In this document: piece by piece, positions 1 to 64,000 of the stretch
Layout of the letters: each line of letters begins with the position of its first letter
How positions within the stretch are numbered: position 1 is the stretch's first letter
Translations under genes and position numbers: made by a program
The notes under the pieces: model-generated
Told to the model about the DNA's origin: nothing
What the model saw: the letters and a program-made list of their open reading frames with translations, nothing else
Database searches by the model: none
Origin: Patescibacteria group bacterium
Lineage (GTDB): Bacteria; Patescibacteriota; JABMPQ01; JAQVVF01
Reading direction: 5' to 3'
Length of the DNA: 64,000 nt
Assembly: GCA_041662665.1 (NCBI GenBank)
Contig: JBAZSC010000003.1
Coordinates: forward strand, 143,115 to 207,114

Positions 1-1
1 T

Positions 2-1192
2 TTAGATAAATATTTTCAAATTGCGCCATGTTTTCGAGATGAAGATCCAAGAGCTGATCGTCATCCTGGTGATTTTTATCAAATTGATTTGGAGATGTCT
101 TTTGTTGAACAAGAAGATATTTGGAAAGTTATTGAGCCTTTGATGATTGAATTGACTGAAAAATTCTCAGATAAAAAAATAATTACAAAACCTTTTCCAA
201 GATTTACTTACAAAGAAGTAATGAGCAAATATGGATCTGACAAGCCGGATTTGAGATTTGATTTTGAAATAAAAGATATTTCGGATATTGTTAAAGATTG
301 TAAGTTCAAGGTTTTTAGTGATGCTGTAAAAAATGGTGGAGTTGTTAAAGCTCTAAATATAGAGGGTGGCGCTAAATTTTCAAGAAGTGAAATTGATAGT
401 TTAACGGATATTGCAAGAAGTAAAGGAGCAAAAGGGCTGGCTTATATCGTTGTTACTGGACCAAGTGATACTGATATTGCCAAGGGAACTTGTAAAATAG
501 AAGGCTATGATTTTTCTCTAAAATCTCCAATAGCAAAATTTTTGGATTACGAAGTGTTAATAAAAATAGTTAAAGAGCTAAAACCAAAAAATGGCGATAT
601 TATATTTTTTGGTGCTGATGTTTGGAAAACTGCTTGTACGTCTTTGGGAGCTGTTAGAGAAGAATGTGGTAAAAAATTAGGATTAAAAGATCCAAAAAAA
701 GCAGCTTGGCTGTGGATTTATGATTATCCAATGTATGATATGTCAGAATTAGAGCCTGGCAAAATTGATTTTTCACATAATCCTTTTTCGATGCCTCAAG
801 GTGGTATTAAAGCTTTGGAAGAAAAAGATCCATTAGAAATTTTAGCTTATCAATATGATATTGTTTGCAATGGATTTGAAGTAAGCTCTGGCGCAATTAG
901 AAACCATGATCCAAAAACAATGTACAAGGCTTTTGAAATTGCTGGATATTCAAAAGAAGATGTTGATTCTAAATTCGGTCATATGATTAAAGCTTTTGAA
1001 TTTGGCGCTCCTCCTCATGGTGGTTGCGCTCCTGGATTTGATAGATTGATGATGATATTATTAGAGTGTTCAAGTATTCGTGATATTTATGCTTTTCCAA
1101 AAAATGGTAAGGGGCAAGATGTCATGTTAGGCGCTCCATCTGTTGTTTCTGAAAAACAATTGAAGGAATTACATTTGAAAATAGTTGACTAG
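2..1192 (+). CDS. aspS: Aspartyl-tRNA synthetase, C-terminal part (5' end lies outside the window)
   Basis: The frame is open from nt 2. It carries the class II motifs FRDEDPRADRHPGDFYQID and GAPPHGGCAPGFDRLMMIL (motif 3). The track ORF 89..1192 is the same frame from an internal TTG. Confidence 0.9.
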   Translation, partial: LDKYFQIAPCFRDEDPRADRHPGDFYQIDLEMSFVEQEDIWKVIEPLMIELTEKFSDKKIITKPFPRFTYKEVMSKYGSDKPDLRFDFEIKDISDIVKDCKFKVFSDAVKNGGVVKALNIEGGAKFSRSEIDSLTDIARSKGAKGLAYIVVTGPSDTDIAKGTCKIEGYDFSLKSPIAKFLDYEVLIKIVKELKPKNGDIIFFGADVWKTACTSLGAVREECGKKLGLKDPKKAAWLWIYDYPMYDMSELEPGKIDFSHNPFSMPQGGIKALEEKDPLEILAYQYDIVCNGFEVSSGAIRNHDPKTMYKAFEIAGYSKEDVDSKFGHMIKAFEFGAPPHGGCAPGFDRLMMILLECSSIRDIYAFPKNGKGQDVMLGAPSVVSEKQLKELHLKIVD

Positions 1193-1201
1193 GGCTTATA
1201 A

Positions 1202-1226
1202 CCTTCTACCCTGCCCACGGCAGGGG
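1202..1226. repeat. GC-rich hairpin repeat CTTCTACCCTGCCCAYGGCAGGGG (copy A, intergenic after aspS)
   Basis: ccttctaccctgcccacggcagggg, with a 7-bp stem ccctgcc/ggcaggg. A degenerate partial copy tttgccatgggcaaa lies at 1250-1264. Confidence 0.7.
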
Positions 1227-1298
1227 TTTAGTAGGTGTGAAAAACTACCTTTGCCATGGGCAAAGTAGAATATTTTTAAAAATTAAAAACAAAAAATT

Positions 1299-2663
1299 AT
1301 GTTGAAGAAAATTATTTTTTCTTTGCTGGCATTGGTATTCATTCTGCCATTTTATTGCAGTGCAGATGGAGGTATATTACCGCCACCAGATTATTATGTT
1401 CGAGAAGACAGTCAAAAAGCAGTTATTGTGTATGATCAAGGTCTTGAAACTTTGATTTTGTCTGTTGAATTTTCTGGCGATGCAAAACAATTTGGTTGGG
1501 TGATTCCAACTCCAACTAGACCAGAAGTTTCAAAGTCTTCGGATGAGCTTTTTAAATCGTTAGATGATTTGACAGGTCAAACAAGAATATATGATCAAAA
1601 TTATGGTTTGGGAGTTGCGCCAATGGCTGAAAAAGAAGGCGTGACTGTTTTAGAAAGAAAGAAAATTGATATTTATGATATTGCAGTTTTAGAGTCAACT
1701 AGTTCTAAAGATTTAGCGACTTGGCTAAAAGATAATGGCTTTCAATATCCAGAAAATGAAGCTTATATTTTTGATGATTATATTAAGAATAATTGGGTAT
1801 TTACAGCTGTAAAGGTTCAGGCAGAGTTTTTGGATACTGTCGCTTCAAAAAGACTAAGCGAGGGTCGAGCAACTCCTTTGCAATTAGTTTTTAAATCAGA
1901 AAATATTGTTTATCCTTTAAAAATTTCGGCTGTTCAAGTTGAAAAAGCAAAACAAAAAAATGCAAATCAGATTTTGGATGACGAAAAAGATTTGTATACA
2001 ATTCAAGGCGAGACTGCTGTTTTGAAAGATGATTATATGTCAATTTATTATCCGCCAACTGAACCATATGTTGGAATTACTTTGTATGTTTTGGCAGATC
2101 ATAAAAAAAATGTACCAGGATTTACGACTGATTATGCAGGATTTGTGATGCCAAAACAGATTGAAAATTGGGCAGTTGTTTCTGGCAAGCCTTGGATGCA
2201 AACTTCTAAAAAATATTTTTTAACAAAGCTCTATGATTCAATGACAATTTCAGAAATGACTGATGATTTGTATTTGCGTGATGCTGATAATAATAAAACA
2301 GTTGGAACTGGAGTTGATCAAGGCTGGAAAACAGTGGCAAAAGAAATTTTGTACTTTTTCTTATATTTAATAATTTGGATTATTTCTCCGATTGGAATTA
2401 TCTTTTTAATTGCGACGTTAATTCAATTTTTAGCAAAATCAAATGTGGCGCATATTATTGCATGGGTTTTTCAGATTTTGATGTTTTTTGGAAATTTGAT
2501 TTTTGTAATTTTATTTAATTTAGCAAGTCTTGATACAACTTCAACATTTAAAATGTCTTTGGGATTAACTATTGCAAGTTATTTAACAATACTGATTATG
2601 ATAGTTGTTGCAATTTGTCAGGAAATGTATAAAAGAAAAAATTTGAACGAATTAAAAAAATAA
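1299..2663 (+). CDS. Hypothetical secreted or membrane-anchored protein with an N-terminal signal peptide and C-terminal TM helices
   Basis: 454 aa ORF. Hydrophobic N-terminus MLKKIIFSLLALVFILPFYCSA, and several hydrophobic helices in the last ~100 aa. Confidence 0.6.
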   Translation: MLKKIIFSLLALVFILPFYCSADGGILPPPDYYVREDSQKAVIVYDQGLETLILSVEFSGDAKQFGWVIPTPTRPEVSKSSDELFKSLDDLTGQTRIYDQNYGLGVAPMAEKEGVTVLERKKIDIYDIAVLESTSSKDLATWLKDNGFQYPENEAYIFDDYIKNNWVFTAVKVQAEFLDTVASKRLSEGRATPLQLVFKSENIVYPLKISAVQVEKAKQKNANQILDDEKDLYTIQGETAVLKDDYMSIYYPPTEPYVGITLYVLADHKKNVPGFTTDYAGFVMPKQIENWAVVSGKPWMQTSKKYFLTKLYDSMTISEMTDDLYLRDADNNKTVGTGVDQGWKTVAKEILYFFLYLIIWIISPIGIIFLIATLIQFLAKSNVAHIIAWVFQILMFFGNLIFVILFNLASLDTTSTFKMSLGLTIASYLTILIMIVVAICQEMYKRKNLNELKK

Positions 2664-2684
2664 ATAATAATTAATTATAAAATT

Positions 2685-3083
2685 ATGTCAGAAGGCGAGC
2701 CACAATTATCACAATCAGAAATAAAAGGTAGTACTAAAGGAAAAAGTATTACCAAAGAGGGAGAAAAAATGAGTTCAGAAGAATTATATCTTGAAGTAAA
2801 CGGATTGCTTCAAGCTTCTGCAGATGAATTGAGATCAATAAACCAAAAAAGGCAAGGAATGTTAGATAGGATAAAAGAGCTTGAACCAATGATAGAGGAA
2901 TGTATTGAAGTGTTAAGAGAAAAACACGAAGGTGAATATTTTGAGTATGTCAGCTTAAAAAGAGATTTGAAAGAATTATATACGCAGAAAGAAGTTATCT
3001 TTGAATTACAAAGGCAATTTGATAAATTTGCTGATCATTTAGCAAAATTAGTTTATGATATAAAGAAGAGGGAGACTAATTAA
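2685..3083 (+). CDS. Hypothetical small coiled-coil protein
   Basis: 132 aa ORF, charged and heptad-like. No recognisable domain. Confidence 0.45.
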   Translation: MSEGEPQLSQSEIKGSTKGKSITKEGEKMSSEELYLEVNGLLQASADELRSINQKRQGMLDRIKELEPMIEECIEVLREKHEGEYFEYVSLKRDLKELYTQKEVIFELQRQFDKFADHLAKLVYDIKKRETN

Positions 3084-3099
3084 TTTAAATTAATAAAAT

Positions 3100-3441
3100 A
3101 TGAAAGAAGGAAGAGAGCCAATAGAAGGCATAGAATATCAAGAAATTTATTCTAGATACAAAGTTGAAATTGAAAAATACAAAGAAGAAATTGCTCAATA
3201 TGATCTATTGATAAAACATGAAGAAGAAAGAATGGCTGTTGCAAAAGTTGATTTAAAAAAACATGCTGATGATAAAAATCTATATGACTATATTCTAGAT
3301 AATTATGAGACACTCATGTTTCTTCGCGAAGAAAATATTATGTTAAGAAAAAGGGCAATCGATGAAATAGATCGTCTTGAAAAAATGGATAAAATTACAA
3401 CAAAAATGGCTTTAAATGTTAAGAAAGATGTGACAAATTAA
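3100..3441 (+). CDS. Hypothetical small coiled-coil protein
   Basis: 113 aa ORF, K/E-rich. No recognisable domain. Confidence 0.45.
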   Translation: MKEGREPIEGIEYQEIYSRYKVEIEKYKEEIAQYDLLIKHEEERMAVAKVDLKKHADDKNLYDYILDNYETLMFLREENIMLRKRAIDEIDRLEKMDKITTKMALNVKKDVTN

Positions 3442-3445
3442 TTTT

Positions 3446-4015
3446 ATGATGAAGAAGTTTGAGAGTTTTCTAAAAAATAAAAAAGCAAAATATAAGGTAG
3501 TTTCGCATCGCAAGGTTTATACTGCTTGGGATAGTTCAGCGACACAACATATCAATATTAAAACTGTTGCAAAGACATTATTAGTTAAAGCAGATAATGA
3601 TTATTTTTTTGTTGTTTTATCTGCGAATAAAAAATTGGATATAAATAAGCTGAAGAAAATTATTAATGTTTGGCGTGTGAAAGAGGCTAAAACTTTAGAC
3701 AATATAAGAACTGCAACCACTAAAGCATCCGCCTTCGCTAAAGCTTCGGCGGACAGGCAAAAATTATTAAAAGCACAGAAAATTAAAAAAATTTCATTGT
3801 GTTCTGAAAATATTGTTAAGAAAAAAATTGTTGGCAAAGAAGGAGCGATGGCGCCATTCGGCAGTTTTTATGGTTATAAAACTTTTGTTGATTCATTGTT
3901 GTTAAAACAAAAGAAAATTAATTTAAATGCTGGTAGTTTTACTGAATCTCTGGAAATGACTCCAGCGAATTATAAAAAAGTAGAAGAACCAATTGTTGGA
4001 AGTTTTGGAAAATAA
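3446..4015 (+). CDS. YbaK/ProX-type aminoacyl-tRNA deacylase-like protein carrying an in-frame palindromic-element insertion
   Basis: KTLLVKADNDYFFVVLSANKKLDINKLKK and GAMAPFGSFYG resemble the YbaK/ProX editing domain. A GC-rich repeat at 3727-3756 encodes KASAFAKASADRQ. Confidence 0.55.
   Translation: MMKKFESFLKNKKAKYKVVSHRKVYTAWDSSATQHINIKTVAKTLLVKADNDYFFVVLSANKKLDINKLKKIINVWRVKEAKTLDNIRTATTKASAFAKASADRQKLLKAQKIKKISLCSENIVKKKIVGKEGAMAPFGSFYGYKTFVDSLLLKQKKINLNAGSFTESLEMTPANYKKVEEPIVGSFGK
3727..3756. repeat. Palindromic element copy 1 (TCCGCCTTCG...CTTCGGCGGACA family), in-frame inside a CDS
   Basis: tccgccttcgctaaagcttcggcggaca. The outer inverted repeat tccgcc/ggcgga is read directly from the sequence. 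Confidence 0.8.
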
Positions 4016-4090
4016 AGAATCGCGAATTTACACAAATTTTTCACAAATGATGCACTAATTATACGGATTAAAAAAATTTAAAAATTATAA

Positions 4091-4750
4091 ATGCGTGAAC
4101 AAGAAGCAATTCATGATGTTACAATGGAATCAGAAAAAAAATCTGAGTCTGGTTTAGAAATCGTTAAAAATGAAGATTCGGAAAAAGTTGTAGAAATTGC
4201 AAAAGATTTGAATGATAAAATAGATAAAAATGAACCAATTAAAGGTGAGGAAGTATTGGATTTAAGAGAGGCATTGCGAAAGATGAAGTTTGATTTTTAT
4301 GGTGAAAAAAAGACTGCAGATGAGATAAAGGAGATTCCTAACGTAAAAAGAAATATCGAAATATATGAAAATGGAGAAATTATAGATTTTGATGAAGTGA
4401 CTTATCTGCCAAAAGAAATTGCAGTCAAATTGATTGCAAAAGCAACCGAAGCAAATACAGCAATATTTTTAAGAGGTTTGCATTTTATTTCTGACGAAGT
4501 AGCATTATTACTTAGCAGATTTGTTGGTAATATTTATCTTGATGGTTTAGAAACAATTACTGATAAGCAAGCCGAATTGTTTTTGGAACATAGGGGAGGT
4601 ATTACTTTAAGCGGTTTAACTGATTTGTCAGATATTGGGGTTAGATACCTATCTCAAACTTCTGATTTTTATGATTTTCCACCAAAAATTAAAACAAGAA
4701 TTGAGAACTATAGAAATGCAGAAATACAACGTAAAATTAGAAAAATTTGA
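4091..4750 (+). CDS. Hypothetical protein
   Basis: 219 aa ORF, acidic N-terminus. No recognisable domain. Confidence 0.5.
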   Translation: MREQEAIHDVTMESEKKSESGLEIVKNEDSEKVVEIAKDLNDKIDKNEPIKGEEVLDLREALRKMKFDFYGEKKTADEIKEIPNVKRNIEIYENGEIIDFDEVTYLPKEIAVKLIAKATEANTAIFLRGLHFISDEVALLLSRFVGNIYLDGLETITDKQAELFLEHRGGITLSGLTDLSDIGVRYLSQTSDFYDFPPKIKTRIENYRNAEIQRKIRKI

Positions 4751-5417
4751 AGGGCCTTTGGATTTACTTTTGGATTTGATTGAAAAAGAAAAAATGGATA
4801 TTACTCATGTTTCATTATCAAAAGTAACAGATGATTATCTAAAATATTTAGAAAATTCAGAGGAAATTAGTCCAGCATTGTTGGCTGATTTTTTGCATGT
4901 GGCAGCACAATTGATTTTGATAAAATCAAGAAACTTATTGCCAGAAATTAATTTAGGAACAGATGAAGAAGTTTCAGCTGCAGAATTGCAAGCTAGATTG
5001 TTGGAATACAAGAAATATAAAGATTTGTCATTAAAAATTCAAGAATTATATGGCAAAAATATTTCTTTTGAACAAAAATTTAGTTTGCAAAAAATCGATG
5101 CTTTCTATCCAGGAAAAACTTTGAATTTAAATAATATGAACTTAGCTTTGTCTGAATTACTTGGTAGATTTGAAAAAATAGAAATATTGGAAAAGAAAAC
5201 AATCAAAAAGGCAGTGTCAATCAAAGAAAAAATTGTTTTTATAAAAGGATTGATTTTGAAGCAAGCAAAATTTAAATTTCATGATTTAATTAAAAATAAA
5301 AAATCAAAGTCTGAAACAATTGTTTCTTTTTTGGCATTGCTGGAATTGAATAAACAGCATTGCTTAAATATCTCGCAAGAAAATATTTTTGGAGATATAC
5401 TTATAAATCGCGACTAG
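4716..5417 (+). CDS. scpA: Segregation and condensation protein A (ScpA)
   Basis: The N-terminal LEKFEGPLDLLLDLIEKEKMDITHVSLSKVTDDYLKYL is the ScpA signature. Start chosen at the internal ATG 4716; the track ORF extends back to 4635. Confidence 0.8.
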   Translation: MQKYNVKLEKFEGPLDLLLDLIEKEKMDITHVSLSKVTDDYLKYLENSEEISPALLADFLHVAAQLILIKSRNLLPEINLGTDEEVSAAELQARLLEYKKYKDLSLKIQELYGKNISFEQKFSLQKIDAFYPGKTLNLNNMNLALSELLGRFEKIEILEKKTIKKAVSIKEKIVFIKGLILKQAKFKFHDLIKNKKSKSETIVSFLALLELNKQHCLNISQENIFGDILINRD

Positions 5418-5451
5418 ATATTCGGATATTACGATATTCGGATATTAGAAA
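5417..5451. repeat. ATATTCGGATATTA tandem motif (locus 1 of 3), between scpA and scpB
   Basis: atattcggatattacgatattcggatattagaaat. Confidence 0.65.
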
Positions 5452-5462
5452 TAAAAATATTT

Positions 5463-6026
5463 ATGCTAAACCTACACAGTGCATTAGAATCATTGATATT
5501 TGCATCAGGAAAACCAATTGAGATAAAAAAATTGGGAAAGATTTGCAATGTTGAAGAAAAAAAAGTTCAAGAGACTTTAAAAATTTTGAATAGAGAATAC
5601 GAAAAAAATGATCGAGGTTTAAGATTAATTTTGCAATCTGATGTTGTGCAAATGGTAACAAATCCAAAGAATTCTGAAATAGTAAAAAGTTTGTCATCTA
5701 GTGAGCTGGCTGAAGATTTGTCAGCTGTTTCTTTAGAAAGTTTGACTATTATTGCATATAAAGGTCCGATTACTCGAGCAGAGCTTGAAGCAATTCGCGG
5801 AGTTAATTGTTTGTATGTATTAAGGAATTTGTTGATCAGAGGTTTGATTGAAAAAAAACAGCATCCAAAAGACTCAAGATTAGGAATATATGCAGTAACA
5901 ACAAAATTTTTAAGACATTTGGGATTAAATAAAATTTCTGATTTGCCAAATTATGAAGAAATGAAAGCAAAAATAATTCAACCTGTAAATGAAAAAAAAG
6001 ATGAACCTGTAGTTTTGGCAAAATAA
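5463..6026 (+). CDS. scpB: Segregation and condensation protein B (ScpB)
   Basis: LESLIFASGKPIEIKKL and tandem winged-helix-like repeats. Lies immediately downstream of scpA. Confidence 0.8.
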   Translation: MLNLHSALESLIFASGKPIEIKKLGKICNVEEKKVQETLKILNREYEKNDRGLRLILQSDVVQMVTNPKNSEIVKSLSSSELAEDLSAVSLESLTIIAYKGPITRAELEAIRGVNCLYVLRNLLIRGLIEKKQHPKDSRLGIYAVTTKFLRHLGLNKISDLPNYEEMKAKIIQPVNEKKDEPVVLAK

Positions 6027-6113
6027 AAATAGTCTTGACTGGTATTTGATTTTTGTAATAAAAATGGTGTAAACTTTAATATTACGGAAATTTTAAAAAA
6101 TAAAATAAAATCT

Positions 6114-6695
6114 ATGGGAAAGTATTTCAGACCGTCATGGGATGACTATTTCATGGCGATTGCAAAGATCGTAGGAACAAGGGGGACTTGCGACAGACTG
6201 AGAGCTGGAGCAGTATTGGTAAAAGACAAAAGAATTATTTCAACAGGTTATAATGGCGCTCCTCCAGAATTAGGACATTGTGATGATATTGGTCATTTGA
6301 TGGAAGAAGGTCATTGTGTTAGAACGATTCATGGCGAGCATAATGCTATTTTGCAAGCTGCAGTATTGGGTGGTATTTCAACTGTTGGGTCAACATTGTA
6401 TACTCTTTATAATCCTTGTATTCATTGTGCAAAATATGTGGTAATGGCTGGAGTAAAAAGAGTAGTTATCGGTCAGATTTATCGTGGTGAAAAAGCATTA
6501 GAATATTTGAAAAAAGCTGGTTTGGAAATTGAATCATATAAACCAAGTTCAGAGTGGGATCAAAATTTGTTAAAATTATTTTCAGCAGAAATAGAAAAAG
6601 TTGAAGCAAAAGAAGGAAATGTAAAATTAGTTGAAGATAGTAATAAAATTGATGATTTGAATATTGTTCAACCAAATCAGACGGTCGCACTCTAA
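6114..6695 (+). CDS. comEB: dCMP deaminase (ComEB/cytidine-deoxycytidylate deaminase family)
   Basis: The zinc-binding motifs HGEHNAI (HxE) and PCIHCAKYV (PCxxC), and WDDYFMAIAKIVGTRGTC at the N-terminus. Confidence 0.8.
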   Translation: MGKYFRPSWDDYFMAIAKIVGTRGTCDRLRAGAVLVKDKRIISTGYNGAPPELGHCDDIGHLMEEGHCVRTIHGEHNAILQAAVLGGISTVGSTLYTLYNPCIHCAKYVVMAGVKRVVIGQIYRGEKALEYLKKAGLEIESYKPSSEWDQNLLKLFSAEIEKVEAKEGNVKLVEDSNKIDDLNIVQPNQTVAL

Positions 6696-6747
6696 TATGT
6701 TTTCGAATGTTTGCGAATTTATTTTCTAATTAACTAATTGAACTAAA

Positions 6748-7326
6748 ATGAAGCATAAAGTGATTGCTGTTGTAGGGATGCCAGGAGCGGGCAAAACTGA
6801 AGCAGCGATGTATTTATTAAAAAAAGGATTAAACAGAGTCTATTTTGGTGATTGTTGTTTTGATGAGATTAAAAAGAGAGGTTTAAAAACAAATGCCAAA
6901 ATTGAAAAAGAAATCAGAGAAGAATTAAGAAAAAAACATGGAATGGGTGCATTTGCAATTCTTTCAATGCCAAAAGTAAAAGATGCTTATAAAAAAGGAG
7001 ATGTAGTAATTGAAAGCATGTATTCTTGGGATGAATACAAAATAGTTAAAGACAAATTTAAGAATGATTTTAAAGTTATTGCAATTTGTGCTAACACTGA
7101 ACTTCGACACAAGAGATTAACAGGTAGAAAAGAATTGAAGCATGGTGTTGCTCGAAAATTTTCTTTGAAAGATGCAGCTGAAAGAGATTTTGTTCAAATC
7201 GAAAATATTGCAACAGGCGGACCGATTGCAATTGCTGATTACATTATTTTGAATGAAGGATCAAAGAAATCATTATTTGAAAATTTGGATAAAATTTTAA
7301 AAAAGTTAAAAGTAAGAATTAAGTAA
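6748..7326 (+). CDS. P-loop nucleotide/nucleoside kinase family protein (dNMP-kinase-like)
   Basis: Walker A VGMPGAGKTEAA at the N-terminus, ~190 aa. Sits next to dCMP deaminase. Confidence 0.45.
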   Translation: MKHKVIAVVGMPGAGKTEAAMYLLKKGLNRVYFGDCCFDEIKKRGLKTNAKIEKEIREELRKKHGMGAFAILSMPKVKDAYKKGDVVIESMYSWDEYKIVKDKFKNDFKVIAICANTELRHKRLTGRKELKHGVARKFSLKDAAERDFVQIENIATGGPIAIADYIILNEGSKKSLFENLDKILKKLKVRIK

Positions 7327-7338
7327 TTTTTTAAGATA

Positions 7339-7368
7339 AAAGTCCTGCAAGAAACAGGACTTTTTTAT
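7339..7368 (+). terminator. Rho-independent terminator
   Basis: gtcctg-caagaaa-caggac followed by TTTTTT. Confidence 0.75.
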
Positions 7369-7422
7369 TGCTAAAAAACGTATTATTGGATAGAATTATG
7401 CTGAATTAATTAATATTTTTTT

Positions 7423-8661
7423 ATGATATTTGCACATGCGCCCGCAGGATATTTGATATTAAGATTCACAGAAAAATTTTGGAATAAGAAAAAAATTTTC
7501 AAAAAGAAAAAAAGATTGGTTTTATATTTAATTGGAATCATATTTTCTATTTTTCCTGATTTTGATTTGTTTTACCATTATTTTTATTCTGCGAACACTC
7601 CACATCGTCAGTATATTTCGCATGGAATTATTGTTTATCTTGTTTTGTTTTTGTTGATTTACTTGATTGGATTATTAGCAAAAAAACAGTTTATTAAATC
7701 AATTGCTTGGGTGATTTTGCTTGGTGTTTCTACTCATTTATTTCTAGATACTATTGCGTCTGGAATTGCTATTTTTACTCCATTATCTTCTATGATGATT
7801 GGATTAAGATCAATCTGGTTTTTAAAATACAGTTTTTTTACAACAAATTTGTTTTTGATAAATTGTTCTTTAGAATTGTTAATTACTCTTTTTGCGATTG
7901 ATGTTTTTGTCCATGATTTTGTTAAAAATGCAAAATTAAAATTAGGAATTTTTATTGCAAGTATTATAATTTTTATTTCTGGATTTATCGGTTTAGCTTA
8001 TGTGAATGCGCATATTTATAATGGCGGACATTTTGATGCTTATTTTGAAGATAATGACCATGATGGAATTATAAATTTGGTTGATTTTGATATTGATGGT
8101 AATGGAATTTTAAATATTAATGATGCAGATGCTAATGGAAATGGCTTTTCTAATAAAGAAGATATTTTGAGCGCGACAAATTTGATGATTGGCAGATGGT
8201 ACGATTTTACAGAAGGAAGTTGGGGCGAGCTTTTTTCTAGATGGGGATTATTAACAAATTCTGATTTGATATCAAAAACATATGAAGCAGCTGGAATTTA
8301 TTTTCAAACAGAATTTGATAAAGATTACAAAAATAATCCAAATGACTATGTTGGCGTACCTGATGATCCATTGTTTGATCGAAGGACAGAAAATATTTAT
8401 GCATTTTGTAAACATAATGATCGATTGTTTGATGGTAAGAATTTGGAAGTTGGAGATATTGTATTTTTTAATCTACCTTCGTCTGCTGACTCCGGTGGAC
8501 AAGGTAATGGTTTGGCAGGATTAGTAACTTCATTTGATAAAAATAAGGAAACTGATATAATAATAGGGGAACCTGGTAAGATGATATATGAAGAAAATTT
8601 AAACGTTTTGAATGAAAAAATGAATGGCGTAAAAGCATATTGTCGCATAGTTAAAAATTAA
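7423..8661 (+). CDS. Polytopic membrane protein with Dx[DN]xDG calcium-binding-like repeats and a C-terminal soluble domain
   Basis: At least 5 hydrophobic helices in the first 190 aa. Repeats DNDHDGIINLVDFDIDGNGILNINDADANGNG follow, then a C-terminal domain of unknown function. Confidence 0.6.
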   Translation: MIFAHAPAGYLILRFTEKFWNKKKIFKKKKRLVLYLIGIIFSIFPDFDLFYHYFYSANTPHRQYISHGIIVYLVLFLLIYLIGLLAKKQFIKSIAWVILLGVSTHLFLDTIASGIAIFTPLSSMMIGLRSIWFLKYSFFTTNLFLINCSLELLITLFAIDVFVHDFVKNAKLKLGIFIASIIIFISGFIGLAYVNAHIYNGGHFDAYFEDNDHDGIINLVDFDIDGNGILNINDADANGNGFSNKEDILSATNLMIGRWYDFTEGSWGELFSRWGLLTNSDLISKTYEAAGIYFQTEFDKDYKNNPNDYVGVPDDPLFDRRTENIYAFCKHNDRLFDGKNLEVGDIVFFNLPSSADSGGQGNGLAGLVTSFDKNKETDIIIGEPGKMIYEENLNVLNEKMNGVKAYCRIVKN

Positions 8662-8677
8662 TAAAATAATTTTATAG

Positions 8678-8740
8678 GATTGTTAAATTGTTTCATTGTT
8701 AAATTGTTAGCTAAAAAGTTAACAATTTATCAATTTAACA
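8678..8740. repeat. TTGTTAAATTGTT motif cluster (2 direct copies plus 1 inverted), upstream of the CBS gene
   Basis: The exact 13-mer ttgttaaattgtt occurs at 8680 and 8696. Further exact copies are at 47724 and 53834. Confidence 0.55.
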
Positions 8741-8756
8741 TTAAGCAATAAATGCT

Positions 8757-9212
8757 ATGCAAGTACAAGAAGTAATGACGAAGAAAATTGTCAAAATAAA
8801 AAAAGGGACAACGCTTCGAGAAGCGGCAAAAATTTTGATCAAAAATGATATAACTGGCGCGCCTGTAGTTAACGAAAAAAATAAAGTGATTGGCTTAATT
8901 TCTGAAAAGAATGTTTTTAGAGCGTTGTATCCAAATTATGAAGAATTTTATATTGATCTAGATATAATTGCAAAACCAAATACTTTGAATGACAGATTAA
9001 AAAATATTGTTGATTTGAAAGTTGAAAATTTTATGGTTCGTGATGTTATTTCAGCCTTGCCTTCTGATTCTTTAGTAAAAGTTGGCGGAATTATGATGGC
9101 ACGAGGCGTTCATCGAGTTTTAGTTGTTGATGAAAAAGATACTTTGCTTGGCGTTGTTAGCAGAAGAGACATTTATCCAGTAGTTTTTAAAATGTTGTTA
9201 AATATAAAATAA
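8757..9212 (+). CDS. CBS-domain pair protein
   Basis: Two CBS-like modules, KIVKIKKGTTLREAAKILIKNDITGAPVV and FMVRDVISALPSDSLVKVGGIMMARGVHRVLVVD. Confidence 0.75.
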   Translation: MQVQEVMTKKIVKIKKGTTLREAAKILIKNDITGAPVVNEKNKVIGLISEKNVFRALYPNYEEFYIDLDIIAKPNTLNDRLKNIVDLKVENFMVRDVISALPSDSLVKVGGIMMARGVHRVLVVDEKDTLLGVVSRRDIYPVVFKMLLNIK

Positions 9213-9281
9213 CGAGTAACTAGTAATAAGTAACTAGTAATTAGTAATAAATATGCCAGAATTTCAGAGGTTGAGATAATT

Positions 9282-9315
9282 ATCCGCCTTCGCTTTGCTA
9301 AGCTTCGGCGGACAA
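9282..9315. repeat. Palindromic element copy 2, intergenic (upstream of mutM)
   Basis: atccgccttcgctttgctaagcttcggcggacaa. Confidence 0.8.
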
Positions 9316-9339
9316 AGGACGACAGTATAATATAATTTT

Positions 9340-10158
9340 ATGCCTGAATTACCAGAAGTAGAAACGATTAAAAGACAGCTAGAAAATAAAATAATTGGCA
9401 AGAAGATTAAGGATGTTGAAGTTCGATATGCCAAGTTATTAAATTTGCCAGAAAAAGATTTTATTAAACAAGTTTCTGGAAGTAAAATTGTTGCTTTAAA
9501 AAGAAGAGCAAAACTTTTGATTTGGCAATTATCAAATGATAAAAATTTAGTTTTTCATTTGAAGATGGCTGGACAGGTTATTTGGGCAGGAAAAAATCCA
9601 GAATTAGCAAGATATACTTATGTTATTTTTACTTTGTCAGATTCTAATAAAGTATTTTTTAATGATAAAAGAAAATTTGGTTGGGTGAAATTTTTGAATA
9701 ATCAAGATTTAGAAAAATTATTATTGTCTTATGGTCATGAACCATTAGATAAAAATTTTACTTGGCAAGATTTGAAAGAAATTTTAAATAAGAAAAAAAG
9801 AATTAGAATAAAACCATTGTTAATGGATCAAACTTTATTGGCTGGAGTTGGCAATATTTATGCTCAAGAAGCTTGTTTTTGCGCAGGAATTTTGCCAGAG
9901 CGAAAAGCAGGCGATATAGTTGACGAAGATATTAAAAAGTTGTATGATTGCTTGAAAAAAGTTTTACTTGATTCTATCAAACATCATGGTACTTCAGCTG
10001 ATGCTTATGTAGATGCAATGGGCAATAAGGGCAGTTTTGAAGCAAGATTGAAAGTTTATGGACGTGAAGGCGAGAAATGTTATAGATGCGGTGGAATAGT
10101 AAAAAAGATGAGACTTGGGGGACGAGGAACTTATTTTTGTCCAAAATGCCAAGCGTAG
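9340..10158 (+). CDS. mutM: Formamidopyrimidine-DNA glycosylase (Fpg/MutM)
   Basis: The N-terminal MPELPEVE catalytic signature and a C-terminal zinc finger, CYRCGG...CPKCQ. Confidence 0.92.
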   Translation: MPELPEVETIKRQLENKIIGKKIKDVEVRYAKLLNLPEKDFIKQVSGSKIVALKRRAKLLIWQLSNDKNLVFHLKMAGQVIWAGKNPELARYTYVIFTLSDSNKVFFNDKRKFGWVKFLNNQDLEKLLLSYGHEPLDKNFTWQDLKEILNKKKRIRIKPLLMDQTLLAGVGNIYAQEACFCAGILPERKAGDIVDEDIKKLYDCLKKVLLDSIKHHGTSADAYVDAMGNKGSFEARLKVYGREGEKCYRCGGIVKKMRLGGRGTYFCPKCQA

Positions 10159-10179
10159 AGACGTAGCATTGCTACGTCT
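10159..10179 (+). terminator. Perfect 9-bp hairpin right after the mutM stop (weak T tract)
   Basis: agacgtagc-att-gctacgtct. The T-run lies only ~8 nt downstream. Confidence 0.4.
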
Positions 10180-10199
10180 GTACAAAGATTTTTAAAGTT

Positions 10200-10233
10200 A
10201 TCCGCCTTCGTCCTGTGGGACTTCGGCGGACAG
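10200..10233. repeat. Palindromic element copy 3, intergenic (downstream of mutM)
   Basis: atccgccttcgtcctgtgggacttcggcggacag, with inner hairpin gtcc-tgtg-ggac. Confidence 0.8.
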
Positions 10234-10296
10234 GTAAAGTTCATAAAGTATTTTTTTGGATATTGTTCTTTTGACAACGAGGAGAGGAGGAAAGAA

Positions 10297-10488
10297 ATGG
10301 AAAATTGTTCAAAGGGATTTTCGCAAGGGATTTTAAGTGGTAAAGATTATTTTATTTTTGCTGTAGATTTGGTAAAGCTTGTTCCGATTATGGTTGTGGC
10401 TGTACCAATTGTTTTGATGAATGTTGCGCGTGATAGATTGTCTAAAGACAAAAGTAAAAAATCAAGAATCTGTGGAATTGATTGGTAG
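10297..10488 (+). CDS. Small membrane protein (hypothetical)
   Basis: 63 aa ORF with a strong Shine-Dalgarno GAGGAGG 6 nt upstream. One hydrophobic helix. Local GC is higher than the surroundings. Confidence 0.5.
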   Translation: MENCSKGFSQGILSGKDYFIFAVDLVKLVPIMVVAVPIVLMNVARDRLSKDKSKKSRICGIDW

Positions 10489-10508
10489 CAAAAGAAGGAG
10501 GAAGGAAG

Positions 10509-11072
10509 ATGAGCGACAATGACTACGAAGGAGCTTTTGAGGGCATGTTGCATGGTTCTTTGAGAAGTAGGCTTGAAAATCTCTTTAAGACATTTTGGAA
10601 AGAAATTGTTTATTTGAAGGATACTCGAGGATTGGTTTTAAGTTTTGGAGTGTCGATTGTTGTGATTCTTGTTGTTGTTATTTTGATACCGTTGATAATA
10701 GTAATATGGTTGTATGATAAACTCGCAGCTATCTTTAACAGGTTTTCTGAAAAGAAAACAGATAGCTCTGAGTTTGAAAGAAAAGAAAAGACTGAGGCGA
10801 GAAAGAGGATGTTTGGGGAAGTAATGAAAGTTTTGTTTTTGGTATTGGTACTTGTAGTATTTTTTTTCTTGATTGCAATAAGACAACTTGGTTTTGCTTT
10901 TATCTGTTTGTGTGGAGGTCTCTTCTTTTGGTATATTTGGGAAAAATTTTTTACGGATCATGCAGGTTCGAGTAGTAATGTAACTTGTTGTGAATCTCTT
11001 GATCAGTGTACTTGTGATGGTGGAGAAATGTGTGATGCTTGCAGATATTATTATAATCATATTAATCAATAA
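10509..11072 (+). CDS. Membrane protein with a Cys-rich C-terminal tail (hypothetical)
   Basis: Strong Shine-Dalgarno AAGGAGGAAGG before ATG 10509. Hydrophobic helices and a C-terminal CCESLDQCTCDGGEMCDACRYY. Followed by the hairpin terminator at 11082-11105. Confidence 0.6.
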   Translation: MSDNDYEGAFEGMLHGSLRSRLENLFKTFWKEIVYLKDTRGLVLSFGVSIVVILVVVILIPLIIVIWLYDKLAAIFNRFSEKKTDSSEFERKEKTEARKRMFGEVMKVLFLVLVLVVFFFLIAIRQLGFAFICLCGGLFFWYIWEKFFTDHAGSSSNVTCCESLDQCTCDGGEMCDACRYYYNHINQ

Positions 11073-11081
11073 TTGATCTTT

Positions 11082-11105
11082 AACTGGTTTTGACCAGTTT
11101 TTTTG
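11082..11105 (+). terminator. Rho-independent terminator
   Basis: aactggt-tttg-accagtt followed by T7. Confidence 0.75.
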
Positions 11106-11109
11106 TACT

Positions 11110-11134
11110 AAAAAAACTCTTTGAAAAGAGTTTG
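11110..11134 (-). terminator. Rho-independent terminator for the minus-strand gene 11147..11530
   Basis: On the minus strand, aaactctt-ttcaa-agagttt then T7. Confidence 0.7.
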
Positions 11135-11146
11135 GTTAAAAGGGTA

Positions 11147-11530
11147 CTAGGGTAGAGTGGAGCATAGGCCGTAAAGTTCGACGATGGCATCTTGGTTGTC
11201 TTTGGGTGGTTTGATGGAGATGAGTGAATCAGGAATGAGTCCTAGAATATGAAATTTGATTTTGATTTCAAGCGAAGGAGAAAAGGTTTTGGTAATTTCC
11301 GAAGTGCCTTTGGTAATGACAATACAAGGGTCTTTCATGGTTTTGAATAGATAGCTGATGCCGATAATAGTGGCATTCCAGGCGGGCATTTCTTTTTCTC
11401 CAACCTGAACAATTTCATCTCCGAAGAAATCTTCCTCGTCATAACTTGTGAGAAGAACAGGTTCTGCAAAAGCGGAGGAACAAACAGAGAAAATGCACAG
11501 GAAGCAAAGTGCAGAGATGGCCTTTTTCAT
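11147..11530 (-). CDS. Secreted hypothetical protein (signal peptide)
   Basis: GGAGG Shine-Dalgarno 6 nt before ATG 11530. N-terminus MKKAISALCFLCIFSVCSSAFA. Own terminator at 11110-11134. Confidence 0.6.
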   Translation of the reverse strand: MKKAISALCFLCIFSVCSSAFAEPVLLTSYDEEDFFGDEIVQVGEKEMPAWNATIIGISYLFKTMKDPCIVITKGTSEITKTFSPSLEIKIKFHILGLIPDSLISIKPPKDNQDAIVELYGLCSTLP

Positions 11531-11627
11531 TGTTGTCCTCCGTGGGTGAAAGCCGACCATATCATATCATATTGAATGAATTTGTCAAGTTTTTGACAGT
11601 TATTTTATATTATAGTAAACTTGGAAT

Positions 11628-12714
11628 ATGCAGGAATTATTACAAAAATTAGAAAAAATAAAACAGGACATTGCGAAAGTAATGGATCGTCTTTGATATT
11701 GCGGGTAAAATTAGTAAAATAAGTAAAATAAGTAAAGATGTCCAGAGTCCTGATTTTTGGAAAGATACAAAAAAAGCAAAGGCAGTGATGCGTGATTTGG
11801 ATAGTCTAAAGAAAATGGTGGAATTATGGGAGGGCATGTTAGCTGAAACGAATGATTTATTTGATATGTTAGAAATTGCAAAGGATGATGAAATCTTGCA
11901 AAAAGAATTAGAACAGCGTTTTGAAATATTGAACAAAAAATTTGAACAGCACCAATTTGAAATAATGATGGCAGGTGAATATGATTTGAATAATGCAATT
12001 ATGATGATTCATTCAGGAACTGGTGGAACAGAAGCGCAAGATTGGGCAGAAATGTTACTTAGAATGTATTTGAGATATTGTGAAAAAAGAGGCTGGCAAA
12101 CTGAAATTATCGACAAGGTTTTGGGTAGCGAAGCTGGCATAAAAAATGCTACAATAAAGATAACTGGTAATTATGCTTATGGTTATCTAAAAGCTGAAGC
12201 TGGAATTCATAGATTAGTACGGCAATCTCCTTTTGATGCTGATCATGCAAGACATACTTCTTTTGCTTTGGTTGAAGTAATTCCAGAATTATCATCTGAT
12301 ATTAACATACAAATTGATCCAAGCGAATTAAGAATTGATACATATCGATCAAGTGGTGCAGGAGGCCAGAGTGTTAATAAAACAAGCTCTGCAGTTCGAA
12401 TTACACATTTGCCAACAGGAATTGTGGTTGCTTGCCAGAATGAAAGATCACAAGCTCAGAATAGAGAAACAGCAATGAGTATTTTGAAATCAAGACTTTT
12501 TGAGAGAGAATTGAAAAGAAAGAATGAAGAAAAAGCAAAAATTCGAGGCGAACATATTGAAGCAACTTGGAGCAATCAAATCAGGTCTTATGTTTTACAT
12601 CCATACAAAATGGTTAAAGATCATCGAACAGAATATGAGGTTAAAGATGCGGAGGCAGTGTTAAATGGAGATTTAGATGGATTTATTGATGAGTATTTAA
12701 AACGAGAATCATGA
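11628..12714 (+). CDS. prfB: Peptide chain release factor 2 with a programmed +1 ribosomal frameshift (join 11628..11693, 11695..12714)
   Basis: Frame 0 reads MQELLQKLEKIKQDIAKVMDRL, then CTT TGA at 11691-11696. The +1 frame continues DIAGKI...SPDFWKD and carries SPF (RQSPFD) and GGQ (SGAGGQSVNKT). Confidence 0.9.
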
Positions 12715-12784
12715 ATTAAGAATTATGAATAATGATCTAATGCTTTGATCATAATTCATTATTCATGATTCATAATTCATTTTT

Positions 12785-13462
12785 ATGATTGAATTCAAAC
12801 AAATTAACAAATCTTATTCTGACGGTCTTGTTTTAAGTGATATAAATCTCACAGTCAATGACGGCGAATTTATTACTTTTGTTGGAAGATCTGGCGTTGG
12901 CAAAACGACTATTTTTCGGTTGCTAATTGGTGAAGAAAAACCAGATTCAGGAGAATTAATTGTTAATGGCTGTAATGTCGAAAAATTAAGCAAAAGCAGA
13001 ATTCCATATTATCGCAGAAAATTAGGCGTTGTGTTTCAGGATTTTAAATTGTTATCAAGAAAAACTGTTTATGAAAATGTGGCTTTTACTTTGGTTGTAT
13101 CAGGTGCATCAAATAAAAAAATAAAAGAATTGGTACCACAAGCTATTGGCTTGGTTGGATTGTCAGGAAAAGAAGAACGTTTTCCGCATGAATTGTCAGG
13201 TGGTGAACAACAACGTTGTGCAATTGCAAGAGCTATAGTTCATCAACCAAAAATTTTGATAGCTGATGAGTTGACTGGTGATTTGGATGCAATTTATTCT
13301 TGGGAAATTATGGAAATATTATTAAGAATTAATAAGCTTGGAAATACTGTTTTGATTGCAACTCATGATCGAGATATTGTTAATCGTTTGAATAAAAGAG
13401 TGATTACAATGGAAAATGGCAAGATTGCCAAAGATCAGCGTGTAGGGCACTACATGATCTAA
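12785..13462 (+). CDS. ftsE: Cell division ABC transporter ATP-binding protein FtsE
   Basis: Walker A GRSGVGKTT, signature LSGGEQQR, Walker B ILIADE. Immediately upstream of an FtsX-like permease. Confidence 0.85.
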   Translation: MIEFKQINKSYSDGLVLSDINLTVNDGEFITFVGRSGVGKTTIFRLLIGEEKPDSGELIVNGCNVEKLSKSRIPYYRRKLGVVFQDFKLLSRKTVYENVAFTLVVSGASNKKIKELVPQAIGLVGLSGKEERFPHELSGGEQQRCAIARAIVHQPKILIADELTGDLDAIYSWEIMEILLRINKLGNTVLIATHDRDIVNRLNKRVITMENGKIAKDQRVGHYMI

Positions 13463-13589
13463 TTTCCAATTATCATTTTTCAATTTTCAATAAATAACCA
13501 ATTTTCAATTTTCAGAGCGACGACGTTTTGGAAATTGATCATTGACAATTTATTGTAAATTGGAAATTGTAAATTTTTATAGATAATTT

Positions 13590-14504
13590 ATGTTAAGATC
13601 TCTATTTCGTGTCATTAAGTTTGGTTTCATGAATTTCTGGCGGAATATCTGGATGTCTTTTGCTACGACTTTGATTATGGTTTTGACTTTATTCTCAATT
13701 AGTCTTTTGATTGTTTTGAATCTTTATGGAAATTTGATTTTGGAAAATATTAAAAATAAAATTGATGTAACTGTCTTTTTTAGTCAGGATGTCAGCAAAG
13801 CGCAAATCGATGAACTGCAAAGTGCTTTGTCGAATATGAGTGATGTTGAAGAAGTAAAATATACATCAAAAGATGAGGCTTTAAAAGAATTTCAAGAAAA
13901 ACATGGCGATAACCCTTTGTTGTTATCTTCAATTACAGAATTAGAAGGCAATCCATTGCGAGATACACTTGTAATTCGAGCTAGAAATTTGGAAAAATAT
14001 AATGATATTAAAATATTTTTGGATAATGAAAAATATCAGCCAATTGTTGAAAAATTTACTTTTGATGATAATAAAGAAATTATCAATAAAGTTTCTTCAA
14101 CATTGAGCATTGCTAAAAAAATAGGTATTGGCGTGAGTGTAATCTTTTGTATTATCGTAGTTTTGGTTATGTTTAATACAATCAGAATGACAATTTATAC
14201 TCAGAAAGATGAGATCAGTATTATGAGACTTGTTGGTGCCACGAACTATTTTATTGAGATTCCTTTTATTATTGAAGGCATGCTTTATGGATTATTTGCG
14301 AGTGTGATTTCAACAATTATTTTGTATCCAATTATTTTGTATACTACTCCAAAGATAAATGAATTTTTTCAACTGGTTAATGTTGATGCTGCTTCTGTAA
14401 TTAACAAAAATTTGTTGATTATCATTGCTGTCCAACTTTTACTTGGAATATTTTTGGGAGTAGTTTCTAGTGCTATTGCTATAAGAAAGTACCTTAAAGT
14501 TTAG
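13590..14504 (+). CDS. ftsX: Cell division permease FtsX
   Basis: 304 aa with an N-terminal TM, a periplasmic domain and three C-terminal TM helices. Lies downstream of ftsE. Confidence 0.8.
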   Translation: MLRSLFRVIKFGFMNFWRNIWMSFATTLIMVLTLFSISLLIVLNLYGNLILENIKNKIDVTVFFSQDVSKAQIDELQSALSNMSDVEEVKYTSKDEALKEFQEKHGDNPLLLSSITELEGNPLRDTLVIRARNLEKYNDIKIFLDNEKYQPIVEKFTFDDNKEIINKVSSTLSIAKKIGIGVSVIFCIIVVLVMFNTIRMTIYTQKDEISIMRLVGATNYFIEIPFIIEGMLYGLFASVISTIILYPIILYTTPKINEFFQLVNVDAASVINKNLLIIIAVQLLLGIFLGVVSSAIAIRKYLKV

Positions 14505-14565
14505 CTTCACTCTAATACCTCTCAAATAGCACTAATAAAATCTCTAATGTTTTTACAATAACAAA

Positions 14566-15435
14566 ATGAGCGTTATTGAAGTTAAAAATTTAAAAAAATA
14601 TTTTGGCAAGACTAAGGCAGTTGATGGTATTAGTTTTGAAGTTAAAAAAGGAGAGATCTTTGGTTTTTTGGGTCCAAATGGTGCAGGCAAGACAACAGCA
14701 ATTCGATGTATGATGGATTTTATAAAACCGACAAGTGGCGAAATTAAAATTTTAGACAGAGATGCCCAAAAAGACTCTGTTTTTTTGAAAGAAAAAATTG
14801 GCTATTTATCAGGAACTGTCAGGCTCTATGATAAATGGACTGGTAAAGAGCATCTTGATTTTATTAAAGAATTAAATGGCAAAAATAATATTGCTAATGA
14901 TTTGATTAAAAGATTAGACTTTGATGTTAAAGTGAAAACAAAAAGTCTGTCATCTGGAAACAGACAAAAGCTTGGAATAATTATGGCAATGTTATGCAAT
15001 CCAGAAGTTTTAATTCTTGATGAGCCATCAATGGCTCTTGATCCTTTGATGCAACATGAAGTTTATCATTTGATTAAAGAAGCATCAGAAAAAGGAACAA
15101 CTGTTTTTATGTCTTCTCATAATTTGGCAGAAGTGCAGAAAATTTGCAGTAGAATTGGAATTATAAAAAATGGCAAGATGGTAGCAATGGAAGATATTTC
15201 GACTTTGCGACAAAAAAGTATGTATACGATGAATATTAATTTTGAAGATAAAATTAATGCTGATGATTTTAAATTAGCTGGAGTTGAGATAATTAAGGCA
15301 TTGCCGAATGAGTTAAGTCTAGGAGTGAAAGGCGATTTGAATCCAATAATCAAAAAAATTGGTAATTATAGAATAAAAGATTTGGATATTGAACCTGCAT
15401 CTCTGGAAGAGATTTTCTTGGAATATTATGGTTAA
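14566..15435 (+). CDS. ABC transporter ATP-binding protein (ABC-2 type)
   Basis: GPNGAGKTT, LSSGNRQKL, LILDEPSMALD. Confidence 0.85.
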   Translation: MSVIEVKNLKKYFGKTKAVDGISFEVKKGEIFGFLGPNGAGKTTAIRCMMDFIKPTSGEIKILDRDAQKDSVFLKEKIGYLSGTVRLYDKWTGKEHLDFIKELNGKNNIANDLIKRLDFDVKVKTKSLSSGNRQKLGIIMAMLCNPEVLILDEPSMALDPLMQHEVYHLIKEASEKGTTVFMSSHNLAEVQKICSRIGIIKNGKMVAMEDISTLRQKSMYTMNINFEDKINADDFKLAGVEIIKALPNELSLGVKGDLNPIIKKIGNYRIKDLDIEPASLEEIFLEYYG

Positions 15436-15471
15436 ATTATTTGATTATGTTTAAATAAATATAGATGATTT

Positions 15472-15514
15472 TATCGCGGAAATACGCGGAAATTACGCGG
15501 AAAACGCAGAAAAA
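15472..15514. promoter_or_regulatory. Array of 4 direct ACGC(G/A)GAAA repeats at 10-11 bp phasing between the ABC ATPase and permease genes
   Basis: tcgcggaaat-acgcggaaatt-acgcggaaa-acgcagaaa. Ends 3 nt before ATG 15517. Confidence 0.6.
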
Positions 15515-15516
15515 AT

Positions 15517-16332
15517 ATGGTAAAAGAATTTTTCATTTTAGTTTGGCGGACAATTAAAGATCGCAAAATAACGATCATTGTTTATTGTTTGGCAGTAATT
15601 GCATTTTTATGGATGTATGTTGGTTTGTTTCCAGCATTTCGTGATCAGTCAGCAACTTTTAATGAAATGATGAAAAGTTATCCGCAGGATTTCATGAAAG
15701 CTTTTGGAGTGGAAAATATTGATATGAGTTCTTTGGAAAGTTTTTTGGCAATGGAGCAATTTGGAATAATCTGGCCTTTGATGGTTAGTTTTTTGATGAT
15801 TTCTTTGGCTGGAATAATGTTGGCTGGAGAAATAGAAAAGGGAACTTCCGAATTATTATTATCTAGGCCTGTATCTAGGCAACAAATTTTTTGGTCGCGG
15901 TATTTGGTTGGGATTGCTGTTTTGATAGTTTTTGTTTTTTGTTCAGTAATGGCAGTAATTCCTTTTGCGAAAATTTATAAGGTTGATTATCTAATTAATA
16001 ATTTTTGGACAATGTCTATGGCTTGCTTTTTGTTTGGTTGGGCGATTTTCAGCATTGCTTTTATGTTTTCAGCTATTTTTTCAGAGAGAAGCAGAGTTTA
16101 TATGTTGGCAGGTGGCTTGTTAGTTTTGATGTATGTGATAAAAATAATTTCTTCTTTGAAAGAAAGTTTGGAAAATTTGAAATATTTTTCTTTTTTCTAT
16201 TATTATGATGCTAATAGGGCATTGGTGGAGAATATAATTGATGGCAAATCTTGGGTTGTTTTTATGAGTGTTGCTGTTGTTTGTACTGTGATTGGGATGG
16301 TGGTGTTTAGAAAGAGGGATGTGGCGGTGTAG
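15517..16332 (+). CDS. ABC-2 type transporter permease
   Basis: 271 aa with 6 predicted TM helices. Directly downstream of the ABC-2 ATPase. Confidence 0.7.
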   Translation: MVKEFFILVWRTIKDRKITIIVYCLAVIAFLWMYVGLFPAFRDQSATFNEMMKSYPQDFMKAFGVENIDMSSLESFLAMEQFGIIWPLMVSFLMISLAGIMLAGEIEKGTSELLLSRPVSRQQIFWSRYLVGIAVLIVFVFCSVMAVIPFAKIYKVDYLINNFWTMSMACFLFGWAIFSIAFMFSAIFSERSRVYMLAGGLLVLMYVIKIISSLKESLENLKYFSFFYYYDANRALVENIIDGKSWVVFMSVAVVCTVIGMVVFRKRDVAV

Positions 16333-16365
16333 GTGTTTATAATTATTTTAAAATAAAAACTTATT

Positions 16366-17040
16366 ATGAAAAAAATTATATTTATTATATCTTTATTTGT
16401 GTTATTTTTTGGTTTTTATTTTGTTGATGCGAAGAAGCATAAAGTTGTACAAGTGCTTGATGGTAATACAATCAAAGTTAATATTCATGGTAAGATCAAA
16501 TCTGTAAAACTTATTGGTATTGATGCGCCGAAAATTAAAAGTTTTGGAAAATCAGATGAATGTTTTGGTAAAGAAGCATTAAGCTATTTAAAATCTAAAA
16601 TTGAAAATAAGAGAGTAAAGATTTTGAAAGATTCTGATGGGCGTAAGATTGATAATAAAGGATTCCTTTTGCGTTATGTTTATTTGGGTGAAAAAAATAT
16701 TAGTGCAAAAATACTTAAAGATGGTTATGTTTATGTTTATACTGGTTATCATTTTTCTAAAGTTAAAAGATTTAAAAAATTAGAAAAATACGCTCGCAAT
16801 AATGAAAGAGGATTATGGAATATTAGTACATGTGATGGTCAAAGAGAGATACCTGTAAAAGAACCGGTAAAAGTAATTAGTCATATTTATTATACGAGTT
16901 CTTACTATACTGCTAGATATTATTATTGTGATACTGATGATGCATGGAAAGGATTATCGCCGACATATTTAAGATCTTTTAATTCTGTTGAAGAATTATT
17001 GAGAAATTTTCCAGGCAGAATATTACACCAACCTTGTTAA
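16366..17040 (+). CDS. Thermonuclease (staphylococcal nuclease/SNase)-like secreted nuclease
   Basis: Signal/TM N-terminus, then KVVQVLDGNTIKV...VKLIGIDAPK...RYVYLGEKNISAKILKDGYVYVY, typical of the SNase fold. Confidence 0.7.
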   Translation: MKKIIFIISLFVLFFGFYFVDAKKHKVVQVLDGNTIKVNIHGKIKSVKLIGIDAPKIKSFGKSDECFGKEALSYLKSKIENKRVKILKDSDGRKIDNKGFLLRYVYLGEKNISAKILKDGYVYVYTGYHFSKVKRFKKLEKYARNNERGLWNISTCDGQREIPVKEPVKVISHIYYTSSYYTARYYYCDTDDAWKGLSPTYLRSFNSVEELLRNFPGRILHQPC

Positions 17041-17070
17041 AAATATAATTTTCTAAATTAATTTTAAAAA

Positions 17071-18822
17071 ATGGAAAAACAAAAAGACAAGAAAAATTTG
17101 TTGAAATGTTTATTTTCCGGCTTTATTATCATCGGAGTTGTTGTCATAATATTTGGCAATAATAATTTCAACAGATTAAAACCGAATATGGATTCAGCAT
17201 CAAATGAAATCGACGAACAAAGCAAAAAAGATATTTATAATGTTCTTTGGCAGAAAGACATTTCTAAGTGGCCAGAAGGTCTTCCTCAAGAACTAGATGA
17301 AAAAAAATTATCCTCTATTAGTCCAAAAACATTTGGTGAGGAAGTTTTTACTATGCTTCAAGATGTTAAAACAAAAACAATTCCTTTAGTTCAAAGAAAT
17401 CCAAAAGGTTACGATGAATTATCTAAGCTTTCGGAAAATGGATTTAATACAAGAGCAGCCTATACATTGGGAGGATTAATGGGGCCTGATTATTTTAACG
17501 GATATGACGGGATGAAAAGCATTAATAAATTAGAATTTCCTCGAGATTATGGAATGCATGAAAATTTTCAATTTGGATGGAATTTTATGTCCCTTAATCT
17601 CAAAGATCAAAATGGTAATGATATTGATGTACTCATTAATTATTTTACCAGAGCAATATATCCACCTGACATTGCTAAAAAAATGGGCCTCTCGGAAATT
17701 GATAATCAAGTTGTCGAACAAATTGTAGGTGTAGGGTATTCTGATAGAAATTTGCATTTTCAAGCTGCGAATCCGGTAATTTCAGGGAAAACTGGTTTAG
17801 TTGAATTCGGAAGTCAGCCATATGAAATAAAATTTGGAAATAATGAAGTTAAAAGTATTAACAAAGACTCATTTTTGCCATATACCGTCAAAATATATGA
17901 TCCAGAAACTGACCTTAAAATCGATTTAACGTTTGAACAAACAAAACCAATGTTTTTAGAAGGTGATGAAGGCAAAGACCCAAGTATGTATAATCTTGGT
18001 ACATGGTATTATTCAATCCCAAATCTAAAAGTAAGCGGCACAGTTAATTATGCTGGAGATGATAGGAATGTAGAAGGCAAGGGATGGTTTGATAATCAAT
18101 GGACTGCAGGAGTTATGCCTCCAGGATATCCTGATAATTATTATATTCGTGGACTTTCAAACATAGCAACTGTAGCAAAAAACAAAGTATCTCCGGGATG
18201 GGCTTGGGACTGGACAGAAGTTCAGTTTGACAATAATACCGAGATTACCCTTTCCAAAATGCATTCACCGTACGCACAAGACTTAAAAAATCATGGTGAA
18301 ACTCCCCCAGCAAATACGGAAGCGGAAGCTACTGGCAAATTCATTGACACTGATGGCACAGCAACAGATATCAGCGCTAATGTAACAATTAATAAATGGT
18401 TTAAAAGTCCGAATTCTGGCGCATGGTATCCCGATGGTTGGGAAGTTACAGTATCAGAAAAAAATATGACTTTTACTATGACCCCAACTAGCCCTAATCA
18501 ATTATTCACTACTGCCACAGGAGCCGAATTTCGCGAAGGTGGTGTAAAAGTTACCGGCAAAATGGGCGACACTAAACTTGCTGGCTATGGTTTTGGAGAA
18601 GGAACAGCTTATTCAGGACTAGATTATACTTTTTCTAAACAATTTGAAACTCTAGGGGTTGAAGATAGTCCTCAAAATATTGCATTATTTTCTCCATCAG
18701 TTCCAAGTATATGGCTTTTTGTCCAAAGCATTCTTTTATATCTAGTATCTCTCATTTTAATTGCTTGGCTTCTAATTATAATTATTCATGCGATTTCAAA
18801 AAAATTTCATAAGAGAAATTAA
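17071..18822 (+). CDS. Large membrane-anchored extracytoplasmic protein (hypothetical)
   Basis: 583 aa with N- and C-terminal TM helices and a G/N/T-rich central region. No recognisable domain. Confidence 0.6.
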   Translation: MEKQKDKKNLLKCLFSGFIIIGVVVIIFGNNNFNRLKPNMDSASNEIDEQSKKDIYNVLWQKDISKWPEGLPQELDEKKLSSISPKTFGEEVFTMLQDVKTKTIPLVQRNPKGYDELSKLSENGFNTRAAYTLGGLMGPDYFNGYDGMKSINKLEFPRDYGMHENFQFGWNFMSLNLKDQNGNDIDVLINYFTRAIYPPDIAKKMGLSEIDNQVVEQIVGVGYSDRNLHFQAANPVISGKTGLVEFGSQPYEIKFGNNEVKSINKDSFLPYTVKIYDPETDLKIDLTFEQTKPMFLEGDEGKDPSMYNLGTWYYSIPNLKVSGTVNYAGDDRNVEGKGWFDNQWTAGVMPPGYPDNYYIRGLSNIATVAKNKVSPGWAWDWTEVQFDNNTEITLSKMHSPYAQDLKNHGETPPANTEAEATGKFIDTDGTATDISANVTINKWFKSPNSGAWYPDGWEVTVSEKNMTFTMTPTSPNQLFTTATGAEFREGGVKVTGKMGDTKLAGYGFGEGTAYSGLDYTFSKQFETLGVEDSPQNIALFSPSVPSIWLFVQSILLYLVSLILIAWLLIIIIHAISKKFHKRN

Positions 18823-19035
18823 TAAAAAAATTTTATTGATCTTAGATGATGTTGAAAAATTGGTGTTTTAGTTTTTATTTTGATTTGCCAAAATTATTTT
18901 TATGAAAACAAAAAAGAGCAAAACAATTCAAATCGTTCTTCTTGTTTTGATTATTATCGGAATTATTTTGTTGTGTACTCAAAAATTTTGGGTAGACAAT
19001 TTGGTTGATTTTATTATGCAATATGAAAAAATCTA

Positions 19036-19290
19036 ATGTATTATCTTTATATTTTAGAATGTGCTGACAAGACTTTGTACACTGGGATTGCAACAGATCT
19101 GAAGCGGAGATTGCTTGAACATAATAGTTCTAAGTTAGGGGCGAAATATACGTGTGCAAGGAGGCCCGTTAAGTTAGTTTATTCAAAAAAATTTAAAACT
19201 AGATCAAAGGCTTGTATTGAAGAGGCGAGGATTAAAAAGCTAAAAAAAATTGAAAAAATGGAATTGATTCATAGGGGTTCAATATATTGA
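19036..19290 (+). CDS. GIY-YIG nuclease superfamily protein (YhbQ/UPF0213-like)
   Basis: YYLYILECADKTLYTGIATDLKRRLLEHN...KYT...RPVKLVY. Confidence 0.75.
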   Translation: MYYLYILECADKTLYTGIATDLKRRLLEHNSSKLGAKYTCARRPVKLVYSKKFKTRSKACIEEARIKKLKKIEKMELIHRGSIY

Positions 19291-19342
19291 GCCCCTACTG
19301 TTTTTATATTGAAATATTGAAGATTTGCGCTATAATAGGGTT

Positions 19343-19380
19343 GTTCCGCCTTCGTCTCCTTTCGGGAGACTCCGGCGGAT
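19343..19380. repeat. Palindromic element copy 4, abutting the tRNA-Gln 5' end
   Basis: gttccgccttcgtctcctttcgggagactccggcggat, with inner hairpin gtctcc-tttcg-ggagac. Confidence 0.75.
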
Positions 19381-19385
19381 TGCGA

Positions 19386-19456
19386 TCCGGGATCGTCTAA
19401 TGGTAGGACAACAGGTTCTGGACCTGTTTATCTTGGTTCGAATCCAGGTCCCGGAG
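19386..19456 (+). tRNA. tRNA-Gln (anticodon CTG)
   Basis: Manual fold: acceptor tccggga/tcccgga, D-stem gtct/ggac with a GG loop, anticodon stem acagg/cctgt with loop ttCTGga, T-arm cttgg-TTCGAAT-ccagg, discriminator G. No CCA is encoded. Confidence 0.85.
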
Positions 19457-19475
19457 AAAAATATAATATTATATT

Positions 19476-20858
19476 ATGTTGAAACATCATTTTTTTACGC
19501 CAGAATACATGAATGTTTTTGATTTGGATCAGATCTACATGACGAGCTCAATGTGGTATGACACAAAAATGAAAGATACTTGGGCGACTTTTGATTTGAT
19601 TGTTAGAGATATGCCGAAGAATCGTAATTTTTTGATTTTTGCTGGTTTGGAGGAGATGGCAACTCATTTACAAAATTGGAAATACACAAATGAACAAATT
19701 GCGATGCTTAAAAAAATGGAATTAATTTCTGATACGTTTGCTAAATTTTTGAAAACGGTCAAGTTTGAAGGTGATGTTTATGCAATGCCAGAAGGAAGTA
19801 TTTTTTTTAATAATGAGCCAATAGTTAGAATTACCGCTCCTCTGATTCAAGGAAATTTATTGACGGCTTTTATGATGACTTGCTTGAGTTCTAATACTAT
19901 TTATTCTTCGAAATTTGTAAGATCAGTAATCGCTGCCAAAGATAAAAATGTAATCGGTCCAAGTCCAGTTAGAGCCCATGGATTTGAATCTGCTTTTAAA
20001 GCGCAAAGGAGTGCTTATATTGTTGGTAGTAAGCAAGTACCTTCTCCAGTTGTCCGAAACTTTTTAAACATTCCGATGGGCGATAATGCAACAATTGCTT
20101 ATCATGCTTTTGTCAATTCTTATGAATCTGAACAAGAAGCGATGCAAGTTGCCGCAGATCATGCTAAAGTTGATCTTTCTTTGATGGTTGATACTTATGA
20201 TTATGATAAAGGAATAAAAAATGCAATTGTAATTGGAAAACAGTATGAAAAAATGGGCAAGAGTTTGAAAATTGTTGTAGATAGTGGTGATCTGTATGAA
20301 AACGTAGTGAAGGTTAAGAGAAAGATTGATGAGGCAGGCTTAAAAAATATAAGAATTGTTGTTGCGAGCAATCTAGATGAATACAAAATTACTGACTTGA
20401 TGAAAAAGAAAATTCCAGCGAATACTTTTATTGTTTGTACAGAAGCTTTGACTTCTTCAGATGATCCTAAATTAGAAGTTGTTTATAAAATATCTGAAAT
20501 AATAGAAAAAGATGGTAGGATAATTAATAAAATGAAATTATCGCCAGGCAAAATGAGTTTTCCAGGAAGAAAACAAGTTTATCGTAAATTTAAAAATAGT
20601 CATTTTGAAAAAGATATTATTGGATTAGAAGGCGAAAAAGGATTAGGTGAGCCATTATTAAGACCAATATTTAAAAAGGGAAAATTGGTTTATAATTTGC
20701 CAAGTGTTATAAAGATTAGAGATTATGTTTCCGAACAATTAAAGCAAATGCCAGAGAAATATTTAGAAATAGAAAAAACTTATAAATATCCAGTTGAAAT
20801 TAGTGAAAAATTGCAGAAATTAATTATTGAAACAAAAAAGGAAATACAAGCGAAATAA
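19476..20858 (+). CDS. pncB: Nicotinate phosphoribosyltransferase
   Basis: N-terminal FDLDQIYMTSSMWYD and FAGLEEMATHLQNWKYT, typical of the NAPRTase family. Confidence 0.75.
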   Translation: MLKHHFFTPEYMNVFDLDQIYMTSSMWYDTKMKDTWATFDLIVRDMPKNRNFLIFAGLEEMATHLQNWKYTNEQIAMLKKMELISDTFAKFLKTVKFEGDVYAMPEGSIFFNNEPIVRITAPLIQGNLLTAFMMTCLSSNTIYSSKFVRSVIAAKDKNVIGPSPVRAHGFESAFKAQRSAYIVGSKQVPSPVVRNFLNIPMGDNATIAYHAFVNSYESEQEAMQVAADHAKVDLSLMVDTYDYDKGIKNAIVIGKQYEKMGKSLKIVVDSGDLYENVVKVKRKIDEAGLKNIRIVVASNLDEYKITDLMKKKIPANTFIVCTEALTSSDDPKLEVVYKISEIIEKDGRIINKMKLSPGKMSFPGRKQVYRKFKNSHFEKDIIGLEGEKGLGEPLLRPIFKKGKLVYNLPSVIKIRDYVSEQLKQMPEKYLEIEKTYKYPVEISEKLQKLIIETKKEIQAK

Positions 20859-20985
20859 AATTTAAGGAGGGGTAGGGGTTCAGAATTCTGAACCTTTATT
20901 TTTGTTTTCATTCTTTTTGATTGACAGAAAAATATATTTATGTAATGCTATTTAATCGTTCTTTGCCAACAAGGAGGGAAGGGAA

Positions 20986-22266
20986 GTGGAACAAAGAGAC
21001 AGAGATCTTGTTAAAGCGATGGTCAATGCTTATTTGGATAAGATGAGGGCCGGGTCGGATCCAGCGTGGACTGGCAGAAAGGAAAAGAATGCTTTGCATG
21101 ATGCTTTGTATATTGATGGTGTTCCGATTGTCTATGATGAAAAAAATTCTGCTCAATCATTGTTTAGCCAACTTGTTAGATTCAAAAAGGATAGTTTTGA
21201 TTGTTATCCTCGCGATATGGTTTACCATTTTTTGTACATGTTGGAATATCTGCAGATTTTGGAAGAGGATGGAATTAATGGATTGAATAAGAGGATTGCG
21301 ATTCTTGTTGATCAGTTGAGGACAATGAATCGTGATGATTATGATGGTATTCGTCATATTTGTAGACTTTTGGATAATTTGTTACAGACTGTGATTTATT
21401 TTTGTCCGCATCTGGTCTTTGGAGTGGAGTTGAAATTGAAGTCAGGCAGTGTCATGGATGATGAAGCTTTTGGTAATCTTTATGGCTATGAACATAATCG
21501 ATGGCCATATGAGAAAATGATGGAAATGCAAGGATTTAATCCTAATGATTCTCGAAGATTGCGAATGGTTGTTAATTTGCCATATAGTTTTACGACAGGT
21601 ACTCATGGTTCTGGCGAAAGAGCTGCTGTTGGATCATCGCGAGTACCGATTTGTTTTGGTACTTTGATGTATCGAGAAAGAATTCAGAAAAATGGTTCAG
21701 TACCTTGCGTCAAGATTTCAGTGAAACGACCTTTGTTGTCTGAGGATTATACGGCATTTGCAATTGACGAAGTAGAAAGTGTTCGACTTGTTCCAGAATG
21801 TGATTATATTCCATATTATTCTGATTTTGCTGATCATCCAGAAAAAGAAAAGCTGATTTCAAGAATGAAGCCAGAAGATTATTATCTGATTTTCAGAGAT
21901 TTTAGTAATTACGTTAATTTCAGGAGAGATAATGTTCCTAGTTCTTATGATCTATTGGAGCGAGCGGCATTTTTGGCAGGTTTCTGCGAGCCAAGCTATT
22001 TTTGTCGATTAACTGAATTAGATTATGATAGAAAATCTTTTCAACTCGGTTTCATTTGGGAAGTAGATATTCCAAGCCATAAGCCTCAAGTCTATGAATT
22101 TTGGGATATTGAAAAGCCTGATGACGATACTCATGTGGCATTGGGCATGGTCTATGTTGCAATCAAATCACTTGATCAAGAAGTTATGAAGAAGGTGTGT
22201 GTTCACGAAGGCATTGATATTATTCGAAGATTAATGCAAATTCCTGTTCATGATCGACATTTCTAG
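20986..22266 (+). CDS. Hypothetical protein (GTG start, strong Shine-Dalgarno, GC-richer than neighbours)
   Basis: 426 aa ORF. AAGGAGGG lies 7 nt before GTG 20986. No recognisable domain. Confidence 0.6.
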   Translation: MEQRDRDLVKAMVNAYLDKMRAGSDPAWTGRKEKNALHDALYIDGVPIVYDEKNSAQSLFSQLVRFKKDSFDCYPRDMVYHFLYMLEYLQILEEDGINGLNKRIAILVDQLRTMNRDDYDGIRHICRLLDNLLQTVIYFCPHLVFGVELKLKSGSVMDDEAFGNLYGYEHNRWPYEKMMEMQGFNPNDSRRLRMVVNLPYSFTTGTHGSGERAAVGSSRVPICFGTLMYRERIQKNGSVPCVKISVKRPLLSEDYTAFAIDEVESVRLVPECDYIPYYSDFADHPEKEKLISRMKPEDYYLIFRDFSNYVNFRRDNVPSSYDLLERAAFLAGFCEPSYFCRLTELDYDRKSFQLGFIWEVDIPSHKPQVYEFWDIEKPDDDTHVALGMVYVAIKSLDQEVMKKVCVHEGIDIIRRLMQIPVHDRHF

Positions 22267-22341
22267 TACTTTTAGACACATTATGTGTCTTTTTTTATTC
22301 TCAGTTGATTTTCAGCTTTATTTGGTATAAAATATATTGCT

Positions 22342-23016
22342 ATGAGAATATTAGTTATTGAAGACGATCGCAAGATCGCTAATGCCATAAAAAAGGGTTT
22401 AGAGCAAGAATCATATGCAGTTGATGCTGTTTTTGATACAAAAGATGATAAATTGGGTCTGGCATTGCTAATCAATTATGATTTGATAATTTTGGATCGA
22501 ATGTTGCCTGGTATTTCTGATGGCTTGAATATTTGTCGAAAATTAAGAAAAGAAGGCAAAAAAATGCCGATTTTAATTTTGACTGCAAAAGATAAAATTA
22601 ATGAAAGAGTGGAAGGACTAGATGCTGGTGCAGATGATTATTTAATTAAGCCTTTTGCTTTTGAAGAATTATTAGCAAGAGTGAAAGCATTATTAAGACG
22701 TCCAAATCAAAGCTTGAATCAAATTCTAAGAGCAGGTGATTTGTCATTAGACTTACAAAATTTTAAAGTAATGCGAAAAAATATCGAAATAAAATTGTCG
22801 AGTACTGAATTTAAATTATTAGAATATCTAATTAGAAATAAAGGCAGAATTTTGACGAAAGATAATATAATGGAACATGTGTGGGATTATGATGCTGAGA
22901 TTTTGCCAAATACGGTAGAAGTATTTATTGGTTATTTGCGCAATAAAATTGATAAACCGTTTTCATCTTTAAGTCATCTTCAGACAATTCGAGGTTTCGG
23001 ATATAAAATTGAGTAA
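22342..23016 (+). CDS. OmpR-family two-component response regulator
   Basis: Receiver MRILVIEDD...LDRMLPG and a C-terminal winged helix. Confidence 0.9.
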   Translation: MRILVIEDDRKIANAIKKGLEQESYAVDAVFDTKDDKLGLALLINYDLIILDRMLPGISDGLNICRKLRKEGKKMPILILTAKDKINERVEGLDAGADDYLIKPFAFEELLARVKALLRRPNQSLNQILRAGDLSLDLQNFKVMRKNIEIKLSSTEFKLLEYLIRNKGRILTKDNIMEHVWDYDAEILPNTVEVFIGYLRNKIDKPFSSLSHLQTIRGFGYKIE

Positions 23017-23035
23017 CTTAAAAATTTTAATATTG

Positions 23036-23080
23036 AGATATTCGGATATTACGGATATTAGAAATTAGAAATTAGAAATT
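23036..23080. repeat. ATATTCGGATATTA tandem motif (locus 2 of 3) plus 3x AAATTAG, between the response regulator and kinase genes
   Basis: gatattcggatattacggatattagaaattagaaattagaaatt. Confidence 0.65.
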
Positions 23081-23086
23081 TTCGTC

Positions 23087-24097
23087 ATGACATTTAAATC
23101 TGCTTATCTAAAATTAACGGCATTTTATGTTCTGATTGTAATGATAATCAGTATTTTTTTTAGTGTTGTTTTATATCGGATTTCTTCAAATGAATTGAAT
23201 GAGAGATTGAGACAGCAAATGCAAAACTTTCAAGAATTGCAGTTTTTTGAAGGAAGTATGAATTATATTAATAGTTTTGAATTAATGAGATTGCAGCAGT
23301 TAGCACAAGCAAATCATAATTTAAAATTCTTTTTAATTTATTTTAATTTTTTTATTCTGGCTGTATCTTTTGGTTTGGGATATTTTTTAGCCCAAAGAAC
23401 ATTAAAACCAATCAAACAAATGATGGAATCGCAGAATAGATTTACAGCTGATGCATCTCATGAATTAAGGACTCCTTTAACTGCGATGAAATCTGAAATT
23501 GAAGTTAATTTGCGAGATAATAATTTGAGTTTAGAAAATGCTAAAAAATTATTAAGAAGTAATTTAGAAGAAGTGGAAAAGTTGGAAAATTTATCTAGGT
23601 CATTATTAAAATTGGCAAATTATGAAAGTAATAAAAATTTAATAATTACAAATGTGGCTTTAGAAGATATTATTGCAGAAAGTTATTTACGTGTAGAAAA
23701 ATTGGCAAAAGAAAAGCAGATTACTTTTGAAAATGATTTGAAAAATATAAAAGTTAATGGCAATAGAGATTCTTTGATTCAACTTTTTAAAATTTTATTA
23801 GATAATGCAATTAAATATAGCAAACCAAATTCTAAAATATTTATTTTGATGGATAAAGTAAAAAATGATGCAATTATAAAAGTTCGTGATCAAGGAATGG
23901 GTATTAAGGAAGAAGAATTGAAGCATATTTTTGATCGATTTTATCGAACAGATTTGTCGCGATCAAAAGAAAAAAATAATGGCTATGGATTAGGATTATC
24001 AATTGCGATGCAGATTGTAAAATTACATAATGGAAAAATTAGCGTGGAAAGTCAGATCGAACAAGGATCCGAATTTACTGTTATCTTACCAATCTAA
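23087..24097 (+). CDS. Sensor histidine kinase
   Basis: Two N-terminal TM helices, H-box ADASHELRTPLT, G-box GYGLGLSIA. Confidence 0.88.
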   Translation: MTFKSAYLKLTAFYVLIVMIISIFFSVVLYRISSNELNERLRQQMQNFQELQFFEGSMNYINSFELMRLQQLAQANHNLKFFLIYFNFFILAVSFGLGYFLAQRTLKPIKQMMESQNRFTADASHELRTPLTAMKSEIEVNLRDNNLSLENAKKLLRSNLEEVEKLENLSRSLLKLANYESNKNLIITNVALEDIIAESYLRVEKLAKEKQITFENDLKNIKVNGNRDSLIQLFKILLDNAIKYSKPNSKIFILMDKVKNDAIIKVRDQGMGIKEEELKHIFDRFYRTDLSRSKEKNNGYGLGLSIAMQIVKLHNGKISVESQIEQGSEFTVILPI

Positions 24098-24180
24098 GCT
24101 ATTTTTCAGGAAAATATAATACGAATATATGAATGAATGCAAATGATACGAATTACGAATACAAGAAAAATATTAATTGA

Positions 24181-25980
24181 TTGAAATATTTTATGCAAAA
24201 GATTATTGAATTTTTAAAGAAACGAAAAATGATTGTAGGAGTGGCAATTGTTGTTTTAGCAATCGCAGGTTATTTCAGCATTAAAGCTATAAAAGGCAAT
24301 GCTGCTGGTGTGACAAAATATGTTGTAGCAAAAGTAGAAAAAGGCACTCTAATCACTTCAGTAACTGGTAGCGGTCAAGTTTCTGCTTCTGATCAAGTTG
24401 ATATTAAACCGACATCAGCTAGTGAAGTAACAAGCGTTTCAGTTAAAAAAGGCCAGGAAGTTAAAACTGGCGATTTCTTAGTCCAATTAGATTCTCAAGA
24501 TTCTGCATCTGCAGTTGCTGATGCTGAAGTAAATTTGGAAAATGCAAAATTGGAATTAGAAAAAGCAAATCAACCTTCTGATGAATTATCAATTCTACAG
24601 GCAGAAAATTCTTTGGAGCAAGCTAAACAAAATAGAGAAAATGCATCTTCTGATTTAACAAAAAGCTATACAGATGGAATTGGCAGTGCCAATAAAGTAT
24701 TTTTAGATTTGACAGAAGCAATGCAAGCAATGAATCAAAATAATTTGTTGAATTTTAATTATTATTATGATGTTACGAAATCTTATGATAGTGGTAAAGC
24801 ATTATATTACAAAAATACAGCGCAAAATTCTTATCAAACTGCTTTAAAATTATATAATGAAACTTTGAGCGATTTAGGTACGACAAGCAGATCTTCATCA
24901 GCAGAAGAAATGGAAACATTAATTAATAATTCATATTCAGCTAGTGTTAAAATTGCAGAATCATTAAAAAATTATATTAATTTAATACAGTTCTATAAAA
25001 ATATTTTAAGCTCTCATAATGTTTCAATTGATTCAGCTGTTGATAGGCAATTAACGACTTTTTCTTCTGATGTTACAAAAATCAATAATGGCATTTCAGA
25101 ACTTTCTTTAGCAAAACAAAAATTGCAATCTAGTAAAAATGCAATTATAAATGCAGACTCCCAAGTGCTTGAAAAACAAGCAGCTTTAGATAAAGCAAAA
25201 GAGCCTGTTGATGAAATAGAAATTAAGACAAAACAAAATAATATTAAGCAAAGAGAAAATGCTTTAATTGATGCGCAAAAGAAGTTAGCAGATTGCAATG
25301 TAAAAGCGCCATTCGATGGTATTGTTGCGACAATTGATGCAAAAGTTGGTGATTCTGTATCACAAAATGCATCCTTTATAACATTAATTACAAAAGATAG
25401 AATTGCTGATATCTCTTTGAATGAAGTTGATTCAGTAAAAGTGAAGGCAGATCAAAAAGTAACATTAACTTTTGATGCAATTTCTGATTTAACTTTGACT
25501 GGAAAAATAGCTGAAATTGATTCGATTGCAACGACGACTCAAAATGTTGCTAGTTATAATGCAAAGATAGTTTTTGATACACAGGACGAAAGAATTAAGC
25601 CTGGAATGAGTGTTTCTGCTTCAATAATTACAGATTCAAAAGCTGATGTATTATTAGTGCCAGTTTCAGCTGTTAAAAATTCTTTATATGTTGAAATGCC
25701 TGATGAAGACATTGCTCCAAATGCAACATCACAAAATAGCGGAATTATTTTAAAGAAAGAATTAATACAACAGCAAATTACAATTGGGCTTTCTAATGAC
25801 AGCTATTCTGAAATTACAGATGGTTTGAAAGAGGGCGATATAATTATTACTCGAACAATTGCGCCAACAACTACAAAGGCAACGACGACTACTTCAGGAA
25901 ATAGTTTGTTTCAAATGGGTGGAAATCAGAAAAACATGGGTGGAAATAATTTGAGAAGTTCGCAAATGCAAAGAGACTAA
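24181..25980 (+). CDS. HlyD/MacA-family periplasmic adaptor (membrane fusion protein)
   Basis: N-terminal TM, a long coiled-coil region, and C-terminal beta-barrel-like segments. Lies upstream of the MacB-type ATPase and permease. Confidence 0.7.
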   Translation: MKYFMQKIIEFLKKRKMIVGVAIVVLAIAGYFSIKAIKGNAAGVTKYVVAKVEKGTLITSVTGSGQVSASDQVDIKPTSASEVTSVSVKKGQEVKTGDFLVQLDSQDSASAVADAEVNLENAKLELEKANQPSDELSILQAENSLEQAKQNRENASSDLTKSYTDGIGSANKVFLDLTEAMQAMNQNNLLNFNYYYDVTKSYDSGKALYYKNTAQNSYQTALKLYNETLSDLGTTSRSSSAEEMETLINNSYSASVKIAESLKNYINLIQFYKNILSSHNVSIDSAVDRQLTTFSSDVTKINNGISELSLAKQKLQSSKNAIINADSQVLEKQAALDKAKEPVDEIEIKTKQNNIKQRENALIDAQKKLADCNVKAPFDGIVATIDAKVGDSVSQNASFITLITKDRIADISLNEVDSVKVKADQKVTLTFDAISDLTLTGKIAEIDSIATTTQNVASYNAKIVFDTQDERIKPGMSVSASIITDSKADVLLVPVSAVKNSLYVEMPDEDIAPNATSQNSGIILKKELIQQQITIGLSNDSYSEITDGLKEGDIIITRTIAPTTTKATTTTSGNSLFQMGGNQKNMGGNNLRSSQMQRD

Positions 25981-25982
25981 GT

Positions 25983-26017
25983 TATAAAGTTTTAAAGTTA
26001 TAAAGTTCATAAAGTTG
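25983..26017. repeat. 4x tandem ATAAAGTT
   Basis: gttataaagttttaaagttataaagttcataaagtt, downstream of the HlyD-family gene. Confidence 0.5.
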
Positions 26018-26029
26018 TCTGCTATTTTC

Positions 26030-26058
26030 CAAATAAAAAAAGGCTGGTTAGGGCCTTG
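26030..26058 (-). terminator. Rho-independent terminator for the minus-strand gene 26074..26397
   Basis: On the minus strand, aaggc-cctaacca-gcctt then T8. Confidence 0.65.
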
Positions 26059-26073
26059 GTTGAGAGTGCTGTT

Positions 26074-26397
26074 CTAAAGTTTTAGAAGTGAATACATCTT
26101 TTGGAGCGTCGATTCATCTTGTATGATTTTTGCAATTTCATATTTTGGTACGGAGATTCCTATCTTTTCCGCTGCAAGTTCATTGAGTAGCACAGTGGAT
26201 GTTTTGTCATAATAGAGATGTACCCAATCTCCGTATGTGGTTGTTGGTTCTACAAAATCGTCAATTTTTACGAGAGCGAGAATTCGTTGTTCCTTGCTGA
26301 AAGATGATGAATTGTGAATTTCTACCCATTCAGCGAGAGAAAGATTAAGCCTTCTTAATTCATCAGCAGACAATTTCTGAAGTTCTGTCATTTCCAT
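26074..26397 (-). CDS. Hypothetical protein (GC-richer, strong Shine-Dalgarno) inserted antisense into the efflux locus
   Basis: 107 aa. GAAGGAGGAGG precedes the ATG. Own terminator at 26030-26058. Confidence 0.55.
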   Translation of the reverse strand: MEMTELQKLSADELRRLNLSLAEWVEIHNSSSFSKEQRILALVKIDDFVEPTTTYGDWVHLYYDKTSTVLLNELAAEKIGISVPKYEIAKIIQDESTLQKMYSLLKL

Positions 26398-26465
26398 CTC
26401 TTCTTCCTCCTCCTTCTTCTAGTGCAATAGAATGAGATTCTAGACTAAATAATATAACATAATTT

Positions 26466-27158
26466 ATGATAGAGTGCAAGGGTATTACGAAAATTTACAA
26501 GTCTGGCGAGAATGAATTCAAGGCATTAGACAATGTTTCATTCAAAATTAATGATGGAGAATATGTGGCAATTGTTGGCCCTTCTGGTTCTGGGAAATCA
26601 ACTTTGATGCATATTATCGGTGCTTTGGATACGCCAACATCTGGAGAATATCTATTGGATGATAAGGATGTTTCGAAATTATCTGATGATGAATTGGCAG
26701 AAATTAGGAAAAATAAAATTGGTTTTGTTTTTCAATCTTTTAATTTATTGCCAAGAGCTACTGTATTAAAAAATGTAATTTTGTCATTAATTTATTCTGA
26801 TAAAGATGTGGAAAAGAGAGAGGAAAAAGCCAAGCAAGCATTGTTGCAGGCTGGCATGGATGAAAATCATTTTAATCATCTTTCGAATCAACTTTCTGGT
26901 GGACAAATGCAAAGAGTAGCTATTGCAAGAGCTTTAGTTAATAATCCTTCTTTAATTTTAGCTGATGAGCCAACTGGAAATTTGGATACAAAAACTGGAG
27001 AAATAGTTTTGAAAACTTTTGAAGATTTGAATAGAAAAGAACATCATACGATAATTCTAATTACACACGAACATGATGTGGCGAAACATGCGGATAGGGT
27101 TATTCAGATTAAGGATGGAAAAATTATTAAGGATGATAAAAATATAAAAACTTATTAA
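26466..27158 (+). CDS. MacB/LolD-type ABC transporter ATP-binding protein
   Basis: [35 protein letters not shown]. Confidence 0.88.
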
Positions 27159-27227
27159 CTGTCATTCTGAGGCCGAAGCCGAAGAATCCCATGAATATGC
27201 ATTTAACCAGGATGACGTGGTATTTTT

Positions 27228-28445
27228 ATGAGAATAGCTGATTTATTTCAAGAAACTTATCAAGCGTTAATTGCTAATAAAGTTAGATCAGGTTTGACTA
27301 TACTAGGCATTGTTATTGGTATTGGCTCGGTAATTGCGATGATTGCGATTGGCCAAGGCTCTCAAAAAATGATTCAGTCGAATATTGAATCATTAGGATC
27401 AAATTTGATTTTGGTAATGCCAGGAATGCAAAGGACAGCTGGAGTTAGCCAAGGTAGAGGCTCTTCACAGACTTTGACGCTTGAAGATGCTGATAGAATA
27501 GTTTCTGAGATAAATAACGTGAAAGGAGTTGCGCCGGAATTATCTTCTAGATATCAGGCAGTTGCTTCAGGTAATAATACAAACACTTCGGTTGTAGGAA
27601 CTGTTGCTTCATATCCAACTATTAGAAATTTAACTATTGATCAAGGATCTTTTATATCAGATCAACAAGTTGCTAGTATGTCAAAAGTGGCAGTAATTGG
27701 TCCAACAACTCGTGATGATTTGTTTGGAGAAAATGCAGATTGCTTAGGAAAGATTGTTAGAATTAATGGTATAAATTTTACAATTATAGGCGTGACGAAA
27801 TCGAAAGGCAGTTCTGGCATGACGAATCAAGATGATATGATTTTTGTGCCTATAAAAACTGCTCAACAATTTTTAGCTGGTAGTAATTTTGTTAGTACTA
27901 TTTCTGTCCAAGCAGAAAACCAAAATTCAATGGCTCAAGTTCAAGAAGAGGCAAGTAGCTTGCTTTTAGAAAGACATAATATCTCTGATCCAACCTTAGC
28001 TGATTTTAGTATTATGAATCAATCTGATATTGTGGCAACTGCTTCTTCGGTAACAAATACATTTACTGTTTTGCTTGGATCTGTAGCTGCGATATCTCTT
28101 GTTGTTGGCGGTATCGGTATTATGAATATGATGTTAACTACTGTAACTGAAAGAACTCGCGAGATTGGTTTGCGAAAAGCAGTTGGCGCAAAAAAAGCAG
28201 ATATTAATTTACAGTTTTTGACTGAATCAATAATGCTGACATTTATCGGCGGAGTTTTGGGAGTTCTATTGGGCTGGTTGATTTCGTTAGCAGTACAAAA
28301 ATTTGGTGGAATTACAACAAATATTTCTTTAACTTCTGTCTTATTAGCCTTTGGTGTTTCAGCTTTGATTGGAATTGTCTTTGGATATTATCCTGCACGA
28401 AGAGCGGCAAGTTTGAATCCAATTGAGGCGTTAAGATACGAATAA
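27228..28445 (+). CDS. MacB/FtsX-family ABC transporter permease
   Basis: N-terminal TM, large periplasmic domain, 3 C-terminal TM helices, ends NPIEALRYE. Confidence 0.85.
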   Translation: MRIADLFQETYQALIANKVRSGLTILGIVIGIGSVIAMIAIGQGSQKMIQSNIESLGSNLILVMPGMQRTAGVSQGRGSSQTLTLEDADRIVSEINNVKGVAPELSSRYQAVASGNNTNTSVVGTVASYPTIRNLTIDQGSFISDQQVASMSKVAVIGPTTRDDLFGENADCLGKIVRINGINFTIIGVTKSKGSSGMTNQDDMIFVPIKTAQQFLAGSNFVSTISVQAENQNSMAQVQEEASSLLLERHNISDPTLADFSIMNQSDIVATASSVTNTFTVLLGSVAAISLVVGGIGIMNMMLTTVTERTREIGLRKAVGAKKADINLQFLTESIMLTFIGGVLGVLLGWLISLAVQKFGGITTNISLTSVLLAFGVSALIGIVFGYYPARRAASLNPIEALRYE

Positions 28446-28466
28446 CTTATTATTAATATTTAACAC

Positions 28467-28500
28467 ATCCGCCTTCGTCCTGCGGGACTTCGGCGGACAA
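28467..28500. repeat. Palindromic element copy 5, intergenic, immediately 5' of the 28510 start codon
   Basis: catccgccttcgtcctgcgggacttcggcggacaa. The inner hairpin is the same as in the nrdG copy. Confidence 0.8.
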
Positions 28501-28509
28501 GGAAAAATT

Positions 28510-28962
28510 ATGAAAAAAACGTGGATTATTATGGTGGTGTTATTAATTGTGGTAGGTGGCGGATCATTTTATGGCGGTATGAAATATGGACAAGGAAAGA
28601 AAACAAATTTGAGTGGAAGCGCAAAACAAGGTTTCCAGAACATGACTGATGAACAAAGACAGCAAAGAGCGCAAAATGGCGGATTAGGAAGAATGGGCAA
28701 TGGTAACGGTGGACTTGCAAATGGTGAAATTATTTCTAAAGATGATAAAAGTGTAACAATCAAATTGCGCGATGGCGGATCAAAAATTATTCTTTTTTCT
28801 GATTCTACAAAAGTTACCAAAAATGCAGAAGGAACAAAAAATGATTTGAAAGTTGGGGAAAATTTAATGGTGAGTGGAGATTCTAATTCTGATGGCAGTG
28901 TAACTGCAAAAACGATTCAGCTGATGCCTGCAGTTTTGGATAATGCACCAAAGACTAACTAA
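28510..28962 (+). CDS. Secreted Gly/Asn-rich small protein (hypothetical)
   Basis: Signal peptide MKKTWIIMVVLLIVVGGG. The ATG sits 10 nt downstream of a palindromic element whose 3' end supplies an AAGGA Shine-Dalgarno. Confidence 0.55.
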   Translation: MKKTWIIMVVLLIVVGGGSFYGGMKYGQGKKTNLSGSAKQGFQNMTDEQRQQRAQNGGLGRMGNGNGGLANGEIISKDDKSVTIKLRDGGSKIILFSDSTKVTKNAEGTKNDLKVGENLMVSGDSNSDGSVTAKTIQLMPAVLDNAPKTN

Positions 28963-28974
28963 AAATATATTAAA

Positions 28975-29010
28975 AAACAGCCTCAAAATTTTTAGGCTGT
29001 TTTTGTTTTG
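28975..29010 (+). terminator. Rho-independent terminator
   Basis: cagcct-caaaattttt-aggctg followed by a T-run. Confidence 0.7.
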
Positions 29011-29063
29011 CTGAATTTAATTATATGCTATACTGATTTAATTTAGAAAATTAATATTATATT

Positions 29064-29879
29064 ATGACTGAAGTTTATAATGTAGCGAAAATGGAAGGAA
29101 TCAACAACTTGAAGAAGAAAATGCCAATTCTTGTTTTGGCAGCAGTTGTTGTACTTTTATTGCTTGATGGTGTAGGAACAATTGGAGCAGGTGAGCGAGG
29201 AATTTTGTTGCAATTTGGAGCAGTAAAAGACAATGTTTTTGGCGAAGGTCTTTATTTTAAGATTCCTTTAGTTCAAAAAGTAGTAAAAATGGATGTAAAG
29301 ATTAAAAAAGACGAAGTTCCAGCAAGCGCATCTTCAAAAGATTTGCAAGTTGTAACATCTAAAATTGCAATTAATTATCATTTAGATCCTGATGCAGTTA
29401 ATAAAATTTGGAAAGAAGTTGGCACAGATTATAATGATCGAATAATTGCTCCAGCAATCCAAGAAGCAGTAAAAGCAACAACTGCAAAATTTACAGCTGA
29501 AGAATTAATTATCAAAAGACAAGTTGTTAAAGAGCAAATAAAAGAAAATTTAGCAAAAAGATTAGTAAAAAATTATATAACAGTTGATGAATTGAATATT
29601 GTTGCTTTTGATTTTTCAGAAGCATTTAATAGCGCAATTGAAGCAAAAGTAACAGCAGAACAATTAAAATTAAAAGCAGAACGAGATTTGCAAAGAATTA
29701 AAATTGAAGCTGATCAGAAAATTGCAGAAGCAGAAGGAAAGTCTAAAGCGATCAGAACAGAAGCACAGGCATTGAGTGAAAATGCAAAAGTTGTAGAACT
29801 TCGATGGATTGAAAAATGGGATGGAAAAACTCCAACATATTGGGGTGGAGCAACTCCTTTTATTGGATTAGAAAAGTAA
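29064..29879 (+). CDS. SPFH/band-7 (prohibitin-like) membrane protein
   Basis: N-terminal TM then GERGILLQFGAV...YFKIPLVQKV. The coiled-coil C-terminus is typical of the prohibitin family. Confidence 0.75.
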   Translation: MTEVYNVAKMEGINNLKKKMPILVLAAVVVLLLLDGVGTIGAGERGILLQFGAVKDNVFGEGLYFKIPLVQKVVKMDVKIKKDEVPASASSKDLQVVTSKIAINYHLDPDAVNKIWKEVGTDYNDRIIAPAIQEAVKATTAKFTAEELIIKRQVVKEQIKENLAKRLVKNYITVDELNIVAFDFSEAFNSAIEAKVTAEQLKLKAERDLQRIKIEADQKIAEAEGKSKAIRTEAQALSENAKVVELRWIEKWDGKTPTYWGGATPFIGLEK

Positions 29880-29887
29880 ATTGAATA

Positions 29888-29966
29888 ATCTGCCTTCGTC
29901 CCTCGCTTTGCGAAGATGAGGGACTTCCTCCTTCGCTACGTTACGGAGGACAAGTCGGCGGACAAA
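29888..29966. repeat. Palindromic element copy 6, composite/nested double element
   Basis: atctgccttcg-gtccctc...gagggac-ttcc-tcctccttcg...ggagga-caagtcggcggacaaag. Two nested hairpins lie inside the family termini. Confidence 0.7.
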
Positions 29967-29969
29967 GAA

Positions 29970-30005
29970 AAACAGCCTTGAAATTCAGGGCTGTTTTATT
30001 TTGAA
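29970..30005 (+). terminator. Rho-independent terminator
   Basis: aacagcctt-gaaattc-agggctgtt (one G-U pair) followed by ttttatttt. Confidence 0.65.
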
Positions 30006-30080
30006 AAACATTGACAGATATTTGTTTAAATTGTATTCTTTGTGGTTGGCGTATTTCCCTGGCAAAGGAGGGAGAAGGAA

Positions 30081-30521
30081 ATGGCAGACAAAAAAGATAC
30101 AGGATTTTGTGTGAAAACTTTAGGAGAAGGTAATGATAAAGTATCTTTTATTGCTTGCAGCACTTGTGGTGAGAAAATGTTCGGCGTTCTTTGTGATCAA
30201 TGTGTCGGAAATCATGTTTATTTTATTGGTCATAGTCCAAATTGCACATCTGAATTTGCAAAAGTTGCATCAAAACATGAAGGGCATGCAATTCGGGGGG
30301 AAAAGTCAGAATTAAATGAAATTTGTGTTGATGTAGTAACTAAGGACGGTATTAAGGATTATGTTGTTAAATGTAGAATTTGTGATCAACAGCTTATAGT
30401 TTTTCATTGTGAAAGATGTGATGAAAGAATAATTCATGGACATACTGCTGATTGTGATAGCGAGTCAGCACAGGTTCTAAGAAGACACGATGGTCATCCA
30501 TGTCATGAAGTTACTGGTTAA
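30081..30521 (+). CDS. Cys/His-rich protein with two tandem zinc-ribbon-like modules (novel family)
   Basis: AAGGAGGG Shine-Dalgarno. Two copies of the module C-x2-C...CxxC(D/E)...GH(S/T)xxC...(K/Q)VxxRH(D/E)GH. The terminator at 30539-30562 is identical to the one after 37146..37340. Confidence 0.65.
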   Translation: MADKKDTGFCVKTLGEGNDKVSFIACSTCGEKMFGVLCDQCVGNHVYFIGHSPNCTSEFAKVASKHEGHAIRGEKSELNEICVDVVTKDGIKDYVVKCRICDQQLIVFHCERCDERIIHGHTADCDSESAQVLRRHDGHPCHEVTG

Positions 30522-30538
30522 CTGATTGTACTTTTTTT

Positions 30539-30562
30539 AAACACCTTTTGGTGTTTTTTTTA
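30539..30562. terminator. Bidirectional rho-independent terminator ACACC-TTTT-GGTGT flanked by A/T runs
   Basis: aaacaccttttggtgtttttttt serves the convergent genes 30081..30521 (+) and 30560..31759 (-). The hairpin is identical to 37339-37360. Confidence 0.75.
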
Positions 30563-31759
30563 TTTCGTAATAACTCTTTTGAATACTGGAACAGCAATTG
30601 TCAAAGTAACAGCACCAAAAATAAGTAGAATTAAAAGTTCATTTCTGACATCAACAAAGCTTGCTCCCAAGACCATGACTTTGCGTAAAGCATTGATGGC
30701 ATAAGTTAGCGGAATAACTTTGGAAATATCTTGCATGATTTGTGGCATCATTAAAATAGGAAAAAAAACTCCTGATAAGAATAACATTGGAAATTGGAAC
30801 ATGAATAATAGTTGGGTTGCTGTTTCTTGTTCTGAAGCCATAGCAGATACTAAGATACCCAAGCCGACAAATGAAAAAATACCTAAAAGTAAAATTAGTA
30901 AAATTAATAAAAGGTTGCCGTGAATTGTTACGCCAAAAAGAATGACTGCTAAAAGTAAAACAATCGCGCCTTGAATTAAGCCTCTGATCGATTGAGCAGT
31001 TGCCTTGCCTAAAATAATAGCTAGTCGATTGATTGGCGAAATTAAAATACCATCTAGTGTTCCATCTTCTTTTTCTTTAGAAATTGCAGCAGCAAGACCA
31101 GTCAAAACTGCAGTCATAACAATCATAGCCATGATGCCAGGAGCAACAAATTCAAAATAGTTTGGATTGCCTGGAATAATACCTTGAATTGTTGATTTGA
31201 TTGGTTGCATCATTGCAGTGGCTTGTTCTATTGAGCCTGGTTGATTTTCTGGTGATGTAATAATAACTAAAAATTTGGCAGTTTTTTGGATGCCAATTTG
31301 TTGTCCTAATCCAGAGGCCATATTAGATAATATTTGATCAACAACTGCACTGATTTGTGGATTGGATTGGTCTTCAACAATTATTACTTCTGGCTGTTTG
31401 TTGCCATTAATTTGGGAAGTAAAATCTTTTGGAATAAATATTCCACCACTGATTGTTTGTTTTTTAATGCCATTTTTTATTGCATCAATACTATCAAAAG
31501 TTGATGTTTTAAATGCTGATTGATTGTCTTGTTTTAAATCCGTGATCATGGTTACTAATTGGTTTCCGTATTGCTGGTTGTCTAAATTTGCGATGCCAAT
31601 TGGAATATTTTTTAGAGTATTTTGATTAGGAAAAATAAATCCAGTCAAAATCATCATAAAAATAGGCATAATAATGAATGTGGCTAAACGGAGTTTGTCT
31701 CTAGAAAATTCAATTAAATCTTTTTTTGCGATGTGAAATATATCTTTGATTGTTTGCAT
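30560..31759 (-). CDS. ABC-2 type transporter permease
   Basis: 399 aa with an N-terminal TM, a large extracytoplasmic loop and 5 C-terminal TM helices. Confidence 0.75.
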   Translation of the reverse strand: MQTIKDIFHIAKKDLIEFSRDKLRLATFIIMPIFMMILTGFIFPNQNTLKNIPIGIANLDNQQYGNQLVTMITDLKQDNQSAFKTSTFDSIDAIKNGIKKQTISGGIFIPKDFTSQINGNKQPEVIIVEDQSNPQISAVVDQILSNMASGLGQQIGIQKTAKFLVIITSPENQPGSIEQATAMMQPIKSTIQGIIPGNPNYFEFVAPGIMAMIVMTAVLTGLAAAISKEKEDGTLDGILISPINRLAIILGKATAQSIRGLIQGAIVLLLAVILFGVTIHGNLLLILLILLLGIFSFVGLGILVSAMASEQETATQLLFMFQFPMLFLSGVFFPILMMPQIMQDISKVIPLTYAINALRKVMVLGASFVDVRNELLILLIFGAVTLTIAVPVFKRVITK

Positions 31760-31768
31760 AATTTTAAT

Positions 31769-32686
31769 TTAATGTTGAAATTTTTTCTGCGTTTTCTGCG
31801 TAAGATTCTGCGTTTTTCTGCGATTTATTTTTTTTACGCAGAATGACGCGGAACTAACGCAGAATGTGCAGAATTTATCTGACCCTTTGTTTATTCTCGC
31901 CAAAACGATGCATGTCTGAAGCAGGGATTTTTTTCCAGCATTATCTCTAATTTCAGTACCTGTTACTTTCAAAAAAACATCTTGAAGAGTTGGATTTTCT
32001 TTATTGGTTACTAATTTTTTTAAATTTTCTGAATTATCTAAAGCAACAATTTTTCCATGATCAACAATTGCAATTCTATTTGATAAAATATCAGCTTCTA
32101 ACATGTCATGTGTTGTAAGCAAAATAGTAATTCCTTTTTTATTTAATTCTTGAATAAATTCTCTAATTAAATTGGATGTTTGTGGATCAAGCCCAAGAGT
32201 TGGTTCATCAAGAAAGAGAATATTTGGTTCAGTTAATAAGGCGCGAACAATATTGATTCTTTGTTTCATGCCAGTTGAATATGTTCCAACTTGAGAATCA
32301 AGCCAATCAGTCATGTGCAATCGATCAACCCATTTTTTTGTTCGATCTGTAATTTGTTGTTTTGAGAGATGAAAAAGTTGGCCGAAGAATCTTAGATTTT
32401 CTCGAGCAGTTAATCGATCATAAAGAATAATTTTTTCTGCGACTAAGCCGATTTGTTTTCTAATGTCATCTGGATCTTTTTTTAAATCAAAACCAGCTAT
32501 TTTAATTTCACCTTCTGTTGGCTGTAAAAGTGTGGTTAAAATTCTGATTGTTGTTGACTTGCCAGCACCATTTGGGCCAAGAAATCCAAAGATTTCACCT
32601 TTTTTAATTTCAAAGCTAATATTGTCAACTGCAATAAATTTTTTAAATTTTTTTGTTAAATTTTTTACTTCAATAATATTTTCCAT
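31769..32686 (-). CDS. ABC transporter ATP-binding protein (ABC-2 type) whose 3' tail runs through the CGCAGAA repeat array
   Basis: GPNGAGKST, YSTGMKQRI, LFLDEPTLGLD. The domain ends near LQDVFLKVTG; the final ~55 codons translate repeat DNA. Confidence 0.8.
   Translation of the reverse strand: MENIIEVKNLTKKFKKFIAVDNISFEIKKGEIFGFLGPNGAGKSTTIRILTTLLQPTEGEIKIAGFDLKKDPDDIRKQIGLVAEKIILYDRLTARENLRFFGQLFHLSKQQITDRTKKWVDRLHMTDWLDSQVGTYSTGMKQRINIVRALLTEPNILFLDEPTLGLDPQTSNLIREFIQELNKKGITILLTTHDMLEADILSNRIAIVDHGKIVALDNSENLKKLVTNKENPTLQDVFLKVTGTEIRDNAGKKSLLQTCIVLARINKGSDKFCTFCVSSASFCVKKINRRKTQNLTQKTQKKFQH
31783..31873. promoter_or_regulatory. Palindromic super-array: 4x TTCTGCG, AT spacer, then 4x CGCAGAA, between the ABC ATPase and permease genes on the minus strand
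   Basis: ttctgcg at 31785, 31794, 31806 and 31816. acgcagaa/acgcggaa at 31836, 31846, 31857 and 31866. Confidence 0.6.
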
Positions 32687-32757
32687 AATTGTAATTGTTA
32701 TTTTTTGTTACTAAAATTGTTTATTTGTAGATTTTCGTTTTATTTATATAATCATTC

Positions 32758-32815
32758 AAGCGGATTTAAACGGATTAAACGCGGATAAAACGGATGGCTG
32801 ATGTTGTTTTGCGGT
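32758..32815. promoter_or_regulatory. Array of 4 AAACGGAT/AACGCGGAT repeats (variant core CGGA) upstream of the minus-strand ABC operon
   Basis: aagcggat, aaacggat, aaacgcggat, aaacggat at about 10-11 bp spacing. Confidence 0.5.
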
Positions 32816-32824
32816 TTAATTTAA

Positions 32825-33397
32825 TTATAAAAGATGTCCTAGCAAAATTTTCAAGCCAATACCTATCAAAACAAGTCCACCAATGATTTCAGCTTTTTTG
32901 CCCCATTTTTCGCCGCTTTTTTTGCCAATGTAAATAGAAATCAATGATAATGTGAATGTTGTGATGCCAATAATTGAGACTGATAGCCAAATATTAACAG
33001 GCAGCAAAGCAATTGTTACGCCAATTATTAGAGCATCAATACTAGTTGCAATTGATTGAGTTAATAATATTTTAAGGCTATGAATATCAATTTTTTTCTC
33101 TTCTTCTTTTTTGAAAGATTCAATCAACATTCTGACTCCCAAAATAGTCAGAAGAATAAAAGCAATCCAATGATCAATGCCGGAAATAAATTGCACAAGA
33201 CCAATACCAAGAATATAGCCAATTAATGGCATTAAAAATTGAAAAAAACCAAAAAAGAAAGCTATTCTTAGAGCTTTTTTTGCTCCCATTTGGTGATGAT
33301 GTGCGCCATTTGCAGCTGCAACAGCCATAGCATCAAATGATAGGGCAATAGCAATAAAAAAGATATTTATAAGTGACATATTATTATAATAATACAC
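32825..33397 (-). CDS. mntP: Manganese efflux pump MntP family (DUF204)
   Basis: 190 aa with 6 TM helices. Duplicated LSFDAMAVA / IATSIDALIIG half-motifs. Confidence 0.65.
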   Translation of the reverse strand: MYYYNNMSLINIFFIAIALSFDAMAVAAANGAHHHQMGAKKALRIAFFFGFFQFLMPLIGYILGIGLVQFISGIDHWIAFILLTILGVRMLIESFKKEEEKKIDIHSLKILLTQSIATSIDALIIGVTIALLPVNIWLSVSIIGITTFTLSLISIYIGKKSGEKWGKKAEIIGGLVLIGIGLKILLGHLL

Positions 33398-33488
33398 TTG
33401 TTAATGATTGAAAAGAATTTAATAAATAGTTGAAGTTATTCTTATAATGGTGTATACTGTAAAAGTTACTTAATAATTTAAATTAAAT

Positions 33489-34775
33489 ATGATAGAAATA
33501 TTAAGAAATTTATGGAGGCGAAAATTTAGAACTTTATTAACTATTTTTGGTATTGCAATTGGTATTTTTGCATTTACAGTAATGGGATCGATGGCTCTGA
33601 AATTAAATAAAATGATTGATGGAGGAAAAAAATATGTGACTGGTCAAATTACAATTGCTCCAAAAGGCACTGATTTTATGATGGGACAAATGGGAGCAAT
33701 GTTGCCGGTTAATACACTAAACAAAATTGCAAAGGTTGAAGGTGTTGAAGCAGTGACTGGCGGAATTGAATTGTCATTAGATGAGCCGAATCCTGATGAT
33801 CCAGCATCAATGAGTTTTGGCATGCCAGCAACAATTGAAGGCATGGATTTGAAAACCAAATTTAAAAACAGAAATTGGGAAAATATGGAAATGAAAGAAG
33901 GCAGAATGATTAAAGAAGGCGATCCTGATGATGTGATTGCAATTGGGGAAACAATAGCTTTAGATAAGAAATGGAAATTAGATGACAAGGTAAAAATTCG
34001 TGGCAAAGAGTTTAAGGTAATTGGTATTTTGGATAAAACAATGACTGGACCTGATTCGTATGTTTTTATGCCTTTAAACTCTGCTCGAGATTTGTATGTA
34101 GAGTCAAATCCATTTTTGAAGTCATTAAAAGAACAACAAGCTCAGGCTGCAAATATTTCTACTAGAGAATTAGCTAGTTTACCAAAAGCAACTAGAGATC
34201 AAATTATGCAAGCAAAAGCTTTTAAAATGGAAGATTTATCCACTATGGGATCAATATCTTGGAAAGACGGAGCAGATTCTGAAGTTGTAGCGAATAAGAT
34301 CAAAGAAAAATTTAAAGATGAAGTTATAGTATTATCCCCAAAAAAAATGGGAGAAGAAATTGATAAAGCTTCGGCAATGATGAATGCTGTTATTTTAGGT
34401 GGCGCATTATTAGCTTTGTTAGTTGGAAGTTTTTCTGTTATCAATACGATGATTATGTCGATTTCTGAAAGAACAAGAGAAATTGGTATTAAAAAATCTT
34501 TGGGTGCATCAAATAAATCGATTGCTTTGGAATATGCTTTAGAAGCTGGTGTAATTGGAACTTTGGGCGGCATATTGGGTATCAGTATTGGTGTTTTATT
34601 GATTGTAATATTTAATAATAAAATGGCAGAAACTGGTGCTGAAGTATTTTTGTTAGATATTAAGTTTTTGTTTGAAGTTTTATTATTTTCATTTATATTA
34701 GGAATCGTAGCTGGTATTTTGCCAGCAATTAAGGCAGCAAAGATGAAAGTAATACAGGCGATTAGAGAGATGTAA
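33489..34775 (+). CDS. MacB/FtsX-family ABC transporter permease
   Basis: N-terminal TM, periplasmic domain and C-terminal 3-TM FtsX domain. Confidence 0.8.
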   Translation: MIEILRNLWRRKFRTLLTIFGIAIGIFAFTVMGSMALKLNKMIDGGKKYVTGQITIAPKGTDFMMGQMGAMLPVNTLNKIAKVEGVEAVTGGIELSLDEPNPDDPASMSFGMPATIEGMDLKTKFKNRNWENMEMKEGRMIKEGDPDDVIAIGETIALDKKWKLDDKVKIRGKEFKVIGILDKTMTGPDSYVFMPLNSARDLYVESNPFLKSLKEQQAQAANISTRELASLPKATRDQIMQAKAFKMEDLSTMGSISWKDGADSEVVANKIKEKFKDEVIVLSPKKMGEEIDKASAMMNAVILGGALLALLVGSFSVINTMIMSISERTREIGIKKSLGASNKSIALEYALEAGVIGTLGGILGISIGVLLIVIFNNKMAETGAEVFLLDIKFLFEVLLFSFILGIVAGILPAIKAAKMKVIQAIREM

Positions 34776-34783
34776 TTTATTTT

Positions 34784-34866
34784 ACGCAGAACAACGCAGA
34801 AGCTGACGCAGAAGACGCAGAAAAGTTTCCGCATTTTCTGCGTTGGATTCTGCGTATGTCTGCGTT
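34784..34866. promoter_or_regulatory. Everted super-array: 4x ACGCAGAA then 4x (T)TCTGCG, upstream of the MacB-type ATPase gene 34943
   Basis: acgcagaa at 34784, 34794, 34806 and 34814. ttccgca/ttctgcg/ttctgcg/gtctgcg at 34828-34864. Confidence 0.6.
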
Positions 34867-34942
34867 AAAAACAATTAGATATTAATAAAACTTAATTATC
34901 TTAATCTTTATAAATTAGTCAAGTGAAATTAAATTATAAATT

Positions 34943-35623
34943 ATGAAAAATGTTATTGAAGCTAAGGGTTTGAAAAAAATATATAAAATGTCAAAGACAA
35001 ATATTGTTCATGCTTTGAATGGTGTTGATTTGAATGTGGAAGAAGGCGAATTTACTGCAATTATTGGACCTTCTGGATCCGGAAAATCAACTTTGATGCA
35101 TATCTTTGGTTTGTTAGACAAGCCAGATGAAGGAACTTTAATCATTGATGGAGTTGATATGAGTAATTTAAAAGACAAAGAAGCTTATAAATTGCGTGCA
35201 AAAAAAATTGGTTTTGTTTTTCAAGGATTTAATTTGATTCCGGCATTGTCAGCTTTGGAAAATATTATGTTGGCTGGAAAATATGGAGGAATGAAAATGA
35301 CTGAAAGAAAAGCCAGAGCAATTGAATTATTAAAAATGGTTGGACTAGAATCAAGAATGAATCACAAGCCAAATGAATTGTCTGGCGGACAACAGCAAAG
35401 AGTAGCAATTGCTCGAGCTTTGATGAACAAGCCAGCAATTATTCTAGCTGATGAGCCAACTGGAGAATTGGATACAAAAACATCTTTAGAAATTATTGAA
35501 TTGATGAAAAAATTAAATAAAGAAGATAATCAAACATTTTTGTTGGTTACACATAACATGGAAGTGGCGAAAGATTGTAGAAAAATTGTAGAGATGAGAG
35601 ATGGGCAAAAAATAACAAAATAA
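34943..35623 (+). CDS. MacB/LolD-type ABC transporter ATP-binding protein
   Basis: [35 protein letters not shown]. Confidence 0.88.
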
Positions 35624-35659
35624 CTAAATTATAAATAACAAAATTTCAATTAAAAATTT

Positions 35660-35690
35660 AAAACGGCCTTAAATGGCTGTTTTTGTTTTT
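35660..35690 (+). terminator. Putative rho-independent terminator
   Basis: cggcc-ttaaat-ggctg followed by tttttgttttt. Confidence 0.5.
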
Positions 35691-35705
35691 AAGTAAAAAC
35701 TTGAT

Positions 35706-35726
35706 ATCACAAATTGTGATTTCCAA
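35706..35726. promoter_or_regulatory. Operator-like palindrome ATCACAAATTGTGAT(TTCCAA) upstream of the ORF6N gene
   Basis: Perfect 7-1-7 palindrome, 50 nt upstream of ATG 35774. Confidence 0.45.
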
Positions 35727-35773
35727 AAATAACACTTTTTGAAGTTATTTTTTGAGTATGTTAAATTAATAAT

Positions 35774-36298
35774 ATGAAAAAGTATTTCATAATGCCAAGT
35801 GAAAAGATAGTCAGTAAAATATATATTATACGCAATAAAAAAGTGATGCTTGATCGTGATTTGGCATTGCTTTATGGCGTGACGACAAAGGTACTAAATC
35901 AAGCTGTTAGACGAAATATTAAACGGTTTCCAGCTGATTTTATGTTTAGATTGGAAAAACTGGAATTTGAAAATTGGAAGTCACAAATTGTGACTTCCAA
36001 TTCTGATAAAATGGGATTAAGAAAATTACCTTTTGCTTTTACTGAACAAGGTGTGGCAATGTTAGCAAGTGTTTTAAAAAGTGATCGAGCAATTCAGGTA
36101 AATATTCAAATTGTTAGAACTTTTATTAAATTGAGAGAACTATTGGCAACAAATGAAGAATTGCAATCTAAGTTAATGAGATTAGAACAGCGTTATGATA
36201 AAAAATTAAAAGAAGTTTTTAATATATTAAGATTATTATTGACAGAAAAAGAAAAACCAAAAGATGAATTGGGGTTTAAATATAAAAGAATAAAATAA
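35774..36298 (+). CDS. ORF6N-domain protein
   Basis: The N-terminal IYIIRNKKVMLDRDLALLYGVTTKVLNQAVRRNIKRFPADFMFRL...SQIVTS...LPFAFTEQGVAMLASVL matches the ORF6N fold. It contains a perfect 27-bp palindrome. Confidence 0.7.
   Translation: MKKYFIMPSEKIVSKIYIIRNKKVMLDRDLALLYGVTTKVLNQAVRRNIKRFPADFMFRLEKLEFENWKSQIVTSNSDKMGLRKLPFAFTEQGVAMLASVLKSDRAIQVNIQIVRTFIKLRELLATNEELQSKLMRLEQRYDKKLKEVFNILRLLLTEKEKPKDELGFKYKRIK
35974..36000. repeat. Perfect 27-bp palindrome TTGGAAGTCACAAATTGTGACTTCCAA inside the ORF6N coding sequence
   Basis: 13-1-13 perfect inverted repeat, sharing the core TCACAAATTGTGA with the upstream site. Encodes NWKSQIVTSN. Confidence 0.8.
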
Positions 36299-36308
36299 TA
36301 AAAATTAT

Positions 36309-36334
36309 GAACAGCCTAATGGTTGTTTTTTTAT
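36309..36334 (+). terminator. Rho-independent terminator after the ORF6N gene
   Basis: aacagcc-taat-ggttgtt followed by T8. Confidence 0.65.
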
Positions 36335-36394
36335 ATTCACTTGTTATACTTAAGTGTTAAAAATGTTCCTTCGACAAAAAGGGAGGGAGAGAAA

Positions 36395-37162
36395 ATGGAT
36401 ATACAACTGGCAATGACGATGTGGCGATTCCAGGACATTTTCGGAAGATTAAAGAAATGCATACGCTGGGGTGGATATAAGGAAAGGCATTATGAGCAGT
36501 CTTCTTTGGAGCATTCCTTTGCAATTGCACTTTTGACAGCATTTTGTGTAATGAAAGAAAAAGAATTAAAAGGACCAGCTGAAAATTTTGATCCTTTTAG
36601 AATGGTTGTTCATGCATTAGTTCATGATTTTTGTGAAGGAGCGATTGGTGATATTACTTATCGATTCAAAAATGATCCAAGACTTCTATATCTGGTTAAG
36701 TTAATTGAAAAAGAAGAAGGTTTGCGGTCAACAAGACATATATCTTTCATAGGTCCTTTTTTAGCTGAGGCTATTATCTTGGAGCCAGGCAGTCTTGAAG
36801 AAAAATTTTTCGATGCAATGGAAAGATTAGATTATTTTTTTTATGCGCTGGCTGAATATGAAATTCATAAACATTTGGATTTTGTAGCTGTCTTTGATCG
36901 ACAACACGCAAAATTAGTTGAATATGCAAGTGTATTTCCATCAGTTGCTATGATATATAGTCAAGAAGTCCAAGAATATGTTGAAAAGGAAATGAAAACT
37001 AATTGGGGTTTGATTGGTTTGGGTGGAGAGCTTAGACCTCATAAACCATGTCAAAAAGATGTTGAAGATTTGGAAGAAGCGCTGAAGCAATTATTGGCGC
37101 AACTTGCCAAGCAGAGGGAAGCCTCTGGAGAGAAAGGAGGAACAGATGCCAGCACTGTCTGA
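36395..37162 (+). CDS. HD-domain phosphohydrolase (YfbR 5'-deoxynucleotidase-like)
   Basis: LEHSFAIALL (H) ... VHALVHDFCEGAIGDIT (HD...D). AAGGGAGGGAG Shine-Dalgarno, and GC-richer than neighbours. Confidence 0.6.
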   Translation: MDIQLAMTMWRFQDIFGRLKKCIRWGGYKERHYEQSSLEHSFAIALLTAFCVMKEKELKGPAENFDPFRMVVHALVHDFCEGAIGDITYRFKNDPRLLYLVKLIEKEEGLRSTRHISFIGPFLAEAIILEPGSLEEKFFDAMERLDYFFYALAEYEIHKHLDFVAVFDRQHAKLVEYASVFPSVAMIYSQEVQEYVEKEMKTNWGLIGLGGELRPHKPCQKDVEDLEEALKQLLAQLAKQREASGEKGGTDASTV

Positions 37163-37340
37163 AAAAGAACAAGCAAGGATGAAAGCAGAAAAGCAAGAAG
37201 TTTGTACTGAATGTGGGGTACCAACTCATAGGAATTATTGTCGCAGTTGTGATGAATATTTTGAAGATGGTCATACATTAGTTTGTAATGATATGATGGC
37301 ACAAGACGCAAGACGTCATTCAGAATGTCGTACCCATTAA
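37146..37340 (+). CDS. Small zinc-ribbon protein, single-module paralogue of the 30081..30521 product
   Basis: AAAGGAGGA Shine-Dalgarno. Overlaps the upstream stop by 17 nt. Protein CTECGVPTHRNYCRSCDEYFEDGHTLVC...RRHSEC. The ACACC-TTTT-GGTGT-T8 terminator is identical to 30539-30562. Confidence 0.6.
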   Translation: MPALSEKEQARMKAEKQEVCTECGVPTHRNYCRSCDEYFEDGHTLVCNDMMAQDARRHSECRTH

Positions 37341-37365
37341 CACCTTTTTGGTGTTTTTTTATTTT
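37339..37365 (+). terminator. Rho-independent terminator, same hairpin as 30539-30562
   Basis: aacacc-ttttt-ggtgtt followed by tttttttatttt. Confidence 0.75.
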
Positions 37366-37387
37366 ATGATATTATAAAGTGTTAACT

Positions 37388-37448
37388 TGCAGAACTACGC
37401 GGAAATTAAAAATTTTGAAATAAATTTTTAATCGCGGAAAACGCAGAA
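37388..37448. promoter_or_regulatory. 2+2 CGC(G/A)GAA repeats flanking a 28-bp AT palindrome, upstream of glnA
   Basis: tgcagaa, acgcggaa, then attaaaaattttgaaataaatttttaat, then cgcggaa, acgcagaa. Confidence 0.55.
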
Positions 37449-37494
37449 TCTACTTATAAATTTTTTTTAAAATATTTGTAACTTAAAAATAAAT

Positions 37495-38838
37495 ATGCAA
37501 AAAATGAAAACTAAAGAAGAAGTACTAACGTTATGTGAAAGAGAAAAAGTGAAATTTATTGACCTGCAATTTTCTGATTTATTAGGTCATGTAAAGTCAG
37601 TAACAATTCCAATTGCAAAATTACCTGAAGCAATTGATCAAAATATTTGGTTTGATGGATCTTCAATAGAAGGTTTTGCAAGAATTTGTGAAAGCGATAT
37701 GTATTTGAAATTAGATTTATCAACTTTTGCGATTTTACCATGGACAACTGATAACGGAAATGTGACTGCTCGATTTATTTGCGATGTTTATAAGCCAAAT
37801 GGCGAAGCATATGAAAGCGATCCAAGATATATTTTGAAAAAACAAGTTGCAAAAGCATTATCTTTTGGTTTTAAATATTTTGTTGGTCCAGAATTGGAAT
37901 TTTATTTAATGAAAAGAGATGAAAATGGGAAGATTATTCCATTGCCTCATGATCATGCTGGATATTTTGATTATGCAACTGATGAAGATTCAGAAGTGCG
38001 TAAAGATATGACAACAGCATTGCAAAAACTTGGAATTTTTGTTGAAGCTTTGCATCATGAAGTTGGACCTGGACAGCATGAAATTGATTTTAAATATGGC
38101 GATCCGATTACAACTGCTGATTCGGTTTTGACTTTCAAAATTGCTTTGAAACAAATTGCTAGAAAACATGGATTATTTGTGAGCTTTATGCCAAAGCCAT
38201 TTTTTGGTTTAGCTGGAAATGGGATGCATGTTCATCAAAGTATTTTTATGAATGAGCGGAATGCTTTTTATGATGCAAATGGTTTGTATCATATTAGTGA
38301 ATTAGCAAAATCATTTATTGCTGGACAGTTATTTCATATTAAAGCTTTGAATTCAATTTTAAATCCAATTGTTAATTCATATAAAAGATTAGTATCAGGA
38401 TATGAAGCTCCAGTTTATATTTCTTGGGGACAGGTTAATAGATCGGCTTTAGTTAGAATTCCAAGAGTAAATAGCAATAAACCAAGCGCAACAAGAGCTG
38501 AACTTCGCTGTCCAGATCCAGCTTCAAATCCGTATTTAGCATTTGCAACTATGTTAGCTTCAGGAATTGATGGAATAGAAAATGAAATGTTGTTGCCATT
38601 GCCTGTTGAAGAAAATGTTTTTGAAATGACAAATGAGGAAATGTTAAATCGAGGAATTGAAACTTTGCCAGCTAATTTGTTTGAATCATTAAGACATTTA
38701 GTAAAAGATCAATTATTGCGTGAGGTTTTTGGTGAGACAACTTTCAAAAAATATTATGATATTAAAATGAAAGAATGGGATAATTTTAGAATTTATGTTA
38801 CTGATTGGGAACGTGATAATTATTTGGAAAGATATTAA
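37495..38838 (+). CDS. glnA: Glutamine synthetase type I
   Basis: 447 aa. N-terminal beta-grasp FIDLQFSDLLGHVKSVTIP, and a conserved catalytic region (GPEQEF-like GPELEFYLM). Confidence 0.88.
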   Translation: MQKMKTKEEVLTLCEREKVKFIDLQFSDLLGHVKSVTIPIAKLPEAIDQNIWFDGSSIEGFARICESDMYLKLDLSTFAILPWTTDNGNVTARFICDVYKPNGEAYESDPRYILKKQVAKALSFGFKYFVGPELEFYLMKRDENGKIIPLPHDHAGYFDYATDEDSEVRKDMTTALQKLGIFVEALHHEVGPGQHEIDFKYGDPITTADSVLTFKIALKQIARKHGLFVSFMPKPFFGLAGNGMHVHQSIFMNERNAFYDANGLYHISELAKSFIAGQLFHIKALNSILNPIVNSYKRLVSGYEAPVYISWGQVNRSALVRIPRVNSNKPSATRAELRCPDPASNPYLAFATMLASGIDGIENEMLLPLPVEENVFEMTNEEMLNRGIETLPANLFESLRHLVKDQLLREVFGETTFKKYYDIKMKEWDNFRIYVTDWERDNYLERY

Positions 38839-38865
38839 ATATGAATCATGAATTATGAATTAAGA

Positions 38866-38889
38866 ATAGGCGAAAGCCTATTTTTTTTA
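38866..38889 (+). terminator. Rho-independent terminator after glnA
   Basis: taggc-gaaa-gccta followed by T9. Confidence 0.75.
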
Positions 38890-38933
38890 AACGATTTTTG
38901 TTAAAATATGTATGAAAATAACTTTATAAAAAT

Positions 38934-39356
38934 ATGAAAATTAGTGTAAAAAAATTAAAACAAGAAGCAATTATTCCAAAATATGCTCATGATACAGATG
39001 CAGGATTGGATTTATATTCAATTGAAGATTATACTTTGAAATCTAAACAAAGATATATATTCAAAATTGGAATAAGTGTTCAGATTCCTGATGGATATGT
39101 CGGTTTGTTTTGGGATAAATCTGGTTTAGCTGCTAAATTTGGAATAAAAGTAATGGGCGGAGTGATCGATAATGGTTATCGAGGAGAATATGGCATAATT
39201 TTGTATAATACTTCTGATTGCGATTTTGTTGTTAAAAAAGGAGATAAAATTGCGCAAATGTTGATTCAAAAAGTTGAGCATGTTGAAGTTGAAGAGGTTG
39301 ATGTCTTGTCTGAAACTGACCGAAGTGATGGCGGATTTGGATCTAGCGGAAGATAG
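38934..39356 (+). CDS. dut: dUTP diphosphatase
   Basis: DAGLDLYS, GLFWDKSGLA, GVIDNGYRGE, C-terminal RSDGGFGSSG. Confidence 0.88.
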   Translation: MKISVKKLKQEAIIPKYAHDTDAGLDLYSIEDYTLKSKQRYIFKIGISVQIPDGYVGLFWDKSGLAAKFGIKVMGGVIDNGYRGEYGIILYNTSDCDFVVKKGDKIAQMLIQKVEHVEVEEVDVLSETDRSDGGFGSSGR

Positions 39357-39400
39357 CAAACACTCAAACAATAAAACAAAAAAACAATAAAACAAATCTT

Positions 39401-39841
39401 ATGAAAATTGAAAGTGTTTTTAAAAATGGTGAAAATATTCCTCCCAAGTATACTTGTGATGGTGAGAATATTAATTTGCCTTTAAAATTTATTGATGTGC
39501 CAGAAAATACAAAGAGCTTAGCTTTGATTTTTGATGATCCTGATTCGCCGTCTGGAATTTGGACGCATTGGATTGTTTGGAACATTGATCCCAAAAATTT
39601 AGAGATCAAAGAAAATAGCGTACCTAAAAATTCTGTTTTAGGAAAAACAACATTTGGCGAAATTGGATATGGCGGACCTTGTCCTGGATCAGGTGAGCAT
39701 CGTTATGTTTTTAAATTGTTTGCTTTAGATATTGTTCTTAATTTGGTTGAAGGTGCAGAAATTTCTGAATTAGAAAAAGCAATTGAAGATCATGTAATTG
39801 CTAAAGCTGAGTTAATTGGAAAATATGAACGTGAAAATTAA
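39401..39841 (+). CDS. YbhB/YbcL-family phosphatidylethanolamine-binding (PEBP/Raf kinase inhibitor-like) protein
   Basis: GENIPPKYTCDGENINLPLKF...GYGGPCPGSGEHRYVFKLFALD. Confidence 0.8.
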   Translation: MKIESVFKNGENIPPKYTCDGENINLPLKFIDVPENTKSLALIFDDPDSPSGIWTHWIVWNIDPKNLEIKENSVPKNSVLGKTTFGEIGYGGPCPGSGEHRYVFKLFALDIVLNLVEGAEISELEKAIEDHVIAKAELIGKYEREN

Positions 39842-39856
39842 AATTAAAATTAAAAA

Positions 39857-40462
39857 ATGATTAAGTATATTTTGCATGGCGGTGCGACGAAAATAGATAA
39901 TAAATCGAATCAAGATTTTAATCAGGAAATTGTAAAAGATTTACAAGAGCCAATTAAGATATTGCTTGTTTGTTTTGCTAAGGATAAAGAGCAATGGAAG
40001 GATGCATTTGAAAGACATAAGAGCTATCTAATAAAATATAATTTAGGTAAGAATTTTGAATTCGCCTTAGCTGATGAAAATTCGGTGAGATTTATTGATC
40101 AGATAAAAAATAATCATGTTTTATATTTTGTGGGAGGAAGTGATGAGTTATTGCAAAAATATTTAAAGAAAATAAATGATTTAGGTACTTTATTTAATGA
40201 TAAAGTTGTTGTAGGTTCTTCAGCTGGAGCAAATATGTTAGCAAAATATTATTATTCAACTGACGATAATTGTATTAAAAATGGTTTGGGAATTTTGCCA
40301 ATTAAAGTTTTTTGTCATTATAAAAATAATTTAAAAGAGCTTGAAGAATTAAAAAAATATAAAGAGAATTTAAAAATATATACGATTTATGAAACGGAAT
40401 ATTTAGTTATAAAACAAATAATATCCCCCTGCCATGGGCAGGGTAGAAGTTTTGAATGTTAA
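39857..40462 (+). CDS. Peptidase S51 (dipeptidase E/cyanophycinase-like) family protein
   Basis: LYFVGGSDELL...VVVGSSAGANMLAKY. The C-terminal 12 codons (SPCHGQGRSFEC) are encoded by a GC-rich hairpin repeat. Confidence 0.55.
   Translation: MIKYILHGGATKIDNKSNQDFNQEIVKDLQEPIKILLVCFAKDKEQWKDAFERHKSYLIKYNLGKNFEFALADENSVRFIDQIKNNHVLYFVGGSDELLQKYLKKINDLGTLFNDKVVVGSSAGANMLAKYYYSTDDNCIKNGLGILPIKVFCHYKNNLKELEELKKYKENLKIYTIYETEYLVIKQIISPCHGQGRSFEC
40425..40449. repeat. GC-rich hairpin repeat (copy B, inverted orientation, in the 3' end of the S51 peptidase CDS)
   Basis: ccccctgccatgggcagggtagaag is the reverse complement of copy A, with one mismatch. Confidence 0.7.
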
Positions 40463-40492
40463 ATGTTAAAAGTTAATTGTTAAATGTAATTT

Positions 40493-41143
40493 ATGAAAGG
40501 TATTTTTGCAGTAAATAAACCAAAAGGTCCAACATCAAATGACATTGTTCAGATTATAAAGCGTGAAAATAGAGGCGAGAAAGTTGGACATGCTGGAACA
40601 CTTGATCCTTTGGCAAGTGGTGTTCTTGTAATTGCTGTTGGCAGAGAAGCAACAAGAAAAATTTCAGAACAAGTGAAAAAAGAAAAAGAATATATTGCAA
40701 AAATAAAATTAGGCCAGAATAGTACAACTGATGACGAAGAAGGAGAAAAAGAAAATATTGAAGTAAAAGTTCAGCCTAATTTAGATGATATTAAAAAAGT
40801 TTTACCAAAATTTGTTGGTAAGATAATGCAGACTCCGCCAATTTATTCGGCAATTAAATTAAAAGGAAAAGAGGCATATAAGTATGCAAGAGCTGGAAAA
40901 GAAATTAAACTTGAAAAAAGAGAAGTTGATATCAAAGATATTAAGGTATTAGGATATTCCTGGCCAATTTTAGAAATAAATGTTGTAACTGGACCTGGCG
41001 TATATATTAGATCTCTTGCTCGAGATATTGGTCGTGAATTGGGTTGTGGAGGTTATCTTGCAGATTTACAGCGAACTAGAGTTGGTGATTTCACAATCGC
41101 TGATTCTATGCCGATTTCTAACGCTGAAAAACGCAGAAGTTAA
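40493..41143 (+). CDS. truB: tRNA pseudouridine(55) synthase TruB
   Basis: GIFAVNKPKGPTSNDIV...GHAGTLDPLASGVLVIAVG, with a catalytic Asp. Confidence 0.88.
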   Translation: MKGIFAVNKPKGPTSNDIVQIIKRENRGEKVGHAGTLDPLASGVLVIAVGREATRKISEQVKKEKEYIAKIKLGQNSTTDDEEGEKENIEVKVQPNLDDIKKVLPKFVGKIMQTPPIYSAIKLKGKEAYKYARAGKEIKLEKREVDIKDIKVLGYSWPILEINVVTGPGVYIRSLARDIGRELGCGGYLADLQRTRVGDFTIADSMPISNAEKRRS

Positions 41144-41157
41144 CTGGTTTAAATAAT

Positions 41158-41913
41158 ATGAGCCTATTTGTAATTTTAGGACTTTGTATAATTTATTTTG
41201 TGGTTGGAATTTTTAGCGTGTCAGTTGGCGGAACAACATTAGTGATGGTCCCATTGTTGATTTATGCTGGCATGGATATTAAAACTGCAATTGCAACAAA
41301 TATGTTTGCGCTGATTTTTTTAAGTCTAAGCGGAATGTTTGGATTTAGAAAAGAAATTAAAAAACAACATATTTGGTGGTTAATTGCATTTGTTATTTTA
41401 ACTTTAATATCTTCTTTTTTGGGAGCAAAATTGGTTTTAGGAATAAATGAAGAAATTTTAAAAAAGATAATTGCAGTAATTATTATTTTGGCTGCAGGCA
41501 CCTTATTTATAAAAAAAGACGCTGGGTTGAATGAAAACAAAAATAAAATTGCGGTTTGGAAAATTATTGTTGGATTGATTTTGGTTTTTGTTTTGGGAGT
41601 TTATGGTGGATTTTTTAGTGGCGGGTATGTAACTATTTTGACTTATGTGCTAATTTTGTTTTTTGGATTAAGCTTTTTGCAGTCTGCATTTGATACAAAA
41701 GTGATAAACTTTTTTTCATCAGGCATAGCATGCGTTATATTTTTTGTTAACAATTTAATTGATTTTAGATTAGGATTAATATTTGCAGTATTTATTTCTA
41801 TCGGCGCATTGTTTGGAACAAAATTAGCGATTAAGAAAGGAAATAAGTGGATAAGAATAATTTATTTAACAGCAATTTTTATATTAGCAATAAAGTTATT
41901 ATTATTTGGATGA
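41158..41913 (+). CDS. TSUP/TauE-SafE family membrane transporter
   Basis: 251 aa, 8 TM helices, internally duplicated 4-TM repeat with G-rich helices. Confidence 0.65.
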   Translation: MSLFVILGLCIIYFVVGIFSVSVGGTTLVMVPLLIYAGMDIKTAIATNMFALIFLSLSGMFGFRKEIKKQHIWWLIAFVILTLISSFLGAKLVLGINEEILKKIIAVIIILAAGTLFIKKDAGLNENKNKIAVWKIIVGLILVFVLGVYGGFFSGGYVTILTYVLILFFGLSFLQSAFDTKVINFFSSGIACVIFFVNNLIDFRLGLIFAVFISIGALFGTKLAIKKGNKWIRIIYLTAIFILAIKLLLFG

Positions 41914-41976
41914 CGCGGAGTCAAAAATTTTTGTGACAAAATTTTTGACGCAGAAGCGAACGCAGAAAATGCGGAA
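41912..41976. promoter_or_regulatory. 1+3 CGC(G/A)GAA repeats flanking the AT palindrome GTCAAAAATTTTTGTGACAAAATTTTTGAC, upstream of gene 42025
   Basis: acgcgga, then palindrome 41919-41948, then acgcagaa, acgcagaa, tgcggaa. Confidence 0.55.
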
Positions 41977-42024
41977 TTGCAATTTTATATATTAAAATTA
42001 TTTTAATAATTTATTAAAAAAAAT

Positions 42025-43356
42025 ATGGAAGAGAATATTAAGCCAAAAAAAAGAGGTATGGCGAGTTGGCTAAAAGTTTTTTTGATTATTTTGGTTACTA
42101 TAATTGTAGGAGGAGCGGCATATGGCGGAATTTTTTACTGGCATAATTTGAGAGGAATCTGGACATCAATTTTGCCAGCTAAAGAAAATATTGCAACAAC
42201 AATTGAAAATTCAGAAAATGTAGTTTTGCAAGAAAATAAGCAAGAAGTTTTTGTAGCTAATGATACACAAATGCCATTGCAATTGCCAGATGGATTTTCA
42301 ATCTCTATTTATGCAAAAGAATTGGGCAGTCCAAGAGTGATTGTCGATGATCCAAATAAAAATTTAATTGTCAGTTTAACGTCGAATGGAAAAGTTGTTG
42401 CTTTGCTTGATAATGATGCAAATGGAAAATCAGATGAAACAAAAGTTTTGGCAGAAAATTTGAATTCGCCACATGGTTTGGCTTTTGATTGCAAAGATTT
42501 GAATAATTGCAAATTATATGTTGCTGAATCAAATCAAGTTTCTATTTATGATTATGATGTCAACAAAGTAGAAATAAAAAATAAGAAAAAAATAATTGAT
42601 TTGCCAGATCAAGGAATGCATTTTACAAGAACATTATTGATTGATCCAAATATTAATAGATTATTAATTTCAGTCGGTTCTGATTGCAATGTTTGCAATG
42701 AAAAGGATAATAAACGAGCTTCAATCTTATCAGCAAATTTAGACGGTACTGATTTGAAAACTTACGCATCTGGTTTGCGAAATTCTGTTTTTATGACTAT
42801 GCATCCAAAGACTGGTCAGATTTTTGCTAATGATATGGGGCGAGATCTATTAGGCGATAATTTACCACCAGATGAAGTAAATATAATTAAAGAAGATAAA
42901 AAATATGGTTGGCCATTTTGTTATGGCAGGAATGTTCGTGATAATACATTTAATGATGATGTGCCAGTTGGTGTTTGTGCAGAACCTAATTATGTTCCTT
43001 CATATATTGATATGCAGGCACATTCTGCACCATTGGGACTACAATTTGTTCCGGATACTGCAAATTGGCCAGAAGATTTTAGAAATGATCTAATTATTGC
43101 TTATCATGGATCTTGGAATAGAACAGTGCCAACAGGATACAAGCTTGTTAAATATGATATGGATGCAAATGGCAATTATGTAGTTGATGAAAAAAGTTTG
43201 CCAAAAATGACTGATTTTATTACTGGCTGGCTAACTCCCAAAAATGAATCTTTAGGCAGACCAACTGGAATATTAATTCATGATGATGGAGTGATGTATA
43301 TTGCTGATGATAAAGCGGGCGTGATTTATCGCGTATTTTATGGAAAAGCTAGTTAA
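42025..43356 (+). CDS. Membrane-anchored beta-propeller protein, PQQ-dependent sugar/sorbosone dehydrogenase-like
   Basis: N-terminal TM, LPDGFSISIYAKELGSPRVI, C-terminal GRPTGILIHDDGVMYIADDKAGVIYRV. Confidence 0.5.
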   Translation: MEENIKPKKRGMASWLKVFLIILVTIIVGGAAYGGIFYWHNLRGIWTSILPAKENIATTIENSENVVLQENKQEVFVANDTQMPLQLPDGFSISIYAKELGSPRVIVDDPNKNLIVSLTSNGKVVALLDNDANGKSDETKVLAENLNSPHGLAFDCKDLNNCKLYVAESNQVSIYDYDVNKVEIKNKKKIIDLPDQGMHFTRTLLIDPNINRLLISVGSDCNVCNEKDNKRASILSANLDGTDLKTYASGLRNSVFMTMHPKTGQIFANDMGRDLLGDNLPPDEVNIIKEDKKYGWPFCYGRNVRDNTFNDDVPVGVCAEPNYVPSYIDMQAHSAPLGLQFVPDTANWPEDFRNDLIIAYHGSWNRTVPTGYKLVKYDMDANGNYVVDEKSLPKMTDFITGWLTPKNESLGRPTGILIHDDGVMYIADDKAGVIYRVFYGKAS

Positions 43357-43419
43357 AATAGTTAGACTGGTTAAATTTAGCGTAAAATTAATAAAATTGA
43401 TAAAATTAATAAAAAAAAT

Positions 43420-43908
43420 ATGGCGAAAAGAGTTTATACGCAAGTGTTTTGTGTTGTTGGAACAATTGTTGTAAAAGATGACAAAATTTTGTTGATTAGA
43501 GAAGCAGGAACAATTGATAAAGGTAAATGGAATTTGCCGGCTGGCTGGCTTGATTTGGGTGAAAATCCGATTGATGGCGCAAAAAGAGAAGCAAAAGAAG
43601 AAACTGGTTTAGATATAAAAATAACTGATTTTTTAGGGATTTATTCTTTAGTGCGTTTAGATTTGCAAAAAGTTGATGGATTTATTAGACATCCAATAAA
43701 ATTAATTTTCATTGGAAAAATAAATGGTGAGAAAATTGATAATATTGATAATGAAGAGATTGCTGAAGTGAAATGGTTTTCTTTAAGTGAGATTGAGAAG
43801 ATGTCAAAAAATGAATTGCGTGATATGGATATTAAAGATCAATTTAAAGATTGTTTAGCTGGTAAACAATATTCATTAGAAATAATTAAGCATACTATTA
43901 GAAAATAA
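43420..43908 (+). CDS. NUDIX hydrolase
   Basis: Nudix box GWLDLGENPIDGAKREAKEETGL. Confidence 0.85.
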   Translation: MAKRVYTQVFCVVGTIVVKDDKILLIREAGTIDKGKWNLPAGWLDLGENPIDGAKREAKEETGLDIKITDFLGIYSLVRLDLQKVDGFIRHPIKLIFIGKINGEKIDNIDNEEIAEVKWFSLSEIEKMSKNELRDMDIKDQFKDCLAGKQYSLEIIKHTIRK

Positions 43909-43917
43909 AATAAAATT

Positions 43918-44709
43918 ATGAAAAAAACAAAAATCTTGGTTTTAGCAATATTGTGTTTTTTGGTATCACCAGTATTTGCAAAAACTTATACTCTAGATGA
44001 AATTTCAAAACATAATAAGGCAACAGATTGTTGGATGTTAATTTCTGGTAAAGTTTATGATGTCACTTCATATTTTGGAGGACAACATCCAAGCGGTGAT
44101 GGTTCGATGTTGCCATATTGCGGGATTGATGCGACTGAAGGTTTTTCGACAAAGGGCAATATTGGAGAAGATCATAAAGTTAGATCTTATGATTTATTGA
44201 CTGAATATTATATCGGTGATTTGCAGGAAGAAACTATTGTTAATAAAACAGAAAAATTGGTTGTAAATGAAATAACGAATGAAACAAAAATTGAAGCAAA
44301 CCAAGCTAATGAATTAGGAACTACTGCTATTCAAACAAAAAGAGAGGTTGAACAGAATGCAATAGAATTCAAATATCCAAGCGCAATTGTTTCGGCAGCA
44401 ATAATTTTATTTATTTATTTTATTTTAGGTATTATTTATTTATTATCTTCAAATAAACCTTTATTTAAATTAAAAATAACTAAATTTACTAGCATTATCT
44501 TGTTTGTTACTTTTATTTTTTCTGGTCTTTTAGGATTATATTTGGCATTTTTTAATAATGCTTATTGGGGCGAACAATTGAATTTAAAATCAATTCACGT
44601 GGCTTTTTCAGTTGCTTTTGCTATTTCATCTATTATCCATATTATTTTGCATTTGAAACAAATTTTGAATTATTTAGCTATATCAAAACAAAAGAATGAC
44701 AATTTATGA
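43918..44709 (+). CDS. Secreted cytochrome b5-like heme-binding domain protein with a C-terminal membrane anchor
   Basis: Signal peptide. LDEISKHNKATDCWMLISGKVYDVTSYFGGQHPSGD has the b5-type HPGG-like motif. Two C-terminal TM helices. Confidence 0.55.
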   Translation: MKKTKILVLAILCFLVSPVFAKTYTLDEISKHNKATDCWMLISGKVYDVTSYFGGQHPSGDGSMLPYCGIDATEGFSTKGNIGEDHKVRSYDLLTEYYIGDLQEETIVNKTEKLVVNEITNETKIEANQANELGTTAIQTKREVEQNAIEFKYPSAIVSAAIILFIYFILGIIYLLSSNKPLFKLKITKFTSIILFVTFIFSGLLGLYLAFFNNAYWGEQLNLKSIHVAFSVAFAISSIIHIILHLKQILNYLAISKQKNDNL

Positions 44710-44823
44710 CGCAGTAAGATTTATTTCATACTTTTTTGTTGATAACATTTTTAAAACTTGTGTTATACTTTAAATGACTATAAAAGCTTCGAAAAATATA
44801 AATTGTTTAAAACAAAAATAAAA

Positions 44824-44866
44824 ATAGCTGTTTTAGTAATTGAATGATTGATTACAGCTATTTTTT
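44824..44866 (+). other. Hairpin with T-run (8-bp stem, 22-nt loop) in the 375-nt nrdD leader; terminator or attenuator candidate
   Basis: atagctgt...acagctat followed by tttttt. Confidence 0.35.
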
Positions 44867-44936
44867 GTCCTCTATTTTTAAAGAAAAAACTTTAAGGAAG
44901 AGGATTTTTAATCCGCAAAAAATGAATTTGATGTTA

Positions 44937-44970
44937 ATCCGCCTTCGTCTTGCGAGACTATGGCGGATAA
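44937..44970. repeat. Palindromic element copy 7, in the long nrdD leader region
   Basis: atccgccttcgtcttgcgagactatggcggataaag, with inner hairpin gtct-tgcg-agac. Confidence 0.75.
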
Positions 44971-45084
44971 AGTTAGTTTAATTTTTTATAGTCAGTCTAA
45001 TATAATAAAGTGCTTTAAAGTTTGCTTTTAAAAATTTATATATTAAAAATAATAAATATTTTCTATTAAAAATAAAATTAAAAT

Positions 45085-46977
45085 ATGAAGGATCAAAACA
45101 AACAAACAAAAAAGGAGAGAAAAGAAGTAAATGTTGATGTTCTGTCAACCATAGATGAATATTTAGGAAAGATGGATTGGCGAGTTTCAGCAAATGCAAA
45201 CCAAGGCTATTCTTTAGGCGGTATGATTTTGAATACTGCTGGAAAAGTAGTAGCTAATTATTGGTTGCACAAAATTTATCCAAAGGAAGTTGGAGAAGCG
45301 CATATCCATGGTGATTATCATATTCATGATTTGGATATGTTTTCAGGCTATTGCGCTGGTTGGAGCATTAGGCAACTTCTTGAAGAAGGATTTAATGGTG
45401 TTTCTGGTAAGGTTGAATCTGGTCCAGCAAAACATTTAGAAACAGCTTTGGGTCAAATGGTAAATTTTTTAGGAACATTACAAAATGAATGGGCAGGCGC
45501 TCAAGCATTTTCATCTTTTGACACATATTTAGCGCCATTTGTTAAAGTTGATAAATTAAGTTATGAAAGAGTTTTTCAATGCATTCAGCAATTTGTTTTT
45601 AATTTAAATGTTCCATCAAGATGGGGAACACAGACGCCATTTACAAATGTTACTTTAGATTGGGTTTGTCCAGAAGATATGAAAGATCGAAAACCAGTAA
45701 TTGGTGGAAAAGTCGTTGATTTTACTTATGGAGATTGCCAAAAAGAAATGGATTTAGTCAATAAAGCTTTTATTGAAACAATGATTACTGGAGATAATAA
45801 AAGCAGAATTTTTACTTTTCCAATTCCAACTTATAATATTACAAAAGATTTTGATTGGGAAAATGAAAATGTAAAATTATTATTTGAAATGACTGCTAAA
45901 TATGGCACTCCTTATTTTCAAAATTTTTTGAATTCAAGTTTAAAACCATCTGATGTCAGAAGCATGTGCTGTAGATTGCAATTAGATTTGCGTGAATTGA
46001 AAGCAAAAGGCGGAGGTTTGTTTGGTTCAGCAGAAATGACTGGCAGTATTGGTGTTGTAACTATTAATTTGGCAAGAATTGGTTATCTAGCTAAAACAAA
46101 AGAAGAATTTTTACAACGATTAGCAAGATTAATGGATCTTGCAAAGACTTCTTTAGATATGAAAAGAAAAGTAATTGAGGAAAACATGGAAAAAGGATTG
46201 TTGCCATATACAAAACGCTATCTTGGATCTTTGCATAATCATTTTTCAACAATTGGCATTAACGGATCTAATGAAGCCTGTTTGAATTTTTTAAAAAAAG
46301 ATATTTCTCATCCAGAAGCGAAGAAATTCATTGTTGAAGTTTTGGATTTTATGAGAAAAAAATTAGCTGACTATCAAGAAGAGACAAACAATTTTTATAA
46401 TTTGGAGGCAACTCCGGCAGAAGGAACGACTTATAGGTTTGCAAAAGAAGATCAGAAAAGATATCCAGATATTATTCAAGCTGGAACAAAAGATGCGCCA
46501 TATTATACAAACTCAACTCATTTGCCAGTTGGTTATACTGATAATCCAATGGAAGCTTTGGATCATCAAGATGATTTGCAGACTAAATATACAGGCGGAA
46601 CAGTATTGCATTTATTTTTGGGCGAAAGGATTATGAATTGGAAAGTTTGTCGAGATTTAGTAAAAAGAGTAGCTGAAAATTACAGATTGCCATATTTTAC
46701 GATGACTCCGACATTTAGCATTTGTCCAACGCATGGCTATTTGAATGGCGAGCAAAAGAATTGCCCAATTTGTGAAAAAGAATGCGAAGTTTGGTCAAGA
46801 GTAATGGGATATTTTAGACCTGTTTCACAATGGAATAAAGGCAAGCAAAGTGAATATAAAGAACGCAAAGAATATGAAATTAAGAATTTAAAATATGAAA
46901 ATAGCAGGATTTCAGAAATTAAGCCTATTGGAATATCCAGACCGGATTTGCGCAATAGTGTTTCTGCAAGGATGTAA
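45085..46977 (+). CDS. nrdD: Anaerobic ribonucleoside-triphosphate reductase (class III)
   Basis: C-terminal Zn/Gly-radical region CPTHGYLNGEQKNCPICEK...RVMGYFRPVSQWNKGKQSE and a central RNR fold. Confidence 0.9.
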   Translation: MKDQNKQTKKERKEVNVDVLSTIDEYLGKMDWRVSANANQGYSLGGMILNTAGKVVANYWLHKIYPKEVGEAHIHGDYHIHDLDMFSGYCAGWSIRQLLEEGFNGVSGKVESGPAKHLETALGQMVNFLGTLQNEWAGAQAFSSFDTYLAPFVKVDKLSYERVFQCIQQFVFNLNVPSRWGTQTPFTNVTLDWVCPEDMKDRKPVIGGKVVDFTYGDCQKEMDLVNKAFIETMITGDNKSRIFTFPIPTYNITKDFDWENENVKLLFEMTAKYGTPYFQNFLNSSLKPSDVRSMCCRLQLDLRELKAKGGGLFGSAEMTGSIGVVTINLARIGYLAKTKEEFLQRLARLMDLAKTSLDMKRKVIEENMEKGLLPYTKRYLGSLHNHFSTIGINGSNEACLNFLKKDISHPEAKKFIVEVLDFMRKKLADYQEETNNFYNLEATPAEGTTYRFAKEDQKRYPDIIQAGTKDAPYYTNSTHLPVGYTDNPMEALDHQDDLQTKYTGGTVLHLFLGERIMNWKVCRDLVKRVAENYRLPYFTMTPTFSICPTHGYLNGEQKNCPICEKECEVWSRVMGYFRPVSQWNKGKQSEYKERKEYEIKNLKYENSRISEIKPIGISRPDLRNSVSARM

Positions 46978-47617
46978 TTTTAAGTGTCCTTTTTGCCATA
47001 ATCCAGAATTGGTATATAACGATCCGCCTACGTCCTGCGGGACTTTGGCGGACAAAGTAACCGAGGAAGAGGTCTTCGGTTATTTGGTTAAGAAGAAAAA
47101 AATGCTAGATGGAGTTTGTATCACAGGAGGCGAGCCAACTTTGCATGCTGATTTGATTGATTTTATTGTAAAGCTTAAAAAGATTGGATATTTGGTTAAG
47201 CTGGATACAAATGGATCAAACCCTAAAATGTTGAAAGAACTTTTTGACAAAAAATTACTTGATTATGTGGCTATGGATTTAAAAGCACCATTTGAAAGAT
47301 ATTCGGAAATTGTGGGTTTAGGGCATAGGGCACAGGGCTTGGGTATTATTGAAAATTGTAAAAAGTCTTTTAAATTAATCCAGGAATCTTCCGTTGATCA
47401 TGAATTTAGGACGACTGTTTTTCCGCAAGAACATATAGAAAATGATTTTATGAAAATGGCAGGATATCTGAAAAAAGGCGAGAAATATTATTTGCAAAAT
47501 ATTAGATACATTAAAAATTTAGATCAAAATTTGGATCAAAGTAAAAAAATAGATATTGCTATGCTTTTGAATAAATTAAAGAGTAAATTTCCTGATATTT
47601 GTGTTGAAGAAAGATAA
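46895..47617 (+). CDS. nrdG: Anaerobic ribonucleotide reductase activating protein (radical SAM) with an in-frame palindromic-element insertion
   Basis: GCNFKCPFCHNPEL, then the insertion-encoded DPPTSCGTLADK, then ITGGEPTL. Overlaps the nrdD 3' end by 83 nt. Confidence 0.8.
   Translation: MKIAGFQKLSLLEYPDRICAIVFLQGCNFKCPFCHNPELVYNDPPTSCGTLADKVTEEEVFGYLVKKKKMLDGVCITGGEPTLHADLIDFIVKLKKIGYLVKLDTNGSNPKMLKELFDKKLLDYVAMDLKAPFERYSEIVGLGHRAQGLGIIENCKKSFKLIQESSVDHEFRTTVFPQEHIENDFMKMAGYLKKGEKYYLQNIRYIKNLDQNLDQSKKIDIAMLLNKLKSKFPDICVEER
47011..47046. repeat. Palindromic element copy 8, in-frame inside nrdG
   Basis: atccgcctacgtcctgcgggactttggcggacaaag, which encodes DPPTSCGTLADK. Confidence 0.8.
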
Positions 47618-47625
47618 TATTCGGA

Positions 47626-47660
47626 TATTAGGATATTCGGAAATTAAAAAAATTGAATAT
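47626..47660. repeat. ATATTCGGATATTA tandem motif (locus 3 of 3), after nrdG
   Basis: aatattcggatattaggatattcggaaattaaaaaaatt. Confidence 0.65.
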
Positions 47661-47831
47661 TAAATACAGAGTTTACACTTTGTATTTTTTTTGTTAAAAT
47701 AAACATATTGTTGAATTGTTAGATTGTTAAATTGTTAAGATTTGAATACGATTAGCAATTAAATAATTTAGTACTTGAACAATTTTGGTCATAAAAAAAC
47801 GCTTTAATAGCGTTTGAGTAAAAAGAGCAGA

Positions 47832-48326
47832 TTAGAGGAACTTTCGGCAATATTCTGTTGCTTTGGCGCAGGGAGTTTCAGTAAGAAAAAAGATGATATC
47901 ATGATCATGTTGCATTCCTAGCATTTTTAGATTTGCTTGATGTGAAATATCTGGATTACTTGATTCATGCAAAGAATTGAGATCTTGAATGATCTTAGGA
48001 ATGGTATTTTGTCGCATTCTTTCGTTGGTTGCGCAAACAAATTCACGTTGTACTTGAAACCAATCGCGAGATTCTTCGGTATTTTTCCACATTCCGGTAT
48101 ATTGACTCATCAATCCAAGAGATTGCCTTGCCAGTTTGAGATCCTCTCTGACTTTTTCTATTTTTTCATCGATTTTTCCAAGTTCCATTAGCTGAAGACA
48201 GATTTTATCACCATTGCAAATTGCAATATCGACTTCATCGGCTCGAGCTTTGGTAATGAATGTAGAAAGCAAGAAAACGACACAGAGAATAATCACAGTT
48301 CCAATCGTCTCTTTTGCCCTTCTCAC
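47832..48326 (-). CDS. Secreted protein, possibly DUF1311/LprI-like
   Basis: GGAGGG Shine-Dalgarno 4 nt before GTG 48326. Signal peptide RRAKETIGTVIILCVVFLLSTFITKARA. GC-richer than neighbours. The track ORF starts at an upstream TTG. Confidence 0.45.
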   Translation of the reverse strand: MRRAKETIGTVIILCVVFLLSTFITKARADEVDIAICNGDKICLQLMELGKIDEKIEKVREDLKLARQSLGLMSQYTGMWKNTEESRDWFQVQREFVCATNERMRQNTIPKIIQDLNSLHESSNPDISHQANLKMLGMQHDHDIIFFLTETPCAKATEYCRKFL

Positions 48327-48411
48327 TTTTCCCTCCGTTTTGTCCCTTTCTTGGGACTTCAAGGAACCAGATTGATTATAAGCACAAGATTATATTTTTG
48401 TCAACTGAAAA

Positions 48412-49761
48412 TTGTTAATTAAAACTCATATGATATCACAAATTCTTAACTTACGAATACGCACAAATGCCTTATGGCCACAAATTTCACGAATTTTTGT
48501 ATTAATGTTTTTTGTATTGAGTATTTGTTTGCCTAATTTTGGCTTTGCAAAAGCAAAAGATTGGGGGATTATTTATAATTTGACTGGTTCTGAGCTTACA
48601 TTATCTCAACAAATCTTTAATAAATCGCAGAGACTGCAAATTAAAATACCGGCAAACTTGATTGATGAAGAACAGATTGATGTTAAATTTAAGAAATTAG
48701 ATAAAGCAGATTATAAAATACCAGAAGGATATAAGGCAATAAGCAATATTTATCGTTATGAAATTGCTAATGTTTCTGATAATTTTGTTTTATTAGGAAA
48801 GATAAAATTGTTGTTAAAGCATAATTCTAATACTTTTAATCAAAAAGGATTTTTTTATTGGGATGAAGACGAAAAATTGTGGAAAGAATTAAAAAGTAGA
48901 ATTGATGAAAATAAGAATTTGGCGATTGCAAAGACAGATATTGAATCTCTTGATGTTGTTGTTTTAGAAAAAATTTCTAAATTAGGAATTGTTGAGCCAA
49001 ATAAAAAAGCTGGTGTTTCTAATCCAGATTTATATTCAATTGGAGCTGTTTTGATGGATGTAAAATCTGGTAAAGTTATGTATTGCAAAGACTGTGATCG
49101 AAAATTGACTTTAGCTTCAATGACAAAGATAATGACGGCAAATGTTGTTCTAGAATCTGGAGTTGATTTGAATAAAATATATACATATCAACCTTGGGAT
49201 AATGCAGAAGGACAAAGTGTGTGGTTAACTTCTGGCGATAAAATAAGAATAGAAGATTTGCTTTATACTTCTTTGGTTAAATCAGCGAATAACGCAACAA
49301 GAGCGTTGGCTCATTCAACAGGAATGAGTGATTCTGAATTTGCTGCAAAGATGAATGAAAAAGCAAAAAAAGTGGGAGCAGATTCTTGTTCTTTCTATGA
49401 TCCAACAGGTTTGGATTGGCGTAATGCATGTACTCCCAAAGATTATGTTAAAGTTGCAATTGATGCATTGAAAAAATTTAAAATTATGCAAGCTTCTACA
49501 ACAAAAGCATATTCTTATCAAACTTTGGGAGGAAAGACAATCAGTGTTACGAATACAAATGTTTTATTGAATACAAATTTGTATATTTTGGGTGGAAAAA
49601 CAGGTTATCTGCCAGAAATTGGAATGAATCTGATGACAAAAGCACGTGATAAAGCTGGGCATGAAATTATTAGTGTTGCCATAGGTTCTTCTTCGTATTA
49701 TGGTGTAACAAATGATGTTGAAACTTTGTTGAGATGGGGATTTGCTAATTGGACGTGGTAA
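48412..49761 (+). CDS. dacA: Serine-type D-Ala-D-Ala carboxypeptidase (PBP5/S11 family) with an N-terminal extension
   Basis: SxxK = SMTK, SxN = SAN (LVKSANNAT), KTG = GGKTGYL. Confidence 0.75.
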   Translation: MLIKTHMISQILNLRIRTNALWPQISRIFVLMFFVLSICLPNFGFAKAKDWGIIYNLTGSELTLSQQIFNKSQRLQIKIPANLIDEEQIDVKFKKLDKADYKIPEGYKAISNIYRYEIANVSDNFVLLGKIKLLLKHNSNTFNQKGFFYWDEDEKLWKELKSRIDENKNLAIAKTDIESLDVVVLEKISKLGIVEPNKKAGVSNPDLYSIGAVLMDVKSGKVMYCKDCDRKLTLASMTKIMTANVVLESGVDLNKIYTYQPWDNAEGQSVWLTSGDKIRIEDLLYTSLVKSANNATRALAHSTGMSDSEFAAKMNEKAKKVGADSCSFYDPTGLDWRNACTPKDYVKVAIDALKKFKIMQASTTKAYSYQTLGGKTISVTNTNVLLNTNLYILGGKTGYLPEIGMNLMTKARDKAGHEIISVAIGSSSYYGVTNDVETLLRWGFANWTW

Positions 49762-49841
49762 AACCACAAATCTAACACAAATTTATAACAGATTTAACAC
49801 AGATACACAGATAATATTTTTTGTGATATAATAAAAATGAT

Positions 49842-49945
49842 AAAAAAGTTAGACTTGTTAGATTGGTTAGACTTGTTACTATCTGACCAGTCTAATTAGT
49901 TTAACTAGTCTAACTAGTTTAACCAATCTAACAAATTTAACAAAC
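49842..49945. repeat. Long imperfect inverted repeat (TTAGACTTGTTAGATTGGTTAGAC / GTCTAACTAGTTTAACCAATCTAACA) upstream of the BON-domain gene
   Basis: The arms share ttagattggtta and its complement taaccaatctaa, centred near 49876. Confidence 0.45.
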
Positions 49946-49949
49946 TAAT

Positions 49950-50183
49950 ATGCCAGAACTAAATAACAGATCAGACAAAGATATTTATCAAGATATAGAA
50001 AAAATGTTTCTTGAAGAAGAAGATATATTGACAGATAATGTTAACGTTGAAGTTAATTCTGGAAAAGTAACTTTGTCAGGATCTGTTGAAACTTTGGAAG
50101 AAAAACAAGATTTAGAAGATGCGATTTCTGATGTTGCAGGTGTTGCACTAATTACCAATGATCTACAGATAGAAAAAATATAA
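49950..50183 (+). CDS. BON-domain protein
   Basis: VNVEVNSGKVTLSGSVETLEEKQDLEDAISDVAGVALITNDLQIE. Confidence 0.6.
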   Translation: MPELNNRSDKDIYQDIEKMFLEEEDILTDNVNVEVNSGKVTLSGSVETLEEKQDLEDAISDVAGVALITNDLQIEKI

Positions 50184-50216
50184 CATAATACGAATTTATT
50201 TCGTTTTAAAACAAAA

Positions 50217-50591
50217 ATGCAAATTTTTTTGGATTATATTGAATGGTGGTATTCTTATGGTCTAATTAGAATGCTTAAATATCTAAAAGCATTTATTTTG
50301 GTTTTGGTTGATACTTTTTCTGTAAAGATCTGTCTTGCAACTTTGTTTGCGCCATGGAAACGAGATATTTTTTCAACTGAAGGAATGAGTTTACAGGAAA
50401 GATTTGGTGTTTGGGGGAGCAATATGATTGCTAGAATGTTCGGATTTGTTATCAAATCTATAACTTTATTAATTTTTTTGATTTGTTTTGCTGTGCTGAT
50501 TTGTTTTGAATTTGCGATCATGATTATCTGGTTATTATTACCATTCTTGTTAGTTGAAGCGATTGTTTTTGGAGTTTTGTATTTACGTTAA
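50217..50591 (+). CDS. Small membrane protein (hypothetical)
   Basis: 124 aa with 3 hydrophobic helices. Confidence 0.5.
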   Translation: MQIFLDYIEWWYSYGLIRMLKYLKAFILVLVDTFSVKICLATLFAPWKRDIFSTEGMSLQERFGVWGSNMIARMFGFVIKSITLLIFLICFAVLICFEFAIMIIWLLLPFLLVEAIVFGVLYLR

Positions 50592-50729
50592 TTTTCAATT
50601 TCTAATTTTTAATTTTTATTAAATTATTAATGAACTAATTTTCAAACACTCCGTCAAGTATTTCGTTAGGTTTAGAAATTAGAATATTAAGAATTTAATA
50701 GAAATTGAAAATTAGAAATTAGTTTATTT

Positions 50730-53297
50730 ATGATTGTATTCAATACTGGAAAATCTAAAATATTTCGTTATGCAGGATTAGTTAGATTCTTGCGTGTTTT
50801 TATTTTTAAAATTTTATCATTTTTTGTTTATCTATTAGGCATTGCTTCTTTAGCTTTTGTAATTTTATATAATTTTTCGAGTTTGTATAATCTGAATTTT
50901 AATAGCAGAATGTTGGGATTAGCATTGATTATTTTCGCTATTTCTTTATTATATTTATCTTTTCATATTTTTTATGAATCTGGAGTAAAAAATGTTAAGC
51001 CATTAATTCCTTTAAAAGGTGCTTTAGATATTGCAAAGAGCGATGGAAATATTAATATGGCTGATTTTGTTTCTATTAATTTGGCAATTGCAATTTCTAA
51101 TACATTAAGCAAAAGCAAAGACAAAAAGAATGCAATGATTAATTCTTCTGATTTGCTTTTAGAGCTTTTGAAAGTAAAATCGATAAAATTTATTGTTAAT
51201 AGGATTGGTCTAAGCGTTTTAGAACTAGAAAAAAATGTAGAAAAATATGCATCAACTGAATCTAAAGGATATCTTGATCTAAAAGAAGTTTTGAAAAAAG
51301 CTTTAGAAGTTGGATATCTAGAAGGTCATGAGATAATTAGTTGCGGAGACGTATTTGTCGTTTTGTCAGTATTTGATCCTTTAATGAAAAAGATTTTGTT
51401 TGAATTAAATTTGAAAACAGAAGATATAGCAAATATTGTTTATTGGGAAACAGCTTTTTATAAATTCAGAAAAGAAAAAAACTTTGATCCAGACAATGTG
51501 AAAAGAAGAGGAGGAATTGGAAGAGAATGGGCATATGGATATACTAGAGCTTTAAGAACTTTTGGTCATGATGTAACTGATGAAATATTAAGAGGCGCAT
51601 TGCCATTTCATATTATTGGGCATGAAAAAAATATTAATCAAATAGAAGAAGTCTTAGTTCGAGCAACTCATCATAATGTTATTTTGGTTGGTCAGCCTGG
51701 TGTTGGAAAAAGAACAGTTGTTTTGGGATTAGCAAAAAGAATGATGGAAGGAACGACTTATTCAAGCTTAGCGAATAAGAGATTAATTGAATTGGATGTT
51801 GATAGGTTATTAGCAGGTGCCGAGACTCCTGGTGAGATCATCGAAAGATTAGAAGCAGTTTTGTCTGATGCTGTTGTTGCTGGCAACATTGTTTTGTTTA
51901 TCGATAATATTCAAAAATTGTTTGGAAGCGGCGAGGGCAAAGTTGGAACAATTGATGCATCGCAAGTTTTAGTGCCATTTTTGGAGAATCCAAACTTATA
52001 TTTTGTTTCAACTGCAAATGCAGATGATTTTCACCAATACATTGAAACAAGATCTGCTGTTGCTGACAAATTTGAAATAATGGATATTGCTGAGCCAAAT
52101 GAAAATGTAACTTTAAGAATATTGGAAGATCTAGCTCCAAGATTAGAATCACAAGGCGGTGTTATTATGAGCTATCCAGCATTGAAATCAATTTATAAAT
52201 TAGCTGATCAATTTTTGTATTCAAAGCCTTTTCCTGAGAAAGCGATTGATTTATTGAATGAAGTGATTGTTTTTGGATCTGCTTTTGGTAGAGGAACGAT
52301 TGTTTTACCTAGACATGTCGAGACATTAATGAAGAAAAAAGTAAAAGCGCCAATTGGAGAAGTTACCGGATCCGAAAAGCAATTATTGTTGCATTTAGAA
52401 GAATTTTTACATAAACGAATAGTCGATCAAGAAGAGGCGATAAGAGTTGTTTCTGATGCTTTAAGAAGGGCAAGGTCAGGAGTTGAAGCAGGCAATAAGC
52501 CAGTTGGCAGTTTCTTGTTTTTGGGTCCAACTGGTGTTGGAAAAACAGAAACTACAAAAGCTCTTGCAGAAGCATATTTTGGTTCAGAAAAGACAATGAT
52601 TCGTTTTGATATGTCGGAATATCAAGATCTATCTGGTGTATATAGATTGATCGGTGCACCTCCTGGATCGCCTGATGCTAAGGCTGGAGGAGAATTGACA
52701 AATGCTGTAAAAGAAAATCCTTTTACCGTTGTATTGTTTGATGAAATTGAAAAAGCGCATAAGGATATTTTGAATTTATTTTTGCAAATGCTTGATGAAG
52801 GCTGGCTAACTGATTCTTTAGGTAGGAAAGTTAGATTTAATAATACTTTAATCATTGCAACTTCGAATGCTGGTGCTAATTTAATTCAAGAAGGAATAAA
52901 ACAGCATCTTGATCCAATTGTTTTGAAAGAAAGATTGATTGACTATTTGCAAGCAGAAGGCATATTTAGGCCAGAATTTTTGAATAGATTTACATCTGTA
53001 GTTTATTTCAAGCCATTAGAAAAAGAACACGTTTTACAAATTACGAAAATGTTGCTTGGCAAATTGGTAAAAAGATTAGAACAAGAAAAAGGAATATATT
53101 TGAGAGTTGAAGAGCCAGCAATTGAGCGCTTAGCAGAACTTGGTTTTGATCCTTTGATGGGTGCTAGACCGATTATGCGAACAATACAGAATTATGTTGA
53201 AAATATTTTAGCGAAAAAAATGTTGACTGGCGAAGTTAAACGAGGGAGTCAATATACAATTACATTGTCTGATATTGATAGTATAAAACAGCAATAA
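50730..53297 (+). CDS. Membrane-anchored Clp-family AAA+ ATPase (two nucleotide-binding domains, no long M-domain)
   Basis: Four N-terminal TM helices, a Clp-N-like repeat, D1 Walker A GQPGVGKRT, D2 GPTGVGKTE and sensor-2 GARPIMR. Confidence 0.8.
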   Translation: MIVFNTGKSKIFRYAGLVRFLRVFIFKILSFFVYLLGIASLAFVILYNFSSLYNLNFNSRMLGLALIIFAISLLYLSFHIFYESGVKNVKPLIPLKGALDIAKSDGNINMADFVSINLAIAISNTLSKSKDKKNAMINSSDLLLELLKVKSIKFIVNRIGLSVLELEKNVEKYASTESKGYLDLKEVLKKALEVGYLEGHEIISCGDVFVVLSVFDPLMKKILFELNLKTEDIANIVYWETAFYKFRKEKNFDPDNVKRRGGIGREWAYGYTRALRTFGHDVTDEILRGALPFHIIGHEKNINQIEEVLVRATHHNVILVGQPGVGKRTVVLGLAKRMMEGTTYSSLANKRLIELDVDRLLAGAETPGEIIERLEAVLSDAVVAGNIVLFIDNIQKLFGSGEGKVGTIDASQVLVPFLENPNLYFVSTANADDFHQYIETRSAVADKFEIMDIAEPNENVTLRILEDLAPRLESQGGVIMSYPALKSIYKLADQFLYSKPFPEKAIDLLNEVIVFGSAFGRGTIVLPRHVETLMKKKVKAPIGEVTGSEKQLLLHLEEFLHKRIVDQEEAIRVVSDALRRARSGVEAGNKPVGSFLFLGPTGVGKTETTKALAEAYFGSEKTMIRFDMSEYQDLSGVYRLIGAPPGSPDAKAGGELTNAVKENPFTVVLFDEIEKAHKDILNLFLQMLDEGWLTDSLGRKVRFNNTLIIATSNAGANLIQEGIKQHLDPIVLKERLIDYLQAEGIFRPEFLNRFTSVVYFKPLEKEHVLQITKMLLGKLVKRLEQEKGIYLRVEEPAIERLAELGFDPLMGARPIMRTIQNYVENILAKKMLTGEVKRGSQYTITLSDIDSIKQQ

Positions 53298-53304
53298 AAT
53301 ATTT

Positions 53305-53817
53305 ATGAATAGTATCTATGTATTGGAAGTTGGAACGGTTGATGATCTAGATTGGGAAAATTTGGCTTTGAATTTACAAAAAGTTTTTGATTTTAGTGTA
53401 AAAAAAATCGGGCCAATTGATGTGCCTGATTTTGCTTTTAATGCAGAAAAAAATCAATATGATGCAGAAAAAATTTTATTGGATCTGCAAAAAGTAGAAT
53501 TTGAAGATTTGGAAAAAATGATCGCTGTAACTAATAAAGATTTGTTTGCTTTGGAATATAATTATATTTTTGGACAAGGTGATTGTCCAGGCAGGCAAAG
53601 TATTGTGTCAGTATTTCGTTTGAAAGACAAAAATGAAAATTTATTTAACGAAAGAGTTTTAAAAGAAGCAATCCATGAATTAGGCCATAATTTTGGTTTG
53701 TCTCATTGCTTAAATATAAAATGCCCAATGCATTTTTCCATTAATATTGCTGATACTGACTTGAAGGAAATTACATTGTGCGAAAAATGTGGAAATTTGT
53801 TAAAGATGGTGAATTAA
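53305..53817 (+). CDS. Archaemetzincin-family zinc metallopeptidase
   Basis: HELGHNFGLSHCLNIKCPMHF...CEKCG matches the archaemetzincin signature HExxHxxGxxHC...CxxC. Confidence 0.75.
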   Translation: MNSIYVLEVGTVDDLDWENLALNLQKVFDFSVKKIGPIDVPDFAFNAEKNQYDAEKILLDLQKVEFEDLEKMIAVTNKDLFALEYNYIFGQGDCPGRQSIVSVFRLKDKNENLFNERVLKEAIHELGHNFGLSHCLNIKCPMHFSINIADTDLKEITLCEKCGNLLKMVN

Positions 53818-54014
53818 TGTGCAATTGCTAAAATTGTTAAATTGTTTTATATTAAAATTGAAAGTTAGAAAATATATATGGATAAGCAAACACAAAAAGA
53901 ATTCACAAATCTAAAAAAATTAATAAAGGATGGTTTTAAGATGCAGGATGATGGAATTGTTGAGAAATTAGATAAGTTTAAATTATCAATTGATGAAAAA
54001 ATGATAAATTAGCC

Positions 54015-54251
54015 TTGATGGTTAAAAAAGGATTTGATGATGTTGATAAAAGATTAGATGAGCATCAGAGAGAATTAGAAGGAATTAGTATTGAGCTTGG
54101 CAATCTTCGTTCGAAATTGACAAAGGTATGCAGTCAAGAAGAACATCTGAAGCTAATGGGAGAATTCAGAGTGTTAGAAAAACGTTTTAATGATTTAATA
54201 TTTTATTTTAATAAAAATATATGTCAAAAAAACGAACAAAAATTGAATTAA
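54015..54251 (+). CDS. Hypothetical small coiled-coil protein
   Basis: 78 aa ORF. No recognisable domain. Confidence 0.35.
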   Translation: MMVKKGFDDVDKRLDEHQRELEGISIELGNLRSKLTKVCSQEEHLKLMGEFRVLEKRFNDLIFYFNKNICQKNEQKLN

Positions 54252-54454
54252 TGAAATTTTATGGATATGTATGCCATTCAAATATGCTAAGAAAAGATTT
54301 TAATAAGTTGTTAAAAAAAGTGGAGCATGTTGAAAAGAGAATGGGTTTTGATATCTACCGGAATAATGGTTTTGTAACTGATGATGAGATGTTAGGTTTG
54401 AAACAAAGAATTAAAGAGTTGGAGGCTGTAGTAGACTATTCTCATATATCTTAG
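54221..54454 (+). CDS. Hypothetical small protein
   Basis: 77 aa ORF overlapping the previous one by 31 nt. No recognisable domain. Confidence 0.35.
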   Translation: MSKKRTKIELMKFYGYVCHSNMLRKDFNKLLKKVEHVEKRMGFDIYRNNGFVTDDEMLGLKQRIKELEAVVDYSHIS

Positions 54455-54483
54455 TTGTTAATGCTTTGATAAATACTGGTATT

Positions 54484-55233
54484 TTATTTTTTAGTTAAAG
54501 TTTGTTGTTTTGAGTTTAGTCTTAATTTCCAGACGATCCAGAAAGCCTCGTAAAATATTTTTTTTGAGAATTTAGAAATACCATTTTTGCGATCAGCAAA
54601 GACAATTGGTATTTCTTTTATTTTAAAGCCAGCTAATTTTGTTTTATACGCCATTTCAATTTGAAATGAATAGCCATCAGATTGGATTTGATCAAAATCA
54701 ATTTTTTCTAGGACTTGGCGTTTATAACAGCGAAATCCGGAAGTAAGATCGTCAATTTCTAGCTTTAGGATTGTTTTGGCATATAATGTTCCAAAACGGC
54801 TAATCAATTTTCGATGAAGCTCCCAATTCTTTGTTGATCCGCCATTAATATATCTTGATCCAATAACCAAATCAGAATCCTTCATGGCTTTTAAGAAGCT
54901 TGGAATACTATGCGGATTGTGGGAAAAATCAGCGTCCATTTCAAAAATATAGTCAGCGCCTAAGAAGAGCGCTTTTTTAAATCCAGAGATATAAGCTGAT
55001 CCTAAGCCCATTTTTGCTTCTCGATTGATGACGTAAAGTTGTTTTGGCATATCTTCGCTTAATCTTTGAGCCATAATACCTGTTTGATCTGGTGAATTGT
55101 CATCTACGATGATAATGTTGCCGTCAATGTTGTTATCGCGAAAAACAGTTAATATTTCTCGGACAATTTTTTTAAAATTTTCAACTTCGTTGTAGGTTGG
55201 TAGAACAATGCTGACCATAGTTTTGTTTTTCAC
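54484..55233 (-). CDS. GT2-family polyprenol/dolichol-phosphate glycosyltransferase (DPM1-like)
   Basis: MVSIVLPTYNE...IIVDDNSPDQTG...DADFSH. Confidence 0.8.
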   Translation of the reverse strand: MKNKTMVSIVLPTYNEVENFKKIVREILTVFRDNNIDGNIIIVDDNSPDQTGIMAQRLSEDMPKQLYVINREAKMGLGSAYISGFKKALFLGADYIFEMDADFSHNPHSIPSFLKAMKDSDLVIGSRYINGGSTKNWELHRKLISRFGTLYAKTILKLEIDDLTSGFRCYKRQVLEKIDFDQIQSDGYSFQIEMAYKTKLAGFKIKEIPIVFADRKNGISKFSKKIFYEAFWIVWKLRLNSKQQTLTKK

Positions 55234-55368
55234 TCTAATTAATTTTCTAATAAATCTAATATATTTTCGAATTCTGGCTTAGGAAAGGTATTTACTTAGC
55301 ATTATAAATGTCATATAATGAGTTTAACATATAATTTATGCTAAAAACATAGTTATTTATGCAAAAAT

Positions 55369-56082
55369 ATGAAAAAAATATTTAAAACATATAAAAAATT
55401 TGAGAAAGCTAATTTGTTGCAATTAAGTTCCTTTTTTCTTGGTTTTGCAGTTGGCAAAAATAAAGATAAGAAAATACGACCTTTTTTTAAAAATGCTTAC
55501 ATTGTTATAAAGGAAAATAAAGGAATATTATATTGGCGAAAAGAAAATTTTGAGAAAGCCATTTTGGTATTGAATAATCTGATCGAGAAGAAGCCAAAAT
55601 ATAATTCTGAATTATTGAAAAAAATTGAAAAAAAAGCGAAGGAAATTAAAAGGATAACAGCAAAAATTGCCAAGATGAAATTAAATAAAAAGAGTAATCA
55701 AGAGATAGCTAAATTTGTGCAGGTGCTATATAATATCAAAGTTGAATGGGCAGATTTGTTGTTTATCCCTAATATCTTAGTTATGGAACAAAAGCCAAGT
55801 AAATTTGAAATTTTGGCAATTGAGATTGAAAATAGAATTAATATATTAATGGATTCGATAATCAAGGAAATATCTAGAAGAACTTTTTATTCTGTAAGTC
55901 AATTATATTTTGCTTTGCCAATTGAGATAAAAGATATTATAAATAAAAAGGGATTAAAAAGATATGAATTGGATAACAGAAGCAAATTATGTTTAATTGA
56001 AGTGAACAGGAATGGCAAGCTAAAAGTAATTTCTGGAATTGAAGCTAAAAATATTATTAAAAAATACAAAACAATTTTATAA
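55369..56082 (+). CDS. Hypothetical protein
   Basis: 237 aa ORF, K-rich. No recognisable domain. Confidence 0.45.
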   Translation: MKKIFKTYKKFEKANLLQLSSFFLGFAVGKNKDKKIRPFFKNAYIVIKENKGILYWRKENFEKAILVLNNLIEKKPKYNSELLKKIEKKAKEIKRITAKIAKMKLNKKSNQEIAKFVQVLYNIKVEWADLLFIPNILVMEQKPSKFEILAIEIENRINILMDSIIKEISRRTFYSVSQLYFALPIEIKDIINKKGLKRYELDNRSKLCLIEVNRNGKLKVISGIEAKNIIKKYKTIL

Positions 56083-56128
56083 AAAATTTATGAACAATGA
56101 AATTGTTCAATGTTAAGTTATTATATTT

Positions 56129-58323
<2,195 letters not shown>

Positions 58324-58355
58324 GCGAATCAAAAGTTTAAAATCTAAAGTCAAAA

Positions 58356-58383
58356 ATAAAACCTCGACGAGAGGTTTTTTGTT
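58356..58383. terminator. Bidirectional terminator between the convergent ahcY and rhodanese genes
   Basis: aaacctc-gacga-gaggttt, with an A-run on one side and T6 on the other. Confidence 0.7.
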
Positions 58384-58400
58384 TATAATTTTTAAATATT

Positions 58401-59207
58401 TTATTCGATTGGGTAATTTTTGTTTTGCCAATCTAGGTAACCGTTGATGAGATTAATTGCTTGCGTAAAACCTTTTTTAGTTAGACTTTCGACAATCAAT
58501 TTGCTTCTATTTCCTGTTTCATCATAAACAATTAATTCTTTGTTTCTAGGCAATTCTTTTATTCTGTTAGCTACTTCTTCGAATGGCATATTAATTGCAT
58601 TTTTGATATGTGATTTGTCAAAACTATCTTTTTCTCTGATATCTAAAATAACGATATCCTCGTTATTATCAATTTTTTGTTTTAATTGATCTAAATTAAT
58701 GCTTTTATAAATTGCATCGAATCCAGAAATTATTGGATAATTTTGTTCTTCCCAACCTGTTACTCCTTCCTTGAAACTTTTAACATTTTTTAATCCTTTT
58801 GACGATAGTAGCTCAGCGGCTTTCGTTGAAGTTTTGCAGGTATTATCATTAGTACAAGTTGTAATTATTTCTTTATTATTTGGAATTTCTTTTATTCTTG
58901 CTTCGACTTGCTCATATGGAATATTTATTGAACCAGGAATATGCTTGGTTAAATAATTTTGTTCACTTTGAACGTCTAAAATATAAATGTTTTCTTGATT
59001 GTCAATTTTTTCTTTTAATTCTGAAGCAGTAATTGTTGGTATTGTAGATTGTGATTCGTTCAAATTTGTTTGGCTATTTTTGACTGGCTTGATATTTAAT
59101 TTCCATTGAGGTTTAACAAAAATAGCAATAATGCCGCCAACTACGATAATTACTGCGAAAATTAACATGATCGTTTCTTTTTTGCTTGCTTTATATGGTT
59201 CTGACAT
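58401..59207 (-). CDS. Membrane-anchored tandem rhodanese-domain protein
   Basis: N-terminal TM then two rhodanese-like modules (ILDVQSEQNYLTKHIPGSINIP; ILDIREKDSFDKSHIKNAINMP). Confidence 0.7.
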   Translation of the reverse strand: MSEPYKASKKETIMLIFAVIIVVGGIIAIFVKPQWKLNIKPVKNSQTNLNESQSTIPTITASELKEKIDNQENIYILDVQSEQNYLTKHIPGSINIPYEQVEARIKEIPNNKEIITTCTNDNTCKTSTKAAELLSSKGLKNVKSFKEGVTGWEEQNYPIISGFDAIYKSINLDQLKQKIDNNEDIVILDIREKDSFDKSHIKNAINMPFEEVANRIKELPRNKELIVYDETGNRSKLIVESLTKKGFTQAINLINGYLDWQNKNYPIE

Positions 59208-59215
59208 TTTATTTT

Positions 59216-60154
59216 TTATATAGCGATTTTATTTATAATATTTTTATTTCCTCGTAAATAATCTGAAGTTGCGATTTCTTTTTTTCCTTCTGGTTGCCAT
59301 TTATCTATAACAAGAATGTTTTTAAAACAGGCAACAGCGATTTTATTCTCATGAATAAATATTGTGCCATTTTGTTTTTTTGTATCTTGATTGATTATAC
59401 TTGCTTTTGTTATTTTGAAACGTTTTTTGTCGATAAAAGTATAGGCTGAAGGCCAAGGATAGAAAGCATTAATTTGTTGTAAAATATTTTTGGCATTTTG
59501 TTGCCAATCAATTTTTCCATCTTCTTTTTTGATGATTCTTGTGTAAGTTGCTTGATTATTATCTTGAGGCTTGGGAGTAATTTTTTTATTAATATAATCA
59601 GGCAATATTTTTAGGAGAAATTCAGCACCGATTTTTGATAAACGATTATGCAATGTTTCTGAGGTATCATCATTATATATTTTTTCAGTTTTTTGTGCAA
59701 TTATGTCGCCTTCATCCATTTTTTCGTTCATAACCATAATTGTGATGCCTGTTTCTTTTTCTCCATTTAGAATTGCAGTTTGAATTGGAGATGCACCGCG
59801 ATATTTTGGTAATAAAGAGGCATGAATATTAATACAACCATATTTTGGTAAATTTAAAATGTCTTTTGGAATAATTTTTCCGTAGGCTGCAACAATAATA
59901 ACATCAGGATTAAGATCTTTAATTTGATTTATGAATTCTATATTTTCTTTTATTTTTTGAGGTTGAAGAACTTTAATATTATTTTTAATTGCAATCTGTT
60001 TGACTGGTGAGGGTAAAAATATTTGTTTTCTGCCAACTTTTTTGTCTGGCTGAGTTACAACTGCAATTAAGTTTGTTCCTTTTATTAGAGAATTCAAAGT
60101 TGGGACAGCAAAATCAGGTGTACCAAAAAAAATTGTTTTTATATTTTTTAACAT
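59216..60154 (-). CDS. fmt: Methionyl-tRNA formyltransferase
   Basis: IFFGTPDFAVPTLNSLI...VVTQPDKKVGRK, and a formyltransferase fold. Confidence 0.88.
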   Translation of the reverse strand: MLKNIKTIFFGTPDFAVPTLNSLIKGTNLIAVVTQPDKKVGRKQIFLPSPVKQIAIKNNIKVLQPQKIKENIEFINQIKDLNPDVIIVAAYGKIIPKDILNLPKYGCINIHASLLPKYRGASPIQTAILNGEKETGITIMVMNEKMDEGDIIAQKTEKIYNDDTSETLHNRLSKIGAEFLLKILPDYINKKITPKPQDNNQATYTRIIKKEDGKIDWQQNAKNILQQINAFYPWPSAYTFIDKKRFKITKASIINQDTKKQNGTIFIHENKIAVACFKNILVIDKWQPEGKKEIATSDYLRGNKNIINKIAI

Positions 60155-60586
60155 TTATTTGATAATTTTATCTATAAATAGAATGCCGTCGAGATGATCA
60201 ATTTCATGCTGAAGTACACGAGCATAAAGTCCTTTGGCAGTGATTTTGTTTTTATTTCCATTTTCATCTTGGAATTTGACTGTAACTTTGTAGGCTCTTT
60301 TTACTTTGCCAAAAATTTTAGGTAAAGATAAACAACCTTCTTCAGCAATTTCTTTTTTTAAAGATTTAGAAGTTATTTTTGGATTAATAAATATTTTTGG
60401 TCCATCTTTAGTTTGAATAGCAATTAATTTTATTGATTTTCCAATTTGTGGAGCGGCTAAGCCAATACCATCATGATCAAGCATAGTTTTAACAAATTCA
60501 GGAACCATTTTTTGAATATCAGAAAAATTCTCAATTGTTTGAGTTTTCATTCTAAGGATTTCATTTGGATAAGTAATAATCTTCAT
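60155..60586 (-). CDS. def: Peptide deformylase
   Basis: GIGLAAPQIG, EGCLS, HEIDHLDG. Confidence 0.9.
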   Translation of the reverse strand: MKIITYPNEILRMKTQTIENFSDIQKMVPEFVKTMLDHDGIGLAAPQIGKSIKLIAIQTKDGPKIFINPKITSKSLKKEIAEEGCLSLPKIFGKVKRAYKVTVKFQDENGNKNKITAKGLYARVLQHEIDHLDGILFIDKIIK

Positions 60587-60639
60587 GTAACACTCTAATT
60601 TATTTTCTAATATTTGCGAATGAGTTTTCGAATACTGTC

Positions 60640-62610
60640 TTAAAGTAAGCTCTCTGGATCGATATCAACAATCCAATCATTAGGAACTTGTTTTAAGATA
60701 TAATCTTTAAATTTTAGATCTTTAAGTTTAATTATAATTTGCCAGATGTATCGGCCTTGAATTTTTGTAAAAAACGATGGGGCAGGACCTAAAATAGTTA
60801 AAAGTTTAAAGTCTAAAGTTAAAAGTTTTCGAAGCTTGTTTGCCAAATTCGCTGATTCGTGTTGGGCTTGGTCTGGATCGGAATTTTTATAGATTAACTT
60901 GATGACTTTAACGAATGGAGGATAATCAAGATCTCGACGAGTTTTAATTTCATTTTTGTAGAAACTTTCAAAATCATGATTGGACGCAGTTTTAATAACA
61001 AAGCTATCTGGCTTATATGTTTGAAAAATTACTTTGCCAGGAGTAATACCTCTACCAGTTCTTCCAGCAATTTGTGTAAGAAGTTGAAAGGTTCTTTCTT
61101 GCGCTTTGTAATCTGGTAGATTCAAACCAACATCTGAAGAAATAACGCCCACAAGATCGACTCCCTCAAGATCCCAGCCCTTGGCAATCATTTGCGTACC
61201 GATCAAGATATTGGCTTTTTTTAGCCTAAAATCATTGTAAATTTGGGCATGCGAGTGCTTGGTGCGAGTAGTATCTGAATCCATCCTGAATATTCTAACA
61301 TATTTATACATTTTTTGCAACTCCTGTTCAACTTTTTCTGTTCCAGTGCCAAAATATTTTATAGCTGAACTTTTGCATCTTGGACAGGAAATCGGTGTGG
61401 GAGTTGTGTAGCCACAGTAATGACAGCTTAAATTATTTTGTTTATAGAGATGAAAAGTAAGAGGAACATCGCAATTTTTGCAAGTCGCAACATAACCGCA
61501 ATCTCGACAATTTACAAATGTGGCGATGCCTCTTCTATTTATATATAGCAGAGCTTGGCGATTATTTTTTATAATAGTTTCTAGCTCTTTTTGCAAACTT
61601 TCGGAAAAAATTGAGAAATTCCTCTTTTTGAATTCTTCTCGCATATCAACAATTTCTACTTTTGGCATTATTGAGTTTGCGGTGAATCTTGAAGGCAATT
61701 TTAGTAGTGAATAAATATTTTGTTCAGCCATATAATATGATTCGATACTTGGAGTAGCTGATCCAAGGACAACTTTTGTGTTAAATATGTTGGCTAATTT
61801 TATAGCTGCTTCTCTTGCATGGTAACGAGGATTTTGATCATATTGTTTATATGATGAATCATGCTCTTCATCAATAATGATAATGCCTAAATTTTGAATG
61901 GGAGCAAAGATTGCTGATCTTGGTCCAATAATTATTTTTGCTTTATTTGATTTTATTTTTTTCCATTGAGTAAATTTTTCTCCAGTTGATAATTTGGAAT
62001 GTAAAATTGCAATTTGTTCTTGATTAAAATGTTGGGAGAATCGATTGATTGTTTGTGGAGTTAAAGAAATTTCTGGAACTAAGACAATTGATTGTTTATC
62101 TAATTTTATTTGCTGTTCAATTAATTTTAAATAAATTTCTGTTTTGCCTGAACCAGTTACTCCATGAATAAGAAAAACTTTAAAATCTTTTGTTGAATTT
62201 ATTTTTTCAAATATTATTTGTTGTTGTTTTGTGAGTTTTGGATAGGCGATAGTATCTGATTTTACATCTTTTTCTTTTGTTCTTTGATTAACAGCTTGTG
62301 GCAACATTAGCTTTATGACAGAAGCAACAGATGTGTGGTAATATTCTGAAATCCATTTTGCAAGTTCTATCTGCTTGTTCGTTAAATTAATATTTTCTAC
62401 TTGTTTAATGATCTCTTTAGGTTTAAAACCAAGCTCTTGAACATTATTATTGTTCAGTGAATAAACGATACCTTTTATTGTTTTTCCACGAAAAGGAATC
62501 TCAACAACTTGACCTAGCGATATATTTTCTTTTGATAAATAAGAAAAAACCTGATTTTTGTCAGGAGGTAATTTAATTGATGGAATAATATTATATAAAT
62601 TAAATGACAT
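60640..62610 (-). CDS. priA: Primosomal protein N' (PriA helicase)
   Basis: Walker A GVTGSGKTE, DEEHD, Cys-rich zinc-binding insert CRDCGY...CKNCD...CHYCGY...CPRC. Confidence 0.88.
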   Translation of the reverse strand: MSFNLYNIIPSIKLPPDKNQVFSYLSKENISLGQVVEIPFRGKTIKGIVYSLNNNNVQELGFKPKEIIKQVENINLTNKQIELAKWISEYYHTSVASVIKLMLPQAVNQRTKEKDVKSDTIAYPKLTKQQQIIFEKINSTKDFKVFLIHGVTGSGKTEIYLKLIEQQIKLDKQSIVLVPEISLTPQTINRFSQHFNQEQIAILHSKLSTGEKFTQWKKIKSNKAKIIIGPRSAIFAPIQNLGIIIIDEEHDSSYKQYDQNPRYHAREAAIKLANIFNTKVVLGSATPSIESYYMAEQNIYSLLKLPSRFTANSIMPKVEIVDMREEFKKRNFSIFSESLQKELETIIKNNRQALLYINRRGIATFVNCRDCGYVATCKNCDVPLTFHLYKQNNLSCHYCGYTTPTPISCPRCKSSAIKYFGTGTEKVEQELQKMYKYVRIFRMDSDTTRTKHSHAQIYNDFRLKKANILIGTQMIAKGWDLEGVDLVGVISSDVGLNLPDYKAQERTFQLLTQIAGRTGRGITPGKVIFQTYKPDSFVIKTASNHDFESFYKNEIKTRRDLDYPPFVKVIKLIYKNSDPDQAQHESANLANKLRKLLTLDFKLLTILGPAPSFFTKIQGRYIWQIIIKLKDLKFKDYILKQVPNDWIVDIDPESLL

Positions 62611-63636
62611 TATTTTGTAAAGTAATTAATGACTTTTTCTTTTCTGTTTTCATTTCTAAGATAATAAGGAAGCAACCTATATAAAAGCGATATCATTGGT
62701 TTTATTTTATACAGACTGATAAATTTTTCACAGAATTTTTTTTGTTCTAAGAGTCTGTTAAATTTTTCACTATATTTATAATTTGGATCAATAATTTTTT
62801 TTGCTGCTTCTTGACCAGATAGGAGAGCGCCAAAGATTCCTTCACCTGTTAATCCATTAGTGAATCCGCCTGCTTCACCGATAAGAAAAAAGTTATTAAA
62901 TTTCATTCCTCGATAATCATAATTAATTGGAAATGACTCAATATTTTTTTCTGTAATGCCATTTTTGTTTAGCCATTCAAAAAAATTGTTTCTTAATTTT
63001 GAAATTGAAAAATATTTTTGATCTGTTGCTGTTCCAAAACGAGTGTGATTTTGGTGTGGAAAGATCCAAGCATAGTGAGGACCAAATAGTTTTGTGTCAA
63101 TTTTGATTTCAAAATCTTTGAACAATTTATTTGTTCGGACTTGCATCGTAGTCGCTAATTTGGTAGTTGGTATCTTTAGGAACTTTCGAACTAGAGAGTT
63201 TGCTCCATCTGCGCCAATTAAATATTTAAATTGATAACTTTCTTTCTCAGTATTTAGAGAGTTTTTTTGAATAGAAATAACTTTTGTGCTAGTTAGAATA
63301 GTTGCTCCGGATTTTTTTGCTTGTTCTGCTAGATAGGATCCTAGTTTTTCACGTTCAACAGTATAGAGATAAGGTTCGTTTTGATTTAAATTGATTATTT
63401 TTCTGTAAACAATAATTTTTGCTGAATTGAAACTTTTATCACAAATTGATATTGGAATGTTAAAATAGTTTATATCTTTTTGTGTTAAACCGCCAGCACA
63501 AATTTTTTTGCCAAATTCTGAATTTTTTTCTAATACTAATACTTTCTTGTTTTGTTTTGCAAGAGTTTTGGCTGCTGATAATCCGGCAGGGCCAGCACCA
63601 ATTATTATTGTTTCATAAAATTTATTTTGATTCATA
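62610..63636 (-). CDS. FAD-dependent oxidoreductase (geranylgeranyl reductase-like)
   Basis: N-terminal dinucleotide-binding IIIGAGPAGLSAAKTLAK. Start placed at ATG 63636; the track ORF extends to TTG 63701 through a duplicated segment. Confidence 0.65.
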
Positions 63637-63783
63637 ACTTTGGAAAAATATTGCTTTTTAAAAGTTTGCAGAAAATTGGTACGGGGCAAGCCTCGCACCA
63701 ATTATTATTGTTTCAAAGTATTGCATTTGCTTTAAGTCTAGCATTTTTTTGAAAATCTTCAAATATTTTGCTATACTAAAGTT

Positions 63784-64000
63784 ATGAAAAAGAAGCGCAT
63801 ATTTATTTCATTAAATGTTTCTCTCAGTATAAAAAGAAAAATTGCAAAAGTGCAAAAGAATTTTGCTGATTTTAATGGTGTAAGATGGGAACCTCGAAAA
63901 AAGTTACATATTACATTGCATTTTCTGAACTATTTAGACAATAATGAAATTGAAAAAGTTAAAAGTGTCTTGTCAAAGATTAAATTGAAAATCTTTATAG
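63784..64000 (+). CDS. thpR: RNA 2',3'-cyclic phosphodiesterase (2'-5' RNA ligase LigT/ThpR family), N-terminal part (3' end lies outside the window)
   Basis: RIFISL...GVRWEPRKKLHITLHFL contains the first HxTL motif. Confidence 0.6.
   Translation, partial: MKKKRIFISLNVSLSIKRKIAKVQKNFADFNGVRWEPRKKLHITLHFLNYLDNNEIEKVKSVLSKIKLKIFI

Follow-up and report, generated by a model that had tools for sequence, protein, structure and literature searches.

The described proteins closest to those considered here are compact zinc fingers. The B-box follows the ligand scheme C-x2-(C/H)-x7-C-x7-C-x2-C-x5-H-x2-H and holds two cross-braced zinc ions, and the MYND finger has the layout C-x2-C-x7-12-C-x2-C...C/H-x3-C...H-x3-C, its third and fourth ligand pairs being separated by a helix. 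Nop10 holds one zinc and continues into its Cbf5-binding helix, and YacG, a zinc-finger gyrase inhibitor of 65 aa, has one C4 site. The ZZ finger of p62 recognizes the N-terminal residue of its ligands through three acidic residues, D129, D147, and D149 (PMC6197226).

We analyzed a window of 64,000 nucleotides (31% G+C) from a MAG listed as “Patescibacteria group bacterium”, which contains two genes for small Cys/His-rich proteins, both annotated by NCBI as hypothetical (Table 1). The initial annotation had placed them in a new zinc-ribbon family in which the larger protein carries the module twice. Both ORFs are real at the positions listed in Table 1, where NCBI also calls proteins of 146 and 64 aa, the peptides quoted for them were exact, and strong GGAGG sites do precede both genes. 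The 146-aa protein is found in identical form on three more contigs from other samples. Its two-module orthologue P0004 lies at locus L019, with the same Band_7/ABC-2 synteny as in the window, and the closest one-module relative, P0003, lies at locus L001, where both the HD/glnA synteny and the gene overlap described below are as in the window. The 5′ leader GCGTATTTCCCTGGCAAAGGAGGGAGA and the TTGACA of the two-module gene are also present in L019. No compositional island was detected around either gene, and no Rfam family nearby.

Table 1. Features of the two zinc-module loci, in positions of the window
Feature	Position	Strand	Evidence
Promoter-like TTGACA-17 nt-TATTCT of the two-module gene	30011..30039	+	Sequence; TTGACA and leader kept in L019
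Shine-Dalgarno GGAGG, 9 nt 5′ of the two-module ATG	30067..30071	+	Direct reading
Two-module Cys/His protein gene, WC663_05390, 146 aa	30081..30521	+	ORF and NCBI call; own promoter-like site and terminator-like hairpin
Repeat unit 1, residues 9-70, beta-hairpin and zinc module	30105..30290	+	Family HMM E=1.4e-8; AF2 confidence low
Repeat unit 2, residues 81-142, beta-hairpin and zinc module	30321..30506	+	Family HMM E=5.5e-8; AF2 pLDDT 83-94
Hairpin ACACC-TTTT-GGTGT, then T8	30541..30562	+	-8.1 kcal/mol, z -3.8; kept in L019
MntP gene	32825..33397		
ORF6N/KilA-N-type gene	35774..36298	+	Phage anti-repressor PHROGs; PADLOC defense candidate PDC-S05; E=1.9e-57
HD-domain hydrolase gene (YfbR-like 5′-deoxynucleotidase family)	36395..37162	+	PF12917 E=4.8e-11; HD_3 E=7e-8
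Shine-Dalgarno GGAGG, within the 3′ end of the HD gene, 5 nt 5′ of the one-module ATG	37136..37140	+	Direct reading
One-module Cys/His protein gene, WC663_05430, 64 aa, canonical member	37146..37340	+	ORF and NCBI call; HMM E=1e-21
Hairpin ACACC-TTTTT-GGTGT, then T7	37340..37361	+	-7.1 kcal/mol; kept in L001

Judged by their sequences, both genes are members of a previously uncatalogued family of ~65-residue proteins. Word-indexed homologue searches with the single proteins returned only the queries and one 75% homologue, and the same kind of search with a 44-sequence alignment returned 9 proteins; since these searches were nearly empty, an exhaustive profile search was needed to find the family. 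Of all 1.84 billion cluster representatives, 51 were matched by a module profile (cut-off E<=1e-3). These are mostly about 65 aa long and include P0004, the two-module protein, and P0045, an unrelated multi-ribbon protein, the remainder being mostly of 58-70 aa. Scans of sequence collections contributed further loci on 9 IMG/VR, 4 genome, and 38 metagenome contigs. The diversity of the 44-sequence alignment precluded the design of a search pattern from it. No match came from a scan of genome contigs with an alignment of 4 modules or from tblastn with one family member against 50,697 GenBank phage records, and a scan of IMG/VR for close relatives of the two window proteins found none. An HMM built without the window lineage and run on 1,248 window ORFs plus P0004 recognized the 64-aa protein and each module of the 146-aa protein (E-values in Table 1), and no further family copy was found in the six frames of the window. 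The two window proteins also align with each other over the module (BLASTP E=2e-5).

The family signature consists of MPxL, ~14 residues, C-x2-C-x8-(N)YC-R-x-C-D-E-F-F-x2-G-H-x3-C, 8-14 variable residues, and H-x2-(H/C)-R-T-Y. In the alignment C20, C23, C32, H43, and C47 are invariant, and C35, D36, G42, and H58 are conserved in at least 90% of the sequences. The proposed ligands are C20, C23, C32, C35, H43, C47, H58, and C61 in the 64-aa protein, C26, C29, C38, C41, H51, C55, H66, and H69 in the first repeat unit of the 146-aa protein, and C98, C101, C110, C113, H121, C125, H136, and H139 in the second. The Cys/His pattern described in the initial annotation is thus shared, although the spacing is C-x5-Q instead of C-x6-Q and the N-terminal module of the 146-aa protein lacks CDE and RRH. 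Members begin with MP(L/S/T)L and a short helix, and RTY is the usual C-terminus; among the short ones (n=58), 37 start with MPxL and 25 end with HRTY. The 64-aa protein begins with MPAL and ends with CRTH (CRTY in its 75%-identical homologue). Six loci (L010, L024, L027, L032, L035, and L048) have C-x-C in place of the whole GH-x3-C pair, L050 also starts FFFVC there but its contig stops at that point, and the final ligand is His in some members and Cys in others. Pairs swapped as units and His/Cys alternation at the last ligand are the behavior expected of metal-ligand pairs. Several members are longer (P0009, P0012, P0040, P0050, L023 with 240 aa, and L014 with 170 aa), and no Pfam domain was found in their extensions; an impression of SWIB-like repeats in the L023 form was not borne out by the Pfam scan.

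None of the libraries that we searched (Pfam, NCBIfam, PHROGs, PADLOC, and PDB sequences) gave a match above threshold. With PHROGs, the family produced just four single-member matches of E 1e-3 or weaker; with PADLOC, the 146-aa protein had no match and the 64-aa protein a single one at chance level (PDC-M26B, E=0.0078, 12.1 bits). Foldseek on PDB and BFVD detected no fold match at E<=1e-3, and no B-box, and we found no description of the family in the literature. Profile searches therefore did not assign the module confidently to a known zinc-finger family and, as the initial annotation had proposed, the family is new with respect to all these libraries, its eight-ligand Cys/His signature being conserved.

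The B-box (PF00643) resembles the family in its size of ~45 residues, its eight Cys/His ligands, its start C-x2-C-x7/8-(Y/F)C-x2-C and, presumably, its two zinc ions. The predicted order of knuckle, hairpin, knuckle, and helix would also fit its cross-brace, and weak B-box matches occur in 18 of the 44 members (best E=0.0024). However, family members score 10-18 bits against a gathering threshold of 24.1, over positions 2-24 of the 42 in the profile only, and the B-box is absent from the Pfam matches of either window protein. Its third and fourth ligand pairs are C-x2-C and H-x2-H, whereas those of the family are GH-x3-C and H-x2-(H/C), and the B-box is a domain of TRIM- and CONSTANS-type proteins, in contrast with the stand-alone prokaryotic and phage proteins of the family, with their MPLL and RTY termini. 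In the ZZ finger (p300/CBP, p62), Cys pairs 1 and 2 line up with those of the family and are likewise followed directly by an acidic/aromatic motif (CEDYDLC in the p300 ZZ, checked in 6ds6, versus CDEFF in the family), the hhalign alignment spanning 20 columns at 30% identity. By contrast, pairs 3 and 4 differ in ligand types and spacings, and ZZ is absent from the 25 Pfam families most often matched. We take the three acidic residues of p62 mentioned above to fall in the motif equivalent to the CDEFF patch, and peptide recognition by this patch, by analogy with ZZ, is offered only as a lead. The MYND finger is similar in its ligand layout and the position of its helix (the ETO and DEAF1 sequences were verified), but it is a eukaryotic domain and yielded a single zf-MYND match of E=2.4. 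YacG may be a functional analogue, as a stand-alone, zinc-stabilized protein of ~65 aa that binds an enzyme of DNA metabolism, and one family member (L021) is encoded directly after topA, but we detected no sequence similarity between YacG and the family.

AF2 models computed with the family alignment reached a mean pLDDT of 73.5 for the 64-aa protein, with a core of about 80, and block means of 83-94 over residues 81-140 of the 146-aa protein, whose N-terminal unit was poorly modeled. In both models a short strand leads to knuckle 1 (C-x2-C), from which a continuous strand, 5-7 residues long, runs to knuckle 2 (C-x2-C) in the turn of the hairpin; the return strand, G-H...C, a helix, and H..H/C follow in this order. 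Lying at opposite ends of the hairpin, the two knuckles cannot share one metal, and since the return strand brings GH...C to knuckle 1 and the helix brings H..H/C to knuckle 2, the predicted arrangement is a cross-brace. Each module thus most likely binds two zinc ions, cross-braced in the manner of RING, B-box, ZZ, and MYND fingers; zinc 1 would then be held by knuckle 1 and the GH...C pair, and zinc 2 by knuckle 2 and the H...H/C pair that follows the helix. Of the treble clef or zinc ribbon suggested in the initial annotation, the plain ribbon is probably the less apt description, as the predicted secondary structure favors two cross-braced sites. Comparison by hhalign with ZZ (6ds6, 1tot; 3.3%), MYND (2od1, 4a24; 0.6%), and B-box2 gave probabilities of about 3% or less but had no discriminating power, because controls between known related fingers were equally low (B-box2-MYND 9%, B-box2-ZZ 0.3%), all the ZZ, MYND, and B-box2 sequences having first been verified in the PDB.

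The C4 half of the module resembles the Nop10 ribbon, so that a ribbon followed by a second HCH(H/C) site is an alternative to the cross-brace. In a further reading the proteins would be generic C4 zinc ribbons of the Nop10, DUF1610, HVO_2753, or DZR kind with a His-rich tail, associated with nucleic acids or with the ribosome or RNA polymerase. The spacing C-x2-C-x8-C-x2-C is identical in archaeal Nop10 and DZR and collinear with Nop10 (hhalign 81% over 22 columns; PDB sequence matches of E 0.2-0.5), the NCBIfam Nop10 model matches 2 of the 44 members (best E=0.0042), DZR (PF12773) matches 20 of the 44 below threshold (12.3-21.0 bits versus 27.3), and IMG labels one member “predicted RNA-binding Zn-ribbon protein (DUF1610)”. 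However, no match to Nop10, DZR, or Zn_ribbon_8 reaches its family threshold, the matches cover the first four Cys only, Nop10 has no counterpart of the GH-x3-C...H-x2-H half, and in the family H43, C47, H58, and H/C61 are also invariant or nearly so. The AF2 strands moreover separate the two knuckles, ribosomal and transcription genes are not recurrent nearby, and the near-neutral to acidic charge of the proteins (median net charge -1, pI 6.2) argues against classical nucleic-acid binding. We therefore judge the generic ribbon unlikely and favor the two-zinc cross-brace.

The module does occur twice in the 146-aa protein, as initially described: its halves align over 62 residues, beta-hairpin included, with 27% identity (BLASTP E=5e-10), and the HMM devoid of this lineage matches both. 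The modules themselves are ~35% identical in protein and 58% in DNA. The MPLL and RTY termini are lost in this protein, which has a beta-hairpin instead of the N-terminal helix and ends with HEVTG, so that it is a divergent derivative of the family, best explained from its sequence by a tandem duplication, specific to this lineage, of a unit comprising hairpin and module. The idea of a “recently duplicated cassette” does not hold, given the 58% DNA identity of the modules and the presence of both genes in relatives that have already diverged (dS of 0.6-0.9 in the flanking genes). Since both paralogues are found in the conserved synteny of L019 and L001, they predate the split from these relatives.

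Both genes change much faster than their surroundings, with dN values 4-24 times those of the flanking genes. Compared with L019, the two-module protein has 42.5% identity, a dN of 0.447, and a dN/dS of 0.35, indicative of purifying selection, versus 88-93%, 0.04-0.08, and 0.06-0.09, respectively, for its Band_7 and ABC-2 flanks. Compared with L001, the one-module protein has 75% identity, a dN of 0.143, and a dN/dS of 0.79 (from about 26 substitutions), versus 92-99%, 0.006-0.035, and 0.007-0.058 for HD and GlnA; over its 64 codons, dS is 0.18, versus 0.6-0.8 in these flanks. All proposed ligands are kept in the orthologues of both genes, whereas all other positions change fast. A small protein under weak constraint could also change this rapidly.

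Each gene is followed by a hairpin with the stem ACACC/GGTGT and a T-run. The two hairpins had been considered identical terminators, but only the stem is shared and they are near-identical, with loops of TTTT and TTTTT and tails of T8 and T7. The first separates the two-module gene from that of an ABC-2 permease, convergent with it, and its T-run overlaps the permease stop codon; the stem of the second overlaps the TAA stop codon of the one-module gene. The combination ACACC-N4/5-GGTGT plus T-run occurs at just these two places in the window, both 3′ of zinc-module genes, and its stem is the only one in common among the about 20 terminator-like hairpins of the window. Being also kept after both orthologues (L019 and L001), the shared stem is not due to chance. 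At the other family loci the hairpin is absent, the lone match being in L037, ~3 kb upstream of the zinc-finger ORF. A terminator role is plausible for these two weakly folding hairpins, and the retention of the stem by old paralogues may reflect selection on its sequence, gene conversion, or a common 3′ control element.

Among 185,579 species genomes (one genome per species), all four matches were Patescibacteria or Saccharibacteria MAGs, a number that is a lower bound since the scan pattern, NYCR[QE]CDE, was narrow. Neighbors on contigs of chromosomal appearance were checked with Pfam unless stated otherwise. Genes for DprA and TopA lie upstream in L021, where the family gene directly follows topA and ParB- and ParA-like ORFs were recognized on the other side by reading only. 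L022 has UvrB and UvrC (Pfam), which flank a UvrA-like ORF and are preceded by a UDG-like ORF (both ORFs identified by eye only), and the related locus L026 has UvrB. The remaining examples comprise DnaG and UvrB (L008), dCMP deaminase and NUDIX (L024), endonuclease V and an AlkB-type oxygenase gene (L052), and an RNase H-like gene (L035). In the phage-like locus L005, the family gene has its start codon adjoining a primase-helicase gene, and the surrounding module also contains a PD-(D/E)XK nuclease, AAA_24, and PolA; the phage-like L009 has a holin gene, and the phage-like L020 and L049 have integrase genes (identified with Pfam in L020 and by eye only in L049). Next to one homologue there are an ImmA-like ORF, recognized by look only, and a DUF4411 gene. 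No neighbor is conserved family-wide, the largest neighbor cluster comprising 4 of 50 loci, and consequently no partner can be named. From these loci, some of which are related to one another, we infer a probable tie of the family to genes of DNA replication, repair, and the nucleotide pool.

This setting also bears on two readings of the proteins as something other than structural zinc fingers. The MntP gene is located three genes from the two-module gene, and ABC transporters are also near. A metallothionein-like metal buffer or chaperone tied to these transporters would fit the high Cys/His content, but the ligands have a fixed, structural spacing instead of a repetitive one, MntP is at a distance of three genes with a linkage checked only on contigs carrying the identical 146-aa protein, and metal-transport neighbors are absent from the family loci elsewhere, which makes this function highly improbable. 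RiPP precursors, other secreted Cys-rich peptides, or spurious ORFs might be suspected from the small size and Cys-richness of the proteins and from a lone NCBIfam match to TIGR03913 (radical-SAM/SPASM maturase, E=0.18). Nevertheless, neither a signal nor a leader-core layout is evident on reading the sequences and no maturase is encoded nearby; both genes have strong Shine-Dalgarno sites and the two-module gene a promoter-like site, its dN/dS is 0.35, and the ligands are conserved across 51 clusters, so that the likelihood of this explanation is close to nil. We rejected the RiPP, metallothionein, and spurious-ORF readings on these grounds.

The one-module gene begins within the last 17 nt of the HD-domain hydrolase gene, an overlap that is the same in L001. 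The HD protein contains the H...HD...D residues, as read from its sequence, and matches a dATP triphosphohydrolase in PHROGs (E=5.7e-8). A dUTPase-like ORF, an unscanned candidate, lies two genes downstream of the HD/one-module pair. Asked whether homologues elsewhere also adjoin an HD hydrolase, the survey was positive for the closest relative, L001, and negative for the others: neither HD nor ORF6N homologues were found near any other family member (about 50 loci). The overlap nonetheless raises the question of a phage-host conflict, in which the fast-evolving small protein would inhibit or regulate an enzyme acting on DNA or the nucleotide pool (in this genome the coupled HD nucleotidase), forming with it a toxin/antitoxin- or defense-like pair, and the phage copies would serve in counter-defense. 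Such a role would be in line with the conserved 17-nt overlap, the adjoining ORF6N gene with its PDC-S05 match, the elevated dN, and the homologues in phage early or replication regions, by integrases, and by the candidate ImmA-like ORF and DUF4411. However, HD adjacency is limited to one lineage among about 50 loci, neither the HD protein nor, beyond chance level, the zinc proteins match PADLOC, and most CPR copies lie among housekeeping repair genes, for which reasons we give this explanation little credence.

In the reading that we favor, both ORFs are expressed and encode small structural zinc proteins belonging to a single family, of which the 64-aa protein, the canonical member, would be translationally coupled to the HD nucleotidase gene. 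We infer that the family acts as a protein-binding adaptor or modulator of DNA or nucleotide metabolism, not as an enzyme or a classical DNA binder. A rigid mini-scaffold would present variable surfaces to a protein partner, perhaps along with the CDEFF patch and the conserved termini. This partner would probably be a replication, repair, or nucleotide-pool enzyme, the HD nucleotidase being the obvious candidate for the 64-aa protein. Taken together, the family, its two-zinc scaffold, the old duplication, and the link with DNA metabolism make up an account toward which we lean, whereas any specific partner or conflict role is doubtful. The same caution applies to a more far-reaching possibility, that of a fast-evolving two-zinc finger restricted to CPR bacteria and their still little-known phages that would be a small inhibitor or adaptor in a conflict over DNA and nucleotide metabolism. 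It might gate the HD 5′-deoxynucleotidase/dNTPase-like enzyme or target UvrB, TopA, or primase, the phage copies would be counter-measures, and the ACACC/GGTGT hairpin would be a post-transcriptional control element common to both paralogues, a scenario that we consider improbable.

Small structural zinc fingers are a familiar kind of protein and are found regularly; what is new here with respect to every library searched is the family itself, together with its signature of ligands and a distribution that seems confined to CPR bacteria and phage-like contigs. The combination of invariant ligands with fast-changing surfaces makes it a tractable case of a minimal metal scaffold supporting rapid change in binding specificity. 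Most small proteins encoded by CPR/Patescibacteria and their phages lack annotation; to these the family adds a diagnostic motif, a plausible two-zinc fold, and a recurrent setting among DNA-metabolism genes. If it is indeed CPR-linked, the IMG/VR contigs that carry it would be candidate markers for CPR phages.

Across the 64 codons of the one-module zinc-finger gene, a small sample for such a comparison, synonymous divergence from the orthologue in the syntenic locus of a relative (L001) is low (dS 0.18, vs 0.61 for the flanking HD-domain hydrolase gene and 0.81 for glnA), and despite this low dS its dN is 4-24 times that of these two neighbours. Recent recombination, constraint at the nucleotide level and positive selection could each account for this combination.

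Six intergenic copies of a short repeat, CGC(G/A)GAAAACGCAGAA, lie in the window at ≤3 mismatches, vs 0.24 expected, a count that no shuffle attained. The copy at 37433 lies inside a ~90-nt stretch missing from L001; with a folding energy of -15.8 kcal/mol (z -2.9), this stretch forms a long hairpin. The repeat looks like a small REP/MITE-like element. Beside the two-module gene, a ~85-nt G+C-rich insert separates the stop codon of the flanking Band_7 gene from its terminator; it has a single copy in the window, is missing from the syntenic locus of a relative (L019), and matches no Rfam family. Together with the terminator it adopts a very stable fold (-51.9 kcal/mol, z -5.4), in which an outer stem closes two hairpins, and could represent either a structured mobile element or a small RNA.

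Coordinates of the features (window positions unless another locus is named)
Feature	Locus	Position	Strand
64-aa gene	window	37146-37340	
64-aa gene orthologue	L001	171-365	
G+C-rich insert	window	29885-29968	
Repeat copy	window	15496	
Repeat copy	window	31785	-
Repeat copy	window	34807	
Repeat copy	window	34827	-
Repeat copy	window	37433	
Repeat copy	window	41961	
Hairpin stretch	window	37375-37460	
tRNA	window	19386-19456	
MntP-family gene	window	32825-33397	-
ORF6N/KilA-N gene	window	35774-36298	
~110-aa C-terminal extension, family member	L014	5983-6513	
~110-aa C-terminal extension, family member	L016	5950-6468	
~110-aa C-terminal extension, family member	L047		
~110-aa C-terminal extension, family member	P0026		
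Possible ~190-aa N-terminal extension, family member	L023	713-1435	
Putative ImmA/IrrE-like ORF and DUF4411 gene	L030	442-2053	

Some members of the zinc-finger family are fused to uncharacterised domains. The C-terminal extension is seen on L047, a metagenome contig of 1.8 kb, on two viral contigs of large size (146-149 kb), and in the profile-search protein P0026; a member in one Patescibacteria MAG may bear the N-terminal one. None of these extensions has a Pfam match. Upstream of another member (L030) lie a DUF4411 gene (PF14367, E=5.8e-24) and an ORF that by eye resembles ImmA/IrrE, possibly a toxin-antitoxin or defence-type module.

Upstream of the MntP-family manganese exporter gene we detected neither a yybP-ykoY riboswitch nor any other Rfam match, the tRNA being the window's sole match at gathering threshold. 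No compositional island was visible around the HD/zinc-finger pair and the adjoining ORF6N/KilA-N gene. The matches of the latter to PDC-S05, a defence candidate in PADLOC (E=1.9e-57), and to PHROGs of phage anti-repressors (E=5.7e-30) hint at phage-derived or defence-related genes.

What the first reader, a model, noticed from the sequence alone, without database searches (positions are those of the whole stretch)
35706..36000. ORF6N gene carries a perfect 27-bp palindrome inside its conserved coding region, matching an operator-like palindrome in its own promoter region
TTGGAAGTCACAAATTGTGACTTCCAA (35974-36000) is a perfect 13-1-13 palindrome. Its chance probability is about 4^-13 per site. 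It encodes NWKSQIVTSN, part of the conserved ORF6N core. The same core, ATCACAAATTGTGATTTCCAA, lies 50 nt upstream of the start codon. Paired sites like this are typical of autoregulatory operators, looping elements or site-specific recombination sites. ORF6N proteins are common in phage and defence-island contexts.
Basis: seen in the sequence. Interest (0 to 1): 0.55.

Follow-up and report, generated by a model that had tools for sequence, protein, structure and literature searches.

The report
Conserved DNA palindrome inside ORF6N genes
A perfect 31-base DNA palindrome inside a small DNA-binding-protein gene (ORF6N, a candidate anti-phage gene) is kept at the same spot in nearly every family member across bacterial phyla by matched codon changes, even in a second reading frame, so it is a working DNA signal and not a by-product of the protein.

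Summary
The palindrome is 15-1-15 (35972-36002), the longest in the window. A 26/31-identical copy lies upstream of the gene (35696-35726).

The palindrome does occur in ORF6N genes of unrelated genomes, but the peptide does not explain it. Peptide plus local codon usage predicts 5.6 of 13 complementary arm pairs; 12.0 are observed. Rare codons are fixed there. Twelve of 15 pairs show compensatory changes, some altering amino acids on both arms. One subfamily reads the same palindrome in another frame (ELVTNCD instead of RSQIVTS). In total, 157 of 160 ORF6N genes carry it at the same position.

Extra copies recur upstream of the start codon (about a third of loci). Others lie after the stop codon, as in-frame tandem arrays, as orphans, and in phage intergenic DNA.

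Best reading, inferred and not shown: a double-stranded DNA site bound by the ORF6N dimer, giving portable autoregulation or a self-mark, similar to BstA/aba. Rivals are a hairpin recombination site, an RNA hairpin, and template-switch homogenisation. I found no prior report.

The parts
35972..36002 (.). Internal perfect palindrome, 15-1-15 (AATTGGAAGTCACAA A TTGTGACTTCCAATT), centred on the first base of codon 72. Encodes N67-S77 (NWKSQIVTSN).
   Evidence: The homologous palindrome is present in 157 of 160 ORF6N genes, with covariation.
35700..35726 (.). Upstream imperfect copy of the palindrome (CTTGATATCACAA A TTGTGATTTCCAA), 10 of 13 arm pairs, centre at 35713. That is about 61 nt before the ATG and inferred transcription start, and just upstream of the inferred -35 box.
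   Evidence: (PWM score 33 bits). Conserved in relatives L081 and L086.
35774..36298 (+). ORF6N gene: 174 aa, N-terminal ORF6N domain plus a long C-terminal helix (residues 104-157). An alternative start is M7 at 35792.
   Evidence: PF10543, E = 7e-34; PADLOC PDC-S05, E = 1.9e-57.
35739..35767 (+). Inferred promoter: TTGAAG, 17-nt spacer, TGtTAAATT (extended -10). It ends 6 nt before the ATG at 35774, so the mRNA may be leaderless.
   Evidence: Read from the sequence and conserved in relatives at 87-88% protein identity. The consensus scan did not list it, so this is an inference.
35660..35683 (+). Terminator-like hairpin with a T-run that ends the upstream ABC ATPase gene. It separates that gene from the upstream palindrome.
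36309..36328 (+). Terminator-like hairpin with a T-run after the ORF6N stop codon.
   Evidence: conserved in relatives.

Best explanation
The palindrome is a cis-acting DNA element, and the DNA rather than the peptide it encodes is what selection preserves. This first step is shown. At a fixed position in ORF6N genes, 15-18 codons before the FTEQG motif, there is a self-complementary site of about 27-31 bp with an A(n)T(m) centre. The consensus is TTTGAGGTCACAA-W-TTGTGACCTCAAA. It is held in place by codon choice, by compensatory changes on both arms, and across two reading frames.

The second step is inferred. The element most likely acts as double-stranded DNA bound with two-fold symmetry by the gene's own product, a predicted DNA-binding domain followed by a long helix that could dimerise. 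The intragenic site would then give promoter-independent negative feedback that travels with the gene, either as a roadblock or by looping to a second site. It could also act as a 'self' or decoy site for a defence-type DNA binder, as the aba DNA element does for the KilA-N protein BstA. The upstream copy in this window (centre about -61 from the start) would be the partner operator.

The strict symmetry of arm positions that vary freely between sites is not explained by sequence read-out. It probably reflects arm-to-arm homogenisation by quasi-palindrome template switching, or a need to extrude as a hairpin or cruciform.
For: Shown:
- Peptide plus local codon usage predicts 5.6 of 13 complementary pairs; 12.0 are observed, and 95% of 86 genes have p <= 0.01. 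Locus GC ranges from 0.28 to 0.70.
- Codons differ from the same amino acids elsewhere in the same genes. Q71 is CAA 69 / CAG 8, against Q92 at 42 / 41. R69 is AGG 41 / AGA 14, against R83 at CGC 16 / CGT 16 / AGA 15. V73 is GTG 54, against V94 at GTG 27 / GTT 24 / GTA 19. Third-position entropy is 1.06 bits in the palindrome codons and 1.67 bits elsewhere.
- Covariation: 91.2% of cells are paired, against 75.8% in shuffles and 27-45% when the partner is slid. Twelve of 15 pairs change on both sides. There are 184 compensatory cells against 54.7 expected (0 of 500 shuffles reach this). All 12 Ala73 (GCG) genes use Ser70 = TCG. W68 or L68 covaries with the synonymous third base of S75.
- The same DNA is read in another frame in 8 of 157 genes: ELVTNCD, ELITICD, VVENFDH.
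- Distant ORF6N genes (34-46% identity) have a palindrome at the same place with a different core.

Support for a binding site:
- Extra copies with the same conserved core lie in non-coding DNA near the gene. About 27 of 81 loci have one upstream of the start codon, with none in shuffled sequence.
- Butyrivibrio has a perfect copy of the gene's own allele 8 nt before the ribosome-binding site. Legionella has an identical copy 7 nt after the stop codon.
- External and internal sites of the same locus are more alike than cross-locus pairs (p = 0.004).
- One ORF carries 6 PWM-scored tandem in-frame sites, 7 by the peptide repeats.
- In metagenomes, 112 of 126 exact 19-mers lie in or next to ORF6N genes.
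- Mismatches show no sense-strand wobble bias (G:T 25, A:C 25), and the +-1 and +-2 pairs are conserved. Both fit duplex recognition better than a hairpin loop.
- The palindrome-encoded residues fall in the lowest-confidence stretch of the predicted domain, which fits a tolerant segment.
- Precedent: aba overlaps bstA and acts as DNA.
Against: - There is no binding, expression or structural evidence that ORF6N recognises this DNA. Foldseek and PDB sequence searches gave no significant DNA-bound homologue.
- Sequence read-out by a dimer does not explain why arm positions that differ freely between sites, even between sites of one gene, stay complementary within each site.
- Two thirds of loci lack an upstream copy, and the position of the second copy varies: upstream, in-frame or downstream.
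- The window's own upstream site is degenerate, and the core is mutated in relative L081.
- About 27 of 43 exact copies in phage contigs lie in intergenic DNA with no ORF6N gene in the fetched locus. Of three scanned, two were flagged terminator-like.
Confidence: 0.45

Rival explanations
1. The element works as an extruded DNA hairpin or cruciform, and is a recombination or rearrangement site that shuffles or mobilises ORF6N modules. Self-complementarity is the selected property.
For: - The arms covary whatever their sequence, including outer positions that differ between the two reading frames and between tandem copies in one gene.
- An AT-rich centre with GC-richer arms suits extrusion.
- Both strands fold to -14 kcal/mol.
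- Rearrangement breakpoints cluster at the palindrome. 5' fragments end at aa 71-77 (L030, L333). 3' fragments start at aa 66-74 (L214 and H31-33, L244, L250, L248). A new ORF6N gene begins just after the palindrome of a truncated one in L030 and L333.
- Tandem in-frame duplications with a 36-54 nt period occur.
Against: - No recombinase or HUH nuclease is conserved next to these genes. The window locus is housekeeping and syntenic in relatives.
- No inverted arrangement was found in 338 loci.
- The innermost pairs (+-1 to +-3) are among the most conserved, yet could not pair in a hairpin with a 1-nt spacer.
- The central sequence is conserved rather than free.
- Some fragments came from loci selected for containing the palindrome, which biases the breakpoint count.
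Confidence: 0.2
2. The element acts as an RNA hairpin, either in the ORF6N mRNA (stability, translation or protein-binding operator) or as a terminator in phages.
For: - A stable stem-loop is predicted.
- Stem covariation with a conserved apex is the classic RNA signature.
- Many phage copies sit after stop codons with A-run and T-run flanks, and two of three tested were flagged terminator-like.
- Some upstream copies lie 18-26 nt before the start codon, so they could be in the 5' UTR.
Against: - G:U-type mismatches are no more frequent than A:C-type on the sense strand (25 each), and other mismatches number 39.
- No Rfam family matches.
- The internal site has no U-tract, and the scan did not call it a terminator.
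- In this window the upstream copy lies after the upstream gene's terminator and before the inferred -35 box, so it is probably not in the ORF6N transcript.
- The +-1 pair is conserved, although it could not form in RNA.
Confidence: 0.1
3. The palindrome is a non-adaptive by-product. A peptide whose coding sequence happened to be near-palindromic was driven to perfection, and is kept there, by quasi-palindrome template-switch mutation. The element has no function.
For: - Template switching at imperfect inverted repeats is a documented mutational hotspot that makes the arms identical (PMC7202029).
- It would copy a change from one arm to the other, giving covariation without selection and no strand bias, as observed.
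- It would also act on the +-1 pair.
Against: It does not explain:
- the conserved specific core in non-coding external copies across phyla;
- persistence in two reading frames;
- rare codons held in genomes from 28 to 70% GC;
- tandem amplification;
- 43 phage-contig loci with the exact 19-mer, against 2 and 0 for two composition-matched control palindromes.

It is likely a contributing mechanism, not the whole story.
Confidence: 0.1
4. Chance, or a simple consequence of the encoded conserved peptide.
For: The peptide RSQ(I/F)VTS is conserved in the family, and some of its codons are partly self-complementary. About 5.6 of 13 pairs are expected.
Against: - Observed 12.0 of 13 pairs; p <= 0.01 in 95% of genes.
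- No shuffle of the window reaches a 15-nt arm.
- The palindrome persists in a second reading frame.
Confidence: 0.01

Closest known systems
BstA / aba (prophage KilA-N-domain abortive-infection protein with its anti-BstA DNA element; bioRxiv 10.1101/2020.07.13.199331)
   Same: A DNA-binding-domain defence-type protein whose gene carries a short cis DNA element overlapping its own coding sequence. The element acts as DNA, not as RNA or peptide, and is inherited together with the gene. ORF6N matches the PADLOC candidate defence family PDC-S05.
   Different: - aba is 63 bp at the 5' end (29 bp upstream plus the first 34 bp of the gene). It has terminal direct repeats (CCCGCC), not a palindrome.
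- aba is specific to each BstA, whereas this palindrome core is nearly universal across phyla.
- The ORF6N protein is not a BstA homologue: it matched only PDC-S05 models in PADLOC, and I did not confirm that PADLOC holds a BstA model.
- The window gene is not in a prophage.
Autoregulated repressors with an operator inside a coding region (for example purR O2, lac O2, gal OI; from my own knowledge)
   Same: A palindromic operator near the promoter plus a second one a few hundred bp downstream inside coding DNA. Repression works by roadblock or looping. Centre-to-centre spacing here is 216-347 bp.
   Different: - Those intragenic operators are not conserved family-wide at one codon position.
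- They do not force codon usage or amino-acid covariation.
- They are not perfect 27-31-bp palindromes.
- They are not kept across reading frames.
Cis sites embedded in the gene of the protein that uses them: pac in the phage small-terminase gene, parS in spo0J, the origin hairpin in pT181 repC or phiX174 gene A (from my own knowledge)
   Same: Linking a cis-acting DNA site to the gene for its protein guarantees that they are inherited together. The pT181 and phiX origins are hairpin or cruciform sites inside the coding sequence.
   Different: ORF6N has no terminase, ParB or HUH-nuclease features. No replication, partition or packaging role is indicated. In the two small Segatella plasmids a separate Rep gene is present.
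Intrinsic terminators, and invertible-promoter inverted repeats
   Same: A GC-flanked hairpin. Many phage copies have T-runs. Two repeats bracket the promoter and the 5' end of the gene.
   Different: The window sites have no T-tract and the scan did not call them terminators. There is no recombinase nearby and no inverted variant in 338 loci.

Membership tests
ORF6N domain proteins (Pfam PF10543) | Significant match to the PF10543 profile over its whole length | tested here: met
   E = 7.3e-34, 116 bits (cut-off 27.8), residues 14-100, profile positions 1-86 of 86.
PADLOC PDC-S05 (candidate single-gene phage defence) | Full-length match to a PDC-S05 profile | tested here: met
   PDLC04856, E = 1.9e-57, residues 1-165 against profile positions 1-172 of 177.
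PADLOC PDC-S05 (candidate single-gene phage defence) | Confers phage resistance, and sits in a defence island | not testable with these tools
   One preprint reports a 10- to 1000-fold drop in plating efficiency for one PDC-S05 representative, described as having a RhuM domain. The window gene lies between an ABC transporter and glnA, in synteny conserved among relatives, and not in a defence island.
BstA/aba self-immunity system | BstA-type protein (KilA-N domain plus the BstA C-terminal domain) | tested here: not met
   The PADLOC scan returned only PDC-S05 models; I did not confirm that the library holds a BstA model. Pfam gives ORF6N, not KilA-N. The C-terminus is a single long helix.
BstA/aba self-immunity system | A DNA element overlapping the gene that suppresses the protein's activity | not testable with these tools
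   A conserved DNA element inside the gene is shown. Its effect on the protein is unknown.
Autoregulatory operator pair (looping or roadblock) | Two similar dyad-symmetric sites, one near the promoter | tested here: met
   Window sites are centred at 35713 and 35987, 274 bp apart. The pattern recurs in about 27 of 81 loci.
Autoregulatory operator pair (looping or roadblock) | The gene product binds the sites and represses its own transcription | not testable with these tools
   No binding or expression data are available. Structure searches gave no significant DNA-bound homologue.
Intrinsic (Rho-independent) terminator | GC-rich hairpin followed directly by a U/T tract | tested here: not met
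   The scan lists terminators at 35660-35683 and 36309-36328, but not at either palindrome. Some phage copies do meet this feature.
Invertible promoter / site-specific inversion switch | Inverted repeats flanking a segment, a nearby recombinase, and both orientations seen | tested here: not met
   Neighbours are ABC transporter, HD-domain, glnA, dUTPase and PEBP genes. tblastn of 338 loci found no case with the N-terminal part on the opposite strand.
Known structured RNA (Rfam 15) | Match above the family gathering score | tested here: not met
   The best hit over the palindrome scores 22.7 bits against a 90-bit threshold.

The most novel reading that the evidence does not exclude
In ORF6N genes the primary conserved entity is an ancient self-complementary DNA element, and the 'conserved protein core' RSQ(I/F)VTS (ELVTNCD in the other frame) is largely its translation. 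The element would be the cognate DNA ligand of this very widespread candidate defence protein. As a portable self-site it could switch the protein off, titrate it, or mark the carrying replicon as self. Phages would then carry the same palindrome in intergenic hairpins, either as targets of the protein or as decoys against it.
Probability: 0.3. Interest if true: 0.85.

Novelty: new variant of a known kind. Interest (0 to 1): 0.72.

Why it matters
ORF6N proteins are among the commonest uncharacterised small DNA-binding proteins in bacterial genomes, plasmids and type I restriction-modification operons. They match a candidate phage-defence family, PADLOC PDC-S05.

If the palindrome is their cognate DNA, this gives a specific 27-31-bp ligand to use in binding, structural and defence assays. 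It would also explain why part of the 'conserved protein motif' is conserved at all.

It is a clear natural case of a DNA-level constraint overriding codon usage and even amino-acid identity across phyla and across two reading frames. That matters for gene annotation, for dN/dS analysis, and for codon-optimised synthetic versions of such genes, because recoding would silently destroy the element.

Tried and rejected
- Rfam scan of 35500-36500 at E <= 10: only sub-threshold noise.
- PDB sequence search and Foldseek of the AlphaFold model against the PDB: no significant match. Weak similarity to MerR, RacA and excisionase-type folds at E > 0.5 is not used as evidence.
- Literature searches for 'ORF6N' and for the palindrome core TCACAAATTGTGA and its reverse complement: nothing on this element.
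- Inversion switch: no opposite-strand N-terminal fragments in 338 loci.
- Intrinsic terminator at the window sites: not called.
- Strict allele matching between upstream and internal sites: only a modest effect (8.5 against 7.5 of 13 variable positions, p = 0.004), driven by a few near-identical pairs.
- Helical phasing of the two sites: centre-to-centre spacings of 216-347 bp showed no obvious periodicity on inspection of the list; I ran no formal test.
- PWM scan of the two small Segatella plasmids for extra sites: none beyond the divergent internal palindrome.
- Cultured phage genomes: only 5 metagenomic records carry this subfamily.
- Peptide-only and chance explanations: rejected.

Full report
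**1. The observation**

The sequence is as described. The perfect palindrome is longer than reported: AATTGGAAGTCACAA-A-TTGTGACTTCCAATT, window 35972-36002, 15-1-15. It is the longest palindrome in the 64-kb window (GC 0.31). In 100 block shuffles the longest arm reached 14 once and never 15.

It lies in a 174-aa ORF (35774-36298, +) that matches Pfam ORF6N at E = 7e-34. A second site at 35696-35726 matches it at 26 of 31 positions with an exact 13-nt core. These are the only two exact cores in the window.

The upstream site has only 10 of 13 arm pairs complementary and folds weakly (-3.9 kcal/mol, z = -1.4). The internal site folds at -14 kcal/mol (z = -7.7) on either strand.

**2. Local anatomy**

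The upstream site follows the terminator-like hairpin of the preceding ABC ATPase gene (35660-35683). It ends 12 nt before a promoter I infer from the sequence: TTGAAG (35739-35744), a 17-nt spacer, then TGtTAAATT (35759-35767). This promoter ends 6 nt before the ATG at 35774, so the mRNA may be leaderless.

The consensus scan did not list this promoter. It is conserved, together with the upstream palindrome, in two relatives whose ORF6N proteins are 87-88% identical. In those relatives the gene sits in the same place, between the MacB-type ABC transporter and glnA. In this lineage the gene is therefore vertically inherited in a housekeeping neighbourhood, not in a defence island or mobile element.

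**3.

I fetched 80 genome loci from many phyla, including Patescibacteria, Bacteroidota, Verrucomicrobiota, Acidobacteriota, Planctomycetota, Desulfobacterota and Gammaproteobacteria. Protein identity to the window gene is 45-67% and locus GC is 0.28-0.70.

The palindrome is present in almost all of them. The consensus is TTTGAGGTCACAA-W-TTGTGACCTCAAA, which encodes L-R-S-Q-I/F-V-T-S.

The peptide does not explain it. I kept each gene's peptide and sampled synonymous codons from local codon usage. This predicts 5.6 of 13 complementary arm pairs, while 12.0 are observed, and 95% of 86 genes have p <= 0.01.

Within the same genes, the same amino acids elsewhere use ordinary codons:

| Palindrome codon | Usage | Same amino acid elsewhere | Usage |
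|---|---|---|---|
| Q71 | CAA 69, CAG 8 | Q92 | CAA 42, CAG 41 |
| R69 | AGG 41, AGA 14 | R83 | CGC 16, CGT 16, AGA 15 |
| V73 | GTG 54 | V94 | GTG 27, GTT 24, GTA 19 |
| L68 | TTG 41 | L60 | spread over TTA, CTG, CTT |

Third-position entropy is 1.06 bits in codons 67-76 and 1.67 bits elsewhere.

**4. Covariation**

The arms change together:

- TCA..GTG (Ser..Val) becomes TCG..GCG (Ser..Ala). All 12 Ala genes use TCG and GCG.
- It also becomes TGC..GGC (Cys..Gly) and TTC..GGA (Phe..Gly).
- AGG..ACC (Arg..Thr), AAG..ACT (Lys..Thr) and ATA..ATA (Ile..Ile) replace one another.
- TGG or TTG (Trp or Leu) at codon 68 tracks the synonymous third base of Ser75.

On an ungapped alignment of 85 sites:

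- 91.2% of cells pair, against 75.8% in shuffles and 27-45% when the partner is slid.
- 12 of 15 pairs change on both sides.
- There are 184 compensatory cells against 54.7 expected, and 0 of 500 shuffles reach this.

**5. A second reading frame**

In 8 of the 157 non-redundant ORF6N genes that carry the palindrome (160 were examined, all found by protein similarity or annotation and not by the palindrome), the centre falls in codon phase 1 instead of 0. The same DNA, CTGGTCACAAATTGTGACCAG or CTTATCACAATTTGTGATAAG, is read as ELVTNCDQ or ELITICDK, while both flanks of the protein stay homologous.

In all, 157 of 160 genes have at least 10 of 13 complementary pairs, centred 15-18 codons before the FTEQG motif in 150 of them.

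More distant ORF6N genes on plasmids (34-46% identity, different C-terminal domains) also have their best palindrome at the same place, but with other cores:

- GGTCGAAAATTTCGACC, in both frames
- GTTATCAAAAAATTTGATAAC
- GAGATGCCAATCTGTCATCTC

The centre is an A(n)T(m) tract in most alleles, though not in the Butyrivibrio internal site (CAATCTG).

In the AlphaFold model (mean pLDDT 78) the palindrome-encoded residues are the end of a helix plus the least confident stretch of the domain. This fits a segment that tolerates what the DNA dictates.

My conclusion is that the DNA element, not the peptide, is the conserved object.

**6. Extra copies**

A PWM scan found no hits in 436 kb of shuffled sequence and 37 further sites in the genome loci:

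- About 27 loci have one or two sites upstream of the start codon. Site centres lie 18 to 96 nt before the start codon in the loci mapped, and centre-to-centre spacing to the internal site is 216-347 bp.
- Six to seven loci have a second in-frame copy 36-54 nt away.
- In Butyrivibrio a perfect copy of the gene's own unusual allele lies 8 nt before the ribosome-binding site.
- In Legionella an identical copy lies 7 nt after the stop codon.
- One metagenomic ORF carries six PWM-scored in-frame palindromes (seven by the peptide repeats). Each is a different allele, yet each is self-complementary or nearly so.

External and internal sites of one locus resemble each other slightly more than cross-locus pairs do (p = 0.004).

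Of 126 exact 19-mers sampled from metagenome contigs, 99 are inside ORF6N ORFs, 13 are near one, and 14 are orphans. Some orphans occur as pairs in GC-rich intergenic DNA.

In viral contigs the 19-mer occurs in 43 loci, against 2 and 0 for two composition-matched control palindromes. Only about 16 of the 43 are in ORF6N genes. Most of the rest are intergenic, often right after stop codons with A-run and T-run flanks. Of three scanned, two were flagged terminator-like.

**7. What acts on it**

*DNA or RNA.* Sense-strand mismatches show no wobble preference: G:T-type 25, A:C-type 25, other 39. The +-1 to +-3 pairs, which could not pair in a hairpin with a 1-nt spacer, are among the most conserved. 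In this window the upstream copy is probably outside the transcript. Rfam has nothing. I therefore favour a DNA-level element with two-fold symmetry.

*Who binds it.* Besides the palindrome, only the ORF6N protein itself is present in every one of these loci. It is a predicted DNA-binding domain with a long C-terminal helix.

*What it would do.* An intragenic operator would give negative feedback that does not depend on the promoter and travels with the gene. That is useful for a gene found in many contexts:

- type I restriction-modification operons
- conjugative plasmids
- 3-4-kb plasmids carrying only Rep and ORF6N

The protein matches the PADLOC candidate defence family PDC-S05. One representative of that family was reported to protect E. 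coli against T7, T5 and T4.

The closest functional precedent is BstA, a KilA-N-domain defence protein whose gene overlaps the DNA-based anti-BstA element aba.

*What this model does not explain.* It does not account for the strict symmetry at arm positions that vary freely between sites. Either arm-to-arm homogenisation by quasi-palindrome template switching contributes (PMC7202029), or the site must extrude as a hairpin or cruciform.

**8. Rivals**

- A hairpin or cruciform recombination site is supported by breakpoints at the palindrome, namely truncated 5' and 3' fragments and new genes starting just after a truncated gene's palindrome, and by tandem amplification. It lacks any associated recombinase, and no inversions were seen.
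- An RNA hairpin is supported only by the phage terminator-like copies.
- Template switching alone cannot explain the conserved core in non-coding copies, the two reading frames, or the phage enrichment.
- Chance and peptide-only explanations are excluded.

**9. Novelty**

Full-text searches for ORF6N, PDC-S05 and the palindrome core (with its reverse complement) found no description of this element. I class it as a new variant of a known kind: a cis-acting DNA site embedded in the gene of its presumed binding protein. It is unusual for its depth of conservation, its compensatory amino-acid changes and its independence of reading frame. The function remains inferred.

Noticed in passing
window 36323-37340: An HD-domain (YfbR-like 5'-deoxynucleotidase, Pfam E = 5e-11) gene and an overlapping 78-aa Cys-rich ORF lie between ORF6N and glnA. 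In two relatives (L081, L084) glnA follows ORF6N directly, so this roughly 1.1-kb segment is an insertion in this lineage or a loss in theirs. Neither gave a significant PADLOC hit (the small ORF had only a weak E = 0.007 match to PDC-M26B).
   Followed up: partly
window 35651-35684 and 36299-36330: The terminator-like hairpins before and after the ORF6N gene resemble each other (TAAAAATTTAAAACGGCCT..GGCTGTTTTT and TAAAAATTATGAACAGCCT..GGTTGTTTTT; repeat families D3 and D8). This could be a common terminator style of this genome or a trace of cassette duplication.
   Followed up: no
L228 (metagenome contig Ga0114979_10091994), about 865-1171 in gene orientation: A single ORF6N ORF carries six PWM-scored in-frame tandem palindromes (seven by the peptide repeats) with a 45-54 nt period and one 99-nt gap. 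Each is a different allele (TCACAA, TTCCAA, TCGCAA and others), and most are self-complementary or nearly so. They are inserted between the FMFQLT and LPFAFTEQG motifs.
   Followed up: partly
L168-L209 (viral contigs), e.g. L171:5632-5658, L178:5411-5441, L173:725-749: The exact ORF6N palindrome 19-mer occurs in phage intergenic regions with no ORF6N gene in the fetched locus. Many copies sit between convergent genes or after stop codons with A-run and T-run flanks, like terminators. There are about 17 independent contexts, against 2 and 0 loci for control palindromes.
   Followed up: partly
L212 (NZ_CP152354.1, 2955 bp) and L213 (NZ_CP152486.1, 4140 bp): Two small Segatella copri plasmids list only two genes in the PLSDB gene table (which is incomplete): a replication initiator and an ORF6N protein. 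The ORF6N gene carries a divergent palindrome read in the second frame (VVENFDH, EVIKKFDNL).
   Followed up: partly
L180:300-420: Next to an orphan palindrome in a phage contig there are further TTGTGA and TCACAA half-sites (aaATTGTGAaaaaaTCACAAaaa; ttttgtgaac). This looks like a cluster of related binding sites.
   Followed up: no
L081:6602-7945: In the 88%-identical relative (GCA_964574655.1) glnA is called as two ORFs (238 and 204 aa). This is a frameshift, a pseudogene or an assembly error.
   Followed up: no
window 10159-10179: The only other perfect palindrome in the window with arms of at least 10 nt: AGACGTAGCA-T-TGCTACGTCT (10-1-10).
   Followed up: no
L216 (Treponema saccharophilum pTS1) 1211-3468: An ORF6N gene sits inside a type I restriction-modification operon (methyltransferase, winged-helix regulator, ORF6N, then the S subunit). 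It carries a 15-1-15 palindrome with a different core (GGTCGAAAATTTCGACC).
   Followed up: partly

Follow-up and report, generated by a model that had tools for sequence, protein, structure and literature searches.

The 64-kb stretch of DNA from a Patescibacteria group bacterium that we have analysed (the window) carries ten copies of a short GC-rich hairpin repeat, one of which lies in-frame within an intact nrdG gene for a radical-SAM activase. We think it probable that a short REP-like hairpin repeat has spread in this lineage, and that one copy landed in nrdG, where it is carried as a tolerated passenger. The original prediction had put a GC-rich palindrome in-frame in nrdG between CNFKCPFC (46973-46996) and GGEP (47126-47137), and this proved correct, although the position proposed for it, 47011-47046, has to be moved by about 10 nt in the 3' direction and the unit is at 47022-47057.

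The nrdG gene and its insert

Features of the nrdD and nrdG locus are as follows.

45085-46977, + strand: nrdD, anaerobic ribonucleoside-triphosphate reductase (Pfam NRDD, 666 bits; NCBIfam PRK08270, 1089 bits)
46895-47617, + strand: nrdG, NrdG2-type radical-SAM activase of 240 aa, intact, host of the insert (TIGR02495)
46973-46996, + strand: CNFKCPFC codons (C27, C31, C34), the [4Fe-4S] cluster motif (invariant columns in an alignment of 117 sequences)
47022-47057, + strand: the 36-nt repeat unit ATCCGCC TAC GTCC TGCG GGAC TTT GGCGGAC AAAG (conserved flanks A...CAAAG)
47023-47052, + strand: its hairpin core, TCCGCC TAC GTCC TGCG GGAC TTT GGCGGA (sequence and fold)
47126-47137, + strand: GGEP codons (G78-P81), the SAM-binding motif, 3' of the insert (T77, G78, G79 and E80 invariant)
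47315-47344, + strand: second variable NrdG loop GLGHRAQGLG, encoded by GGGTTTAGGGCATAGGGCACAGGGCTTGGG (pLDDT 74 at residues 141-150)

The hairpin core of the nrdG copy is built of an outer stem of 6 bp and, beyond a 3x3 internal loop, an inner stem of 4 bp that is closed by a 4-nt loop, and it folds with -18.6 kcal/mol as RNA (z = -3.8) and -10.3 kcal/mol as DNA (z = -3.2). The length of the unit is a multiple of three and it is stop-free in the frame used, in which it is read as (D)PPTSCGTLADK. The corresponding protein segment, DPPTSCGTLADK, is residues D43 to K54 (codons 47021-47056).

The protein scores 212 bits against TIGR02495 (NrdG2), for which the curated cutoff is 131.15, and homologues of 229-230 aa span 100% of it. 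It is on record at NCBI as MFA6296782.1, with 240 aa, and JGI and Logan have records of it too. In an independent Logan assembly made from a different run (L129), 8,796 nt that include both elements match at 100% identity, and we see practically no chance that the insert is an artefact of assembly or a chimera.

With regard to the state of the gene, it had been suggested that it either tolerates the insertion or is a recent pseudogene, and the evidence is for tolerance. The 240-aa reading frame is unbroken and all of the residues that are invariant in the 117-sequence alignment are present, including T77-P81, so that the activase motifs and the frame are intact as claimed, and the L129 assembly is identical. 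From dN/dS values of 0.11-0.18, at dS of about 0.9-1.8 in comparisons with five relatives, nrdG is under purifying selection. The gene of the related lineage L001 is also intact with a similar insert, and the adjoining NrdD is 94-95% conserved. A gene disabled by the insertion might seem to be indicated by the automatic gene callers, which shorten nrdG to 219 aa from an internal GTG (JGI) or to 202 aa from a TTG just 5' of the element (Logan), the shortened calls (219, 203 and 202 aa) all starting near the element. However these calls are artefacts that stem from the 83-nt overlap of nrdD and nrdG, which is present in all of the relatives, and a recent pseudogene is in our view extremely unlikely. 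The case is of interest for annotation, as inserts of this kind and the nrdD/nrdG overlap lead callers to shorten a radical-SAM enzyme, with loss of its cluster motif.

An AlphaFold (AF2) model of NrdG, built from 117 sequences, has a mean pLDDT of 93.6 and the PFL-AE fold, with TM scores of 0.70-0.72 to 3C8F/3CB8. The pLDDT is uncertain in two regions only, residues 41-50 and 141-150, and for the first of these the mean is 55, with values below 50 for insert residues 47-50. Residues 40-56 are coil throughout. The insert is between the CX3CX2C loop and helix 1, where NrdG2 proteins naturally vary in length, and the segment that it encodes is predicted to be a disordered surface coil rich in Pro, Ser, Gly and Thr. 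A structure model had been proposed as a check on whether the insert is in a surface loop, and what the model gives is a low-pLDDT coil in an otherwise well-modelled protein. As the insert is in-frame, stop-free and in a length-variable loop, the activase is predicted to remain functional.

Of 64 sampled NrdG2 proteins, 62 have a segment of 47-51 aa from CX3CX2C to GGEP; the sample includes metagenome nrdG relatives of at most 54% identity and mostly 50% or less. The two outliers are the window protein, with 55 aa, and that of L008, with 56 aa. The excess in L008 is due to a palindrome, TCCCCCCTTTCAAAGGGGGGA, that is unrelated to the family discussed here, and the loop is therefore a recurrent landing place for palindromes. 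The statement that NrdG proteins normally have no insert at this position holds broadly, but the loop is a part of the protein in which length varies naturally.

The repeat family in the window and in related lineages

Copies of the family elsewhere in the window are as follows.

3728-3753, + strand: copy in-frame (KASAFAKASADRQ) in a YbaK/tRNA_edit-domain ORF, 3446-4015 (family scan, Pfam)
8472-8499, + strand: decayed copy TCTACC...GGTGGA inside ORF 7423-8661, YdjM/DUF1287 (relaxed scan)
9283-9312, + strand: intergenic copy, between a CBS-domain gene and fpg (family scan)
10201-10230, + strand: intergenic copy, 43 nt past the fpg stop codon (family scan)
19345-19379, + strand: copy 6 nt 5' of tRNA-Gln, 19386-19456 (family scan)
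28468-28497, + strand: intergenic copy with a stop codon 23 nt before and an ATG 13 nt after (family scan)
29889-29962, + strand: compound copy, TCCTCC...GGAGGA nested in TCTGCC...GGCGGA (relaxed scan)
44938-44967, + strand: copy in the nrdD upstream region (family scan)

There are 7 matches to the pattern TCCGCC-N8-30-GGCGGA in the window as against 0.00 in shuffles, and a relaxed scan that tolerates up to 2 mismatches per arm gives 10 copies, all of them on the + strand (0.04 in shuffles). Of the 10 GC-rich hairpins of the window with a 6-bp stem, 7 belong to the family. The window has about 30% G+C, its GC skew is positive throughout, and NCBI assigns its proteins to a Patescibacteria MAG.

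The unit is 26-36 nt long in the window copies, and the consensus is A-TCCGCC-TTC-G[variable stem-loop]C-TTC-GGCGGA-C-A-R-G, that is a 6-bp outer stem, a symmetric TTC/TTC internal loop, a variable inner stem-loop closed by a G-C pair, and a 3' tail CARG. The inner stem is found as GTCC/GGAC, GTCT/AGAC, GTCTCC/GGAGAC, GCTT/AAGC and GCT/AGC. The copies fold with -13.5 to -19.2 kcal/mol as RNA (z from -1.9 to -3.9), and fold as DNA too. For the decayed copy at 8472 the value is -14.8 kcal/mol (z = -3.9), with a minimum-energy pairing that differs from the two-tier hairpin. In an alignment of 12 copies 98.3% of the cells are paired, 4 pairs have double changes and there are 13 compensatory cells, and covariation as good as this was seen in none of 500 shuffles. 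The original prediction made the nrdG palindrome a member of a dispersed family, and the ten copies against 0.04 in shuffles, together with the covariation, bear this out.

Seven of the ten window copies are intergenic and three are inside ORFs, and several are 0-43 nt past a stop codon. The YbaK-like ORF, when aligned to PDB 3op6, has about 37 extra residues where the KASAFAKASADRQ copy sits. We considered whether the elements are the ordinary terminators of this genome and reject this, as the elements themselves have no T-runs, and the compound copy, which comes after a stop codon at 29879, is followed at about 29975-30000 by a canonical terminator with a hairpin and a T-run.

Five related syntenic lineages were compared, L001 (GCA_964574655.1, 20.6 kb examined), L002, L003/L004, L005/L006 and L007. 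In the last four of these nrdG has a native AT-rich loop (e.g. VFDNKNKTQITEEEI) with no palindrome, and no family copies were found in the 2-21 kb syntenic loci examined for L002, L003, L005 and L007. L001 has three family copies in its 20.6 kb, one of them inside nrdG at nearly the same site as in the window, with the sequence GAT CCT CCT TCG TCC TGC GGG ACT TCG GAG GAC. The outer stem of this copy is compensatorily changed to TCCTCC/GGAGGA, a variant that recurs at a second locus of L001 and within the window. Both carriers of the family (ten copies in the window and three in L001) have a copy in nrdG, and this is the only family position that they have in common, all other copies being non-syntenic. 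L001, L003 and L005 have no counterpart of the 44938 copy in the syntenic spacer.

Identities of the S11 peptidase and ClpB give the relationship ((window,L002),((L003,L005),L001)), and the two carriers are therefore not sisters, each being nearer to an element-free relative. The junctions of the insert also fall differently in the window and in L001, one codon apart at the 5' end and five codons apart at the 3' end. The L001 copy would most simply be a second, independent hit on the same loop, which is more parsimonious than the alternative of one ancestral gain in nrdG followed by two losses. A metagenome scan for nearer nrdG relatives gave only sequences of at most 54% identity, which do not help with the history of gain and loss.

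The window NrdG is 6 residues longer than those of L002, L003 and L005 (VFDNKNKTQITEEE as compared with VYNDPPTSCGTLADKVTEEE), while that of L001 is no longer. The insert had been expected to add about 12 residues and to appear as a 12-aa gap on alignment with orthologues. The unit does encode 12 residues, and the segment is missing in four related lineages, but the net gain over the nearest element-free orthologues is 6 aa. Without the 36 nt the loop would be shorter than in any homologue, and native loop codons have therefore been lost with or after the insertion, or overwritten.

We also considered whether the palindrome arose locally, by template switching or slippage on a native quasi-palindrome of nrdG, with its likeness to the family being incidental. 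There is native sequence that could be used in this way, as ACCGAGGAAGAGGTCTTCGGT downstream of the insert is a small CTTCGG hairpin that is like the arms of the element, and AGATATTCGGAAATT at the second variable site matches a ATATTCGGATATT repeat that is expanded in L007. However 28 nt of the nrdG copy agree with the family at all but 2-3 positions, for which the chance expectation is 0.00, and its inner stem-loop GTCC TGCG GGAC is identical to that of the 28468 copy. Further, the lineages with no family copy in the loci examined are also without the nrdG copy. A local origin is thus very unlikely, and we continue with insertion of a member of the dispersed family.

The hairpin in other phyla and its relation to known repeats

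An exact scan for ATCCGCCTTCG-N4-20-CTTCGGCGGAC (22 fixed bases) was done on one genome per GTDB species, with about 1-3 matches estimated by chance, and gave at least 120 matching stretches. The hairpin is also in 14 further stretches on viral contigs. Among the matches listed are Bradyrhizobium and other Alphaproteobacteria, Bacteroidales, Patescibacteria, Planctomycetes, Acidobacteria, Verrucomicrobia, Armatimonadota and others, and the G+C content of the listed stretches is from 35% to 71%. In the same listed matches the inner part, which the search left free, again forms a small palindrome whose pairs covary (CCAAGG 22, CCGAGG 11, CTAAAG 8 and TTAAAA 5), and the three bases 3' of GGCGGAC are conserved as R-N-G. 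Judged by these sequence matches, the family spans many phyla and is not specific to one lineage.

In low-GC loci elsewhere about 10 of 34 copies, among the matches listed, are in long ORFs, in either orientation. These intragenic copies mostly read SAFAKASAD(K), or SAEALAKAD when antisense, which is as frequent as sense. The preferred frames suggest that selection has let through harmless peptides, although some variants have stops in the other frames. The nrdG copies use a rarer frame, PP(T/S)SCG. In low-GC genomes the copies are oriented without regard to the direction of flanking genes (++ 4, -- 5, +- 5, -+ 4), which suggests that a DNA-level repeat is a better fit than a strand-specific RNA signal. 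There is a weak trend of orientation with local GC skew, 70 to 51 over 121 loci, and 20 to 8 where |skew| > 0.05.

In several genomes the hairpin is 3-6 nt 5' of tRNA genes, and in Bacteroidales there is a conserved noncoding unit, about 115 nt long and with its own terminator, of which the hairpin is the 5' module. Rfam searches of the whole window and 18 loci at the gathering threshold gave only tRNAs or noise, and no family was matched at E<=10 by the element or the Bacteroidales unit. A literature search by element sequence found no paper with it, only unrelated primer matches, and in a search on CPR/Patescibacteria with REP, RAYT or MITE nothing on CPR was found, RepRanger (PMC12306157) being without mention of it. 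Plasmid and phage collections gave marginal partial matches to the hairpin only.

These observations raise the question of whether the hairpin is a functional nucleic-acid module, be it a host-factor site or a regulatory RNA or DNA, with the nrdG copy kept by selection, for example for tuning of nrdDG expression, mRNA processing or translation speed. The positions next to tRNA genes and in the Bacteroidales unit would be in keeping with this, as would the conserved 3' R-N-G tail of the hairpin in many phyla and viral contigs. In the lineages compared, the nrdG position is the only one common to two that are not sisters, the other copies being non-syntenic, and the outer stems of the two nrdG copies differ by a compensatory G:C to T:A change. 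However L002, L003, L005 and L007 manage without a copy in nrdG, and the presence of TCCTCC/GGAGGA at one further locus in L001, and in the window, makes the change a subfamily mark and not a local compensation. The orientation is random with respect to flanking genes, with antisense copies as frequent as sense inside genes, and no Rfam family was matched. We thus regard selection for such a module as unlikely, and a tolerated passenger remains the reading that we prefer.

The spread of palindromes into reading frames has been seen before. Rickettsia palindromic elements (RPEs), reportedly described by Ogata et al. in 2000, are of about 100-150 bp and specific to Rickettsia. The element resembles them in being a dispersed palindrome found both between genes and in-frame in intact conserved genes, in having a reduced AT-rich host genome, and in adding a peptide at a surface position, as we predict without destroying function. 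It differs from them in its length of 36 nt, its presumably unrelated sequence, its Patescibacteria host and its many-phyla family. The parallel with RPEs drawn in the original prediction is thus sound as an analogy of behaviour, with in-frame copies in nrdG and the YbaK-like ORF, but the element is not an RPE.

Short GC-rich palindromes are also known in the AT-rich mitochondrial genome of yeast, where GC clusters are sometimes in-frame in var1 and are thought to spread by a conversion-like process with no encoded transposase. These differ in being in a eukaryotic organelle, with unrelated sequence classes and no known bacterial link.

REPs of the GTAG and CGTC super-families are 20-40 nt long and some are common to several phyla; they are mostly just 3' of ORFs, but a minority are inside genes that stay open, and intragenic REPs and stems with compensatory changes are documented (PMC3733652). 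RPE-4 and RPE-6 are equated with CGTC REPs by Di Nocera et al. 2013 (PMC3733652), who also list proteins decorated by REPs. For the CGTC families no dedicated transposase is known; they have 8-9-bp stems that start with A/T pairs, and a CCA tail (PMC3733652). The element is like these REPs in being a GC-rich hairpin in the 20-40-nt range with many copies (10 in 64 kb of the window and 3 in 20.6 kb of L001), mostly extragenic (7 of the 10 window copies), with several near the 3' ends of ORFs. However it has neither a GTAG nor a CGTC (TGTC/CCTC) tag and no CCA tail, its ends being A|TCCGCC...GGCGGA|CARG, with a reverse strand that starts YTTGTCCGCC. Its stem is of 6 bp with all pairs but one G/C, and is in two tiers with a TTC/TTC internal loop. 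It also differs from REPINs, as the window copies are single and co-oriented with no inverted dimers, and the compound copy is nested and not inverted.

A further comparison is with the MITEs of Coxiella burnetii (PMC5896051), which like our element are non-autonomous repeats that come to lie in ORFs and alter proteins. However MITEs are longer and are marked by terminal inverted repeats and target-site duplications, whereas in our element the whole unit is the hairpin, with no flanking duplication evident.

The element is best treated as a REP/RPE-like intragenic insertion, probably tolerated, that lacks the defining sequence features of both RPEs and REPs. In-frame palindromes have precedents in Rickettsia and among REPs of several phyla, and nrdG is a new example. 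Such spread has so far been described for Rickettsia RPEs and some proteobacterial REPs, and tiny in-frame palindromic repeats would now be seen to spread also in ultra-small AT-rich genomes of Patescibacteria (CPR). Taken alone the nrdG insertion is an ordinary case of a known phenomenon, but the cross-phylum hairpin family, for which there is no known mobilising enzyme and no Rfam entry, may merit a study of its own.

A proposed mechanism for the insertion

We propose that a two-tier GC-rich miniature hairpin element multiplies in this Patescibacteria lineage, and that one copy reached nrdG by a DNA-level event, which would be transposition or gene conversion. The mobilising enzyme would act in trans and be encoded outside the window. 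About six native loop codons would have been lost with or after the insertion, and the element would be translated as coil in the length-variable loop of an activase that is predicted to stay functional. Selection would let such inserts persist only in permissive loops.

Simple cut-and-paste is insufficient to account for the nrdG insert, because removal of the 36 nt makes the loop too short and the L001 copy adds no net length, and replacement or later trimming must be assumed. Neither at nrdG nor at the intergenic copies could we delimit a target-site duplication or a clean empty site. The alignments of filled with empty sites at the intergenic copies are not clean. A Pfam search of about 60 window ORFs gave no transposase, and there is no RAYT in the 64-kb window or in the loci retrieved for the relatives. 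A tblastn search with approximate queries for IS608 TnpA and the E. coli RAYT also gave no match, which is a weak negative.

The nrdG copy is at the sole position common to the window and L001, and this could mean that there is selection on the hairpin that goes beyond tolerance. It is possible, though doubtful, that the hairpin is more than selfish DNA, an undescribed cross-phylum module recognised by a conserved factor of the host or of a mobile element, with its recurrence in nrdG being due to targeting or selection, and with copying that overwrites loop codons. The observations from which this comes are the conservation of all 22 of the 22 fixed bases across phyla and viral contigs, the copies 5' of tRNA genes and the Bacteroidales unit.

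If the nrdG inserts are tolerated passengers, as we think probable, they provide a natural map of insertion-tolerant loops in NrdG. Native quasi-palindromes that contain TTCGG adjoin both of the variable sites of nrdG, and these would fit copying that overwrites codons. At the first site the neighbour is ACCGAGGAAGAGGTCTTCGGT (TEEEVFG), the small hairpin with CTTCGG that resembles the element arms, and at the second it is AGATATTCGGAAATT, with the match to the ATATTCGGATATT repeat that is expanded there in L007. These native repeats give a hint of homology- or structure-directed copying, and we offer this only as a lead. The second site also has GGGTTTAGGGCATAGGGCACAGGGCTTGGG, which is the sole four-G-tract motif in the window.

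The nrdD-nrdG overlap and the rates of change

The nrdD gene, for the reductase, and the nrdG gene, for its radical-SAM activase, share 83 nt (window 46895-46977), which each gene reads in a frame of its own, and the overlap is kept in all relatives. It leads gene callers to place the nrdG start at internal GTG or TTG codons, and owing to such internal starts the JGI and Logan NrdG protein records (219, 203 and 202 aa) lack the CX3CX2C motif. Among the five lineages, NrdD identity is 94-95% and that of NrdG only 69-83%, the near-identical pair L003/L005 apart, for which the figures are 99.5% for NrdD and 92% for NrdG. Judged by these identities, the activase is evolving faster than its substrate enzyme, and by a wide margin.

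Length-variable loops of NrdG

NrdG has a second length-variable loop, in which the simple repeats differ strongly between the window and the related lineages L001 and L007.

47314-47344, nrdG codons 141-150: second length-variable loop, encoded by GGGTTTAGGGCATAGGGCACAGGGCTTGGG

GGGTTTAGGGCATAGGGCACAGGGCTTGGG is a four-G-tract motif of the G-quadruplex type, and neither strand of the 64-kb window has another. In L001 the loop is encoded by (GCTTCGGA)x5, translated IFGASELRSFGASEL, and in L007 by ATTCGGATATT repeats, translated RIFGYSDIIKFG.

The loop between CX3CX2C and GGEP, which carries the hairpin in the window, has in L008, from a different CPR lineage, an in-frame palindrome unrelated to the hairpin (L008:2590-2650; CTCCCCTCTGTCCCCCCTTTCAAAGGGGGGAAGGGAAGGGGGG, translated SPLSPLSKGGREGG).

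Other repeats of the window

Direct-repeat clusters of ATATTCGGATATTA(C/G)G lie directly 3' of stop codons at three sites, and native nrdG codons at 47299, AGATATTCGGAAATT, match the same motif. There is also a second GC-rich palindrome family, CCCTGCC-N3-GGCAGGG, with two copies in opposite orientation that share about 39 nt of similar flanks.

5416-5462: ATATTCGGATATTA(C/G)G cluster, scpA-scpB gap
23020-23082: ATATTCGGATATTA(C/G)G cluster, response regulator-histidine kinase gap
47615-47661: ATATTCGGATATTA(C/G)G cluster, 3' of nrdG
1209-1225: CCCTGCC-N3-GGCAGGG, directly 3' of the aspS stop codon
40427-40443: CCCTGCC-N3-GGCAGGG, within the 3' end of a peptidase S51 ORF (39857-40462)
31783-31822 and 34785-34864: runs of the heptamer TTCTGCG, direct and inverted, near two ABC-transporter gene clusters
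8679-8717, 47707-47745 and 53833-53871: direct repeats of ATTGTTAAATTGTT between genes, including a set downstream of nrdG

The hairpin beyond nrdG

One copy of the hairpin is compound, and its nesting suggests that the elements insert into each other.

29889-30000: compound copy, one unit nested in another, with a textbook terminator (CAGCCTTGAAATTCAGGGCTG and a T-run) on its 3' side

In unrelated phyla the hairpin is found 3-6 nt 5' of the mature tRNA 5' end (window 19345-19379; L019, L088 and L105).

Bacteroidales and Ignavibacteria-like MAGs have a conserved noncoding unit, about 115 nt long, whose first module is the hairpin (L084:291-400; also L027, L034, L065, L111 and L117, with variants in L043, L045 and L090); Rfam has no entry for this unit. 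The hairpin is followed by GCGAAGGACAGGTATAATTCCTCGGTGCTTGCACCGTTTTTT and then a second hairpin, CCAGAGCTTGCTCTGG. The unit also has a terminator, and an alternative pairing within it is possible.

At Bradyrhizobium loci and related ones, L030, L033 and L058 among them, the inner sequence of the hairpin is CCCGAAGGCGGG, and the hairpin is itself nested within a longer palindrome, CCTCTCCCCGC...GCGGGGAGAGG. GTAG-14 REPs with "GCGG/CCGC-type loops" have been mentioned (PMC3733652), and the Bradyrhizobium-type nested hairpin may be what is meant by these loops.
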